In this document: positions 1 through 64,000 of the stretch, piece by piece
Position numbering within the stretch: the first letter of the stretch is position 1
How the letters are laid out: every line of letters starts with the position of its first letter
Origin: Mobula hypostoma
Lineage: Eukaryota
Assembly: GCF_963921235.1 (NCBI RefSeq)
Contig: NC_086097.1
Coordinates: forward strand, 142,664,001 to 142,728,000
DNA length: 64,000 nucleotides
Reading direction: 5' to 3'
The notes under the pieces: generated by a model
The model's input: the letters and a program-made list of their open reading frames with translations, nothing else
Told to the model about the DNA's origin: nothing
The model's database searches: none
Program-made: the position numbers and the translations under genes

Positions 1-1214
1 TTCACAATCATTGCCTAAACTGTTCTCCGTAGCGAAAATCTCACGCAAGCGCCGTCGGTAAAAACACGGCGCAAGCACTCTCCAGTAACCTTTAAGCTAT
101 GAAGCTGCCAAATCATACCAAATAACACGTAAAAATACACAGCCTATATAAAGTAGAAATAATGTATGTACAGTGTAGTATCACTTACTGGAATTGGATC
201 AGCGTCGAGCACACTGATGATGGTGTGTTAGGCTGAGTTGGAGGTTGAGGTGGTGCAGTGGCCCCCACCCTCCGGGCAGCAACCCGATACATTGCCACGA
301 AGCATGCAGGGGTCCAGCAGTAGCCGGGAGACACACAGCACATCTTTAAGAAAAAAGCCGAAATAAACAAGCTAATTAATTAGGTGCTGGGCGGTACCTA
401 ATAATTAGCATGTTTATTTTGGCTTTTTTCTTAAAAGATGTGCTGTGTGTCTCCCGGCTACTGCTGCATTCTCCACGAATCGGTATCTGTCCGCAGCCTG
501 GGTGTTGGGGTGGTGGGACACTGGGGTGTCATCTCATCATCGTCTGTTTCCATTAGAGCAGGCAGCTCATCTTCTCCTATGACTGCCCGCCTCCATGTCG
601 AAGGTTGAGGTTCATCGTCTGCTGTGGCTGATGTGGAAGGCTTGCTTGACTGCTGAGCGTCGCGCATTTTCCTATCATACAGTTCTTTGTAAGCACTCAA
701 ACCATCCTGCAAATATCCCCTAAACCTACGTACCCTTTCAAAATTAAAGTCGTACTTTATCATTACTCATTCGGTTTCGATTGTTATCCTTTCCTCTTCC
801 AATTGCATCAGCTCTTCATCTATCGGTTCTTGGTCATGGGATGCCAAAACCTCGTCAACATCATCTTCGTCAGCTTCCACAAGCCAAACTCACTTAGTCC
901 TTACTTCGTTCACCACGATCAAAATGCTTAATTATGTCTAGTTTTATGCTAAGTGTAACACCATTACGAGGTCTTTCAGACTTTTCCGATACCTTAGAAC
1001 TCATCTTGCAAACGGCTGCTCATAGGCACGTGTTTAAGCAATGCTGGCGAGAATGCGGTTCTGAATCTGGGGAGAGTGGCTGCTTGGAGTGCATGCTGCT
1101 TTTTTCGCGTGCTGCTTTTTTTGTAACAGTGAAAACACCTTCTGTTAGCAAAAACAGGTCTTTCGTAACAGTGAGGTTTCATAAAGCGAACGTTCGAAAA
1201 GCAGGGGACACCTG
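1..1214 (-). mobile_element. Tigger/pogo-like DNA transposon remnant (continues off window start)
   Basis: End reads TA-CAGGTGTCCCC on minus strand; remnants EADEDDVDEVLASHDQEPIDEELMQLE and YKELYDRK resemble the Tigger transposase C-terminus. Confidence 0.65.
256..523. mobile_element. hAT/Charlie-like MITE with internal palindrome, embedded in the Tigger-like element
   Basis: CAGTGGCCCCCA...GGGACACTG ends; ~70-bp inverted arms 316-466; related copy at 20147-20374. Confidence 0.6.
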
Positions 1215-1239
1215 TACTGTAGTATCATACTTCAGAACC

Positions 1240-2135
1240 TTAAGATTCAAGATTGTTTAATGTCATTTTCAGTACAAAGTATAAACGAGAGCAAAATAAT
1301 TGTTACTCCAGTTCTGATGCAGAGGTAAAAAAACAATAAATACAAATAAATAAGATAGCTTATATACATAGATTGATTGTATGTCCATAAAGTGATGCTA
1401 GGCATAGGAGTGTCTGTACATAAGGTGACTGACAGGAAATGATAAAAGTAATGGTTGTGTAGGGGTGGGTTAGTGAGCAAAGGTGTTGATTAGCCTCAAT
1501 GCTAGGGAAAAATAACTGTTTTTGAGTCTGGCACGGATATTACATAGCCTCCCCCCGATGGGAGTGGGAAGAACAGTCCACAAACAGGGAGGATGGGTTC
1601 CATCATGTTACTGGCCCTCTTCCAGCACCTTTCTGTGTATATGTCTTTGATGGGGGGAGACTGGTGCCGGTGATGTGTTGGGCAGTTTTGACCTCCTGTT
1701 GTAGAGCCTTCCTGTCTGCTGCAGTACAGTTTCTGTACCATGCAGTGATACAGCATGTTGGGATGCTTACTACTTCTTCGCATCTGTAGAATGAAGTGAG
1801 TATAGATGTGTGTAGTCCAGCTCTCTTCAGCCTTCTTAGAAAGTAGAGGCATTGGTGAGCTTTCCTGATTTTGTGTGATGTGTCCTGGGACCACCATGAG
1901 AGGCTGAATGAGATGTGCACTCCTAGGAGTTTGAACCTGCTTGCAGTTTCCACGGTTGTGTCGCCAATGTAATGTGCTATGCAAGTGGTGCAAGTTCTCC
2001 TGAAGTCGATAACCATCTCCTTATCTTGTTGACATTGAGGAAGCGGTTATTTGCTTGGCACCAAGCCACCATCTCTTCCACCTCTCTGTAGGCCATCTCT
2101 TCGTTGCTGGTGATGAACCCCACCACTCTTGTTAA
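1240..2135 (-). mobile_element. Rex1/Babar-like non-LTR retrotransposon 3' fragment
   Basis: MVIDFRR...FKLLGVHIS...KAHQCLYFLRRLK RT C-terminal motifs; short tandem tail near 1240-1256. Confidence 0.75.
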
Positions 2136-2365
2136 CTGAATATCAAGGGAAAGAAATAATGGCAGATATGCAGCACAATTTCAGGGAGCGAGGAATCTCA
2201 TGTGTGTTGGTGAGGCTGGGGAGGACATGGTACCAAAGAACATAGGTAATGTGAACGAAGGCATGGAAAACACACCTGTCAACACCGAGTGACAGAGTCC
2301 GAAAATCATTTCTGCTTAATGTGAAAATTTTGTTAAGTCAAATATTTACTCCCAAGAAAGGTTAC

Positions 2366-2477
2366 CTTGGCAGGATGTTCATCATACGTGGGCGTCCCCA
2401 GATCCATTTCGGCTTCATGACCCATGTTCATTTCATCACTGCCTCCATCCCATAACGGTGGGTCCCACTGTGTTTGC
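2366..2477 (-). CDS. SETD2: SETD2 exon 18 (WW domain end)
   Basis: QTQWDPPLWDGGSDEMNMGHEAEMDLGTPTYDEHPAK; ttcag|G ... AAG|gtaacc. Confidence 0.95.
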
Positions 2478-2769
2478 CTGAAGAAAGATTGGGCATACCT
2501 AGAGTTACACAGGGTTTTCAGTTACCAAGTCTTGTGGACTGAAGTAAATGATCAGGAGATTGGCAATAACTCAGGGAATGATCATCATTAAAAGTATAGC
2601 AAGTATTTCCAGTTTGACTGAAGCCGTGTAAAGACTGAAGCAAAGGACCTTTGACTGGATGCCTGAGCAAAGATCATAAGAATAAAAAATGTGAATGATG
2701 GAATGATGGAGAATGGGACTCTAAAGGGGGAATGCCTATACTACTCAGTGTTTTGGGGTTGTAGACATA

Positions 2770-3090
2770 CCAGGGGTGATTGATAAGTTTGTGGCCTAAG
2801 GTAGAAGGAGATGAGTTATTAACTTCAAACTTCCTGCATAATCACTCAAAGAGTTGAACTGCATGTGCATGTAACGAGAGTTGTATAACTCATCTCCTTC
2901 TACCTTAGGCCACGAACTTACCAATCACCCCTGCTGTGGACACTTTCTGGAGGTCCAAGATCCGTATGCTCCATGACCACTGGACTAAGTGTGTAAATGT
3001 AGGAGGGGACTATGTTGAAAAATAAATGTGCTAGGTTTTCTAAAATTGACTCCTTCTACCTTAGGCCACAAACTTATCAATCACCCCTCA
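2770..3090 (+). mobile_element. mariner-derived MITE
   Basis: ~40-bp TIRs (aggggtgattgataagtttgtggcctaaggtagaaggag), TA flanks, internal HWTKCVNVGGDYVEK* mariner C-terminus. Confidence 0.85.
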
Positions 3091-4560
3091 TATAGGAAAT
3101 GTCTGCCCTTGGGGTAAAAGTCATATGTTATGTTTGTTACATATCAAGGGTATACAAATGACATTAAGCAATAAATGTTAGCTAGGATGCTGGGTGGGGG
3201 GGGGTAGGGGGAGTTTCCCCCCCACAAAAAGCAGCTTTGAGCAGATAGTTTCACCGCTGACTGAAAAAGAATTACAGATTCTCTGGACACTGCCACAATC
3301 ATGCAATATCACAGTGAAGCATAAACTAAATTATGCAATTTAGATCCTGGAGAAGCAAGAACTTAGTCAATCAGAACTAAACAGCAGAGCCCAGTACGGT
3401 CTGTATGAGTCAAAAATTATCTCTGTGCTGTAAAATTTTACAACTCTACAAATTAAACTCTCTCCCTTGAAGACATGAAAAGAAGAGCTGCCAGGGTTAT
3501 CCTAAGTTTCTAGTTACATTTCATTTTAATTCGCTATTTCACTTCCAGTATGACCTCACTATCTTCAACCTCCTACATCTTTTCTATAAGGAACAGCACA
3601 AATTTAAGGACCAGCATCTCTCTGCCCATGTACACCTGCTTTGGTCCTTGAGATGCAATTTCAAATACCTAACCTTTCAGGTTTGCATGAAGGTTATCAA
3701 CTCAGAAGAAATGTGATCAAGATATAATACAACTCAATTTTTGTCTCCTACATTTGTTGCCAGACCTGCACTTTGCCTTGGAAGCTTCATTCATCATCTC
3801 TGGGCCCAAATCCTCCTACAACTCCCTACCTAACAGCAGTGGGGAGCACTGTCACCAGCAGAATCGTAGCAGTTTAAACTCCAGCATGTTCTCAAGGGTG
3901 CTTTGGGATGGACAGTAATTACTTGTCTTGCCAGTTTGGTTTTGATCCCAAAATGTTAAAAAGAAGCAACATTCTCTTATTTCAGATTTAGTTTTTTTGT
4001 GTTAAGAGTTCCTGGATCTTCCTCCTTCTTTCTTCTCATTCGACTGCATCTCCTTCAAACTTGTCAGCAAATGCAAACAAGTCTTCACCAAACAGACATT
4101 TCTTTGGTTATCTCCACTATGTAGGTACCTGTTCCACATCCACCTTCTCTTCTACTTAAAACACGTCCAATTACTTTTAAAAATCTGGAACACTTACTTT
4201 TCTCTAATAATTGCTGCCCGACCAGCTGAGTAATTCTGACATTTTGTTTCTTTATCTCAGACTTTCAACACCCGCATTATCTTTATTTTATTATAGTGAT
4301 AAAAATGTAGTCAGCAAGATACTTTGGCTAAAAGGAACAGAAGGGTTTCCCATTCTTACTGAATTAAGTATTTCCTAGTCAGTAACACAATAGTAATAGA
4401 AGCAGCTCTTCTTGACACCTGTTCAGCTTGAGCAGCTGCTACCACACTTTGATTTACATTATGGAATTAATATAAGCTCCACTAATAAATAGGTTGAAAT
4501 GATTTTTCTTTAATTTTGGAACAATGCGATAATGTGTGGGGCTTGTTCAAACAGACCAAC

Positions 4561-4700
4561 CTGGTTATTACGTGGTAATAGTAAATCTTTCCCTCAGGAT
4601 CCCGGGCTGTCTTCCAGTTGGTAGGGAGCACAATGGTCTTTGGCTTTGGGGGTGAAGGTGGTGGCAAATCGAGAAGGTTGTTGACGATTATCAACTCCTG
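4561..4700 (-). CDS. SETD2: SETD2 exon 17 (WW domain, first part)
   Basis: QELIIVNNLLDLPPPSPPKPKTIVLPTNWKTARDPEGKIYYYHVITR; tccag|CAG ... AG|gttggt. Confidence 0.95.
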
Positions 4701-6153
4701 CTGGAGATTACAGACACAATAGAGAATTTAAAAGACAAGCTAATAACAGCCTATAGAGTATAAAAATTAAGAAAAACAAGCAAAGTTAAAGCAGTGTGTT
4801 TCCTACCCACATTGATAATGAGATTGCTTATTTGTCACACAAACATCAAAATACACTTTGAATTGTGCTGATTGTGCCAAATCAGCAAGAACTGTGGTGG
4901 CAGCCCTTAAGTGTACCCACGTATCTGGCCCCAACACAGCATGCACACTACTGACTAACCCTAACCATACGTCATTGAAATGTGGGAGGAAACCACAGCA
5001 CCAGGAGGAAGCCTACAGGGTCATAGGGAGAATGTACAAGCTCCTTAAAGATAACAAAGGGAATTGAATTCTGATCTTCCAGATGATGCTGTAATAGCTT
5101 TATTTTGCAACGCTACTGTAACTAAACTTAATCAGAAACTGAATCAGCTACTATGATCGAGAAGGAATCAAAGTCCATTCAGTGGACTGTCAACGTCAGA
5201 TTGACTTGAAGCAATGACTTTGCTCTGCTCATCCACGCCAACATCCCAATCAGACGAATGAGCATTTGGGAGACTGACTGGATGGATGGGGTTGGACATG
5301 CCAGCAGCTGCAGGACTGCAAGCTTCTTCTACCAGATAGTGAGGGGGCATTTCCACATGCCTTCGCTCTCCCCTTAAGAGCTGGCTCCAATGATCCAGCC
5401 ATCCTTTGATTTAGAGGGCACAAAGAACAATCTTGTGGGTAAAGTACTACAGTGAAATTTTCTGTCTGAGCCAAATCTTCAAGAGATTAGGGGAGAAAAT
5501 CAAAACAGAGGCAAACAAAGATGAGGGTGCTGAAATTCATCCATGTTTAGCATGCACTGGGCTGTGCCCTGCCATTTTAACGTGCTGGCAAAGGTAAACA
5601 TAAACCATTGCTTTATAAAAATAAAGATAAACAAGTCTATCTCTAGCCAATCTTTATTAAATTGCTTCCTAAGGTGTAGGAGGCAAATATTGAGTGCTGT
5701 TGGCTCCTAGCAAAACAAATTTCATGAGCCCCATTTATCTTATTTCCCTCTAGCCCTGGGAATTACATGTCTTTCTCACATGCAATGTGCTCACCTTTAA
5801 TTCTTCTGCCACAAACCTCACACTGAAGCTACAATAACCAATTATTCTATCTGTACGTTTTTGGGAACTTGAAGAGAACTAAAGCAGCAGGCAAAAATAC
5901 GTAGAGATTACGCGGTCCACGTCCCTGGAGCCGTGAGCCACCAGCACTGCTGTGCCATCCCAAACCTTGATGCATGATATGACTTGCCTGCTGGTGCTTT
6001 GTGAAGTCTTTCCCACAGCAAGATGGCAGGCATACTTAATCACTTAAAAACCAGCTCTATAACGGTGAACAGGTTAAATGATTCCAGTCGAGTGTCAAAG
6101 AACAAAGCTGAAGCAATGGCAGCTACACACTGGGAATGCCAATCAAGTATGTA

Positions 6154-6567
6154 CAATACTGTGCAAAACTCTTAGGCACATGTAAAGAAGAATCTATAAA
6201 GTGGGGGTGCTTTCAAAAATAATCAAATAAAAAGTTTCTAAATATCAAAAAGTACTATAAAGAGCAGAAAACACCAAAAATTAAATCAAATCAAATTTGG
6301 TATGACCACCCTCTGCCTTTAAAGCTACATCAATTTCCTTAAGTACATTGTCATGCAGTTTTATAAGGAAATCAGCTTGTAGGTTGTTCCAGACAGCTTG
6401 GGAGGATTTGCCACAGTTCTTCTGCAGACTTTGGCTGTCTCACTTGCTTCTGTCTCTCCAGGTAATCTCAGACAACCTCAATGATATTGAGATCAGGCTC
6501 TCTGGAGGCCATACCATTTGAAACCATATAAAAAATCTCGGGTGCCTAAGACTTCTGTACAGTATTG
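6154..6567. mobile_element. Tc1-like internally deleted element
   Basis: TA-caatactgtgcaaaactcttaggcac ... gtgcctaagacttctgtacagtattg-TA terminal inverted repeats. Confidence 0.8.
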
Positions 6568-7487
6568 TACCTTGCTTACACGCTCATTTATTCCTAATGA
6601 GAGTACAGCAGCACTGGAATAAGACAATGGAAACAGATAAAACAAAAGCTCGTTAATGGAGGCCATGATTAAATGGGTGTGTCTGCTCATAAGCGGCTGA
6701 AGTTAAAGCAAGCTCAATTTGATTAAAAAAAACACTTGCTTAGTAAATGCATAACACAATGGCAACAGTAATCAGAGCAATCCCTTATTGCACTGTTTTA
6801 TTTATTGCCATCTGCAATTGTCTTCCTGTCTGAAACGCCATACACTTCTATGATAATGAATTACTGTATGGAATCATTTATTAATTTCACCCAGAAGATT
6901 TGTGGGGAGATAAAGATTTGTGTATTTATTTACCCAGCATCCATTGTTTGTTCACTGATCTCAATAATTCAAGGACATAGGAAGAAATAATGACTACTGC
7001 AATTCTTTGGGAAACTTAATGGATTAAAAATCATGGCTCAAATCTTGACCAACTTTTTGAATGTTTGGAGCATCACAGCTGAACTGCAGAAATTTATATA
7101 TGCTCTTTCAGCTAGAATTTAATGAAGTTCCATTTGTGGACAAAAGCCAAAAGATCATATATGCAAGATATGCATCAAGTTAAGGGTTTTCAGGAGGAAT
7201 CACTCCTCCTCCCCAAAAATGGTTAGATTATGGAACTCACTACTATAGGGAGTAAGGAAGACAAATAGTACAGATGCTTTTCTTTTGAGAAGTGATTAAA
7301 TATGAGTGAGAAGGGAATTAAAGGGTATGCTCATAAATTTACAAAAGGAGTGTGGAGTAGCAGGAGACTCCCGTGGACCAATAACAAGGCTGAACAAACC
7401 ACCTCTATGCTTTACTGTGTATACAATGCCGGAGAACACTCTGGACAGGGAGAAATCTGCAGCCTGACTGTGGTTGTCATTTCTTCT

Positions 7488-8993
7488 TAGAAACATAGAA
7501 ACATAGAAAATAGGTGCAGGAGTAGGCCATTCGGCCCTTCGAGCCTGCACCGCCATTTATTATGATCATGGCTGATCATCCAACTCAGAACCCAGCCTTC
7601 CCTCCATACCCCCTGACCCCTGTAGCCACAAGGGCCATATCTAACTTCCTTTTAAACATAGCTAATGAACTGGCCTCAACAGTTTGCTGTGGCAGAGAAT
7701 TCCACAGATTCACCACTCTCTGTGTGAAGAAGTTTTTCCTAATCTCAGTCCTAAAAGGCTTCCCCTCTATCCTCAAACTGTGACCCCTCGTTCTGGACCT
7801 CCCCAACATCGGGAACAATCTTCCTGCATCTAGCCTGTCCAATCCCTTTAGGATCTTATACGTTTCAATCAGATTCCCCCTCAATCTTCTAAATTCCAAC
7901 GAGTACAAGCCCAGTTCATCCAGTCTTTCTTCATATGAAAGACCTGCCATCCCAGGAATCAATCTGGTGAACCTTCTTTGTACTCCCTCTATGGCAAAGA
8001 TGTCTTTCCTCAGATTAGGGGACCAAAACTGCACACAATACTCCAGGTGTGGTCTCACCAAGGCCTTGTACAACTGCATTAGTACCTCCCTGCTCCTGTA
8101 CTCGAATCCTCTCGCTATAAATGCCAGCATACCGTTCGCCTTTTTCACCGCCTGCTGTACCTGCATGCCCACTTTCAATGACTGGTGTATAATGACACCC
8201 AGGTCTCGTTGCACCTTCCCTTTTCCTAATCGGCCACCATTCAGATAATAATCTGTTTTCCTATTTTTGCCACCAAAGTGGATAACCTCACATTTATCCA
8301 CATTAAATTGCATCTGCCATGAGTTTGCCCACTCACCCAACCTATCCAAGTCACCCTGCATCCTCTTAGCATCCTCCTCACTGCTAACACTGCCACCCAG
8401 CTTCGTGTCATCCGCAAACTTGGAGATGCTGCATTTAATTCCCTCATCCAAGTCATTAATATATATTGTAAACAACTGGGGTCCCAGCACTGAGCCTTGC
8501 GGTACCCCACTAGTCACCGCCTGCCATTCTGAAAAGGTCCCGTTTATTCCCACTCTTTGCTTCCTGTCTGCTAACCAATTCTCCACCCACACCAATACCT
8601 TACCCCCAATACTGTGTGCTTTAAGTTTGCACACTAATCTCCTGTGTGGGACCTTGTCAAAAGCCTTTTGAAAATCCAAATATACCACATCCACTGGTTC
8701 TCCCCTATCCACTCTACTAGTTACATCCTCAAAAAATTCTATGAGATTCGTCAGACATGATTTTCCTTTCACAAATCCATGCTGACTTTGTCCAATCATT
8801 TCACCGCTTTCCAAATGTGCTGATATCACATCCTTGATAACTGACTCCAGCAGTTTCCCCACCACCGACGTTAGGCTAACCGGCCTATAATTCCCCGGTT
8901 TCTCTCTCCCTCCTTTTTTAAAAAGTGGGGTTACATTAGCCACCCTCCAATCCTCAGGAACTAGTCCAGAATCTAACGAGTTTTGAAAAATTT
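7488..8993 (-). mobile_element. CR1-clade LINE, 5'-truncated, uninterrupted 452-aa RT-containing frame
   Basis: ORF 7585..8943 with NYRPVSLTS, YLDFQKAFDKV, GVPQGSVLGP, FADD; (TTTCTATG)n 3' tail at 7488-7510. Confidence 0.95.
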
Positions 8994-9778
8994 GTCTAGG
9001 TCAAGGTCACTGAATTGTGTCAACCTTCCCGTTGACATTAGCTCACACAGGATAGAGAAAAGATCCAAGATCTGTAAAATGTAGACACCAGGACAATTGT
9101 TGGACTGAAATTTTTATTTTCAAAGAAAAAATTAAGATTGGAGAGATTAACTTTTCACTCCTTGCAAACTTCTTAAAAAAAACCCAAGAACAAATGTGTG
9201 ACAAATCTCCCTTGCCAGATTTCATTCTCTAACACCCAGTTCAGATGAAGGCCGTTAGCTAAAATTGTACTGTGTTTTCTTAATCACAGCATTTCCAATT
9301 TTCATCGTTTTCATCCTTTTCAACATTCTCCCGCTGAGTGAAAGACCCTTTGGGTCAGGACCTCAATCTTAACTTATGTATTTGTGTTGAACCACATCTG
9401 TGTATGGAAGTATGCATGTATACAGGAGTGTATAAGTGTGTATTCTTAGGATCGAGAGCCTACCTACGTGTATTTGAAAAGTCGTGGCTCTAAAAACTGT
9501 TGCTGACTTATTTTTTTTTAGATTCAGAACTTGCTGGGTTACCTGTCCAATAGTTTACCATGTTGAGTTTGCTTTTTCTAAACATTTTAATACTGCTAGC
9601 AAGAAGCTTTTATGGTTTCCTGTCACTTATCAGATTCAAATATCCAACTGAATATCAATTGTGACATTCAAATGATCTGCTTGAACCCAGATCAATCCTT
9701 ACCCCTTCTCATTTCAAGGTGGGGATATTGATGCAATTCAATCTGTGATCTTCAAAGATAGAGATGTTACATTAAGTT

Positions 9779-10928
9779 ATAGAAACATAGAAAACCTACA
9801 GCACAAACCAGGTCTTTTGGTCCACAAAGTTGTGCCGATCATGTACTTACATGAGAAATTCCCTAGAGTTACCCATAGCCCTCTATTTTTCTGAGCTCCA
9901 TAAACCTATCCAGGAGTCTCTTGAAAGACCCTATCGTATCTGCCTCCACCACGTCGCCGGCAGCCCATTCCATGCATTCACCACTCTGTGTAAAAAACTT
10001 ACCTCTGACATCTCCTCTGTACTTACTTCCAAGCACCTTAAAACTGTGTCCTCTCGTGCTAGCCATTTCAGCCCTGGGAAAAAGCCTCTGACTGTGCACA
10101 CGATTAATGCCTCTCATCATCTTATACACTTCTATCAGGTCACCTCTCATCCTTCGTCACTCCAAGGAGAAAAGGCCGAGTTCACTCAACCTATTCTCAT
10201 AAGGAATGCTCCCCAATCCAGGCAACATCCTTTTAAATCTCCTCTGCACCCTTTCAATGGTTTCCACATCCTTCCTGGAGTGAGGTGACCAGAACTGAGC
10301 ACAGTACTCCAAGTGGAGCCCGACCAGGGTCCCAAGTTGCTGCAATATTTCCTCTCGGCTCCTAAACTCAATCCCACGATTGATGAAGGCCAATGCACTG
10401 TATGCTTTCTTAACCACAGAGTCAACCTGCGCAGTAGCTTTGAGTGCCCTATGGACTCGGACCCCAAGATCCCTCTGATCCTCCACACGGCCAAGAGTCT
10501 TACCGTTAATACTATATTCTGTCATCATATCTGACTTACCAAAATGAACCACCTCACACTTATCTGGGTTGAACTTCATCTGCCATTTCTCAGTCCGGTT
10601 TTGTATCCTATCAATGTCCCGCTGTAACCTCTGACAGCTCTCCACACTATCCACAACACCTCCAATCTTTGCGTCACCAGCAACTTTACTAACCCATCCC
10701 TCCACTTCTTCATCCAGGTCATTTATAAAAATCATGAAAAGTAGGGGTCCCAGAACAGAACCCTGAGGCACACCACTGGTCACCGACCTCCGTGCAGAAT
10801 ATGACCCATCTACAACCACTCTTTGCCTTCTGTGGGCAAGCCAGTTCTGGATCCACAAAGCAATTTCCCCTTGGATCCCATGCCTCCTTATTTTCTCAAT
10901 AAGCCATGCATGGGGTACCTTGTCAAAT
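9779..10928 (-). mobile_element. CR1-clade LINE 3' fragment, degenerate
   Basis: FDKVPH, GVPQGSVLGPLLF motifs with frameshifts; tttctatg tail at ~9779-9795. Confidence 0.9.
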
Positions 10929-11294
10929 GTTATATACAGACTGCAATTCTGAATATAGTTCAAAATTTGGTATTCTCTGTCAGATTGGTGCACAGAGAAA
11001 GGAGGCACAAAGGAAAGAGCAGGCAGTAGGTTGGAACTGAAGGATGCTGACATAACAAACCAAATTGGTGCAGCAATAGGAAATGAAAGCAGCAAGTGCT
11101 GGAAATATTCAGCAGATCAGGTCACGTCCATGGAGAGATTAAAAACAGAATTAACATTTCAGGGAAATAACCTGTCATCAAACCCTTTCCCCAAAGAAGT
11201 GATTGACCTGCACTGCTGAGCATTTCCATTATTTTCTGCTTTAACCTTAGCTTTCCAGCATGTGCGATATTTTGCTTGTGGCACAGGAATGTAC

Positions 11295-11447
11295 CTGCTG
11301 CACAGTCTGTGGCTGCCCAGGCTGCTGGTAAGATGGGGCTGATGATGTCACGAGCATTCCTGTCGCTGGCTGTGTGCCAGAGCTCTGTGGATGAGTCAGG
11401 AAACACTGCTGCCCCTGTGCGCATTCAGGACTTGACTGAGTGTAACT
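11295..11447 (-). CDS. SETD2: SETD2 exon 16
   Basis: SYTQSSPECAQGQQCFLTHPQ...PGQPQTVQQ; ttcag|AGT ... CAG|gtacat. Confidence 0.88.
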
Positions 11448-11616
11448 CTGAAACAAGCAAAGAAAGGGTTTGGAGGATGGGACAGAAAAAAGAGAGGCAA
11501 ATATGCAGACCACTGAAAGACGGACCGATATCCATTTATGTTTGCCGCATCACTCCATTAACACATGCCTCCCCTTCCCTGCAACAAATGACAAATATGA
11601 GAGGAAAAGGTAGTAC

Positions 11617-12286
11617 CTGGACAATTTGCGGCGTAGCTTGTCCATAGGGAGAGGAGATGCTGTAGACGGTCTGGCATTGCTGTCCTTGATAATAAATTGG
11701 TGTTTGTGATTGTCCACTGGCGTACTGCTGGTGAACTGCTAGAGTCTGCTGATTGGGATCCCACACCCCGTAGTTCTGCCCCGTTGCTTGAGTGCCTGAC
11801 ACCTGTATCACCGCCACACTTGGATCCTGGGAAATAACATTGGGAGTCTGAGCCAGATACTGCTGGCCCTGGACATCTACTTGGGGAGACAGATGCTGGA
11901 CCGCAGGGTGTCCCGTTGGCATGGATTCTCCTAGTATTGGCTGTGGATGCTCATAGCTCATCTGTGGCGGGCACATGGGCTCTACATTCGGTGTTGGGAG
12001 GAGTACTTTGCCAGCGTTGGGGTTGACTGGGTCAACGTAAGTCTGCAGAGGATAGCCTGGAGGGTACGTGGCAAAGTTCTGGTGAGAGGTGGTATAGGTT
12101 CCACTGTCATAAGGCACCTGCGAGCTGACACAAATCGGCTGTATCTGCTGCTGTTGCTGTACCAGGAAAAGGTTCTGTTTCTGGGCTTCCCGCTGAGCCA
12201 CCTCTTGCTCAAAGAGTTTCCTTCGTTCTTCAGTGGAAAGTTTACTCCTAGTTTTCTTCTTCTTAGCTGGTGTCGCACCATCATAC
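11617..12286 (-). CDS. SETD2: SETD2 exon 15
   Basis: YDGATPAKKKKTRSKLSTEERRKLFEQEVAQREAQKQ...YPPGYPLQTYVDPVNPNAGKVLLPTP...PQIVQ; aaaag|G ... CAG|gtacta (670 nt). Confidence 0.95.
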
Positions 12287-12683
12287 CTTTTCAATATAAA
12301 AATGCAATGGTACACAGTTCAGTAAAAATTTTTAATTAGGTAAACAAAACAAAATTCTTTTCCATCTAAGACTGAACTCAAGAGCCTCATTTTAAAAATA
12401 AAAGGAAAAAAAACCTGCAGAAATCTGAAATAAAAAAAGAAAAAATGCTGCAGCACTCTGCTGGTTAGATAGCATCTTTAGAAAGAGAAACGGTTAACAT
12501 TTCAGGTCTGGGAACTGACCTGAAACTGCGACAGAGAAAAAACAAATGACATTACAGTAGCAGGGAAAGTGGGGAAAGCGTGAAAATCGAGTCCGAGTCG
12601 GACAGCACAGAAGCAGGCCCTTTGGCCAAACTGGTCCCACTTACCAGTCTTTGCCCATAACCTCCTAAAGTTCATTTTTAAAA

Positions 12684-15420
12684 TCTTTTTTATTGATTAT
12701 TATTGAGATCAACAAAAAATACATTAAAGTAATCAAGTCAATGAGGTATTAAATTACCAAATAACTAACAAAGCTAAACAATATATCAATAATAATAAGA
12801 AAATAAAGTGTTAAGAATATTCTTTTTTGGAAAAAAGGAGGAAAAAAGAACCCCTACTAACAAAAGAAACCGAAAAGAGAAAAAAAAACCATTGGGAGCA
12901 CAATCCTGGAGCTACACGTCATACAAGCTTCCATAAAAGAAAAACATCAATCCGCCAACACAAATCCATTTAAACAAGAATCAGAAAGAAACCATCTTGA
13001 TTAATTCAAATCAGATTATATTAGTGGGAAGAAGAACCCCACCTTTTCTCAAAGTCAAATTGAGGATCAAAAGTTCGACTTCTGATTTTCTCCAAACTAA
13101 GACACAACATCACCTGAGAGAACCATTGTATCAAAGTGGGAGCAGAGGCATCTTTCCATTTCAATAAAATTGCCCTTCTGGCCAACAATATAACAAATGC
13201 AATTACATGTTGGTCTGATATAGAAATACCATGAATATATTGAGGGATCATACTGAACAAAACTGTCAATTTATTAGGTTGTAAATTGATTTTTAAGGCT
13301 TTAGAAATTGTAGAGAAAATAGATTTTGAAAACTGTTTCAATACAGAACACGACCAAAACATATGTGTCAATGTAGCTGTCTCGGTTTTACATCTACCAC
13401 ACTATCAACATCAGGAAACATTTTAGAAAGTCTCTCCTTTGTCAAATAGTAACAATGTACAATTTTAAATTGAATTAAAGAGTGACTGGCACAAATGGAA
13501 TTAGAGTTAACCAACTTCAAAATTTGCAACCAATCCTCTATTATCAAGGACATGTTAAGCTCTCTTTCCCAATCTTGCTTGATCTTAAGTGAAGGGTAAT
13601 TGTACTGTTATAACAGTAAATGATAAATTTTCCCAATAAAACCTTTCACTAAAGAATTCATTTTTAAAATAATGTCTAACAGGTCAGAATCCTGTATATA
13701 TGGAAAATTACTTAAATATTCTTGTAAGAAATGTCTGACCTGAAGATATTGCAAGAAATGTGAGTACGAGAGAGAGTATTTAGTGACTAATTTCTCAAAA
13801 GACATCAATTGGCTTTCTTGGAACAGATCCATGAAGGAATAGACTCCTTTATTCCTCCAAAGAAAAAAGGTAGGATCACTAAATTTAAGTTTAAATAAAT
13901 AATTTTGATAAATTAAACTAAGAAGGTTAAATTTTTTGAGATTAAAAAAATTACGAAACTGGTACCAAATTCGTAACAATTGCTTAATCACAGGATATAA
14001 ATTTAGATTAGAAATTTTGGCCAGTTGTACAGGTAAAGAAGCTCCTAATAACGAGGTTAAGTAAAATTGTTTCACAGTTCTCAATTCCACATCAACCTAA
14101 GGTGGTCGTTCATTTTTATCAACCCAATTCAACAGGAACACATATAACATATATTAACAGCCCAACAGTAGATTCTTAAATTAGGCAGAGCAAGACCTCT
14201 ATCTTTTAAAAAAAATTTTTGTAAATGATATTTTCCAATTCTTGGTCTTTTATTATTCCAAACAAAAGATGAAATAATAGAATCAACCTGATCAAAACAC
14301 TTCTTAGTTTAAAAAAAAAGGAATATTTTGAAATAGATATAAAAGTTTTGGTAAAATCATCATTTTAACTGCATGAATTCGGCCAGCTAACAAAAGTGTA
14401 AGTGGATTCCATCTACAAAACAATTGCTTCACAAAATCCACAAATTAGCTCTATAAAGGACTCTGTGATTTTTAGTGATAATAATACCCAAATATTTAAA
14501 AGAGTCCGTAACTTTAAAAGGAATGTCATCATATATAAAAGCAGAATCATTTAGAGGAAATAATTCACTTTTATGAAGGTTTAATTTATATCCCGAAAAT
14601 TTTCCAAATTCATTTAATAATTTCAATAAACTAGGAATGGATTCTTCAGGATTCGACACATAAACTAAGATATCATCAGCATAAAGGGAGATCTTATGAA
14701 TAGTCCCATTTATGGAAATTCCATGGATATCCTTAGCTTCACGAAGTGCAATGGCCAAGGGTTCCAACACCAAATTAAATAACAGGAGACTTAACGGACA
14801 TCCTTGTCTCGTACCCCGTGAGAGTCGAAAAAAAGATCTGCAATTATTAGTAATAATAGTAGCAATAGGGCTTTTATATATCATTCTAATCCACTTATTA
14901 AAATTAGTACCATAGTTGAATTTCTCTAAAACGTTAAATAAGTATTTCCATTCAACTCTATCAAATGCCTTTTCAGCATCAAGAGAAACAACACATTGGG
15001 GAGCCTTAGAAAAGGATGAGTAAATAACATTTAACAGTCTCCGAGTATTAGAGAAGGAATAACGGCCCTTTACAAAACCTGTTTGGTCCTCAGAGATAAT
15101 TTTAGCTAGAATATTCTCCAGTCGATTAGCCATTATTTTTGAAAGAATTTTAGCATCCACATTTCAGTCAGTAAGGTCTTTATCTTTCTTAAGAATTAAA
15201 GAAATAGAAGCTTCATAAAATGTGGGAGGTAACTCTCCTATCAAAAAAGAATCTTAGCGTTTCCAACATATATGGAGAAAGCAATTTTTCAAACTTTTTA
15301 TAAAATCCTAAATAACTGTCCAATCCAGGAGCTTTACCAGATTGCATTGAAAGAATAGCTTCCTGAATTTCTTTTTCAGTAACAGGAGTATCAAGTGTTT
15401 GTTGATCTTCAACAGAAATT
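12684..15420 (-). mobile_element. L1-clade LINE ORF2 remnant
   Basis: DAKILSKIMANRL, DQTGFVKGR, DAEKAFDRVEW, RQGCPLS, LYADD, HMFWSC; AT-rich, AATAAA/A-rich 3' end. Confidence 0.9.
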
Positions 15421-16410
15421 CTAGCTCAAGTTTATTGTCACCTGACTGTGCATACGAAACGAAACGAAACGAAACATTCCTCCAGACTGTAGTGCACCCA
15501 CAAAGTATTAACCACACACAGCGCATAAAACAAAATACTACAATAAATATGTTAATAAAATATAATTCAAAAGGCACATTGTGCATAGCACAGGTGAACA
15601 GTAAACAGCTCACTGCCCTAGCGACGAGACCTTGGTGGTGGCAGGGTATTAATCAGTCTCACATCCTGAGGGAAGATTACGTTACCCAGTCTGACTGTTC
15701 TCGTCCTGATGCTGCTGTACCTCCTTCCTGATGGTAGTGGATCAGAAAGATTGTGGGTGGTAAGGATCCTCAACAATGCCTTGGGCCCTTTCTTTACAAT
15801 GCTCCTGGTTATTGTCACAAATGGGGGTGGGAAGAAGACCCCGGTGATCCTCTTGGTGGCATTTACTATCCCTTGTAGGGTCTTGCGGTCCAATGCTTTG
15901 CAGCTTCCATACCACACAATGATGCAGCCAGACAACACTCTCGTTGGTGCTTCTGTAGAAAGTTATAACAACTGGGGCAGGGAGCCTTGCACGCCTTAAT
16001 CTCGTCAGAAAGTGTAGATACTACTGTGTCTTCTTGACTAGTGAGTAGGTGGCATGGGTCCAGGTTAGATCATTCATTATGTGCACAACAAGGAACAGTG
16101 TTCTTCACTCTCTCCTCGGCAGAGTTACTGATGTGCAACGTAGTGTGGTCGACCTGCGCCTTTCTGAAGTCCACAATCATTTCTTCTGTCATTTTCACAT
16201 TAAGACTTATGATGTTGTTCTCACACTATTTAACAAGCCTCTCTACCTCCACCCTGTATGCCAACTCATCATTGTTGTTGATGAGGGCAACCACAGTAGT
16301 ATCAACAGCAAACTTGATGACGTAGTTTGAGTGGGATCTGGCAGTGCTGTCGTGAGTCAACAATGTGAACAGTACACAGGTCAGGGGGCACCAGTGCTTA
16401 GCGTGATGGG
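15421..16410 (-). mobile_element. Rex1/Babar-like LINE fragment
   Basis: LSGCIIVWYGSC..DRKTLQ, PLPSGRRY motifs; abuts the truncated L1. Confidence 0.75.
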
Positions 16411-17490
16411 AGCTTCATATGAAGAGACACTGAGGCCCTGGTTAAGAACAAAACAGGAGATGCATAGCAGGTATAGACAGGTAGGAAGAAATGAGGTGCT
16501 TATTAAATATAAGAAATACAAGAGAAAACTTAAGAAAGATATCACAAGGGCTAAAAGAAGGCATGATGTTGCCCTAGCAGACAAGGTGAAGGAGAATCCT
16601 AAGGGATTCTACTGATATTTAAGAGCAAAAGGATTGTAAGGGATAAGATTGGTCCTCTGGAAGATCAGAATGGTAATACATGCATGGAGCCTAAAGAGAT
16701 GGGAGATTTCTTAAATGAATTTTTTTGCATCTCTATTTACTCAGCAAATGGACATATAGTCTATAAAAGTGAGGCAAAGCAGCATCGACTTCATGGACTC
16801 TAGACAGGTTTCAGAGGAGGTGGTGTTTGCTGTCTTGAGGCAAATTAGGGTGGTTAAATCCCCAGGGCCTGACAAGGAGTTCCCTTGGACCCTGTGGGAA
16901 GCAAGTGCAGAAACTGCCAGGGCCCTAGCAGAGATACTTAAATCATCCTTAGTGTCAGGTGAGGTACAGGAGGATTGGAGCATAGCCAAAGTTGTTCTGT
17001 TGTTAAAGAAAGGCTCTAAAAGTAAACCAAGAAGCTATAGACTGTTAAGCCTGATGTCATTAGTGGGAAAGTTAGAAACATAGAAGACCTACAGAAAAAT
17101 ACAGGCCCTTCAGCCCACAAAGTTGTGCTGAACATGTCCCTACATGTTATTGGAAGGTATTCTAAGGGACCAGATATATGAGTATTTGAATAGAAAGGGG
17201 ACTACTTAGGGAGAGTCAACATGGCTTCATGCGTGGTGGGTCATGTCTAACCAATCTTATAGAGTTTTTCAAGGAAGTTACCAGGAAAGTTGATGAAAGC
17301 AAAGCAGTGGATGTTGTCTACATGGACTTTAGCAAGGCATTTGAGAAGGTCCCGCACGAGAGGTTGATCAAGAAGGTTCAGTCGTTTGGTGTTCAAAATG
17401 AGGCAGTAAATTGTATTAGACACTGGCATTGTGGGAGAAGCCAGACAGTTTGTAGATGGTTGCCTCTCAGACTGGAGGCCTGTCACTAGT
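16411..17490 (+). mobile_element. CR1-clade LINE internal fragment with a small nested CR1 tail (17072-17145)
   Basis: KENPKGFY, KSPGPD, SCLTNLIEFF, YMDFSKAF motifs. Confidence 0.85.
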
Positions 17491-17984
17491 TTACCCAACA
17501 ACCTGAGGGATGGACATGTTAAACGGTGAGCTGAAGTTGATGAACAACATCCCGGCATTTGAGGCCTAATTCTCAAGGTGTAACAGTATGCAGTGGAGAG
17601 CTGAGGCTATAACCTCGTTAATGGACCAGTCTGAGTGACAGGCGAACTGGAAAGGGTCCTATGCAGCTGGAAGGTGGGATTTTATATGATCCACTACTAG
17701 CTACTCAAAGTCAGTGCCACTGGGCTGTAATCCTTTAGGCCAGTTACCGTTGCTCTCTTGAGACACCAAAATGATGGTGGCTGCCGTATATGGAGGAATT
17801 TAAGGTGGGGGGTTATATGGGAGGCAGGGTTTGAGGGTCGGCACAACATTGTGGGTCAAAGGGCCTGTAATGTGCTGTACTATTCTATGTTCTATGCCTT
17901 GAAGCCTGCAGAGACAATGGACTGTTTTCAAAGAGACATTAAAGATTAAATTATTCCAATCCATGCCACTTCTGTCTTTTAAAA

Positions 17985-18570
17985 ATTATTATTGTACTTG
18001 CCTCAACCACGATAGCTGATTCCACATAGATGCCACCCCAGTGTAAAAAAAGTTATCATACCCTTCCCCTCTCACTTTACTCATATGTTCTCTAGTTTCT
18101 AATTCCTCAAACCGGGGGAAAAAGACTGAATGCATTCTATCTATGCCCCTTGTGATCTTACACACCCCTAGATCACCTCTCCTTTGCTCCAAGGAATAAA
18201 GTCCTAGCCCGTCCAACCTTTTCCTATAACTCAATCCCTCAAGTCCTGGCAACATCCATGTAACCTGGGTTCATTTCCCGCCACTGTCTGCGAGGAGTTT
18301 GTACAGTCTCCCTGTGACCACATGGGTTTCCTCCAGGTGCTCCGGTTTCCCCCCACAGACCAAAGTCATACCAGTTGATAGATTAATTGGTCATTGTAAA
18401 TTGTCCCGTGATTAGGCTAGGTTAAATTGAGAGTTGCTGGGGTGTGCAGCTTGCAGATCTGTAAGAGCCTATTTGGCACTGTATCTCAATAAATAAACAA
18501 CCTTTACTGCATGATTTCCAGTTTATTAACATCAATCCTGTAACAGGATGACCAAAACTGAACACAAATA
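17985..18570 (-). mobile_element. CR1 3' fragment interrupted by a V-SINE
   Basis: MLPGLEGLSYRKRLDGLGLYSLE; resumes after ~18500. Confidence 0.7.
18260..18497 (+). mobile_element. V-SINE (HE1-like) fragment
   Basis: ggagtttgtacagtctccctgtgaccacatgggtttcctccaggtgctccggtttcc central domain; aataaataaa end. Confidence 0.75.
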
Positions 18571-18927
18571 AAAATTCAGAACCACACTGTTAACTCACTT
18601 AGTCTCAGCTAATCAAAGATATTGGTGAGCTCACACTTAGAGAATTGTATTTTTTTTTGTCTGTGTAATGTGTTACTAATAGGCTGTGGGACATGCCCAG
18701 CAGGCTTGACTATACAAACCAAAAAGAAAAACTAAGCCCAAATTAGACAGGGAGAAATGGCAAGCTCTGATAAAAATAGAAAGAATGAGTTACCTGAAGT
18801 TGGAGAATTTGATATTCTCCTCTTGTTGCACAGGAAAATATGGGGAGTGCTGAGAGGGGATAGAAGAGCAAACCAGGGAGTGTCTGAGGGAGTGACCCAA
18901 TCAAAGTCTTGAAAATGCTAGAGGTTC

Positions 18928-19197
18928 GGACCGGCTGGTGGCGCAATGACATCAGCGTCGAACCCTGGAATGGAGGTTCCTGGGTTCGAACCCAGCCGGG
19001 TCCGCTCCCGAATACGCTTTCCATCCGTGCCGGGTTGAGTGTCGAGATCACAACTTGACCTCGTAAAATAAAGGGAAAAACACTGCGATATGTCTGTGTG
19101 AGGAGTGGCGTGCTACACAGTCTCTCCCTCTCTCCACACCTTGTAAAGGCATGAAAAAGACACTGTCCCGCCAATATCACACACGCCAAAAAAAAAA
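18928..19197 (+). mobile_element. tRNA-derived SINE with poly(A) tail and 17-bp TSD
   Basis: A box TGGCGCAATG, B box GGTTCGAACCC, A-run tail; TSD gaaaatgctagaggttc (18911-18927) / gaaaatgctggaggttc (19198-19214). Confidence 0.88.
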
Positions 19198-20146
19198 GAA
19201 AATGCTGGAGGTTCAGGCATTGCATAGGTTGAAAATAGTAATTGATAAATTTCTGGATATCAAGAGACGTGAAATGGGAATAGTGTTGGAAAATGCTGCC
19301 AGTAATGAAAATCTACCATGAGTACAATGAATGCTAAGAATATTCCAGCTCTTATGTTAAATCTAGTGAGACTACAAAGCATAGTTGGAAACTAGGATCC
19401 TAGTACATGAAACAGAAAAACTTGGCATGCAGTTAAAGAAAGGAATCAAGAAAAGTAATGGAATTTTAGTGCTTTTTGTGAGGAGTATGGGGTGTAAAAG
19501 TAGGGCAGTTTTGATAAAATTTTACAAATGCATTACCAAAAGCACACCTAAGGGGATGTGCAGGGTGGGGACAGACAAAAAGGTGGTATTGCAGTGAAAA
19601 CTGGACCAACCACCATATTACTAAAAAGAGGAAGAAATTTGAAGTGTCAACTAGCAGACTCTTGTTCCTGTTTTTCATGCTACTGGATTGATTTAATTCA
19701 GTATCACAAACGTACATACCAAATTACAATGCCTTGATGGCATTTCCAAAACCGGTGCCCTCCATTACCTGGAAGGACAAGGCAGTGGCGAATGGAAACA
19801 CCGTCAAATGCCAACTCTACTCCAAGGAACCCAACATCCCAACTTCAGACTCCTTCATACATGGTCAAAATCTTGGACCCAAAGTAGCACTGTGGTAACT
19901 CCTCCATTATTACAGTGGGTCAGAAGGCTACTTGCAAACAGACAGGGGTGGTCAATAAATCTAGTTTATCTTCAAAATCTAAAAATTACTTAATTATTTT
20001 TCGCTTGTGGAATTTGATTTAATTTCTTTCAAGCTGTTAGATCAATGCCACGAACAGCACGCTATCACAATTGACAATATATAAATATACTTTTCACAAC
20101 CTTAAGATGTCCCTGATCGTCTTACAGCCAATGAAGTACTTTAAAG

Positions 20147-20374
20147 CAGTGCTCCCCAACCTCCGGGCGGCAAACCGATACTGGGCTTCGAAGCGCGCAG
20201 TGGAGATTTCACTTGCTCTACGCAATCGGGAACTGCCTCTGCTCTGGGCTGACATTTACGTGCTGGGCGGCACCTAATTAATTAGCTTGTTTATTTCAGC
20301 TTTTTTCTTAAAGATGTGTCCCGGCTACCACTGCACCACTGCATGCTTCGCGGCCTGGAGGTTGGGGACCACTG
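20147..20374. mobile_element. hAT/Charlie-like MITE
   Basis: TIRs cagtgctccccaacctcc / ggaggttggggaccactg; degenerate 8-bp flanks ctttaaag / ccttaggg. Confidence 0.75.
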
Positions 20375-20569
20375 CCTTAGGGTACTAGAAATGTAGTTGG
20401 AACATAGTTAATGCTGCAGTCAATTTGCACAGCCAGAGCAACTTGGGCACTGATTCCAAATGAACAGTTCAGTACCACTGAGCGAATGTTACACAGTTGG
20501 GAGTGTCGCCCCTGATACGGCATAAAGCCAAGATCTAGTTTGACCTGTCAGGCAATGCAAAAAAATCCC

Positions 20570-21412
20570 ATGATTTGTAGGGTTGTTCGACAAGCCAGGA
20601 GGTTAGGTGTAAATATTTTCTCACCAATCTTGGTGACGTTATTAGTGCGCAATTAATTGAGTGTTCTTCCTGCCAAGTGCTTGCGTTGATATTGTTCTGA
20701 CTCATTGTTCTCATTGGTTGGCTGTTGTGCTGGCCTCTAGTCTCCGCTGGTCCTGGCCAATCACATAGCTGAGTGATCTTTGCCGGCCTGTACTCCTGGA
20801 TGTCGGTCATTGTGTGTGGTGTTTCCTCGGGTGCCCATGGTTCAACCCTTGGCCCCAATCCCGAAATGCTTAGGCTCGTAAGTTGCATCTAGTTCAATAT
20901 TCTTCTTTATAGAGTCTTCCATTGAGAACAAGGCTTCTAAGAATTCTCTTGAGTTCTTGTTTTGTGCTTCTGCCAGAATTTCCCAGACAAACTTGTCTCA
21001 TTCTTGGTCTTCATCTACTGAGATGAGAGACATGTCTTCTTATGGCTAACTGATGATCATGTAGTCTTGGGGATAGTTTTATGAACCTATGCACCTGTGG
21101 ATTCAGGGCAAGGGTTGAGCCATAGACACCCAAGGAACCAATGCTCACAACAAACGATAACCAAGGATAAGGGCCAGCAGAGATCACTCAGCTACCCGGT
21201 TGGCCGGGACCGAGCGGAGACTAGCGGTCAACGTGACACCCAACCAATCAGAATAATGAGTCGGACCATATAAATGCAAGCATTTGGCAGGAACAACATT
21301 CAATTGCACACTGATGATGTCACCTTGACTGATGAGGAATCGCTTGTGACCTAACCTCCAGGCTCAGCAAATAATTCTACAAACAGCCAACCCGAGCTAC
21401 CAATCTTCTCTT
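20570..21412. mobile_element. Penelope-like element remnant with inverted pseudo-LTRs
   Basis: Minus-strand REFLEALFSMEDSIKKNIELDATY (GIY-YIG-domain C-terminus like); 20570-20850 and 21110-21412 are diverged inverted copies with decayed hammerhead cores. Confidence 0.65.
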
Positions 21413-21803
21413 TTATTTTGAAATCCCATGACATTAATTGATTAAAAGCCAGCCAGTCCTCAAAGGCATCTTGACCAATAATTTTCTATCAACCAGCATC
21501 ACTGAGAGGATTATGTGGCTACTATATCACTGCAGCATGCAGTGTGCAAATTGATTCCATCTTTCATACAATAGTCACCACAACATTTGCTGTAACTGCT
21601 TGGAGACACCCAAAAGCTTGAAAAGCACTATACAAATGCAAGTCTACATGATACACATTTCTTGTTTCCTTTCTTCAAAAAAACAAGAATTCATATCAAA
21701 ATACTACTCAAGGCCAATTATACATTCTGCTGTGAAACATTACTATTAAATAGCTGGTGGCAAGTGCTCGTCTAAGGCTTAAGGAAAAAGAAAAGAAGCT
21801 TGC

Positions 21804-21990
21804 CTTTCATCTGGAACGGATCGCTTCAGTCCTTCTCTCTCATAGGCAGAGGGTGGAGGGGAGGTCGTTGGCCTGCGTTTCTTCCGATCTTTGCTGAGAG
21901 ATTTGTCCACATCTTTCTCTTTGCCCAGGTTCACTGGTGTTTTTGGAACCTGAGGGGCATCTTTTTGTGATGTCCCCTCCCTGCCACGCT
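21804..21990 (-). CDS. SETD2: SETD2 exon 14 (GC donor)
   Basis: RGREGTSQKDAPQVPKTP...KDRKKRRPTTSPPPSAYEREGLKRSVPDER; tccag|AG ... GAAAG|gcaagc; phases fit exons 13 and 15. Confidence 0.88.
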
Positions 21991-23732
21991 CTGGAAAAAC
22001 AAGTACGTGAGCAGAACTTCAGCATCTTCTACCATCTTAACATGGGATTAAATCAATAGGCAAATTGACAGTAAATTGCTCTTTAGTTTAATTTTGTTCC
22101 TATGTTCTACTTAACATAAAACACAAGCAACATCAAATATACTGGTGTCCAGCCTAGCTGGCATAAAAGCAGATCAGGACAAGGACTGGCAGCTGCTTTG
22201 ATATCAAGTCTCCCTTCCCAACCCAATGCCTACAGATCATTCCACATGGGTACCAAAGCAGTAGTTATTAGCAATGAAGTACAAAAAGATAACTCTTGTC
22301 TTACCCCTGGGTGATAAAGGATTATGGGCAGGAATGGACTTGACATTAAGCCTAGCTCAACATAGGTGGCTATCTCTTAAACGGCTCTCTGCAGAGTTCT
22401 AAAAGGGTATGGTTTTTATTAAATGAACCACCACTTCCCAGAGCAACAAGAAACTGGTAACAGAAATGTCACCCATAATCTGAGGGAAAAAAAAATTTAA
22501 AATATTTGATTTCAAGTGAACTGTCAGATTGGACTAAGACCTCAACATCTACTTTTCGGATGTTTTTTGTATCAAGCACATGCTCCATAAGACTTTTTTT
22601 TGGTTTGAAGGGCAGGAGATCTGAAGAACTTACAAATTCTGTTCACAAGTCCTTTTGCCAAGTCTCCTGAAGATGATTTGAAATGCAATACCATTTAGAC
22701 CTCAGACCTCATCATTATACCTCTACAGCTGTTGACTTACTCAACCACTCCATCACCCTCCTAACTCCTCCCAAAACTGCTATCTCTATCTTCTATCCTG
22801 AAGTGTTTTGGCATGTGAGTGTGTTTTATCAACTGTTAGATCCAGTCTTGACAAATCCTGTCAAGAGTTTATCATGAAAATCTTAGCCATCAAGTGGCCA
22901 CCCACCCAGCTCTTCTCCTTCCCATATCAAGTCAAACCTCCTCATTCCCTCACCATTATTTTCACTTTATCTATTACATTTCCATGAAACTCTCCTCCTG
23001 TCTCCTCATCCCAATAGCTCCTTTTCTATTCTGGATGAGGTAATCAAGACATTGTGTTCCTCTTGAAAACACCATCATTGCTTCACCTCAAAAATTCACT
23101 CCCATTCCCTTAAGTCAAGCAATGGCCAGCCCTTCTCTCCTCTCCACAGTTACTGAAGGTATCTATTTTTCTCTTATTTAATTTGCGCCGATCGATGTCA
23201 ACTCCTGTCCCAGCATCAACCCAGCAAATCACAAATATCATGCTCTATTTCTGTGACGATGATGTTACCCCATTTCCCCTTAAAGAACAAAAAGACTTTA
23301 CAGCCCACAAAAGGATATTCTGCCCCTGGCAAACCACCAGCTAGTTTATTCCACCACCTTGGTCCATAATTCTTAAGTCAATTTTAGGAGTTGTGGGACT
23401 TTATAAATACATTGGGAAATTTCACCGTCACCCCACATTTTCATACAGTAAACCACGCTGCTTTTTGGGTGAAAATATTTTTCCTCAACTCCATTCTCGC
23501 TCTTATCTATTCGTATTCGCTCTTATCTTAGAACAGAGATTAAGGGAAAAACCATGGGAACACAAGGCTCAAATTGTACAAGGTTGTACACTTCCAAATG
23601 TAATGCAAGGCAAAATAAATGAAATGCAAATATATTTGAAGCTTAACTGCAAAAAAAGGTTTAATTTCTACGTGAGTAAGATGCCCTCCATTTTTCCACC
23701 CTCCTTAGGAATTCTGCAATGCTTATACGCAC

Positions 23733-23787
23733 CAATACTTTCTCGTTCTGTTTGTGTTCGGTCCTTCTTGGGAATTCTATACACCTC
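23733..23787 (-). CDS. SETD2: SETD2 exon 13
   Basis: EVYRIPKKDRTQTERESI; atcag|GAG ... ATTG|gtgcgt (55 nt, phase 1). Confidence 0.92.
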
Positions 23788-23899
23788 CTGATTAACAAAG
23801 ATTGCACTGTTAGAAACAAGCATTGATACTAAACTGACACATCTTAAGGTAATTCAATGCCAGCCAGCTTCCAGTCATGTAAAAGGCTGATAGACAAGG

Positions 23900-24852
23900 C
23901 AAGAACTCAAAGTATTGAAAATTGGTTACTACACAGAAGACAGAGAGTTGTAATATGTAAATACCTCTTCATGCTTATTGAGTGTACCTAGTGGACTGCC
24001 CCAAAGATTTTTTCTAGTTTGCAATTATTTACTATTTATTGAAGGATCTGTAAGGTATTCAAATTTGCCACGGACATGAAATATGTGGCAGTGAACGTAG
24101 ACTGCAGAAAGTGTGAAGTTACACACTTCCATTTGGGGACATCAAAAGACCATTATCTAAATAGAGAATAATAGCAAATGAAATACCAATGTTCTTGCGC
24201 ACAAATCACAGAAAGTTAGCAGGCAGGTGTAGCATGTAAATAGGAAGGCAAAGAGCATTTATAGCTTTATTGCAAGGGGTTTGGCTGAAATTACAAATAA
24301 CAAACATTGTTGCAACTGTATGGGCTGTTGGTGAGGTCACACCTGGAGTGCTGTGGGCAGTCTTGCTCCCTTTATTTAAGAAAGGATACACTAATGCTGG
24401 AAGCAATTCAGAGGAGATGCACTCAAAGTTCTAGCATGAGAGGGTTGTTTCGTCATGAGCCACTGAGGAACCGTCTATATTGTTTAGTTAAGAAGACTGA
24501 GGGATGACGTTATTGAAACATACAAGACAGAGGGACATGACATGGGAGATGTCATTCCAGTCATGAGAGAATACTGAATGAGTAGACATAGTTACAACAT
24601 AAACATATCTCCTTGGTCATTTCAAACAGAAGCACATAGGAATCTCTTGCAGAAAGTGGTGAATCTCTGGAATTTTTCTGCCCAGAAGGTTAGAACTAGA
24701 TTACTAGAGATATTTAAGAGTAGATACACTTCTGAAATTTGGGAAATGCAGGGACATGAGGATTTGGCGCAGGAGAGGAGCCATGACCTGGTGTGGATCA
24801 CGTTGAAAGGCACGTCAGGGTTAGCCTCTTCTGCTCCAGTTTTGTGTCCTTG
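23900..24852 (+). mobile_element. old CR1 3' fragment
   Basis: LVRSHLECC...YLRKD, KVVNLWN motifs with many indels. Confidence 0.7.
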
Positions 24853-25300
24853 CGTAAACAGTGTCATAAAGTATGACTATTATTTTGTGCAGACTAAAGA
24901 ATAATAGCTCAAAGTTTTGTTTGAGGGATAATGGTTGCCTACGTCATTGGAAAAACATTACCCAACCTTCTTCAAATAAGAGCATTGAGATCTATGGCAT
25001 CCAGCTGAATAACAGGATGAGACATCAGTCTAATGGTTCTGTGGCCATAGACTACTCCCAACCAGAAATGATCTGAAAACTTGATCACTTAGAGCATTAG
25101 GAACTCCAGAGGTCAAAAGCTTCTTTCCTCACATGCTTTAAATGATACAACCTAGCAAACATGCCTTTGATTTGAACGTAATGATCTCCCAAGGGAACCC
25201 ACTGACCACCTCACTCATTCACTATTTCCAAACATTAGCTCCAACTTCTCCCACCTCTCGTGCAGAACATGCCCTCTCTCAGTTACATGCCAACACCCAC

Positions 25301-25924
25301 CTTCAGGTCTTTCCAGACATCGAGTAACTTCATTGCCAGTTCGCTTACATCTTCAATTTTGCAGGACTGTTCCTGGCTCCGTTCACTCTCTACATCTGAC
25401 ACACCTTCCTCTTCATCCTGTGATGGAGTCTCCACCAAGGCTCCATCATCCAGCTTTGTTCCGTTGGCTGCTTTCAATGCAGAATCCTGGGAATCTTGGG
25501 GCTCTGCCTCGTCCCCTGGCACCTCACTCTGTATCTCCTCCTCATCTGCAGGAAGACATGGCGATGGCTCGACTGTTGTGACCACCTCATCCTTTGCCTC
25601 TTTGAGCTCAATCTCTCCATCAGAGGCTTTGCTTGTGTCCGACAACCCACTGTCCATGCTGTTCTCGCTCATGATCTTCAGCCTCCGCATCACCAGCTTT
25701 TTTGGAGTGTCACCATCAGCTTCACCACTCTGCTTCAGCCCAGGATCCTGGGTATTCAGTGGTGTTTGTGCACGGGAGGTGTTCTCACTTGAATAACCAT
25801 CTGCCTCACTGACCTGGGGAACAGATGCCTTTGACTGGGCCCAACGCTGAATGATGGGCAGGAGCTTACTTTCCTCGAGCATGTTCTTTGTGGGAATTGG
25901 TAACAGCTCTAGAGTCTTCATGAT
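25301..25924 (-). CDS. SETD2: SETD2 exon 12
   Basis: IMKTLELLPIPTKNMLEESKLLPIIQRW...DGYSSENTSRA...ETPSQDEEEGVSDVESERSQE...WKDLK; tacag|ATC ... AAG|gtgggt. Confidence 0.96.
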
Positions 25925-26489
25925 CTGTAAAAACAAATGATTCACAACTCAAATCAGGGATACTTCCTCTCTGCAATTCACTCATTCTTTACAAAACATC
26001 ATGTTGCTTAACTTACTGCCTCCCATTTCTGAACTTCTGCATGACATTATTTGCTTCATCTTCTCTCTTACTTATTCCAACCTTCCTGGAACCTGCGCTC
26101 TGGACTCGTCACCCAAGGTTTGCAGCACAACTTTGCCCCCACTGATCTTACTCCCCACTTTCCTTTTGTGGGACCCTATCATTGTCAGTTTCCTAATAGA
26201 AGAACAGTTGTTTTGCAATTGAAGCAGAAAATATACAGCAGTGTTCATCTTATCTAGCTCTCATTGTTCCCTGTTTTATCACCACTCTTTAAGTTTCAAA
26301 AACACACTTAACACTGTCCCACAAAGCTACATTTTATTTTAGTTCGAGTAAAGTTCCATCCTCAGGGTACCATCCACTAGCTGCAGCACAGTAACAACTG
26401 AAGCTCCCTCTATACAGTTCTATCAAATATTCCAGGGTAAGTGTGACACTTTATTTTCCTTTCAAACCAATCCAGAACACTAGTTAGAT

Positions 26490-27387
26490 GTAGAGGAAAA
26501 CTGAGTGGAAAAAAAAATTGTGCAGAGGATATGGAGAGTCTGCAGAGAGAAATAGATGGGTTAAATGAGTGGGCAAGGGTCTGGCAGATGCAGTACAATG
26601 TTGGTAAATACAAGGTCATCCACTTTGGAAGGAAACATTGAAGATCAGATTATTATTTAAATAGTAAAAGATTGCAGCATGCTTCTGTGCAGAAGGATGT
26701 GGGACTGCTTGTGCATGAATGGCAAAAGTTTGGTTTTAGGTGCAGCAGGCTATCAAGAAGGCAAATGGAATGTTGGCCTTCACTGCTGGATGGATTGAAT
26801 TTAAGAACAATGAGGTTATGCTGCAACTGCATCTAGAAGCTGCATCAAGAGTACTGAGTGCAGTTCTGGTCGCCTTACTTGAGGAAGGATTTACTGGCCT
26901 TGGAGGTGGTGCAGAAGAGGTTCATCAGGTTGACTATGAGGAGAGATTAAGTCATCTGGGACTGTACTTGCTGGAATTCAGAAAGGATGAGAGGAGATCT
27001 CATAGAAACATATAAAATTATGAAAGGGATAGATAAGATAGAGGCAGGAAAGTTGTTTCTACTGGTAGGTGAGACTAGAACTAGGGGACATAGCCTCAAG
27101 ATTCGGGGGAGTAAATTTAGGACGGAGATGAGGAGGAACTGCTTTTCCCAAAGAGTGGTGAATCTGTGGGATTCTCTGCCCATTGAAGCAGTAGAGGTTC
27201 CTCAGTAAGCATATTTAAGACAATGTTGGATAAATTTTTGCATAGTAAGGGAATTAAGGGTTATGGGGAAAAGGCAGGTAGGTTGAGATGAGTCCACGGT
27301 CAGATCAGCCATGACCTTATTGAATGGCGGAGCAGACTCTATAGGCCAGATGGCCAACTCCTGCTCCTATTTCTTATGTTCTTATGA
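26490..27387 (+). mobile_element. CR1 3' fragment
   Basis: KKANGMLAF, MRGDLIETYK...RVVNLWDSLP; ttcttatgttcttatg tail. Confidence 0.9.
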
Positions 27388-27636
27388 TTTCAATGAAATA
27401 CATCCAGGTTTTTAAGAACATATGAAATTGAAAGCTTAGATAATTCAATTTACCTATTTTATAAGCTCATGGCCAAACACGTACTTCAATAGCACTTTCT
27501 TGCACCAGCCCATATCTACCAATCTATTGAATTCTTTGATGGAGCAGACTAGCTGGATTTTACTCAGTATTTTCAATGCAACCACATGCTGGAGTAAGAC
27601 TTCAACTACACAGCAATATTCTCACCTAAGAAATTA

Positions 27637-29409
27637 CAGCGGCATGCAGAAGTTTGGGCACCCCGGTCAAAATTTCTGTTACTGTGAGTAGCTAAGTGAG
27701 TAAAAGATGAACTGATTTCCAAAAGGCATAAAGTTAAAGATGACACATTTCTTTAATATTTTAAGCAAGAGAACTATTTTATTTCCACCTTTTACAGTTT
27801 CAAAATAACAAAAAAGGAAAAGGACCCGAAGCAAAAGTTTGGGCACCCTGCATGGCAGTACTTAGTAACACCCCCTTTGGCAAGTATCACAGCTTGTAAA
27901 CACTTTTTGTACCCAGCTAAGAGTCTTTCAATTCTTGTTTGGGGGATTTTCACCCATTCTTCCTTGCAAAAGGCTTCTAGTTCTGTGAGATTCTTGGGCC
28001 ATCTTGCATGCATTGCTCTTTTGAGGTCTAATCACAGATTCTCGATGATGTTTAGGTCGGGGGACTGTGAGGGCCATGGCAAAACCTTCAGCTTGCGCCT
28101 CTTGAGGTAGTCCAGTGTGGATTTTGAGGTGTGTGTAGGATCATTATCCTGTTGTAGAAGCCATCCTCTTTTCATCTTCGGTTTTTTTTTACAGATGGTG
28201 TGATGTTTGCTTCCAGAATTTGCTGGTATTTAATTGAATTCATTCTTCCCTCTACCAGTACACGTTCCCCGTGCCACTGGCTGCAACACAAGCCCAAAGC
28301 ATGATCGATCCACCCCCATGCTTAACAGTTGGAGAGGGGTTCTTTTCATGAAATACTGCACCCTTTTTTCTCCAAACATACGTTTGCTCATTGCAGCCAA
28401 AAAGTTCTATTCAAAAGTCAGTGGTGGAGGCAGCTACACTAGTGAAGTTTAAGAGACTACTAGACAGGTATATGGAGGAGTTATATGGGAGGCAGGGTTT
28501 GAGGGTCGGCACAACATTGTGGGCCGAAGGGCCTGTACTGTGCTGTACTATTCTATGTTCTATGTTCTAAAAGGTTCAAAGGACCATCTAAACAAGCCTG
28601 ATGCATTTTGGAAACAAGTCCTGTGGACTGATGAAGTTAAAATAGAACTTTTTGGCCGCAATGAGCAAAGGTATGTTTGGAGAAAAAAAAGTGCAGACTT
28701 TCATGAAAAGAACCCCTCTCCAACTGTTAAGCACGGGGGTGGATCATGCTTTGGGCTTGTGTTGCAGCCAGTGGCACGGGGAACATTTACTGGTAGAGGG
28801 AAGAATGAATTCAATTAAATACCAGCAAATTCTGGAAGCAAACATCACACCGTCTGTAAAAAAGCCAAAGATGAAAAGAGGATGGCTTCTACAACAGGAT
28901 AATGAACCTAAACACACCTCAAAATCCACAATGGACTACCTCAAGAGGCGCAAGCTGAAGATTTTGCCATGGCCCTCACAGTCCCCTGACCTAAGTATCA
29001 TCGAGAATCTGTGGATAGACCTCAAGAGCAATGCATGCAAGACGGCCCAAGCAACTCACAGAACTAGAAGCCTTTTGCAAGGAAAAATGGGTGAAAATCC
29101 CCCTAACAAGAATTGAAAGACTCTTAGCTGGGTACAAAAAGTGTTTACAAGCTGTGATACTTGCCAAAGGGGGTGTTACTAAGTACCGCCATGCAGGGTG
29201 CCCAAACTTTTGCTTCGGGCCCTTTTCCTTTTTTGGTATTTTTGAAACTGTAAAAGATGGAAATAAAAAAGTTTTCTTGTTTAAAATAGTAAAGAAATGT
29301 GTCATCTTTAACTTTATGCCTTTTGGAAATCAGTTCATCTTTTACTCACTTAACTATTCACAGTAACAGAAATTTTGACCAGGGGTGCCCAAACTTTTGC
29401 ATGCCACTG
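27637..29409. mobile_element. Tc1-family fold-back element (two inverted 3' halves) with central CR1 tail
   Basis: TA-cagcggcatgcagaagtttgggcacc ... ggtgcccaaacttttgcatgccactg-[31 protein letters not shown] motifs on + and their mirror on -. Confidence 0.92.
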
Positions 29410-29904
29410 TATATAGTCAATCTCCACCCAACATAGTCTAAGACCAGGTTTCCAATTCTGAATTTTGGTTTGATATCTGCTAAGGAATGTGGTGATTGCT
29501 GGTAGACCCTGTTGGAAGGAAGGACTGGTGAAATCTGCTAAACCCTTAGCTAAGTATTCTATTGGCTCCAATAATTACAAATGTGGAAAGAAAATACATT
29601 TTGCATCCTGCTGGCTGTGAGTAAGCCTGCAAGTCCTGCTATCGCAAGGTAAGAATGTGAAGTTATAGATCATTAAATTGTTACCGGGTGTTCAGTTTTC
29701 CAGCACTAGGATACACATACATGTTTAAATCCTATTGGGATTACCAATCAACTACTGATTGCCCTTTACACTCTCCACAGCACTGATGCTTGAGCTCCAT
29801 CTGCTGTGAAAGCTGAGTACTGCAGGACTAACTCAATCCCATATTCAAATGACTTCACTCCCAACAATCCCTGCAGGAACACAAGACACCTTGACACAAC
29901 ATAC

Positions 29905-30033
29905 TTCAGTTTGAAGCTTAATATTATTGCTGGAATTCCCTCGGCTATCACCAAGCTCTGTCATCCAGATCCACAGCAGAGACAATCCATGATACTCCAG
30001 AAAGGACTTCAGGCAACTCTGCGAATGCGTGTT
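29905..30033 (-). CDS. SETD2: SETD2 exon 11
   Basis: NTHSQSCLKSFLEYHGLSLLWIWMTELGDSRGNSSNNIKLQTE; ttcag|AAC ... GAA|gtatgt. Confidence 0.95.
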
Positions 30034-31178
30034 CTGAAAAGTAAATAAATGTAAATACTGCTTTAAGAGAACTCTTCATTCCAAATAACAACTTCTTCTC
30101 AGTGTCACTCTCTTTCTAAAATCAAGATTGATCTTTTGAACTTGGGCATCATCGATATGACCAACCGACACTGCTCTTCCCCAGTCACCCCGACAGTGCA
30201 TTTGTGAATTTTCTTGATCCTCTGTGATCAGTGTACTGAATTTTCTGAAATATTGTAAGGTAGGAAGTTCCAAGTGCTCTTGAATTGCTAGCTGCAATCT
30301 GATGTAATTGTCTGTCTTATCGCACACTTCAAGGAACAACTAAGAGACAATCAAGGAATCATATGACGTAAAATAGTCAAGGCGAGCAGATGTCCTTTGC
30401 TAAAGTACACCAGCGCCAGTGGAGACTAAATTAATGCAATGGCTTTGTAGTCACTTTTATTGATTTCAGTTCTTCTGAATCCCAAAATGCTTGCAGGGCT
30501 TGAAGCAGTACTCTCAGAATTACTAAATAAATTCATTTTCTGGATTATGAGCTTTACTAGAAAGACCATCATTTATTGGAAGGGAACGTACAGGAGGTGA
30601 TGCTTCCTGCTGCCCTTAAACATTCTCCTGGTACATGTCACTTCTGAGGTGCTGCTAGAATACCTGGATGAGTGACTGTCGTGCATTCTGCATACAGTAC
30701 ACATCACATCAATGGTGAAATGGTGGAATGAATGAATGTTTTGAGTGTTTGACTGGGTGTCAATCAAGCACTTTACTTTGTCCTGGATGGTGTCGAACCT
30801 CTTGAGAGCCACACTCATCCAAGGAAGTGGAGAGTACTCAATCGCTCTGCTGACTTGTGCCCTGTAGATAATGGAAAGGCCTTTGGGGCATCAGGAGACA
30901 TTCACTACTGGTACACAGCCTCCGACCTCATCATTTGGCCACAGTTATTTACGTGACTAGCCCAGCCATTTCTGGTCAGTGGTGACACACAGGGGGTTGG
31001 TCCCCGAATGGTTTTGTCACTAAATGTCAAGTTTAGGTTGGCTAGAGAAGATTGGGTAGCCAGTGACCCTCCCTGCAATAACACCAAGTTTAAATTTTAG
31101 CTCCAGTTGCAATGGCATTTCTCCCCAAAGCAGACCCTCACACTACCCCCACCCGCTGACCTGGGATCGAGTCATTAC

Positions 31179-31313
31179 CTGTATGATCTTGAGGCAAGTC
31201 AACTTCTGCTCCATGGTCTCTATGCGGACCATCAACCGGGTTAAACTGAGCACTTGGTCTGAATCACACAGGCCATCACCATTTTCCAGGAAGGCCTCTA
31301 GTTCTTCGTCCAC
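31179..31313 (-). CDS. SETD2: SETD2 exon 10
   Basis: VDEELEAFLENGDGLCDSDQVLSLTRLMVRIETMEQKLTCLKIIQ; gtcag|GTG ... CAG|gtaatg. Confidence 0.95.
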
Positions 31314-32019
31314 CTGACAATGAAGAGGAAAGAGGGGTTTAAACTAGCTGGTCAAGTGATACTGCTGCAATTAAAAAGGGCCAGTGTTAGCTCCCATCTC
31401 CTCCTGAATTTCTCAGGCACTCATGTCAGCTAAAAGCGAACATTTGTCCTGTGCCTCCACAGGTTGAAGCAAGTATATCCCAACCCATAAATCATATATA
31501 AAGGGCAAAGAAACCATGCACTGTGACATAAAACCACATGAATCGTTCTCAGGAAAGCACATGGAATTCTACAATATGGACTATTACAATCCGAGAAGCC
31601 AAATTCAAATTTTCAAATTGTTCAGGTAAGATTTGAATTCCTACCTACCACTCTCTTGATTAATAGTTATAACATAATTGCAACACTTCTGTATTGAGGG
31701 TGTGATCTCTTGACTATGGTTGAAGAGCCCGTTCATTTGTATAAGATGATAAAAATTAAACTTGTTTAAAGTAACACGGATATCAAGCTCCATGGAACAT
31801 ACACTCCTGGGCTTGTACACACTGGCAACGGTAGGAGAAGTGAGTAAGATGACTTATTTAGTTTTTTTGATAACGGCTTGACTGGGAAGGCTAGCATTTC
31901 CTGCCAATTTCTAATCACCCTTGAACTGAGTACTTTGCTAGCCATTTCAGAGAGCATTTTAATGTCAAACATTATTTGTACAGACACATGGAAACTAGAA
32001 TTCAGCAAACATACCCTAA

Positions 32020-32320
32020 GTCATTAAGACAGAGAAGTGGAATTAGGCCATTCAGCCCTTTGAGTCTGCTCTGACATTCCATCATGGCTGATTTATTATC
32101 CCATTCTTGTGTTTTCTCCCCATAACCTTTGACACCCTTACTAATCAAAAATCTATTGACCTCCGCTTTAAATATATTTGGCCTCCAAAGCCGCCTGTGG
32201 CAATAAGTTCCATAGATTCACCACCCTCAAAGCTAAAGTAGTTCCTCCTCATTTCTGCTCTAAAAGGACATTTCTGTATTCTGAGGCTATGCTCTCCGGT
32301 CCTAGTTCCCCCACTGCAGG
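32020..32320 (-). mobile_element. CR1 3' end fragment
   Basis: TRTGEHSLRI...FRAEMRRNYFS; CR1 3' UTR. Confidence 0.75.
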
Positions 32321-32367
32321 AAACACAGATCAACACATATCACAGATGGGTTTCAAATAATACTTAC

Positions 32368-32503
32368 GGAGTCTTTCTTTCGAGATCGGTCCTTGTCCTT
32401 TAGCTTAACCTTCCCTCCAGCTGCCCGAATGCTGACCCGGTTTTCACCGCCCAAGTAACCACGACAGTTTGCTGATCCACAAAAACATTTTTGAGCTTCC
32501 TTC
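32368..32503 (-). CDS. SETD2: SETD2 exon 9 (post-SET)
   Basis: KEAQKCFCGSANCRGYLGGENRVSIRAAGGKVKLKDKDRSRKKDS; tgcag|G ... TCC|gtaagt. Confidence 0.96.
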
Positions 32504-33386
32504 CTGCATTCAGGGAGATTAAAATCCGTAGTAACACAGCTTGGTCAGCTGAGCATTGTGTTCAGACATGGCTGCACCAACTGGTACACAATTTTGTACA
32601 AGCAAAGACCAACTAGCTTGCCTTCTGATCCATTACCATGCATGGGCAGGACAATGGTCCCTGGGAAGCCCAAGAACCAATATAGGAGTGGCCAGTGATA
32701 TCATTAAAGGAAGTGACTACTTTTGCTATAAAGAATGCAGCCAAAGAACCCCCAGCTGGTACTCGGGGCCATCCCAACTTCAGCCCCCAACTGCGCTGGA
32801 TCCAGGATCAAAGATCCAGGGATAAAATGAACAGGAACAACAGAGGGTCTAGTCTGATCATCAGAGCCCTAGTCCCAATCAAGGTTCAGGTCCACATCCT
32901 GATCAGGACCCAAGTGGATTGTACTGGTGGACACGGGGCTGTCAAGTTATCACTGTACAATACGGGTGCACAGGCCTCTCACTGCATAACAAGATGGTAG
33001 GGAAATGGTAGAGTGGGTCTGATTGGTGGAAGTGAGCACTTGTGACTCAAGGAACAATAACGGGGAGAAACAAACAGCAGCTGAGGGTGTGGGCAGCAGC
33101 CGGGTGAGCTGATGAAACGAACAGCAGAAGGAGCAGTAAGGAGGCAGCAGAATGCAAATTCAAGGCAAATAGTTCCCTTGTCATTCTAGGCACTGAAATC
33201 ACAACTTCCATCGAGCCATGCTGTTCATATGCATTCAGTGGATAGTGCACATTGCAGAGTCCAGATAACAGCACCGGTACAGCACATTTGTACATTTGAT
33301 ACAAGACACAGTATTGAAGATCACTGTACAAACAGAGGAAAACATAGGCAGATCAACTATGGAAACAGCTCAATGAAGAATCTTAC

Positions 33387-33484
33387 CCATATCGCTGAAA
33401 CTGGTAATCAAAGGTTAGCTCTGTTCCAGCTGGAACTGTCTTGGTTGTGAAAAATCCAACTCGAAGTTGCCCATTCACTGTCCA
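33387..33484 (-). CDS. SETD2: SETD2 exon 8 (SET)
   Basis: WTVNGQLRVGFFTTKTVPAGTELTFDYQFQRYG; tatag|TGG ... GG|gtaaga. Confidence 0.96.
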
Positions 33485-34229
33485 CTATAAAGAAGAAGTG
33501 CAAATTCACAGCTTTTTTCTAAAAAGATGCATTTTTATGTCAAGAAAATCAGCTAGGCTCTACTGACGTTTCCCTCCACTGACGATGTCTGAACCACCAT
33601 GTTCCTCCGGCATCTTCTTTGTTTCATACTGACATCCTTGTCCAGGTTAAGACTTCTGAGTTTAATTCCCGCTGAAGATAATAAAACCTCTAATCTCCTT
33701 TGATGTCCCAGAACAGCATGGAGGAAGTGCTACACTACACTTGTCAGAGGAACATCAGACTGAGACTGTCCAGTCGAAAGTAAAGTTAGCTATGGACTGT
33801 AAAAAAACACAACACTATTTGTTATAGCTAAGTTTTAATCAAGTTTGGGAAGTCAGAGTGAAGGCAGTATGTCAGCTAGTAGACTTTGTGCTCCAAAAAT
33901 CCAGTGACCTGTATTCAGTTCCAACCTTGGGTACTATATATGCTGAGATTGCATGTCCTTCCTGTAACTAGCTGGTTTTCCTCTGGTCTGCTTTCCTCTC
34001 ATATTCTATATGATTAAGAGGTTAACTGACTACTAAATTGCCCTGATGTGAGTAATAGTGAAAGAATCTGTGGGGGCAGTGGCAAGGGAGGAGGAGCAGC
34101 AGGAATGATTTATAGAAATGTGGAGAGAATAAGTTAAAAAAGGAAATTACTGGGAGAAAGGGAATACTCTGAGCAGTGGGATGGGGTCCACCACTTTTTC
34201 CCCCGAAGAGATCCAACCACTTTTCCACT

Positions 34230-35120
34230 GCCACATATAATCATTTGCCTCGATGAACTTATTCTCACATAGAACAACTTCTTCAAACCCACCTCACTTT
34301 CTGCAGATCAAAGTGTAGCAATAGGCACTTATCTGGGCTCAAGTTATACCTGCCTTTGTGTGGTATACGCAACTTTAACAGGAGTTTCCCCTACATCTTT
34401 TCTTTCAGCACACTGATGCCTGCATTGGCATTGCCTTCTGTACTCATGCAGAACTTGATCAATTCATTACTTCTGCTACTGATTTCCACCCTGCTCTCAT
34501 CTTCAATTGGACAAACTCCTAGATCCCTTTCCTGGCTCTCAAGAGATTACCTGGCTACTGACACCCATCACAAGCCTACCGACTCCCACAGCTGTCTTGA
34601 GTAAGCTTTGTGCTGCCTTGACTCTGTTTGATCACTTCCTTCATCTCTGTTGTATTCACTTCAAAGATGTGACTTTCCGTACAGATGGCTCTGAAATGCC
34701 TTTATTTCTCATCGACTTTGGCTTTCCCTCTACCATTGTCCATAAAGTGCTTTATGACATCTCATTCATTGCCCAGACACCAACCCTCACCTACTCTTCT
34801 CTAGGGCAGAACAAGAATAGAATTCCATTGATTCTCACCAACTGCACCATCAGCCTCCTCATTCAAAAGATCATTCTTTGCAATTTCATACATCTTCAAA
34901 GAGATTCCATCATCAAGCATTTCTTGACCTCCCTACCTAGCGCTTATCTTCCCACCACCCCACTTCTAACAGCACTTTCCCTTGCAAACCCAGGCAATTC
35001 AACACTTGTCTTTTTGTTTCACAGGAAGCAGTGATTCATTTGCACACTTTCCAATCTGGTCTCACATTGTGGTCTCCTATATATCGAACTAAACACACGC
35101 AGATTGTGCAATCACTTCCT
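34230..35120 (+). mobile_element. Penelope-like element RT/GIY-YIG remnant
   Basis: ctgcagatcaaagtgtagcaataggcac...tatacctgcctttgtgtgg resembles LQIKGVAMGT..PSYACLFVG; tgtggtctcctatatatcg resembles CGLLYIG; frameshifted. Confidence 0.7.
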
Positions 35121-36247
35121 GAAATGCCAGGTGTCTAAGCACACAACCACCTTTAGGACTCAGTATTGTGTTGTACTACTCAAGGTAACTTGATTTCTAT
35201 CTACATCAGTCATCCACCTGTGATATTGACTCAGCTTATTTGTTCCTCTTTCCTTGTCTTTTTTTTCCTCTCTAGGGAATATTTGCATATATATTTACAT
35301 TATATCAAACATTAATCAAGTAAAACACTCAGACTCAGTAAACACTTGTGCATTTCAGCTCATCCTAAGCACAGTCTATTATTCAATATCAACCTGCTAA
35401 TCACAATTAGATGCAGATGGATTTCCATTTAGAATGTGGCTAGTGCTGAAAGTACTGGACAATGCAGGGCCAAAATTTTGTTGGTTAATGCCAATTCCTG
35501 AAAACTGAAGCTTGCTAGATGATTTAAAAGATAGTTTTTTGGCCAGCTTAAGATACCCCAGACCATTTTCCATCTAAAGTAGTACTTTGAAAGCACATCC
35601 ATTGATTTTTCTGATTTGCTGGTGATTGCTCTCTGAAACTATCTTGAGAGCAGATGTGAACGGGTTATATTACCAGGAGTTGGGTATGACATAATGCTGC
35701 CATGCTGGCATGGAAGAACAGGCACGGCCCACCAAACAGCAGAGAAAAACCCACCCCTCCACTTAGCAAACGCTAAATACTTACCAACATCTCTGACCTG
35801 CAGGAATATCCCAAAATATTCAAAGATTATTAAAGACTGATGAAGTAATAATAAAAAAAATACATGTTTAAATACTTAAAACATTTAAGCAAATTTTAAA
35901 AAGGGGAGACTGCTTGAAATTTGACTAATTCACAAACAGCTGCTCTTTATCACTCAAATAGCTTTAATGTTGAAGCTGCACCAGGTCTTATTTGGTGCAG
36001 GTTCAGTGGGCGTAACTGCTGGGCTAATACATTAAGTTCACATTCTGCTGAAGTAGTCCTTAGAGCTCAATTCTGGAAATAGGCTGAAACGAACAGCTAA
36101 GTAGTTCTGGATGTCTGCCTTTGTGTGGGAATTCTGGTGGCAGCCAGAAATGTTGGTGGGATGGGCAGAGAGATGGTGAGAGGGGGATGTAAAATGGAGG
36201 GAAAAAGAGGAACTGTGATCAACTATTATCTGTTTCTATTCTCTCAC

Positions 36248-36325
36248 CTTCTGGGTTTCACAATTGGGTTCACAGCTGTGGTTCATGAAACGAGAACAAT
36301 TTCCTTTCAGGGTTGCATCAATGAT
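36248..36325 (-). CDS. SETD2: SETD2 exon 7 (SET, NHSC motif)
   Basis: [26 protein letters not shown]; accag|ATC ... AAG|gtgaga. Confidence 0.96.
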
Positions 36326-37229
36326 CTGGTGAAAAGAAAAAGCAAAATTAAAGGTGACGTTTTTACAAATGGATATATTCATTATTATCAAACTAACAAG
36401 TACAGTAGCAGCTTAATTACTATTGTATTTAGATTTATTGCAGCTAGAGGGTATTCCACACTGTCAGAATGCACGCCCTTGGGGCTGATGTGTCTTGATA
36501 AAGATCCATCCTGCCCTGGCACAGTCCTCCTTCAGCTGATCAGTCAATAGTTTACTGTGGTCCTCGGAGCTGGAATGTTTTTAACACTGCATGCAATTCA
36601 AGTTTTTTCTTTGTCAGCCTCTCCAAAAGCCATGATCGCTACCACCTACAATGCTGATTCCCAAGATCCGCAATGTGCCAGATTGGAAGATGAGATGCAG
36701 AACATCCATATTTAGGCCCCAAGAATGACCTCACCCCCAAGTTTCCAGATGCTTGTCAGTTTAATTTCTTCCGCACTCCTGCTGTTTCATTCGGTTCCAC
36801 ATGAAGTGATGTGGACTAAAGGATCAGGCTGTCATCTTGCAAACTGACATAGTGCTGGCATCAGTGCTGATTGCCTGCAATTGCAGATAACTGGCTATTC
36901 CAGTCATCATCCAATCAATATTTTTCCCCCACTGTAGAGGGAATTGCAATGCCATCACCATAACCGTTGCACCACACACTACATAATGTGTTATTCAATT
37001 TTTTCTAGTAGTGAACCTATAAAGGTCTTCCCTTTTGTTCTCCCTTCCCGTCTCAGAAATTGGAAAAGCATCCATGTCAAAATACAAAATGTTGCAGACA
37101 TTTCATGTAGCGTAGAAGTACTACAATAGCTTAGGGGCATTGCAGTTCCCTTAATACTTTACAGTGCCAGCGATCGGGGTTCAATTGCCACTACCGGAGT
37201 TTGTACCTTCTCCCCATGACCTCATGGGT

Positions 37230-38760
37230 GTTAGTGTGCTTGGGATAACCCGGCAATGGAAAAGGAACCTGTTCAATTTCATCAAGTCACCTGGAGTTTG
37301 TTTGGAAAGGCCTTGTTTCACCATTTATACTGCTTGCTCTGACAGGCCATTTGATGCTGCGTAAAATGGAGCTGCTGTCAGGTTCCTAATATCATTTGTC
37401 TTGACAAACTCTCTAAATTCTGCACTTGTATTACATCTGCTCTCTGTAGTCAGTCAAGTTCCTCTTCTACCTTTGGGCCCACTGCATATGGCACCGGATA
37501 GGCCTGTACAACTTTAGCCAGCATTTTTGCTCAAACTTGAACTTGGCTGCTGGACTATGGCATTGACCCCAAGTGTCAGCATGGAAAACCTGCCGGTGCT
37601 TTTGTAGTAAAGAATTCAAGGCAGGGCTCTCCCAATATGGTCAATCCAGGACAGCACCTGTTATGCATTGCATGGAGCAAGAACAGCAATGACGTGGTAT
37701 AATTAAGCTGGTCAACGCACCCTTTTGGACCATCAGAGAGGGGCAGCTTCCCTCTCTGTGCCTTCCTGATTAGCCGATGATGCGGGCAGTGAACTGTGAA
37801 GGGCCTCTTCTCTTGATGAACCGCTATATTGGTTCATCTGCTGGGACGCTGGGTTCATTAGCAGAGGATGCTTCTGGGGCTTCCCTGGGTAAACAGATTG
37901 AGTCGCATGGGCACTCTCCACATTCTCGCAATCAATTTGATAAGGTACAGCACTGATGGCATCTTTTTAATCCAATTTCTGTCCAGCAAATTAGGCCACT
38001 GGCCTCCTGACTACAGAAAGGTGGGCAAGTGAAATCGGTCCTGCTCATGAACCACTTCTGTCGTAAAGACACCAGCACTTTGGTACACAGAATTCAGCGG
38101 TCTTAATTTTGGAATCTGGCACGAGGATAATCTACTTACCACAGTGACGGCTGAACCAGTATCCAGCTCAAATTTCACGGGCTGGTTGCCCATTGTGAGT
38201 GTGAGTGCAACCAAGTAAGGTTGCTGGTTTTGGTGGCCAGTCATGGTTTTGGAAAATAATGCCCAATTCTTTGCTCTAGCTGTCTCCTTGCGTGAAGGTT
38301 GAACTCTGCCGTTTTCTCATGGCACATTGCTAAGTGAAGTACATCTTCTCAAGGTGCCCTACTTTCCGAGAGAACCGACAGACTGCCTTTTGATAGCTAC
38401 AAGAACCCAAATTGTCTTAAGTTCTCAAAATGTTGTCCAAAGCCTCAAATGCTTGTATCAATTCAGACTTATTCCATAGGTGCAGAGCACTGAAGTATTT
38501 CTGCCTGAGTTTTCCCAAGTGCATGTGGAACCGCTTCAGTTTTATTACTTTTTCCAGCTTTGCCGCTGATGTTAAAATTGGTAGGGGTTCTAAGTAGTCC
38601 AAAAAGGCTTTTTTTCCTTTGCAGCCAGGTCCCCACAGTCAGTGTTGCCCAAAATGGTGCTTGAAGTAGAGCAGCTATTCTTGCTCTGATCCCATCCTTG
38701 TTATAAAATGTTATGTATGTGTGGAACAAGAATGAGGACAGTGTAGTATGGCTAAGCATT
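37230..38760 (-). mobile_element. Gypsy/Ty3-like LTR retrotransposon internal remnant
   Basis: PVKFELDTGSAVTVVS aspartic protease motif (ORF 38011..38244) with decayed flanking gag/integrase-like sequence; LTRs not identified. Confidence 0.6.
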
Positions 38761-38999
38761 TTTACTGAGTTGTTAGCAACAGTACATGCTGGGCAACTTA
38801 CAGTGTGGGAGCTATGAACCGGACCCGCTGAGACAAAAACTCAAAAGCCCGCACCCAAAAGAGAAAGCCCCCCACCACGCTCAGGAGAAACAATCGATTT
38901 GCCATGCTATCAAATGGCTGCATGTGCCCATCACACTTTCACAATTGACCTGATACTGTGCACAAACCTCTGCAGTCACTTACAATCCTATGTATTGGG

Positions 39000-39330
39000 A
39001 GGCTGTAATGCAATCATTCAGAATGCTCTCAACTGTATATCTACTGAAATTTTTAAGTCTTCAGTGACATATTGAATCGCTTGAAAATTCCAAATAAAGG
39101 AGAGCTGCTGGTGTGATTGCATCAATGTATTGGGTCCAGGATACAGCCTTTGAGATGTTGACACTCAGCAACGTGAAGCTGCTCAACCTTTTCACCACTG
39201 ACCCCTCAATGAGAAGTGATGTGTGCTCTCCCAACTCCACCTTCCTGAAATGCACAATCAATTCCTTGGTCTTGCTGATTTTGAGCGCAAGGTTATTGCT
39301 GTGACACCAAACAGCCAATCTACCTCTCTG
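39000..39330 (-). mobile_element. Rex1/Babar-like fragment
   Basis: WCHSNNLALKISKTKELIVHFRK. Confidence 0.7.
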
Positions 39331-40347
39331 CTGTGCACCATTGCAGCAGTAACATACACATGACTTCCAATTGGCTGGCTTTTGATAAACAAAATATCAA
39401 AGCACAAACATGTGGATGTATGTACATAACCTTACAATATTTGAACAAGTATTAGATGTGGTCAGGGTACTCATGTCCCTGTTTGCTTGCAATCGCCCCT
39501 CCCACCCCAAATAAGCAACCTCTTCAAGGAATTATGGAGTGGCTAAGTGCACAAAAGAGTGAAAGAAGCATTCTTTACCAATGTTGCACAGAGTAGGACT
39601 TAGCTTCACACAGGGCTATGACCCATCAATGTTTGTTTGGCAAATTCAGTCAGGTTTCCCTCAGATCTTGCACTTACAGAATACATACCACATCCTCACA
39701 ACGTTTCAATGTACTCCACAGAAAAATAAGGTCTTTTATGGAGGAGTCATTGTATTGTGAGAAAATACATCTGCCAATTTTGGTATTGCAAGATCCCACA
39801 AACAGTAATACTGAGATCAGAAAATTTGCTTTCCTTCTTATCTATCAATATTATAGGATCTTTTATATACTTTTTATGCTGTTCTAGTCTCGTGTGGCAT
39901 TCTAGAGATGGCACCTTTGACTGGAGCAGTTTAACAATGCACAAAAATGTACAAAGTAAACTGCCCAACAATAGTTTCCTTGCCTTGCACTCAGAAGACT
40001 GAGAGCTACTGTAGTCTGGATTATATAACCATACTGTAACTCAGATACTCCAGTATCTAATATGGCAACGTTTTTACATCTATAACAAAAGAACAAATGA
40101 GAAGTTGGGGAATTTCTTCTTAAATGAATGTTTGTTGGGATATGAATTACTCTGTTTAGAAACAGTGGCAGAATCAGAATCCATACTGGCTTCTGAAAGG
40201 GAAAGTAAACGTCTGACTGACAAATTTACAAAGGCATGTTCAAAAGGTACAGAAATAAGGGGATAATTCCTTCAGTGAGTCAATGTGCACCAAATGGGGA
40301 GAGACCAAGGCCATTTGAATCACGAGTCACAGAGATAATTTTCTCAC

Positions 40348-40471
40348 CTCATCGTTTTTCAGTGCCATGAAATAGTAATGGATGTTCTTATTGCGGGCAT
40401 ACTCCTTAACTCGGGTTTTGAATTCCTTGTGGTCCAGCACTTCCCCACAGTACTCCAGAACAAAGCTATTC
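40348..40471 (-). CDS. SETD2: SETD2 exon 6 (SET)
   Basis: NSFVLEYCGEVLDHKEFKTRVKEYARNKNIHYYFMALKNDE; tgcag|G ... GAG|gtgaga. Confidence 0.96.
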
Positions 40472-40944
40472 CTGCAAAGACAAAGCCCACCTTTATTACA
40501 ACAGTATTTTATTCCCTCATAACCAAAATCTGCAACCTTCAAATAACTTTTTCCACCTGATGGAGGAGATGGTGTTCTGGAAAAGGTGAGGTCTTTGCTT
40601 GACTATGAATGTCTGTGGTTGAAGACCAAGACTTTAAAGATGATGAAAGCTGAAGGCCAAACCTAACAGTGTGGAGTTGTTTAATTCAATCAGAAGACAC
40701 CAACCAGAGAGATACAAGATCCAGAGTGATGAACAGTGCAGTGAGTGGATCTCATAACAGTTATACAGATGAATGAAAACCTTCTGACCAACGGCAGAAT
40801 GAACTTACAGAGACACCCACTGTAAGTAACTTCAACATGAGCTTAAGTAATACATCAAAGCATTCAGGCAGAGATTCAAAGTGCGTACAACTTTACAATC
40901 ACAGGTAAATGGTCACTTTGGAAATTAAGGCAATATCTTTATTT

Positions 40945-41190
40945 TATTTAGAGTTACAGCGCTGAACAGGCCCTTCTAACCCTTTGAGCTGCACCGCCCT
41001 GCAACCCCTGATTTAGCCCTAGCCTAATCATGGGACCAATTAACCTACTAACCGGTAAGGATTTGGATTGAAGGAGGAAACCGGAGGATCGAGAGAGAAC
41101 TCATGCATTCCACCGGGAGAATGTACACACTCCCCTCAGATGACATCAGAATTGAACTCTGTACTATAAGAGCATTGCGCTAACCTCTAA
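40945..41190 (-). mobile_element. V-SINE (HE1-like)
   Basis: reverse complement of V-domain (ggaggaaaccggag...ggagaatgtacacactcc) plus CR1-like 3' tail. Confidence 0.65.
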
Positions 41191-41757
41191 TAGTCCAGTA
41201 ATCTTACATTAAATTGGTTTATTATTTTAACATGTACTTAGATCTAGTGAAAAACCTTTCCTGTGTACAGTTCAAAGTAAATTTATTATCAAAGTAGGTA
41301 CAGTATACACCACCATATATTAAAATGAGACTCATATTCTTGCAGGAAATTCACAGCAGATACAAAAAAATGCGATAGAATCAATGAAAAACTATACCCA
41401 AAGACAAACAATGTGCAAATGACAAACTGTGCAAATACAAAAAAAATAAAGCAATAACAATAAATAAAACACAATAATAAGAGTTGTAGATTTCTTGAAA
41501 ATGAGTCCCTAGGTTTTGGAATCAGTTCAGGGTTGAGGTGAGTGAAGGTATCCACACTGGTTCAGGAGCCTGATGGACGGAGGGATCACTTCATACAAAT
41601 CAATTCTGGTCGTAAGTTTCCAAGATTTTATATCTTTTGCCTGATGGGAGTGAAAAGTGCAAATGTCCAACGTGGGTAGGGTCTTTTGAGTATGCTAGCT
41701 CACTTACTGAGGCAGCGTGAAGTATAGACAAGATTCCACAGAGCGAAGGTTGGTTTC

Positions 41758-42385
41758 ATAAGACTTTAAGATATAGGAGCAGAAGTAGGCCATTCAACCC
41801 ATTGAGTCTGCTCAGCCATTCAATCATGGGCTGATCCAATTCTTCCAGTCATCCCCACTCCCCTGCCTTCTCCACACACCCTTTGATGCCCTGGCAAATC
41901 AAGAACTTATCTACCTCTGCCTTAAATGCACCCAGTGACTTGGCCTCCATAGCTTCTCATGGCAACAAAGTCTACAGATTTACCACCCTCTGACTAAAGT
42001 AATTTCTTCACATCTCTGTTCTAAATGGACATCCTTCAAACCTGAAGATGTGCCCTCTTGTCCTAGACTCCCCTACCATGGGAAATAACTTTGCCATCTC
42101 TAATCTGTTCAGGCCTTTTAGCGTTCAGAATGTTTCTATGAGATCTCCCCTCATTCTCCTGAACTACAGGGAATACAGCCCAAGAGCTGCCAGACGTTCC
42201 TCATACAGTAACCCTTTCATTCCTTGAATTATTCTTGTGAATCTTCTCTGAACCCTCTCCAATGTCAGTATATCCTTTCTAAAATAAGGAACCCAAAACT
42301 GCAGACAATACTCTAAGTGTGGTCTCACAAGTGCCTTACAGAGCCTCAACATCACATCCTTGCTCTTATATTCTATACCTCTTAT
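41758..42385 (-). mobile_element. CR1 3' fragment
   Basis: RGIEYKSKDVMLRLCKALVRPHLEYC; CR1 3' UTR. Confidence 0.88.
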
Positions 42386-43645
42386 ATATTCATTGAGTGC
42401 AGGCTTCATGTCTGCCTGGAGTGGGATATAGACAGCTGTCATGCTAGCTGAAGTGAACTCCCATGGCATATAGTACAGGCAACACTTCACTGTTGAATAT
42501 TCCATGCTGGGTGAGAGGAACATGCCAGGACTGTTATATCCATCCAAAGACCATGAGTGTTGATGTTCAGGAGAACATGAGAAACTTTCAGTTTGTATTG
42601 CAGTCAGGTGAGGCAGGTGTAAGCCACGCTTCACTGAGATATAGCACACAGAAGAACCTCAGCTCTTGAGATGAAGGATATCGTCCTAAAGCATCGACAA
42701 TTTATTTCCCTTCATAGATGTTACCTGAACCGCTGAGTTCCACCAGCATTTTGTGTGTTGATCAAGATTTCCAGCATCTGTACAATGTCTTGCATTTCAG
42801 TTCTCTTTGGTAGGTCAGCCTCGCTCTATTTCATCAGCTATATTCTGAATGGCCTGGACATTAGCTGGTAGTATGCTGTTTCATCCTCACCTGCAATCCA
42901 GCCCTCTTCCCACACATCCAATGTAAGTGCCTATGTCTGGTCAGCCCTGGAGTAGAACCACTTGGACTGGAAGGCAAGTGATTTCTTCTGGGCAGACCTG
43001 GAATGGATTGAGCTCACCATTGTTATCTGGTGTCTGGTGGTTTTCAGGAGTGCATGCCTTCAGGGGTAAAGTGCATTGAGCCAACAATGTAAATATGTTT
43101 TTTTTTTGGTTTTGGGCTGGAGAAAAAGCAAAAAGGAAACCCATAACAGCACCCAGTCTGTTTATAATTAGACATAGTGACATTAGTGGAACCCTGAACC
43201 ATTTGAAGGAATGATGCACAAGGGGGGACAGGAGAGCAATGGAAAAATGGTGACATGTCCATCCTATAAATCAGTTGGTAATCGCACTGTACTTATGAAT
43301 TAATTCCATATCCGATTGATATGGAGTTAGTTAATTTCTTTGATGCAATAACATACCATAGTTGACTTTAGCAATCTTAGGCTTGTGGATAAAAGTGGTG
43401 GGAAGTAGGATGAGGAAGACAAAAAATCTAATGCCAAAAAAAATGGGTGTAATTGAATGTTGCATAAAGATGAAGTTGGGCTGGTCAATGATGGCCTTAT
43501 GGTCGAAGAGACCACCTCAGAGCCTGAGGCCATTTGCAGCCCACAGAATAATCATGTTTTGAGAAAAGCCAACATCCACAGGCCTCGGGTGGAAAGAAGA
43601 AAGAAATGATAAATCTAGAATGTTTTAAAGTTCAGTTTCACTCAC

Positions 43646-43774
43646 ACTGACAATTCTTTATCTGTCCGGAGGCCCCAACCTTTTCTCTCAGTCAGGATGA
43701 CTTCTACATCAGCATACTGCCGTCTCTGAAACCTCCGGTTTGTACAATACTCTCCGTGCAAGCACCTTGACGAA
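43646..43774 (-). CDS. SETD2: SETD2 exon 5 (AWS / start of SET)
   Basis: [42 protein letters not shown]; ctcag|T ... GT|gtgagt. Confidence 0.95.
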
Positions 43775-44907
43775 CTGAGAGGACACAAGAACAAAAATGT
43801 CTGATATCATTGCAAAATAATTTATCCACAGATAAGCAAATTCAATATGGCCATTCAGTACTGCATTGAGCAGCTTACTTCTCACTCCCCATGTTAGACA
43901 AGTCCTTTGAAACTTCCATTACTTGCGTGTCACCGCCTTAAATTTCTCTAACGTTTTGACATAGACCACTCTGCCATTTTAAAAATGTCATGCTGTTTGC
44001 CAGTAAATCTTCATTGCTCTCTTGGGTTTATTGTTAATTTCAAAAAATAGCATTTTCCTCTCTCTGACACGATAACAATCATAACTTACTTTTAGTGGGC
44101 CCTTCTGCATCTAATGAAACCCCTTGATTTACTGGGACCTCAACTGGAAAGCCAATCTTCTCCAAAATTGTAGGTCAGAATTTTGCAAAGGTTCAATTTT
44201 TGAAAAAAAAAACTAATCAATTAATCCAAAAAGGACTGGGGGAACTCACATATTCAGTTTTTCACCATAGCTTTGTTATCTCCTTTACACTGGCATTTAG
44301 CTGTTATACAAACTGTGCGTAACTCAGCTTTATGAAAGCTAGGTACATTCAAGACTCCTGCTCTGCTATCTTGGGTGGCTTCTCCAGTACTTCATTTGCA
44401 AGAAAGATGGGCAAGAACAGACAATACTTTTCTCATTAAAGCCTTCACAGAATCCTTCTTAGCTTATATTTAAAATATAGAGTCTGTTATTATTAACTTT
44501 CTTCTTGCTTTTAAGTTTTCAATCTCAACATTCACATCTGATCATGGTTCATTTTTCAAAACTTTAAAATTGTGTGGCTCATTACATTCTTTTTCTAATT
44601 CTTTAAAAGCTTTCCAGACCCAACAACCTGAATATCCTAATCACTAAGAATACTGAACACACTTCTGAATGTGATACATGTCCAACACAAAGGGACCTGA
44701 ATCATTATTAGGATTTTCAGGTGAACACAGAAACATGTAGAAAGATGGATGCTTTGGAGCATTTGATTATTCCCTGCATCTGGAGACAGAAGCCAAAACT
44801 TTTTTTCACAATGACTGTCTAAGCAAAGGTCTCAGAATCTGTATAGACCTGGGCAAAAGAGTCAATTCTGGGCCAAGGTAGTTTCTAATCACGAGAAAAA
44901 CATTTAC

Positions 44908-45036
44908 CATTCTATCATGAGTAACCGATTGAGGCAATCTTCACCACATGCCAGCTCTCCTCTTTCTCGATCCTCCCTTGACAGCACGCATTCACATTGC
45001 ATACGCTTAATATCTCGGTGAGACTTGCTTTTCTTC
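44908..45036 (-). CDS. SETD2: SETD2 exon 4 (AWS domain)
   Basis: KKSKSHRDIKRMQCECVLSREDRERGELACGEDCLNRLLMIE; cacag|G ... TG|gtaaat. Confidence 0.95.
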
Positions 45037-47375
45037 CTGTGAAAGAAATTAGCTCACTTAAAGATTGGGAAAGGCAATTAACAAACCTGGCTAGGCTACA
45101 CAAATACCTCTTAACTTTGACAATACTACCCAAAGATAAAGGAAGTAATGAAAATCACTGTGAGCAAGAACTCTCCAAACTCAGTTCACATTGCTCTAGA
45201 CTCTCCTTTGATTTTAAGGACCATAATTACACTAGATCCTCAATCTCCTAATTCAAAGGATAAGTCAACGTTCCTTTCGGACTTCTCGGTAGAAGTCTGA
45301 AGATAACAAAACAACAATAGCACCAAGTATGATGTAAATTTACCTTTTCATGGCCTTAAGCATCAATGAATAGTCTCAGGTTCTTTCAAAGACGTTATAG
45401 TGCCAACAGTCGTGAAAAATGGCTGGCCTTGATGGAACATAGGGCAAGCCAAATATTGCAAAAACAGAAATTATTGTAAATATATTAGGATTAGCATCCA
45501 TGATCAGAAAATATGTTATCGATTCTCATCTTCACGTCCTCAGTTAATTGTTCCAAATTATTTCCAGCATAATCTATTTTTAATCCAAGGTTACAGGTCC
45601 CTTCTTTATTAGCAAACAGTTGCTCAATCTCCCTAAGTCTCGCCATTGGTAAAAACATATTCAATGTGCTCCATCCATTAATTCTACTTCTTTCCACAAT
45701 ATCTTCCAGTTTTTTGCTTTATTTCCACTGATCATTCCTGTATTTAACTTTTTCTCATCCCTCTTTCACATTACTAAAACTTCCTGAGCTATACACATAA
45801 GATGCTCTGGATTCCAGCATCTGCAGAACATCTGGTGTTAGTAAACATTCTGCTTAGTTTGCATAGATCGTGTTGAGAATTCTTTCTATTAGCCACTCTC
45901 AACAAGACTCTAAAACTCCTTTCTTGTAATCTGTTTCTCCTCTAGCATCTCTCTCTCTTCTTCCCCCAATTCACCACACATCAGCCAGTCTCTCATTTTC
46001 ACACATCTCCTTATTGATGTACGTACTTGCTCTGTATGCCCTTGTCTGTATCTTTCTTATTCAAGCTCCACTCTTGCATGTATGGTCTTTTCTTAATTAG
46101 CTCATTGGAAACTCTTCAAGGCAATAAAAATCAGATCCTGGGGACAAAATTTAATAGCTCTGGCAATTTTTTTTAAAAACACTATTGTAACTTAGGACCT
46201 TACTTAGAAAACCTAAAATACAAGATTGAAGCTGTTGAAAGGCTGATGTACTGCCAAAACTTTTGACTCTTAAAGGCCATGGTGAAATCAAGCCAAGCCA
46301 AATCATAATTTCATCCTCTCCAAAATGACTGAGTTAGGAAACCCAAGGACAAGAAACTTAAGTTAAGCTGAAATAAGGAAAGTGAACTGCTGTTCTAAAC
46401 TACACAATGGAAAACTAACACAAGATATACTTGTTGTCAGCCTGGCTGAATGGTAGCATTCAACACTCTTTCTCATGGCTGCAGGTTTATTCTCCAGTCC
46501 AAAGAATTAAGCATACCCAGTCTAGGCTAACAGTATCATATGGTGTAGAGGAGTGCAGAATTTCTCTTAATTTCCTCAAATTCCTTCATCATTTAAACTA
46601 GCTTAAACTTCTAAACTCAAGAAAATACAAGTCTGCAATCTGTCCCCTTTTTATTTCCTGGTACCATTTTGGTAAATCTCTGCTGTACTGCTTCCTGAAG
46701 ACTGGTGTCCTGACTACATTGAAAACAACAAAATCTGCAGGTTGTGTAGACTAAAACCAGGAAAAAAGATCAAAATGATCAAGTTTTTGTTTCTTTTTGA
46801 GAAGTGCAATTTTATCACTATATTGGTGATGAAATTTATACAGTTTTATTTTTCATCAGCTGATGTGGTACCAGGCTCACCCAATCTGATTTAAATATGA
46901 CTCCAAACCCTCCAATGCTATTGACTCTTAACAGCCATTTCTGTAAAGAAGCCATTAGGAATGGACAAAACAAAATGCGGGTATTGCCCGTGACATCCAC
47001 ACTGCATCAATGAATAAAAAAATTCTCAAGTCTCTAATTCTTTTGCCAATAATCCTAAATCTATTTCTTCTAATTAGCACATTTCCTTTCAAACTCCTTT
47101 TATGATTACAACTGGTTTTATTACATCTTTTGTTAAAGCTCCTCTGCTTTCAAGTAAACAATTCCAGTTTTTCTAGTTCTTCCTTAAAAATGAAATCTCT
47201 CAGGCCTGGCGTTATTCTGGCAGATCTCCCTTGGATTTTCTTTCCTTCTAAAAATTGGTTCAAAGTCTAGCATTAAACACAATCCTTAAGTGACTTAGGG
47301 TTTGGCAAAACCTCCATTTAAACCTTGGGTTAAAGTTTAGTTAAATAATAAATAACATTAATGCTCAAAAATTAC

Positions 47376-50300
47376 CTTTCTGTCAGGTACAAGTTTTCTT
47401 CAATTAACTCAAAGTAAGGTGGCATCATTCCTAATTTTGATTGCTCCTTCCACCACTGAGAGTTTTTGAATTCCTCCATTTTACACACAACACTGACCCA
47501 TTCTTTGGATGGCACTGTGACCAATGGATCAGGCTCAATACGGACTTGCTCACAATACCGTGTGTCGGCATCACTTTCCAAATCAGTGTCCACCTCCTCC
47601 ACCTGTGGCTTCTGGGAGTATCCTTGTTCATCGTCCAACTTCTTTTCTAATTCTCTGACCCTTGACTCTTTATCTGCTGTAGAGTCGCTGGCCTTGAGTA
47701 CCAGAGTGGTCCCCTTAGTAGAGTTACTGGTTATTTCGTGAGCCTGCAGAGAGCTCACACCTTTGGGAACAGATCGTGGGTCACGGTTGACTGTTTCCCA
47801 GTTGTCATAGCTTGCAAAGTCATCGGTCATTGAATCGGGTTGTACCTGTCCTTGAACATCCGAGCCAGAAATATCTTGACACAACTGATAGTTATTGCAC
47901 ATGACTGATTTAGCATTTAGTTTGGGATCCCAACTGGCTCTTTTATCTTGCCAGTGATCACCCGTTTTGCCTAACTCTGCTTCCTCTGTTTGATAGCAAT
48001 ACTTCCTGTATAATCCATAGCTGCTATCTGGTTGCTGACAACTGCTACTAGGTTTTTCTGGCTGAGAGAAATCCCAGTCAAGGCTTTCCAAATATTCTGG
48101 GCTATGAAAAGATCCTTGATCTTGGGTCAGCTGCTGAGGCCAAGAGACAGCCTGTCTACTATCTGGCTTTTCTCCAAAGCTTTTATCTTCCCCATGAAGT
48201 GTCTGAGCACTGTTTTGTTGGGCTGTTAGACTGTCCAAGTGACTACTAGGTGAGTGCTGGTACCTTTCTGCTATTCCTTCTGAACCTGGTGATTCCACTG
48301 AGCCAGATTTTTCATTTGACAGAGGGAGCTGATTTTGGTCAATTGAAAACCTCTCAGGCTGACTGGTGCTATCCGCCTTGTCGGTCAACAACTGCTGCTT
48401 GTAGCTCTTGTGACTCTCACTAACAGGCGAAAGCTGACTTGAAGAAGCTTGTGGTTGGTCCTCTAATACTTCTTGGAATAAAGAGTGGGTACCCTGAACT
48501 GTGTCAGTGCCCTCAACAGGGTCACCAACCATCTCCCGGGGGATATTTCCAAGCTCCACACCATTTGGCTGATGCACCGCACTGGGTTTCTCATCTGTTT
48601 CTCGCTTGCTGCCTTCAACAGCTGAATGCTTCTTTTCTTGCTGACTTATTCTAGAAGATGATATGGAAGATGAAGGAGATGACATTGGACTCTTCTCCTC
48701 CAAAGTCAGGGTAGAATTCTTTGGCACTATCACTACAGACTGCAAACGGTTCTTTGGGACACTACCATCATCAGAATCTGAGCTGGTTTCACTTTCTTCA
48801 CTCTCTTGTTCACTGCTGCTCTTAGCATCCTCAGAACAATCTCCATTTTCAGAGCTCACGCTGTTGTATTCGACCTTCATACAGCTACTGTCACAGTCAG
48901 ACTTAGTTCTATAAGTCAGTGAATTGTGTGCCACTTCATTTGTGCTTGTCAGGTTGGCAGAGCTCAAATGCAGTGGACCTTCCGTGACGACCTCCATTGT
49001 TAACTCTTCATCAGTTCCTTCATCTTCGGAAATTTCCATTCTCTGCTCTGGCTCCACTTTAACAGAACTATCGGGTCTGGCAATGAAAGAGGTTTCTTCA
49101 TTATTTGAAGATGGTGTTTCAGTCTTCACTGCTCCAGACTCCTTAGCTTCTGAATCAATGTGACTTGGCAAATCCACGTACAATCTAACTTTATCAACTG
49201 AATCCCAACTTTGGTTGCTAGGTGTTGCATTCTGTTTAATGCTGTAACTGCTAAAGCTATTTGCATTGTGAAACAGTTTATTATTCTTCAGTTCAGACCT
49301 ATTTCCTTCATTGGCATGTTGTTCCTTCTGACTATCTACAGCCCTATTTTCTGTTGACTCTTTGCCTGTGAGCTTTACATCTCTCATGCAACTTTCAGGG
49401 TCTGCTGAAATGGTCACTGTTTCATCCAAATTTGAGCGAGACACAGCTGTGAACTCATCCATTTTGGGATAGGCCAAAATGTGTTCTCTCTTGGTGTAGT
49501 GTGAAGTGTTGTATTCCTCCACTTTTTGGTAGGCCAAGTACTTGACCTCATCTGGGCTGGGATAAGGTGAAGCTTGCATGGTATTCACTATGAAATGAGG
49601 TGGGGACTGCAAGTCAATTGGTAAGTCATGAGATGAAACCATCAAATTAGCCTCACACTGAGATGAAGCTCTATGTTCTTCATCCGATTCTGAACAAGAT
49701 GAAACTTTTGCCAAAAGTCCATCTAACTTGGAACTATGTGATGAGCCAGCTATTTCAGAGGGCCTGGAGAGACAACATGTCCTTGATAAATCTGATGTGG
49801 GATACGGTGAGGTGCTTACACAACTGTCTGATTGGTGATCAAGGGAGGAATAAATATCATCTGATCTAAAAACATTTTGTTTTGTCCCTGAATTGTGTAG
49901 TTCAGGAACCTCTCTCATTTCATCTTCTGACTCAGAGGATGAAATCCTTCTCAATTCTCTATCAGGTGAAAAAACTGGCAAACTCCTTATCTTTTGGAAC
50001 CTGGAACTCGAAACATTTATTCTTGACTTGCGGTCTACTCTACTATTTTCCCAAAGGTCTACTTCTGTTTCTGGTTCAGAAGATTCCACTTTACTTAAGC
50101 AAGCATATGAGTTAGAGTGAGATGGGGCTACTATTGAGTGCTTATCTGACCCACTGTTAGTCTGCGAATCTAGTTCTACTCCTGCAGGATCCATTTTAAC
50201 TACTTCTACACCACAAAAGGTTTTCGCTTTAGTACGAGATCGTGTCACTATTACATTCTTGTCTGATGTACTATTAGTCCATGAATCCAATTCTGGTTCA

Positions 50301-52066
50301 GAGGAGTCCATTCTAACAGCCTTTGTTTGATGACAATTAGTTGATTTGGAGTTCTGTGGAGATATCTGTGAATTAATATCTGGTTTGAGATTTCTCCTAG
50401 AATCAGGTTCTAACTCTGAAGAATCACCCTGAGCTCCTTCTATTTCACAATAAACAAGTGTCTTAGAATGAGATGGAATTGTCTTTGAGTTACTGTCCAG
50501 CTTAGAGCATTTTCTCAAGTCAATTTCTGGTCCTGGGGAGTTCTTCTTTAATAAAACTTCATGGCAAGAGATTACAGATTTGGAATGAGATGAAACCATC
50601 CTCAAATGACTATCAGATTTGGAGATTTTCCCGTAGTCTAATTCCAGATCAGATACATTAATTCTGGCTGCCTCAGGTTTATGACAGGAAGTTGATGACT
50701 TTGAATGACATATTTTTGAATGACAGTCAGATTTGGACAATTTTCTAGAATCTAGTCCTACTTCGGAGGAATTAGCTTTAGAACTTTCTGATTCAAAACA
50801 AGATGCTGGTATCCTGGATATTTTATCTGTTTTAGAATGAGATTTAGTCCTTTTAATTTCTCTTTCTGATTCAGAGCAGGAGGAAGTTGCTCTCAGATCT
50901 CTATCTGACCGTGACTGGTATTTTCTTGAATCTCTATAGGATTTAGAATGTAATGAAGTCCTTCTTACGTCATTTGACCTAGGATGATATCTTCTAGAAT
51001 CTTCTTCAGAATCAGAACAAGAGGAAGCATCTCTTAAATCAGCACACAATTTGCTACGGGAAGATTTGCTCCTTTCTGAGTAAGGAGAACCTCTACGATA
51101 TCTGTCTTTATCAGAATAATAAGAGCTCCTTGACCAGTCTGACTTTGAGTATGAAGAAGGTGCCCTTGAATCTCTATCAGAGCGAGATCGAGATGAACTG
51201 AGTCTTTCTTCCCTTCCATACTTTGAGTGAGATGAAGTCTTCCTTGCATCGCGATCAGATTTTGAACGGCCACTGCCCCTTCTATCTCGTTCAGATTTGG
51301 AATGGGAAGAAACCTTTTCCACCTCATCAGTTCTGGAAGCTGTTGGATATTTCTTAACTTCCCGACTGGATTCAGCATTCTTGGTGTCATGCGACTTCAA
51401 ACTAGGAGATTTCCTTACTAAGTCAATCTCAGACTCAGAGTCAGCAGATAGTGCTTGCACAAAATCTTCTGTCCGAGCAAGTTTCCTAAGCTCATCATTT
51501 TCAGAAGACAAAGAGACATTCTTGAATTCTTCTATGTTATCATCTTTCCCAACATGGGATGTACCAAGATTCAGATTTGTTGGTTTAGTTTCAACAGTCA
51601 CCTTTATCACAGTTTCAGTTCCTCCTGCAGAAAGTTTCTTGACGGCAGCGTCCACAGGTTCCTCCACTGATGAACTACACTGTTCCCTGTCTGACAAACT
51701 TAGAGGTTTGGCTGCATCATTCAGTTGCTTCTTCTTGAAATGCACTTTGCTCCACTCGACCTTTGATTTCGGTGGTGACGACTTTGCTGCCTCCGGAGCA
51801 TCAGCTGTTTCCGAATCACTTTTATTCTCCTGGTTCCCTTTCACAGAAATCAGCGGCAATGCTGTTGGCAGAGTTTTGACCTCGTCTAGCTCAGACCCAA
51901 TGGCACTTTGGAACCTATTCCGTAAGGTCTTTGTTACATTGAAGGTAAAAGACACCTTCTGACGTCCTTGGTCCTCAAGATTGACCTTTGCCTTGGTGCC
52001 CTTTGGTAGAAAGCGACTGCAGCCTTTCGATGCTTGACCCTTGGGAAAATTCAACACTGCTTTGAC
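47376..52066 (-). CDS. SETD2: SETD2 exon 3 (4691 nt; N-terminal disordered region to ...EENLYLTER)
   Basis: 1566-aa ORF 47372..52072; acceptor ccgttgcag|GTC (phase 0), donor GAAAG|gtaat; contains SRFLPKGTK, SDSDDGSVPKNRLQSVVIVPKNSTL, PPYFELIEENLYLTER. Confidence 0.95.
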
Positions 52067-53836
52067 CTGCAACGGTATTGGGGATACTTCAGGTACAGTT
52101 CTGCAACATCACATACATTTCATTACAAATAAAATCTCAAAGAAATGGCAACTGCAGCAACAATTCCTTAAATCAGAAACAATCTAGAAATTGAAGTTAG
52201 GTCACAAAAGTCCTCAAGTATGTTCTGCCATAACCTTCATGAACTTCATGAATCTTAAAATCTTTGATTTTTAAAAGTTTATCAATATAAAACTTGAAAA
52301 TAACAACTCATCAAAGAAATGTCACCTGTGGAAGAATGGTTCAAATTTATATCCACATCTGCTTGACGAAGCATTACCTCAATTCATCCCCGAAACATTT
52401 GGATCTAATCTATCGGCTATTGCACTCATCATAAACTCCAGTCCTCTCTGACTACACTACCAGTTTTCTGTAAATGCCCTGAAAACTTTGGAATATTTGT
52501 GTATCACTCCCTCATAATTTAACTCCTGGGAGTTCAGGTTTCATTCGGTTTCACCTGAATGAACTTACAACAAGAATACACAGGTCTGAATATGACTATG
52601 GGCGGAAATAAGGAGAGAAAGGAGGTACTACACTGGTGATCTTCTTCAAAAAAATGGCTGAACAAATAAGTACTAGCAGCAGATACCAGAGTATCAAAAC
52701 CTATCCTATCCATACTAAAGAATATCTATTATTTAAAAAACAGCAGAAAACACTCAGTTGATAAATAAGATTATAACCAATGTGCCAGTGCAGAAGATAT
52801 GCTGCGGCATGTGGAATCCACAGATCAATGACAATAGCTATATCTTGGTTTCTGTGGCTTGAGGAAATTTTGCTCAGTTTCACGAGGTAAGTTTTAAAAA
52901 GTCAAGGGAAAAAGGGAATAAAAAAAGGTGTGGTGGCAATACAAATATTGATATGCGTGTGACAGTAAAGGGACATGGAGGAAAAAAATAAGAGTGCAAC
53001 AATAAATTCAAAATGGGAGCATTCGAGAATACATGACACTTTAAATGGTGCCAGGATAGCAATGCTAATGGTTGATGAGGTAATAGTGAGAAACGACCTC
53101 GGTTTCAAAGATCAAGGCACAAAATTGGTTTGGATGGAGTTAAAAATAACAGCAAGAGAAACAAGTTATTAGTGGGAATGGTCTAAAGGCCCTCAAACAG
53201 GATAAAATGTTAATCAAATAATAATGGGAGGGAATAAAAAGGCTTTTTTAAAAAATCGGAGTCCTAGAACACAACAGCATGAAAACAGTCCTTCCTGCCC
53301 ATCAAATCTTTGCCAAACCATTAATCTGCCAAGTCCCATTGACCTGCACCCGGACCATTACCCTCCATAACCCTCGTATCCATGTACCTTACCCCACACA
53401 AAACCATTTTGACTATCTCTAATCAGGTCCTTTCTATTCAAATACTTCTATATCTGGTCCCTTCGAATACCTTCCAATAACTTTCCCACTACTGATGTCA
53501 GTTTCATTGGCTGAGAATTTCATGCCTTATTCTTAGAGCTTTTCTTAAACAAGGGAACAACATTAGCTATCCTCCAATCCCCGGCACTTCACCCGTGGCT
53601 AAGGTTGTTATAAGCATCTCTGCTAGGGCTCCTGCAATTTCTACACTAACTACCCCCCCCCCCCCGCCCACAGGGTTTGAGGGAACACCTTGTCAGGCCC
53701 TGGGAACTTATCCACTCTAATTTGCCTCAAGACAGGAAACCCATCCTTCTCTGTAATCTGTACAGGGTCCATAACCTTGCTGCTGGAATGCCTCACATTT
53801 ATAGACTCCGTGTCCATTTATTTATGCGGGGTATAT

Positions 53837-54021
53837 GGGGTGTCAGGGAGGGGTAGCACCTCTGTTGGGGGAACATGTCGCGTCCTTTTCAGGGCGGTTA
53901 GTCCACCTTTGGTCCCCACCTGGCACTCAGCTCTCACCTGTGGCTCCCCGTAGCTGTTTGCATGCGACAGCGGCCACACCCCGGGCAACGGCTTCGACAA
54001 CCCGGCTAAACCAGGTGAGGG
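53837..54021 (+). ncRNA. predicted HDV-like self-cleaving ribozyme
   Basis: P1 GGGGUGU(53837-43)/ACACCCC(53976-82); P2 CUCUCACCUG(53931-40)/CAGGUGAGGG(54012-21); P3 GGC/GCC; L3 starts UCCCC; GGGCAAC after P1; P4 hairpin; GGCUAA with putative catalytic C54006. Confidence 0.75.
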
Positions 54022-54393
54022 TAGCCGACGGGTCTCAAACCCTTGGTGAGATAGGGAGTTGTCTATCCCAGCATGTGAAGACAGACTCCGGCGGATTGAG
54101 CGGACGAGACCAATGGAAGGTCCAACGGTCAAGAAGGCAGTCTCTGCAAGCGTCGTGGAACTTGTAGAGCAGGACAAGACACAGAAGACGTCCTGGTCAT
54201 CCACTGCGCCTAGTCCCTTCTCCAGCCGTCTAGACTCTGTCTTGCCACTGGATCCAGATGGGAATTGGGAAAAGAGAGTGAGGCTGACGCTGCGCAACTC
54301 TCCCTCACTTAAATCCAAATCACGCGCTAGTCTCGACACCATCATTATGGTGTCGAGGTCCTCATCGACGTCAACGATGGACGAACAACAACA
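53837..54393 (+). mobile_element. non-autonomous retroelement (probably RTE-clade derived) with 5' HDV-like ribozyme
   Basis: GC/CpG-rich insert interrupting a CR1; no credible ORF; 3' hairpin 54332-54357 and (CAA)n tail. Confidence 0.75.
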
Positions 54394-56039
54394 AATACAG
54401 ATGCAAAAATCCATTTAAGGTCTCGTGTATCTCTTGGCTCCATGCATAGATTACCACTCTGATCTTCTAGCGAACCAATTTTGAACCTTGCTATCCTTTT
54501 GCTCTAAAATATACGTGTAGAAGCCCTCAGGATTATCCTTCAGGTTGTCTACTGGACCACCTTAATGCCTTCTTTTAGCCTTGCTGATTTCCTTAAGTGT
54601 GCTCTTGCATTTCTTATGCTCTTTAAGAACCAGATTAGTTTCTGCCTGCCTATACCTGCTATGAACCTCTTTCTTTTTCTTAACCAGAGCCTCAATATCT
54701 CTCAGAAATCAAGGCTCCCCAAACCGGTTATCATTGCTTTTATTCCGACAGGAACATACAAATTCTGTACTCTCAAATTTTCACTTTTAAAGGCCTCCCA
54801 CTTACCAAGTACACCTTTGTCAGAAAATAACCTGTCCCAATCCACACTTACGAGATCATTTCTGATAACATCAAAATTGACCTTTCTCCAATTTAGAATC
54901 TCAATCTGAGGACCAAAACTATTCCTTTCTATAATTATCTTGAAACTAATGGCATTATGATCACTAGATGCAATGCATTCCCCTATAAAAATTTCTCTCA
55001 CCTGCCTTGTGTCATTTCCTAATCTAGTGTCACTCTCTCTCTTGTTGGACTTCTATGTACTGATTAAGAAAATTTTCCTGAACACATTTGACAAACTCTT
55101 TCTCATACAGCCCTTTTATAGTATGGGAGTCTCAGTTAATATGTGAAAAGTTAAAATCACCCACTAACACAACCTTATTTTTCTTGCAGTCTACTATTCC
55201 TATACAAATTTGCTCCTCTAAATCCCGTGGACTATTGGGTGGTCTATAATATCCCATTAATGTGGTTATACCTTTCTTATTTCTCGTTCTACCCATACGT
55301 CTGCACTAGACAAGCCCTCCGGTATCCTGAATGAGCACTACCGTGACATTTTCCTGACTAGTAATGGCACTCCTCTCTCTTTAATCGTTCTTGCTCTATC
55401 ATGCAGAAAACAATGAAACCCCAGAATATTGAGTTGCAAGTCCTGCCCCGCTGCCAGCAAGTCTCACTAATGGCTACAATGTCATAATTCCACATACTGA
55501 TCCATGCTCTAAGCTCATCTGCCTTTTCTACAATACTGCTTTCATTGAAATAAACACAGCTCAGAACATTAGTCCCAACTCAGCATATTCAACCTTTTGA
55601 TTCCTGACTTTGTGTGTAAGCTTAAGAATATCTTTCCCCACAACCACTGTCCTGGTGCTCTGGTTTCCATCTCCTTGAAACTCCAGTTTAAACTGCACCC
55701 CCCTCCCCCACCATGTAGCACTAGCAAACCCTTTTACTAGGATGTTAGTCTCCCCCTACCCCAGTTCAGGTGCAAACTGTCCCTTCTGTACAGGTCCCAC
55801 TTTCCCTAGATGAGAGGCCAATGATCCAAATATCTGATGCTCTCCTTCCTGTATCAATTCCTTAGCAAAGTGTTAAACTGTATGATCTTCCTACTTCTGG
55901 CCTCACCAGCATATGGCACAAGTAGCAATTCTGAGATCACAACCTTGGAGGTCCTGTCCTTTAGCTTAGCACCTAACTCTCTGAACTCACTTTGCAGGAC
56001 TCTGTCACCCATCCAACCCATGTCATGGCAGCTTTCATC

Positions 56040-57660
56040 TTAAGACCAGAAGACACAAGAAAAGTATTAGGCCATTCAACCCACTGAGACTGCTCTGCCA
56101 TTCGATCATGACTCATTTATTTCCCCCCTCAGCCCCATTCTCAGGACTTTTCCCCTGCAACCTTTGACGGCCTGACTAACCAAGAAACCATTCGCCTCTG
56201 CTTTAAGTAAACAATGATTTGGCCTCCACAACTGCCTGTGGCAATGAATTCCACAGATTACCTTCTGGCTAAATAAATTCCTCCTCATCTCTGTTCTAAA
56301 ATGGCTTCCGGTCCTAGATTCTCCCACTGTTGGAAGCATCCCCTTAGTTAGGACTTCAATATTCTACAGGATTTAACGAGACCCTCCTCATTCTTCTAAA
56401 CTCCAATGAGTACAGGCCCAGAGAATAAAATGCTGCTCACACATTGGCCCCTTTCACTCCCAGGATCATTCTCATAAACCTCCTCTGGACCCTCTCCAAT
56501 GCCAGCATTGGGACCTAACTAGGCTCACTAAACTCCAAATGTGTTCTGACCGATGCCGTATAAAAATCCTAGCATTACATCTTTGTTATTATATTCTAAT
56601 CCTCTTGAAACGAATGACAACATTGCATTTGCCTTCCTTACTACTGATTCAACCTAGAAGATAACCATTACGGAATCCTGCACCGATTTACACCTCTGAT
56701 TTCTGAATTCACTCCATTTAGAAAAGAGGGTACGCCGTTATTCCTTTGAACAAAGTGTATATTCATGCACTTCCGTATATTGCATTCCATCTGTATGGCC
56801 ATTCTTTGCCCATTCTTCTAATTCTCCAAATCCTTCTGCAACTGCCCTGCTTCCTCAACACTACCTGTCCTCTACCTATTTTTGTAATGTCTGCAAACGT
56901 GGTCATAAAGCCATCAATTCCACCATCTAGATCACTGACATATAGGTGAAAAGAACCGGTCCCAGAACTGACTTTTGCGGAACCTCACTAATCACTGGCA
57001 GCCAACCAAAATAAAAAGGCCCTCTTTATTCCCACTCGTTTGTCTCCTTCCAGTCAAACAATCTTCTGTCCTTGCTAGTATCTTTCCTGTAATACTATGG
57101 GCTCTTATCTTGCTCAGCAGCACCTTGCCAAAGGCCTTCTAAAAATTCAAGTAAACAACATTCACGTACTCTTCTTTGTTTAACTTGCCTTTTATTTCCT
57201 TGAAGTCTAACAGATTAGCCAGGTAAGATTCTCGATACTGACTTCAGCTGATTTTATCCTGTGCCTCCAAGTACCCTGAAACCTCATCCTAAATAATGGA
57301 CTATAACATCTTCCCACCATCAGGCTAACTGGCCTATAATTTCCTGCCTTTTGCCTCCATCCTCCTTAAAGAGATGATTGATATTTGCAGTTTTCCAGTC
57401 TCCAGGAACCATTACAAAAACTAGTGATTCTTCAAAGATTACTACTAATGCCCCATAATCTCTGCAGTCACCTCTTTCAGAACGCTGGGCTGAATCCATC
57501 TGGTCCATGTGACTTACCTACCTTCAAACCATTTAAGCTTCCCAAGCACCTTTTCCTTAGGAATAAGTGACTACACTCACTTCTGCCCACTAATAATCTT
57601 GCATTTCTGGTGTGCTGCTGGTGTCTTCTACAGTGAAGACTGATACAAAGCACTTCATCT
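56040..57660 (-). mobile_element. degenerate CR1 LINE
   Basis: FRTEMRRNLFSQ, LKVGKSHGPDG, VPGDWKTAN remnants. Confidence 0.8.
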
Positions 57661-58739
57661 ACATCTTCATGCAAATTAGATAATTCAAATGTATTTGCAT
57701 TCAATTTTTGGGATTAACGTTTTGCCGGCAAGACCAACATTTGTTACTCATCCTTAATCACACCCAAGATGTAGTAGCAATTAGTGCAATAGCCAGTCTG
57801 GTGACAGTACTCTCACAACATTGATGGGCAAGGAGTTCGGGAAGATCGGCACAAAGATGGCGAAGGAACAGTGATGCACTTCCAAATCAGGATAATGTAT
57901 GATTTGGAGAGGAAGCCGGAATTAGTGGCGTTTCCATCCACCCTCTGCCCTTGTCCTTCTTAGAGGCGATGTTTTCTGATTTTGGAGGTGATACCAGAAT
58001 AATTAAATAAGTAGTTCATTTTATAGATGGAAATTGACTTATCTACAATCTGTATATATGGTCAATTGCTTCTAGAGATAGCAGGGTGGACTTGCCAAAT
58101 GCTGTGGGGTTGCAGACATCTTATGCCATGTGAGTTTGTGGCCTCGCTGCCAACTCACAATCTGCCTGGGTTACAAAGAGTTCAGAGGTTGAATCCTGCT
58201 GTAACCTGAGGAGGTTCTCTAGTTTGACTGGGAGTTAATTCGCCAGATTAGATATATTCTATTTTTTTGTGAAAAGGACATACCTATGCAATTCTTCCAC
58301 AGTGTCAGGAAGATGCCACTGTGGTAAACATACTTAACATCTTGGTTAGAAATACTGCTAGTTCTGTAGAAAAAAATCTTTAATATTATAGCTGCAAAGT
58401 TGTCTGGTCAAACAGCTTTGCTATATCTAGTGTTATTAATGCCTTCTTGATATTATGTAAAGACAATTAATAATGGGGATCTCCAAAGGAGACTGAGATG
58501 GGTCGTCTATTCTGCATATTTGGCTAGTCCCTGCAGTGGTGCTTTAGTTTGATCTTTAAGACAAACATTTGGAACCCTGCCAATGCTGAGAATTATGATT
58601 TCCTCAGACTCCTCCTGCTGTTAACAGTTTAATGAGCTAACAGTTTTAATGAGCCGTGTTCAACTATGCAGCTTTCATCTAATCTTTCTGTTGTAGGATC
58701 GGTTAGCTTTATCTGTTACATGCTATCTAGCTTGACAAA

Positions 58740-60150
58740 ACTTCCCAAACTGGGTCCTCTTTCCTGCTCCCTGAAATATGGGTTTCCCTCTGTAATTATT
58801 GACAGAATCCATGACTGTACCTTATCCATTTCCCAATCAGTGCTCTCACCACCTTTCTGCCAAGACAAAGCAAAGATAAAGTTCCCCTTCCATCACTTTA
58901 TACCTACCAGACTGGGCAGCTGATCATAATCCCCATAATTTCCACTTCCTTCAATCAGATTCTACCAACACAAACATCTTTCCTTCCTAGTATTCCAAAG
59001 GTACGCTCCACCATTCCATCAGGGCTGATTTATTTTCCCTCTCATCCCCATTCTCCTGCCTTCTCCCTATAACCTTTGATGCCCTTACTAATCAAGAACC
59101 TATCAACTTCTGTTTTAAATATACACTATGACTCAGTCTCCACAGCTGTCTGTGGCAATGATTTCCATAGATTCACCACTCTCTGGCTAAAGAAATTCCT
59201 CTTCACCTCTGTTTGAAAGGGATGCCCTGGTATTCTGAGGCTCTGCCCCCTCGTCCTCCACTATAGATCCACTCTATCTAGACCTTTCAATTTCTGATGG
59301 GTTTCAGAGAGATCCACCAAACCCCCCATCCCCCAATTCTTCTAAACTCCAGCGACTACAGACCCCAAGCCATCAAATGCTCCTCATATGTCAACCCTAC
59401 AACCTTTTCATTCCTGGAAGCATTCTTGTGAATCTTCTCTGGACCCTCTCCAATGCTAGCACATCCTTTCTTCGGCGAGGGGCCTAAAACTGCTCACAGT
59501 TTTGGGAGTTAAGGGAGCTAGGGCTTTACTTTTTGGAAAGAAGGAGGATGAGAGGAGACATGATAGAGGTATACAAGATATTAAGAGGAATAGATAGAGT
59601 GGATAGCCAGCGCCTCTTCCCCAGGGCACCACTGCTCAATACAAGGGGACATGGCTTTAAGGTAAGGGGTGGGAAGTTCAATGGGAATATTAGAGGAAAG
59701 TTTTTTACTCAGAGGGTGGTTGGTGCATAGAATGCACTGCCTGAGTCAGTGGTGAAGGGAGATACACTCGTGAAATTTAAGAGACCACTAGACAGGTATA
59801 TGGAAGAATTTAAGATAGGGGGTTATATGGGAGGCAGGGTTTGAGGGTCGGCACAACAATGTGGGCCGAAGGGCCTGTACTATGCTGTACTGGAGTACAT
59901 TCTATGTACTCCAAGTGCAGTCTGACCAATGCCTTATAAAGCCTTAGTTGCTTCTGCATTGGACAAATTAAATGGAGATTGTGTGTCTATTTTTGAAGCA
60001 CCTGTAACTTCCTTTCGCTCTCCACTTTAATTCTCTATCTCACTTCTACTCCTATTCCGCCCTGTCTGTGGTATCATATACTGCTGTAACTAGGCCCTGC
60101 ATGAGCTTCAGAAACAACACCTCATTTCTCATCTGGGTAACTGAACACTG
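58740..60150. mobile_element. nested cluster: Penelope-like remnant (+) interrupted by CR1 (-) which is interrupted by CR1 (+, ~59500-59905)
   Basis: MRGDMIEVYKILRGIDRV (+); CR1 3' UTR (-) at 59020-59500; cattggacaaattaaatggagatt and gaaacaacacctcatttc PLE-like pieces. Confidence 0.65.
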
Positions 60151-60427
60151 ATTAATACAAATTCAATTAACACTTCTTCTGGACATCCAAGAGGGTGAAA
60201 CTCAGGAATTAGCGATGGGAAGTTTGGAAATGCCAGAGATTTTGAACAAACAATACATAACTAGTTCATTGCAGCAGACATTAAAAGTATCCAAATAATA
60301 ACAGAACATCAGGGACAAAAGGAACTTAAAAATAGGCAACTAAAGGCCAACAAATTCTCCAGATTGAAACAGACCAATTCCTCCAACAAGGATTAAGTTA
60401 CAATTAACTGAACATTTAAATCCTTAC

Positions 60428-60443
60428 TGCATTCTCGTCTTCT
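60428..60443 (-). CDS. SETD2: SETD2 exon 2, 16-nt micro-exon (A GAA GAC GAG AAT GCA = EDENA)
   Basis: Minus strand caacag|AGAAGACGAGAATGCA|gtaagg. Length, phase and acidic content match the vertebrate 16-nt exon 2 as I recall it; the phase-0 end fits the exon 3 acceptor. Confidence 0.85.
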
Positions 60444-60677
60444 CTGTTGCCGATGATGAAGCAAGCCATGAAAGAAAAGAATAAAAACATAAGATTAGAA
60501 ACTCATTCTAATATAGAGGGACAATTTCATTAAGTTACACAGATTATTTTTCACATTCGCTTGAAGATGTGCACTTTCCCAACTATGTATCAAAAATATA
60601 TATAAATAATAAACTGCAACACACATCAAAGTTGCTGGTGAACACAGCAGGCCAGGCAGCATCTCTAGGAAGAGGTA

Positions 60678-60715
60678 CAGTCGACGTTTCAGGCCGAGAC
60701 CCTTCGTCAGGACTA
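60678..60715 (-). ncRNA. minimal hammerhead ribozyme motif (sense to SETD2 pre-mRNA)
   Basis: uaguc CUGACGA a ggguc uc ggccu GAAA cg UC/ gacug. Confidence 0.65.
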
Positions 60716-61216
60716 ACTGAAGGAAGAGCTAGTAAGAGATTTGAAAGTGGGAGGGGGAGGGGAGATCCAAAATGATAGGAGAAGACAGGAGGGGGAGGGA
60801 TGGAGCTAAGAGCTGGACAGGTGTTTGGCAAAGGGGATATGAGAGGATCATGGTACAGGAGACCCAGGGAGAAAGACAAGGGAGGGGAACCCAGAGGATG
60901 GGCAAGGGGTATAGTCAGAGGGACGGAGGGAGAAAAAGGAGAGAGAGAGAAAGAATGTGTGTATAAAAATAAAAAATCTCACTCTCCTTTTTCTCCCTCC
61001 GTCCCTCTGACTATACCCCTTGGCCATCCTCTGGGTTCCCCCCCCCCCCGCCCGTCTCTCTCCCCAGACCTCCTGTCCCATGATCCTCTCACATCCCTTT
61101 TACCAATCAACTGTCCAGCTCTTGGCTCCATCCCTCCCCCTCCTGTCTTCTCCTATCATTTTGGATCTCCCCCTCCCCCTCCCACTTTCAAATCTCTTAC
61201 TAGCTCTTCCTTCAGT

Positions 61217-61254
61217 TAGTCCTGACGAAGGGTCTCGGCCTGAAACGTCGACTG
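61217..61254 (+). ncRNA. minimal hammerhead ribozyme motif
   Basis: identical core to 60678-60715; predicted cut after GUC at 61249. Confidence 0.65.
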
Positions 61255-62148
61255 TACCTCTTCCTAGAGATGCTGCCTGGCCTGCTGAGTTCAGCAGCAA
61301 CTTTGATGTGTGTTGCTTGAATTTCCAGCATCTACAGAATTCCTGTTGTTTAAATAATAAACTGGCTGTTTTTTGTATAAGCTCATATGGCAACATTGGA
61401 ATACACTGAAGGACCAGTGATCCCTGATCCCAACCGTACCAATCATTAACATGGATCTAATTTTTACCCAGGCATAACAAGATTGCAGTTGGAAACAAGA
61501 ACCTTTGTTTCCCCCTTCATGGTTTCTTATTTTGTTTTACCAACAAATGTCACTGAAGTGATGGCTCAATTATTCCAGTTGCAGTTAATTGTGAAAAGAG
61601 CACAAGACTGGAGGGCTCTTACATACCTCGGCTATAATACGGGGTTTTTGCCTGAAGCGTCATGCTGTATGTGGAAATTTAGACATAAATGAGAAATCTC
61701 ACCGAAGAAGGCATCAAGGCAGAGATTGAGATCCACTTTTCGCTTGCCATTGAAACCTTGAAAGTTCCAATCCCACTCCAGACACCCAAGCACTTAAACT
61801 CAGTCTTCACGAAGCAGTATAGAGTAGACGGTGTCATACTCTTGTTAATATCACTTTTCAGGTCACAACAATCTGATATCTTTCTCTCACCTCCCTTCCA
61901 AGGATTGTGAACCTACAACATACATGCCCAAGGTAGCATGCACAAAAACTGTCTTGGACAACGGCATACAGAGCTGCCCCTCGATTCTTTAAATTCCACC
62001 CATACTAAACAAATACATAATGGTTATCTTTTTTACAATCTGAGAGCCATGAAATATTTTCACAGAAATGGCGCATGCTGGCTTGGTGCCAGCTTGAAAA
62101 CATGACAGCGTATGACACATTTTGAAATCCCTGCAGACCAGAGCTGTA

Positions 62149-64000
62149 CAGTGCCTGTAAAAAGTGTTCACCCTCCTTGGAGGTCTGTCTTCATGTTTTA
62201 TCGTTTTACAGCATTGAATCACAGTGGGTTTAATTTGGCTTTTTTCACTGATAACAGAAAAAGTCTCTTTTGTGTCAAAGTGAAAGCAAAAAGTGATCTA
62301 AATTAATTACAAATATTGTATAAGTATTCATCATCATCAAGTGCCATGCCCAGTTTGAGCTTTGACTACCAGGGCCCACACACTCCTGCTTTGGGTTAAG
62401 TGGATCAATTCATTGGTATTCATTTCCAGTTCTCTGGCTGTTGTCTCCATCATTATTTGTCTTTGCCTTCCTCTTGCTTTCTTCCCTTCAATCTTTCCCA
62501 TAATTACCATTCATGCTAACTTCTCTTTCCTAATCATATGTCCAATGAAGTTACATTGTCTTTTCATGATCTCATACATTATTTCTCTTTTTGTGCTTGC
62601 ACTGTTCATGACATCCTCGTTAGGTATTCGTTTCGTCCATGATATTCTTTGCATCCTCCTCTGCTGCTACAATTCGTTTCCTCATGTTACTAGACATTGT
62701 CCAACATTCTGAACCATATAACATAACTGGATAAACGTAACATTTCAGTACTCTGAGGCGGGATGTCATGCCTAGTTTAGTGTTGGTCAGTATATTCTTC
62801 ATTCTCGTAAAGGTGTCTTTTGCCATCCCTATTCTTCTTTTGATGTCATGTCGCATCTGCCATCTGATGTCACTCAGCTTCCTAAGCAGCAAAAGTTCTG
62901 TACTTGTTTTATGTCTTCCCACTTATTCTCAGCCTGCAGATAGGATTCTCCTTTTTGGATATCACCATACATTCTTGTCTTTTTGCTATTGATAGATAGA
63001 CCCATTTTTTCACTTTCTTCAACAACTATATCAATTAAGTTTTGTAGTTCTTCCTCCGTACTTGCAATTAACACAGTGTCACCCGCATATCTGAAATTAT
63101 TGATGATTTCACGCCAACTTTGATTCCCAAAGATGTCTCTTATTTTTTGTAATATTGTTTCACTGTACACATTAAACAAATCAGGGGAGAAAACACACCC
63201 TTGTCTAACGCCTCTCTTGATTTTCATAAACTGACTCACTTCTCCATCTATTCTTAGAGCGGCAGTTTATTCCCAGTACAGATTTCTGATTAGGCAGAGG
63301 TCTTTCGAATCTAGATCTAGAGTTTCCTGTAATATTTCAAATAACTTATTGTGCTTCACTTTATCAAATGCTTTTGTGTAGTCGATAAAACAAACAAACA
63401 AATCTTTTTGCACTTGAATAGCTCGTTCTGATAGAATCCTTAACACCAATATCGTGTTTCTTGTACCTTTGTCTTTCACAAAACCATATTGTTCTTTACC
63501 TATTTCAGCTTGTATCTTACTTCTAGCTCTTGTCATCAAAATTCTTAGAAGTATCTTAGTGATATGACTCATTAAATTCATGGTCCTATGTAATTCACAT
63601 TCTATTTAAAATATGAAGTTTGTAATGCAATAAATAAGATGAAGAAAGGAAAGGCAGCAGGACCTGTTGAATTAGCAATAGAACAAATTATCGTCCTCGA
63701 AGATTATGGAATTGAAAAACTTACTGATTTAATCAATGACATTTATAAGACACACTAAATTCACTGGTGCAGCCAATTTGTTTTAGAATTCACATAATTA
63801 GTTAAGTGGAGATCTGTGTTTTGGAGACTTGTGTGCAGTCAAGCTTGTTTCAATTGATTGTAGTAAAATTACACCTGTACCTGGAAGGACCAACTGCTGG
63901 TGAGTCAGTATCCTGGCAAAAAATACACCATGAAGACAAAAGAACACTCCAAACAACTCCACAAAAAGGTTATTGAAAAGCCCAAGTCAGGAGATGGATA
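62149..64000 (+). mobile_element. Tc1-family element 5' end (interrupted by RTE; runs off window)
   Basis: TA-cagtgcctgtaaaaagtgttcaccc TIR; transposase start MKTKEHSKQL..KVIEKPKSGDG near 63930. Confidence 0.8.
62328..63750 (-). mobile_element. RTE-clade LINE with 5' inversion
   Basis: GVRQGCVFSPDLFNVYSE, NNFRYAGD, FIDYTKAFDKV, VYPVMLYGSECW; (TGA)n tail; 63605-63750 reads MKKGKAAGP on +. Confidence 0.88.

What the first reader, a model, noticed from the sequence alone, without database searches (positions are those of the whole stretch)
53820..54393. Ribozyme-head / hairpin-(CAA)n-tail non-autonomous element without a Pol III head
Seen: a ~560-bp CpG-rich insert splits a CR1 (gtccattt | aaatacagatgc). 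Comparison with the CR1 copy near 16725-16760 suggests ~7 bp of target were lost and filler was added. The 3' end has a perfect 11-bp stem CTCGACACCAT-catt-ATGGTGTCGAG (54332-54357) and an AACAACAACAA tail; I see no tRNA A/B boxes or RT ORF. Inference: a bipartite LINE derivative (5' UTR ribozyme + 3' RT-recognition end) that is released from read-through transcripts by self-cleavage and mobilised in trans by an RTE-type RT. Retained CpGs suggest a young copy.
Basis: partly seen in the sequence, partly recalled or inferred. Interest (0 to 1): 0.75.

Follow-up and report, generated by a model that had tools for sequence, protein, structure and literature searches.

The report
Ribozyme-headed RTE remnant with end-to-end clasp
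This is a young copy of a short jumping element built from the two ends of a 4.1-kb RTE-type retrotransposon in the same genome; it begins with a predicted self-cutting RNA fold, and its perfect hairpin joins two complementary stretches that lie 3.5 kb apart in the parent and stay complementary in many related elements, so they likely form an end-to-end RNA clasp that could explain why such short elements keep both ends.

Summary
Confirmed and extended. Window 53828-54392 is one of at least 824 copies (exact junction matches) of a 565-bp non-coding retroposon with target-site duplications, 5' truncations and an (AAC)n tail. Its parent is in the same genome: a 4.1-kb single-ORF endonuclease/RT LINE (L138) that shares the first 520 nt (93%) and last 44 nt (86%). 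Bipartite, Pol III-less RTE derivatives are a published class (RTESINE1/2, WALLSI3). The head fits an HDV-like fold with compensatory changes across three LINE families, plus a 21-nt insert in loop L3; cleavage is untested and this subfamily has a P1 mismatch. The same 5'UTR-3'UTR complementarity, with different letters, recurs at the same position in a sister family (5 double changes) and in 14 of 23 metagenomic relatives (27 of 200 swapped controls). I found no description of this duplex in the papers I could search. Known kind of element; likely new, testable structural rule.

The parts
53828..54392 (+). Whole non-autonomous element (565 bp): 5' 520 nt plus last ~44 nt of an RTE-type LINE
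53820..53827 (.). 8-nt filler, not part of the element; no TSD at this copy, 7 nt of CR1 target apparently lost
   Evidence: paralogous CR1 sites only
53828..53834 (+). Predicted P1 5' strand; predicted cleavage just 5' of 53828; position 6 (53833, A) is mismatched against P1 3'
   Evidence: homologous to the 5' end of families B and C
53835..53930 (+). J1/2 peripheral domain closed by a 10-bp helix (53838-53847 with 53919-53928); holds a second G-run at 53837 that could also pair as P1
   Evidence: pair probabilities 0.92-0.97
53931..53951 (+). P2 5' strand (53931-53940), P3 (53942-53944), L3 core (53945-53951)
53952..53972 (+). 21-nt hairpin insert at the 3' side of L3; present in families A and D and in metagenomic L331, absent in families B and C
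53973..54021 (+). P3 3' (53973-75), P1 3' (53976-82), P1.1 GG (53983-84), P4 (53989-54004, private mismatch at 54001), predicted catalytic C (54006), P2 3' (54012-54021)
54022..54331 (+). Remainder of the parent's 5' UTR; 75% alike to sister family B and by eye alike to RTE-1_PSi/RTE-3_AMi 5' UTR alignments
54332..54342 (+). 5' arm of the end-to-end duplex (from the parent's 5' UTR, about 375 nt before the ORF)
54343..54346 (+). Deletion junction (about 3.54 kb of parent removed), within the parent's (CAT)n tract
54347..54357 (+). 3' arm of the duplex (from the parent's stop codon / 3' UTR)
54358..54382 (+). Terminal 3' hairpin of the LINE, the likely RT-recognition element
54384..54392 (+). 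(AAC)3 tail; following AA shared with the target
53478..53819 (-).
54393..54702 (-). CR1 host, right part

Best explanation
The element is an internally deleted, non-coding derivative of a 4.1-kb RTE-type LINE that keeps the LINE's first 520 and last 44 bases; it likely spreads by borrowing an RTE endonuclease/reverse transcriptase, its RNA likely gets its 5' end from a predicted HDV-like ribozyme, and the deletion joined two complementary arms that likely pair end to end in the full-length LINE RNA. Shown: parentage, copy number, TSDs, truncations, fit of the HDV-like fold, and complementarity with sequence turnover across families. Inferred: (a) self-cleavage at 53828 from a longer Pol II transcript; (b) the duplex plus the terminal hairpin form the RNA signal that the RTE protein uses, so only deletions that keep both arms give a successful family; (c) the duplex also held the two ends together so that RT could skip the looped-out interior at a 4-nt microhomology; (d) the youngest copies may have been driven by the younger sister family B.
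For: Parent L138: 93% over 522 columns at the 5' end, 86% over 44 at the 3' end, 1109-aa frame with RVT_1 and Exo_endo_phos. 824 exact junction matches, control 0. Exact repeats of 7-14 nt flank 43 of 54 other copies. Of 30 copies chosen by their 3' 101 nt, 15 start at base 1, seven are truncated by more than 45 nt and one has an inverted 5' part. HDV-like descriptor: one hit on the window's + strand, this one; 4 of 2000 shuffles. Compensatory changes between families A, B, C at P1-6, P2-8, P4-2. Arms in register: 10-11 of 11 pairs in 7 of 8 parsed parent copies, 10-12 of 12 in 14 of 14 parsed family B copies, with five double changes between A and B. Family C: a separate derivative whose junction also closes a duplex, arms present 3.0 kb apart in autonomous L237. 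Metagenomic relatives: longest helix lies 330-430 nt before the ORF in 14 of 23 clusters against 27 of 200 swapped pairs; 8 bp or more in 13 of 23 against 31 of 506 swapped and 41 of 736 other windows; family A and B arms lie at -375/-379 and -362. Published RTE-1_PSi and RTE-3_AMi ends show a 9-bp complement at the same place, read by eye.
Against: No cleavage or retrotransposition data. No Rfam ribozyme model matches families A, B or C, and the descriptor was written after I saw this fold. 25 of 47 parsed derivative copies, including this one, have an A-C mismatch at P1-6, tied to the youngest junction variant; P1 mismatches were linked to lost cleavage in R2 (PMC3774820). A blind Watson-Crick-only search inside the genome found the duplex in 4 of 7 family A copies but in 0 of 5 B, 0 of 1 C, and duplex energies were not better than shuffles. 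Old copy L154 pairs at only 3 of 11. Nine of 23 metagenomic clusters do not localise; the 330-430 window was fixed. Family D's junction stem is only 5 bp and its parent was not examined. Minor joints that remove the 5' arm exist in other runs. Plant RTE-mobilised SINEs are described with a 3' RTE part only (PMC6007223, PMC3747384). RTE membership was not tested by phylogeny.
Confidence: 0.72

Rival explanations
1. Same origin, but the 5' region works mainly as an internal Pol II promoter starting at 53828; the ribozyme fold is weakened or vestigial in this subfamily.
For: The youngest subfamily amplified with a P1 A-C mismatch (23 copies A with the newer junction, against 9 G with the older, 7 G with the newer, 1 A with the older) and a hairpin in the core loop L3. 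L1Tc Pr77 is both promoter and ribozyme (PMC4035085, passages). Kojima 2018 expects Pol II transcription from LINE 5' ends.
Against: The fold is kept by compensatory changes in three families and the L3 insert recurs in family D and in L331. About a quarter of R2 ribozymes have 1-2 mismatches at the top of P1 (PMC3774820). A stable P1.2 and long P2, both present here, speed cleavage (PMC4908430).
Confidence: 0.2
2. The duplex is real but serves the autonomous LINE in another step (translation control, RNA stability, RNP packaging in cis); it only steers where deletions fall and is not needed for mobilisation in trans.
For: Complementarity is conserved in full-length elements, where no deletion happened. 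Deletion joints cluster just inside the arms, which template switching alone would give. Some RTE-mobilised SINEs are described with a 3' part only.
Against: Families A, C and D all end up with a stem at the junction; 65 of 68 derivative copies keep 10-11 of 11 pairs, though youth alone explains that.
Confidence: 0.35
3. The 11-bp stem is a chance or family-specific inverted repeat with no role.
For: 9 of 300 shuffles reach a 10-bp helix in the 5' 800 nt of L138; B and C fail the blind test.
Against: Same position and different letters in family B and in 14 of 23 distant clusters against 27 of 200 controls.
Confidence: 0.05
4. A Pol III SINE, MITE or solo LTR.
For: Short, non-coding, high copy.
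Against: No tRNA or A/B box; no terminal repeats in the self-comparison; variable TSDs, 5' truncations, microsatellite tail; every base maps to one LINE's two ends.
Confidence: 0.01

Closest known systems
Bipartite ORF-less non-autonomous RTE LINEs: RTESINE1/2, WALLSI3/MAR4_MD, RTE1-N1_LA, RTE-N1/N2_Lch, Bov-A (Kojima 2018, PMC5786205; Ohshima 2013, PMC3747384)
   Same: 5' end plus 3' end of an RTE LINE, no Pol III head, microsatellite tail; by eye the same UTR motifs and the same junction position as WALLSI1 against RTE-1_PSi and RTE-3_AMi.
   Different: A new family in another host; those texts, as far as I read them, do not mention an end-to-end duplex, and Kojima calls the restriction of such derivatives to few clades unexplained.
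R2 SIDEs (Eickbush and Eickbush 2012, PMC3414825) and NARTc/RIME/SIDER (PMC4035085)
   Same: Non-autonomous element made of a 5' HDV-like ribozyme and a LINE 3' end.
   Different: Other clades; R2 SIDEs are rare and site-specific, this family is dispersed with at least 824 copies.
HDV-like ribozymes with a large structured J1/2, such as drz-Agam-2-1 (PMC4908430); ribozymes predicted in RTE families (Ruminski 2011, seen only as cited by Kojima 2018 and PMC6765202)
   Same: P1, P1.1, P2, P3, P4, catalytic C, U20/G25 positions, P1.2 domain and extended P2.
   Different: 21-nt hairpin inserted in L3; P1-6 mismatch in the youngest subfamily; no Rfam match; activity untested.
3' terminal stem-loops of stringent LINEs and of RTE/Au-like SINEs (PMC6007223)
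   Same: A terminal hairpin (54358-54382) before a microsatellite tail; TSD of 7-14 nt.
   Different: The extra helix stacked next to it comes from a partner 3.5 kb away in the 5' UTR.

Membership tests
Bipartite ORF-less non-autonomous LINE | 5' part equals the 5' end of an autonomous LINE | tested here: met
   93% to L138 from its first base
Bipartite ORF-less non-autonomous LINE | 3' part equals the 3' end of the same LINE | tested here: met
   86% over 44 columns; 29 parent 3' ends shown
Bipartite ORF-less non-autonomous LINE | No protein coded, no small-RNA head | tested here: met
Bipartite ORF-less non-autonomous LINE | Amplified as a unit by TPRT (many copies, TSDs, 5' truncation) | tested here: met
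Bipartite ORF-less non-autonomous LINE | Pol II transcription and mobilisation in trans | not testable with these tools
   needs RNA ends and a cell assay
RTE clade (parent L138) | Single ORF with APE endonuclease and RT, no RNase H | tested here: met
   definition recalled
RTE clade (parent L138) | (CAA)n-type tail and TSD of 7-15 nt | tested here: met
   against PMC6007223 passages
RTE clade (parent L138) | UTRs alike to named RTE families | tested here: inconclusive
   clear by eye against RTE-1_PSi and RTE-3_AMi alignments; no identity computed
RTE clade (parent L138) | RT phylogeny groups with RTE references | not tested
   homologues (up to 80% identity, e.g. turtle and frog proteins) carry no clade name
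HDV-like ribozyme | Nested double pseudoknot P1, P1.1, P2, P3, P4 | tested here: met
   descriptor and compensatory changes
HDV-like ribozyme | Catalytic C at the start of J4/2; U and G of the L3 wobble | tested here: met
   J4/2 GCTAA in 48 of 48 parsed copies, but these letters were part of the parsing pattern; features from bioRxiv 10.1101/2022.09.22.508989 passages
HDV-like ribozyme | L3 of 7-8 nt | tested here: not met
   7 nt plus a 21-nt insert in family A; 7 nt in B and C
HDV-like ribozyme | Fully paired 7-bp P1 | tested here: not met
   A-C at position 6 in this copy and 25 of 47 copies; G-C in 9 of 9 parent copies
HDV-like ribozyme | Match to an Rfam ribozyme model | tested here: not met
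HDV-like ribozyme | Self-cleavage 5' of P1 | not testable with these tools
   element 5' ends coincide with P1 base 1, which is indirect; I file it as HDV-like in build, not as a proven member
Pol III SINE | tRNA, 5S or 7SL head with internal promoter | tested here: not met
MITE or solo LTR | Terminal inverted or long direct repeats, fixed TSD | tested here: not met

The most novel reading that the evidence does not exclude
RTE-type LINE RNAs are closed into a loop by a short, covarying 5'UTR-3'UTR helix stacked on the terminal hairpin, and the RTE protein recognises this composite structure, not the 3' end alone. That would explain why RTE-mobilised SINEs are bipartite, why deletions land between the arms, and how a derivative can switch to a sister LINE with different letters; it would also give a design rule for RTE-based gene-writing templates. 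The L3 hairpin would be a new tolerated insertion site in an active HDV-like ribozyme.
Probability: 0.4. Interest if true: 0.8.

Novelty: new variant of a known kind. Interest (0 to 1): 0.6.

Why it matters
Kojima 2018 notes that only a few LINE clades make two-ended non-autonomous derivatives 'for unknown reasons' and that RTE SINEs keep a piece of 5' UTR. A conserved end-to-end duplex is a concrete, mutable answer: break one arm, repair with the other. RTE-1_MD is used as a gene-writing system with payloads between both UTRs (PMC13708176, passages), so the rule has practical reach. The element is also a natural 565-nt minimal template, and its L3-inserted fold shows a ribozyme layout that Rfam models miss.

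Tried and rejected
Rfam at gathering and E-value thresholds: no ribozyme family. Whole-element folding z = -1.95, weak. Pfam on the element's three longest frames: nothing significant. First search for the parent through DUF6451 RTE copies: none of 20 loci matched. MAFFT alignment A1 mis-registered P2/P3/L3 between families, so I did not count pairs on it and parsed by motif (unparsed copies are left out of those counts). Blind helix and duplex-energy tests failed for families B and C (L189's end was mis-set). Tree of 76 5' regions was mostly unresolved: parents need 6 changes, one origin neither shown nor excluded. Sequencing runs: no RNA holder listed; contigs cannot show RNA ends. The second G-run (53837) as P1: allowed by the descriptor but it pairs in P1.2 and the first run is the homologue of P1 in B and C; a few copies start at +7 to +11, so it is not excluded. 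The window copy's 8-nt 'TSD' is a CR1 coincidence and was dropped. Ruminski 2011 was not held; Gogolevsky 2008 and patent WO 2025/255548 were not seen. Vingi was considered and dropped once the parent and the RTE UTR likeness were found.

Full report
Observation. The window lies in a 3.48-Gb genome; earlier AI notes call the host a cartilaginous fish, which I did not test. The insert splits a CR1-like repeat: both flanks match one copy at 16423-17074, with 7 nt missing at the site; two of three paralogous sites agree. The element proper is 53828-54392; 53820-53827 is filler. It is CpG-rich (0.71 against 0.29), has no tRNA or A/B box and no coding signal.

Copy number and mode of spread. The 40 best of 3694 first-look candidates are 97-98% identical and full length. 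A 26-nt junction pattern has 824 exact matches, control 0, a lower bound. Exact repeats of 7-14 nt flank 43 of 54 other copies by a crude test, within the 7-15 nt range given for RTE (PMC6007223, passages). Among copies chosen by their 3' end, 26 of 51 start at base 1 and the rest are 5'-shortened by 1 to 438 nt; one has an inverted 5' part. This is the signature of target-primed reverse transcription (established knowledge).

Parent. Twenty DUF6451 loci did not match. A pattern for the terminal hairpin led to old RT-bearing copies, and their protein led to L138: 4.1 kb, a 1109-aa frame with endonuclease and RT domains, 93% identical to the element's first 520 nt and 86% to its last 44. The parent family has 542 and 880 first-look candidates; of 21 copies read in full only L138 has a frame over 400 aa. 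Two parent copies carry TAAT after the 5' arm, and most carry TAAT before the 3' arm, a possible 4-nt microhomology (inference). The same deletion, skipping 3531-3544 nt, stands in contigs of three other runs from three studies and not in the fourth run laid; minor joints that drop the 5' arm also occur. By eye the UTR and 3' end match RTE-1_PSi and RTE-3_AMi as aligned in Kojima 2018 (supplement parts 1-3 and passages); no identity was computed and no tree with named clades was built. RT homologues reach 80% identity but carry no clade name.

Age and driver. The 30 copies nearest this one differ by 0.6-2.1% from the column majority; the 30 parent 3' ends nearest L203 by 2.6-5.4%, and 35 copies of a sister family B by 0.9-3.5%. 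All three samples are biased to young copies. Family B has many near-intact frames but shares only 75% of part of the UTR and 84% of the last 32 nt. The youngest derivative copies may therefore have been moved by B; this is a suggestion only.

Ribozyme. Rfam finds nothing. A descriptor of the HDV fold that allows an L3 insert, written after I saw the fold, hits once on the + strand of the 64-kb window (here), once on the - strand, and in 4 of 2000 shuffles. Parsing 48 derivative, 10 parent, 5 family B and 16 family C heads shows compensatory changes at P1-6 (G-C to A-U), P2-8 (C-G, U-A, G-C) and P4-2 (G-C to C-G); these are three lineages, not 79 events. B and C have a plain 7-nt L3; A has a 21-nt hairpin after it, as do family D and metagenomic L331. 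The descriptor hits 4 of 23 metagenomic UTRs and 0 of 23 reverse complements. The 5' boundary of families A, B and C falls on P1 base 1. J1/2 closes with a 10-bp helix and P2 is long, a build that speeds cleavage in drz-Agam-2-1 (PMC4908430, passages). Against activity: this copy and 25 of 47 parsed copies have A-C at P1-6, linked to the newer junction variant, and this copy has a private P4 mismatch. P1 mismatches were tied to lost cleavage in one R2, though a quarter of R2 ribozymes have some at the top of P1 (PMC3774820, passages). Earlier AI notes on this genome report the same L3 hairpin; they are not independent evidence.

The 11-bp stem. It straddles the junction. One arm lies in the parent's 5' UTR about 375 nt before the ORF, the other at the stop codon, 3.5 kb away, directly before the terminal hairpin. 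Of 39 loci examined, 23 parsed with both arms: 7 of 8 parent copies pair at 10-11 of 11 positions, 14 of 14 family B copies at 10-12 of 12 with five double changes from A, and the old L154 at 3 of 11. Family C's independent derivative closes a 13-bp interrupted duplex with G-U pairs, whose arms lie 3.0 kb apart in autonomous L237. A blind Watson-Crick search within the genome recovered the pair in 4 of 7 A copies (9 of 300 shuffles as long) and failed for B and C, whose helices are interrupted. For a wider test I took 80 metagenomic loci, of which 39 had a near-full ORF, 29 had enough flank (10 dropped) and 23 clusters remained. The longest helix between the 3' end and the 5' UTR lies 330-430 nt before the ORF in 14 of 23, against 27 of 200 swapped pairs; helices of 8 bp or more in that window occur in 13 of 23, against 31 of 506 swapped pairs and 41 of 736 other windows. 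The window was fixed, but it brackets the A and B positions. The arms differ in sequence from cluster to cluster. RTE-1_PSi and RTE-3_AMi show a 9-bp complement at the same anchors, read by eye.

Mechanism. Shown: derivation, spread, fold compatibility, conserved complementarity. Inferred: a longer transcript is trimmed at 53828; the RNA presents duplex, terminal hairpin and AAC tail to an RTE protein; in the full-length LINE the same duplex loops out the ORF, which would both favour a deletion between the arms and select for derivatives that keep them. The chief rival is that the duplex serves translation or packaging of the LINE and only steers deletions; plant RTE SINEs described with a 3' part alone leave that open.

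Comparison and novelty. Bipartite RTE derivatives without a Pol III head, and ribozymes predicted at RTE 5' ends, are in print (Kojima 2018, main text parts 1-4 of 5; Kojima 2020 passages; Ohshima 2013 passages; Weinberg 2019 review PMC6765202 passages); R2 SIDEs are the model (PMC3414825, abstract and outline; PMC4035085 passages). Ten literature searches (listings and abstract starts) and two searches of earlier findings showed no account of the end-to-end duplex, and the literature searches none of the L3 insert. The library lacks most subscription papers and patents: Gogolevsky 2008, Ruminski 2011 and WO 2025/255548 were not seen, nor parts 4-15 of the Kojima supplement beyond a term search, and any of them may mention it.

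Verdict. The element is a new family of a known kind; the likely new part is the conserved end-to-end duplex, which turns an open question about bipartite RTE SINEs into a simple mutation-and-rescue test. Interest 0.6.

Noticed in passing
L213-L235 (family C), e.g. L221, L222, L225; autonomous L237 = G000:C9:29707100-29711900: A second RTE-like family with the same HDV-like head (7-nt L3, no insert) and its own ~470-bp bipartite derivative ending in (GAA)n; its junction also closes a duplex.
   Followed up: yes
L283-L301 (family D): An older bipartite derivative (about 80% between copies, 5136 first-look candidates) with the same head and L3 insert and a 5-bp stem at the likely junction; parent not sought.
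   Followed up: partly
L136, L148, L240-L243 (family B): Young sister RTE family with frames near 1000-1100 aa; several alternative 5' heads (ribozyme, GC-rich head, and copies starting 3 nt into P1 behind another repeat).
   Followed up: partly
window 53833 and 54343-54346: P1-6 A (mismatch) is linked to the newer junction variant: the youngest subfamily spread with a weakened P1.
   Followed up: partly
L056: Copy with an inverted 5' part, as twin priming would give.
   Followed up: no
L030: Copy with a tandemly repeated 5' G-run.
   Followed up: no
L331: Metagenomic RTE-like element with the same 21-nt L3 insert, stem kept with a one-sided change.
   Followed up: partly
L318, L362: Longest helix maps about 60-70 nt before the ORF match (11 bp in L362), not at 330-430; shorter UTR or shifted arm.
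   Followed up: no
L143, L144, L147, L149: Family B copies lacking about 300 nt between the 5' arm and the ORF start, arm retained.
   Followed up: no
L216: Family C 5' part fused directly to a family D body.
   Followed up: no

Follow-up and report, generated by a model that had tools for sequence, protein, structure and literature searches.

A predicted HDV-like ribozyme with an extra L3 hairpin at the 5′ end of an RTE LINE and of its bipartite, non-coding derivative

INTRODUCTION

Non-LTR elements headed by HDV-like ribozymes are described in the accessible text on R2 (PMC3774820) and L1Tc (PMC3185411), and for RTE and baggins such ribozymes have been reported or predicted (Ruminski et al. 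2011, as cited in the available parts of PMC5786205 and PMC6765202). The candidate ribozyme analyzed here has in common with these systems a nested double pseudoknot whose first G lies at the 5′ junction of the element, a long J1/2, a putative catalytic C in J4/2, and genomic copies with small, variable 5′ deletions. It differs from them in a hairpin that follows the L3 core within a 28-nt L3, in having another G-rich strand 9 nt downstream of P1, in its host, which is probably cartilaginous-fish-like as judged by repeat content, and in being a predicted ribozyme that is known from sequence.

The second feature of the locus, a two-part build, is also known from RTE elements. ORF-less bipartite RTE LINEs include RTESINE1/2, WALLSI3, and Bov-A according to the accessible portions of PMC5786205 and PMC7245038, and bipartite derivatives made by RTE, Ingi, Vingi, and R2 are named in those of the former. 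Like RTESINE1/2, WALLSI3, and Bov-A, the element studied here joins an RTE 5′ end and 5′UTR to a short 3′ tail by internal deletion, and it has no ORF, no tRNA head, and a microsatellite end; its UTR resembles by eye those of RTE-1_PSi and RTE-3_AMi, as far as these are given in the available pages of PMC5786205. It differs from them in that a predicted ribozyme is retained and has been mapped, and in a pairing between the two parts that goes unmentioned in the accessible text on those families.

Non-autonomous elements that combine a 5′ HDV-like ribozyme with the 3′ end of a parent are described in the available text on the Drosophila R2 SIDEs (PMC3414825) and on trypanosome NARTc/RIME. Those belong to other LINE clades, and the SIDEs are site specific in rDNA, whereas the element described here is dispersed in more than 1,700 copies with variable target duplications. 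A self-cleaving ribozyme also starts an APE-endonuclease RTE in Perere-3 (RTE clade, Schistosoma mansoni), where the accessible text of PMC8501958 describes twister T-variants; that ribozyme is of another class, and its activity has been demonstrated, in contrast to the predicted activity here. Literature searches that combined cartilaginous fish, RTE, and ribozyme found no report, and no paper was found on the element family. Ribozyme-headed RTEs and bipartite RTE derivatives are thus both already published, and the locus is a further example. New here, at the level of sequence comparison, are a probable L3-hairpin variant of the HDV fold and a lead on a helix between UTR and tail.

RESULTS

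A dispersed bipartite element with a sharp 5′ end

The whole stretch of 64,000 nt of Mobula hypostoma DNA that was analyzed, hereafter the window, had been proposed to contain an HDV-like fold heading a non-coding retroelement. This proposal is supported, and the element can now be described as a bipartite, non-coding RTE derivative, in which an RTE 5′ end and 5′UTR are fused to an RTE 3′ tail (Table 1). When positions 53780-54430 were used as the query, the best 40 of 3,796 candidates in the 3.48-Gb genome aligned from about query 36-56 to 610-626 at 96-98% identity and covered about query 49-615. An exact core pattern gave at least 1,717 matches in the genome, against 0 for the reversed-pattern control, and a second exact pattern occurred 1,141 times. 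The copies have in common the sequence from G53828 through to an (AAC)n terminus at 54394. Among 20 copies taken in coordinate order, 17 start at element position 1-4 and the other three at 10, 27, and 34; L042 is the coordinate-order copy beginning at the equivalent of G53837.

Flank repeats of at least 7 nt were present in 24/30 copies versus 65/870 mismatched pairs, as expected of target duplications, which are variable. The window copy shows no clean target duplication, the 8-nt match at this place belonging to the flanking repeat. It was inserted in an older repeat, of which an uninterrupted relative lies at 16865-16627 (78% identity). Other repeats in the window, at 7585-9000, 10157-11116, 14429-15163, and 28646-29116, we take to be a fragment of a Tc1-like transposase and RT fragments of CR1-like and L1-like type.

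Within the element, no sense frame of at least 150 codons was found, and ARAGORN returned 0 genes, i.e., no tRNA-like head as in tRNA-derived (Pol III) SINEs; the head is the parent LINE's own 5′ end. The tail is also 85% like the end of another RTE family. Viral contigs gave no match to the element by DNA pattern or by protein. A stop-free minus-strand frame of 198 codons spans window positions 53818-54414, across the element and both of its boundaries, and is probably due to chance. Two of the 20 coordinate-order copies (L043:980-1125 and L049:961-1110) have in common an insert of ~145 nt, placed at the junction hairpin between 5′UTR part and tail, which has a tRNA-SINE-like look and marks a subfamily. 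Four of 24 listed sequencing runs were compared with the element; they consisted of contigs or DNA, in which no molecule ends were seen. In runs X11, X15, and X19 (window positions 53500-54700), the element family is present in contigs whose source organisms have other codes. X15 carries a CC-to-AA change at 53948-49 in the L3 core at about a third of depth, a variant with 0 genomic matches in the single context tried, and X19 carries P4 changes that preserve pairing.

Table 1. Positions of the element, its predicted ribozyme, and the neighboring host exon in the window
Feature	Position	Strand	Basis
Whole non-autonomous element, 567 bp	53828..54394	+	Genomic matches, common sequence edges, parent LINE L041
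P1 5′ strand, GGGGUAU here; predicted cleavage 5′ of G53828	53828..53834	+	Copy starts, L086 compensatory pair, energy
96-nt J1/2 insertion with a closing helix of 10 bp (53838-53847/53919-53928)	53835..53930	+	MFE folds
P2 5′ strand, CUCUCACCUG, starting at 53931	53931..53941	+	10/10 pairs kept in 3 sequences
P3, GGC (53942-44)/GCC (53973-75), enclosing the 28-nt L3	53942..53975	+	Descriptor, energy, alignment
L3 core UCCCCGUA, then extra hairpin (53953-53971, 5-6 bp)	53945-52, 53953-53971	+	Hairpin conserved in L086
P1 3′ strand ACACCCC (53976-82) and GG (53983-84; P1.1 partner of C53946-C53947)	53976..53984	+	
J1.1/4, P4 hairpin (53989-54004), J4/2 with putative catalytic C54006, P2 3′ strand CAGGUGAGGG (54012-54021)	53985..54021	+	
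RTE 5′UTR body	54022..54346	+	Continuous with parent L041
Junction hairpin, 54330-54342 (5′UTR) pairing with 54347-54359 (tail)	54330..54359	+	Compared with L041 5′UTR and L085 3′ end
RTE 3′ tail, (AAC)n end	54347..54394	+	Matches 3′ end of parent L041/L085
Large exon of SETD2 host gene	47372..52108	-	SETD2 chains matched by its final 70 residues (E 7e-10)

The parent LINE and other RTE families

One of the 20 coordinate-order copies, L041, is a LINE that is 95% identical to element positions 3-524 and then continues through a longer 5′UTR into broken frames that match an endonuclease (E 4e-4, endonuclease-like) and RVT_1 (E 1.6e-24). It ends ~4 kb later in an element-like tail, its own last bases being eroded, and 39 further copies span the L041 5′UTR and ORF start at 87-92%. 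By this comparison, the element combines ~520 nt from the start of the parent with ~50 nt from its end, linked through an internal deletion. The probable placement of the parent in the RTE clade rests on a single APE-RT layout, the type of tail, the C-terminal CxxC-HxxxH of its relatives, and the likeness by eye to RTE-1_PSi and RTE-3_AMi. L086, a full RTE from another organism, is one of 42 metagenome loci that contain a related RT and is 77% identical to element positions 3-517.

A sister RTE family (L083) has an open frame of 1,129 codons. Window positions 54059-54337 are 75% identical to its 5′UTR (E 2e-49), the shared sequence running from element position 232 onwards. L083 was rejected as the parent, since the identity is only 75% and the head is different. 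The 5′ ends of this family are ragged, 26 other matches beginning anywhere from 178 to 474, and it gave no descriptor match in the 1.9 kb read. Ragged ends in a sister without a descriptor match fit a ribozyme that sets the sharp end of the element, although the length of the head differs too. The G+C-rich head of the sister family (L084:396-710, L083:1-350; G000:C50:39668750-39670650) contains a glyoxalase-family coding stretch (Glyoxalase_4, E 7e-12), which presumably resembles methylmalonyl-CoA epimerase. It may represent a host-gene capture that replaced the ribozyme head, and it is partly common to the 26 other matches.

A search with DUF6451 found other RTE families; 1/30 loci matched the element, via the tail of an unrelated neighboring RTE. 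One family has an uninterrupted RTE-type frame of 1,018 codons (L081:657-3713; G000:C36:131598600-131603600, minus strand) with APE, RVT_1, DUF6451, and a (GAA)n tail. It was rejected as a relative, since neither a significant similarity to the element nor a descriptor match was obtained.

The predicted ribozyme fold

The first 194 nt of the element are predicted to fold as an HDV-like nested double pseudoknot with an extra hairpin, and all of its parts were found. The motifs named in the original prediction lie where they had been placed, namely, GGGGUGU at 53837, CUCUCACCUG at 53931, UCCCC at 53945, ACACCCC at 53976, GGGCAAC at 53983, GGCUAA at 54004 (with C54006), and CAGGUGAGGG at 54012. 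We take GGGCAAC and GGCUAA to be the junction sequences of the HDV genomic and antigenomic ribozymes, respectively. In HDV-like ribozymes, the L3 U, the two P1.1 bases, and a downstream G keep a usual spacing, and U53945, C53946, C53947, and G53950 show it as well. The L3 core pattern is intact in 24/30 nearest copies and in 15/20 coordinate-order copies. C54006 is followed by a conserved A in J4/2 and, together with P1.1, P2, and P3, is invariant among three aligned sequences; it occupies the same place in L090, another RTE locus with an HDV-type fold. P1, beginning at the post-cut G, comprises 6-7 bp, with 7/7 pairs in G6 copies and L086 and 6/7 in the window copy. U53941 may pair with A54010, which would leave one C bulged, and 86.7% of cells in the J1/2 helix are paired across the three aligned sequences. 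Covariation amounts to one P1 double change among the three sequences, a level reached by 148/500 shuffles and not significant alone, plus one C-G to A-U swap in P2 of L090, seen by eye.

An HDV-type descriptor in which an L3 hairpin is allowed found one core in the 64-kb window, both strands included. On dinucleotide shuffles of 198 nt, any match was obtained in 1/3000 and a perfect-P1 match in 0/3000, which overstates the rarity of the fold because the descriptor was hand-written after this sequence had been seen. A search with HDV-like models had been suggested as a check, and the success of the hand-written descriptor was not repeated with Rfam, which yielded 0 matches in the window at gathering level and, with the E cutoff relaxed to 10, a single weak match that is unrelated. 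The long J1/2 and the L3 insert would be expected to defeat the Rfam models. Comparison of nested MFE with shuffles gave no signal (z = 0.12 for the 198 nt and -1.55 in a further run); nested folding cannot score a pseudoknot.

The P1 register and the predicted cut site

Two candidate P1 5′ strands lie 9 nt apart, at 53828 and 53837. In the original prediction, P1 was formed by GGGGUGU at 53837 and ACACCCC, and RNA cleavage was placed 5′ of G53837. Both strands are present, but the register is off by 9 nt: copy boundaries, covariation, and energy favor P1 at G53828, to which the copies extend. With P1 at 53828, J1/2 would be 96 nt instead of ~87 nt, and the predicted cut, which had been expected within ~20 nt of the element boundary and is indeed near it, falls exactly on it. 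The 5′ ends of other copies had been expected to cluster near G53837. They form a sharp cluster at G53828 instead, which fits self-cleavage better than the claimed distance of ~20 nt.

Copy boundaries were assessed on 1,684 matches anchored on G53837 (control, 29). Among the first 100, counted by eye and including the window copy as one row, the 9-nt leader was present with at most one mismatch in 76 and with at most two mismatches in 84, and a start at G53837 fits 5. G1 follows a T in 14 of the first 24 perfect-leader rows, an A in 7, a G in 2, and a C in 1, also read by eye. In two copies, L030 and one row of the 100, the leader is partly repeated upstream. The 39 long parent copies align from query 25-35 in 20 cases (G1 = query 29), from 36-54 in none, and from 55-250 in 19. 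Ten of the 39 begin at query 87-99 (the equivalent of L041:529-545), inside J1/2, which may reflect a hot spot of truncation at a hairpin or a subfamily whose J1/2 differs.

The G1 register is lower in energy in 4/4 sequences, by 6.0 (window), 12.2 (L035), 16.1 (L036), and 22.2 (L086) kcal/mol, as calculated for the nested part only. In this register, the originally proposed strand pairs within J1/2 (53838-47 with 53919-28), and the first strand GGGGUGU, seen in most copies, pairs 7/7. P1 in L086 reads GUGGUGU/ACACCAC, where U-A replaces G-C at pair 2 and 7/7 pairs are retained, versus 3/7 in the register at 53837. Although not significant with three sequences, this double change separates the two registers. 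A minor cut at +9 may occur, most so in the window copy, where the energy gap is smallest.

An extra hairpin in L3

HDV-like ribozymes have a short, unstructured L3 of 7-8 nt. The L3 of 28 nt with a hairpin lacks this feature, and the predicted ribozyme is therefore classed as an HDV variant. The extra hairpin had been called atypical from the outset; it is present here, conserved in L086, and absent from L090. In L086, the stem of the hairpin is kept, its loop is different, and one core base is changed. L090 has a homologous P2 upstream of its ORF, with a P3 of 4 bp and an L3 of 7 nt without a hairpin (by eye), on a contig that lacks the P1 5′ strand. A complete standard HDV-type fold with a 7-nt L3 was found in L125, likewise upstream of its ORF; at L125:100-170, a flanking (GT)n run offers six registers, each of which could provide the P1 5′ strand. 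From these comparisons, the hairpin looks inserted into a normal RTE ribozyme and was kept while P1 covaried, which argues that it is tolerated. A literature search for L3 insertions in HDV-like ribozymes found no report of a tolerated insert.

A loose version of the descriptor missed L086 because of a P2 bulge. Its matches in L095, L103, and L104 are low-complexity sequence and were taken as chance. At L091:350-450, decayed P2, P3, and an L3-hairpin-like stretch can be recognized, but no catalytic C aligns, and the locus was not counted as a ribozyme homologue; its hairpin base shows a G-C to A-U change.

The window copy and the host gene

The window contains exons of the SETD2 gene on the minus strand. 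The element lies ~1.7 kb upstream of the acceptor of the large SETD2 exon, an acceptor-like AG being present near 52103, and on the opposite strand. Its location in an intron is only inferred, since the upstream SETD2 exon was not located in the window. Because the element is antisense to SETD2, the host pre-mRNA does not contain the ribozyme strand and cannot be cut by this copy.

In the window copy, the P1 5′ strand GGGGUAU replaces the GGGGUGU of most copies, giving an A-C mismatch at the sixth of the 7 pairs. This A, at 53833, is characteristic of a subfamily that includes 20/30 nearest copies and 9 of the 100 leader rows. The C-C mismatch predicted in P4 is present, but it is private to this copy: C54001 breaks P4, and G occupies this position in 27/30 nearest copies. 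T53865 is private as well. According to the accessible text of PMC3774820, a single mismatch in P1 goes along with little or no cleavage, yet about a quarter of R2 ribozymes have 1-2 mismatches at the top of P1. With its P1 A-C and P4 mismatches and its antisense position in SETD2, the window copy is probably passive, weakly active or inactive.

A predicted helix between 5′UTR and 3′ tail

The junction hairpin is a 13-bp helix of 11 Watson-Crick and 2 G-U pairs, with the deletion junction placed in or beside its 4-nt loop; in the full LINE the same two strands are ~3.5 kb apart. The pairing was tested in six element pairs with 22-nt segments at the same conserved anchors, which were picked after inspecting the sequences. 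The cognate duplex was reached by 0 of 2000 shuffles for the window (where the segments overlap), 74 for L041 (decayed), 51 for the sister family (from two different copies), 0 for L086, 2 for L090, and 0 for L091. The best partner came from the own family in 5/6 rows, the best partner for the sister being L086, with a nearly identical segment. The segments are of four unlike sequence types in which complementarity is kept. In a whole-UTR duplex-energy scan, the helix is not significant, 80, 159, 140, and 183 of 200 shuffles reaching the four cognate values. An unanchored helix scan placed the best helix at the predicted site in 3/7 (6, 29, and 2 of 150 shuffles) and elsewhere in 4/7.

The same anchors with complementary segments can be recognized by eye in RTE-1_PSi, RTE-3_AMi, and WALLSI1, 1A, and 2 on the available supplement pages of PMC5786205, where RTE-1_PSi and RTE-3_AMi differ by one U-A/A-U swap and the SINE junctions fall in the loop; other RTE groups on these pages have different ends. 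A local 3′ hairpin is described for plant RTEs in the accessible text of PMC6007223. Pairing between UTR and tail is not mentioned in the available portions of PMC5786205, PMC7245038, PMC6007223, and 10.1101/2022.11.04.512097, and a literature search, with subscription papers outside its reach, found no report of it in RTEs.

DISCUSSION

We consider it likely that an HDV-type ribozyme sets the 5′ end of the RTE LINE and of its deleted derivative. The model is built on the observed structure elements, copy boundaries, parent LINE, and target duplications and on one compensatory change each in P1 and P2; cleavage, the source of transcription, and mobilization in trans are what we infer. A transcript would read into a source copy, and its first 194 nt would fold through P1 (53828-34/53976-82), P1.1, P2, P3, and P4, with C54006 in place. 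The RNA would then cut itself 5′ of G53828, thereby fixing the 5′ end of the element. The RTE protein of the parent LINE would bind the 3′ tail, nick A+T-rich DNA, and reverse-transcribe the RNA in place; the product would be a copy of 567 bp that ends in (AAC)n and is flanked by a target duplication of short and variable length. The extra hairpin after the catalytic L3 core would be tolerated, and the duplicated G-rich strand at +9 would normally be held by the J1/2 helix. Several findings speak against this reading: the subfamily with the A-C mismatch in P1 spread regardless, almost half of the long parent copies (19/39) start well inside, at query 55-250, the 28-nt L3 is longer than in established HDV-like ribozymes, the covariation comes from few sequences and is not significant alone, Rfam gave no match, and the window copy has no clean target duplication.

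The sharp 5′ end could instead be the transcription start of an internal promoter, the HDV-type fold being a relic disabled by the L3 insert or serving in RNA stability or translation. An L3 far longer than in known members and the spread of the P1-mismatch subfamily would agree with such a promoter, as would L1Tc/NARTc, in which the promoter lies within the same 77 nt as the ribozyme according to the accessible text of PMC3383444. This explanation is nevertheless unlikely, as it does not account for the double change that restores P1 in L086, a sequence that also has the L3 hairpin, or for the invariance of P1.1, P2, P3, and C54006 in the three aligned sequences. Furthermore, a copied cap can leave an extra G at the 5′ junction, and no extra G precedes G1.

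That P1 is mainly formed by GGGGUGU at 53837, with cleavage 5′ of G53837, is very improbable. It would give the window copy a perfect 7-bp P1 versus one mismatch at G1, and the start of L042 and 5/100 rows fit it and may reflect a minor site; however, 76/100 copies reach 9 nt further, only 3/7 pairs form in L086, the J1/2 helix is lost at a cost of 6-22 kcal/mol, and the 5 rows are also explicable by ordinary truncation or by a 2% pattern background. We attach next to no weight to a chance arrangement in a G+C-rich 5′UTR. The nested MFE z of 0.12, the lack of an Rfam match, and a descriptor tailored to the sequence would allow for it, but a single core in 128 kb of strand sequence, the match rate of 1/3000 in shuffles, a first base that coincides with the element boundary, the compensatory changes in P1 and P2, and the occurrence of HDV-type folds in L090 and L125 at the corresponding position all argue against coincidence.

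The conserved L3 hairpin would extend the range of the HDV fold, and ribozymes of this kind would escape searches restricted to a short L3; close natural controls without the L3 insert are provided by L090 and L125. For the junction helix, two readings remain: it may be part of the RT-binding site, or it may merely join the ends and guide the deletion. Since the helix is conserved in full-length LINEs, a function is favored. We tentatively propose, at a confidence that falls somewhat short of an even balance, that the RNA of this RTE subgroup folds back so that the 5′UTR-tail helix across ~3.5 kb forms part of the site the RT needs, and that, together with an active, hairpin-tolerant ribozyme, it makes up the minimal template. 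If so, the minimal RTE template would consist of a self-cut 5′ end, the UTR body, the fold-back helix, and the tail, and the fold-back helix would explain why short RTE elements keep both ends of the LINE, with the junction in the helix loop. The position of the junction in the loop of a base-paired stem may also explain the rise of two-part elements, and the 5′UTR-tail helix would bear on the design of templates for RTE-based gene insertion.
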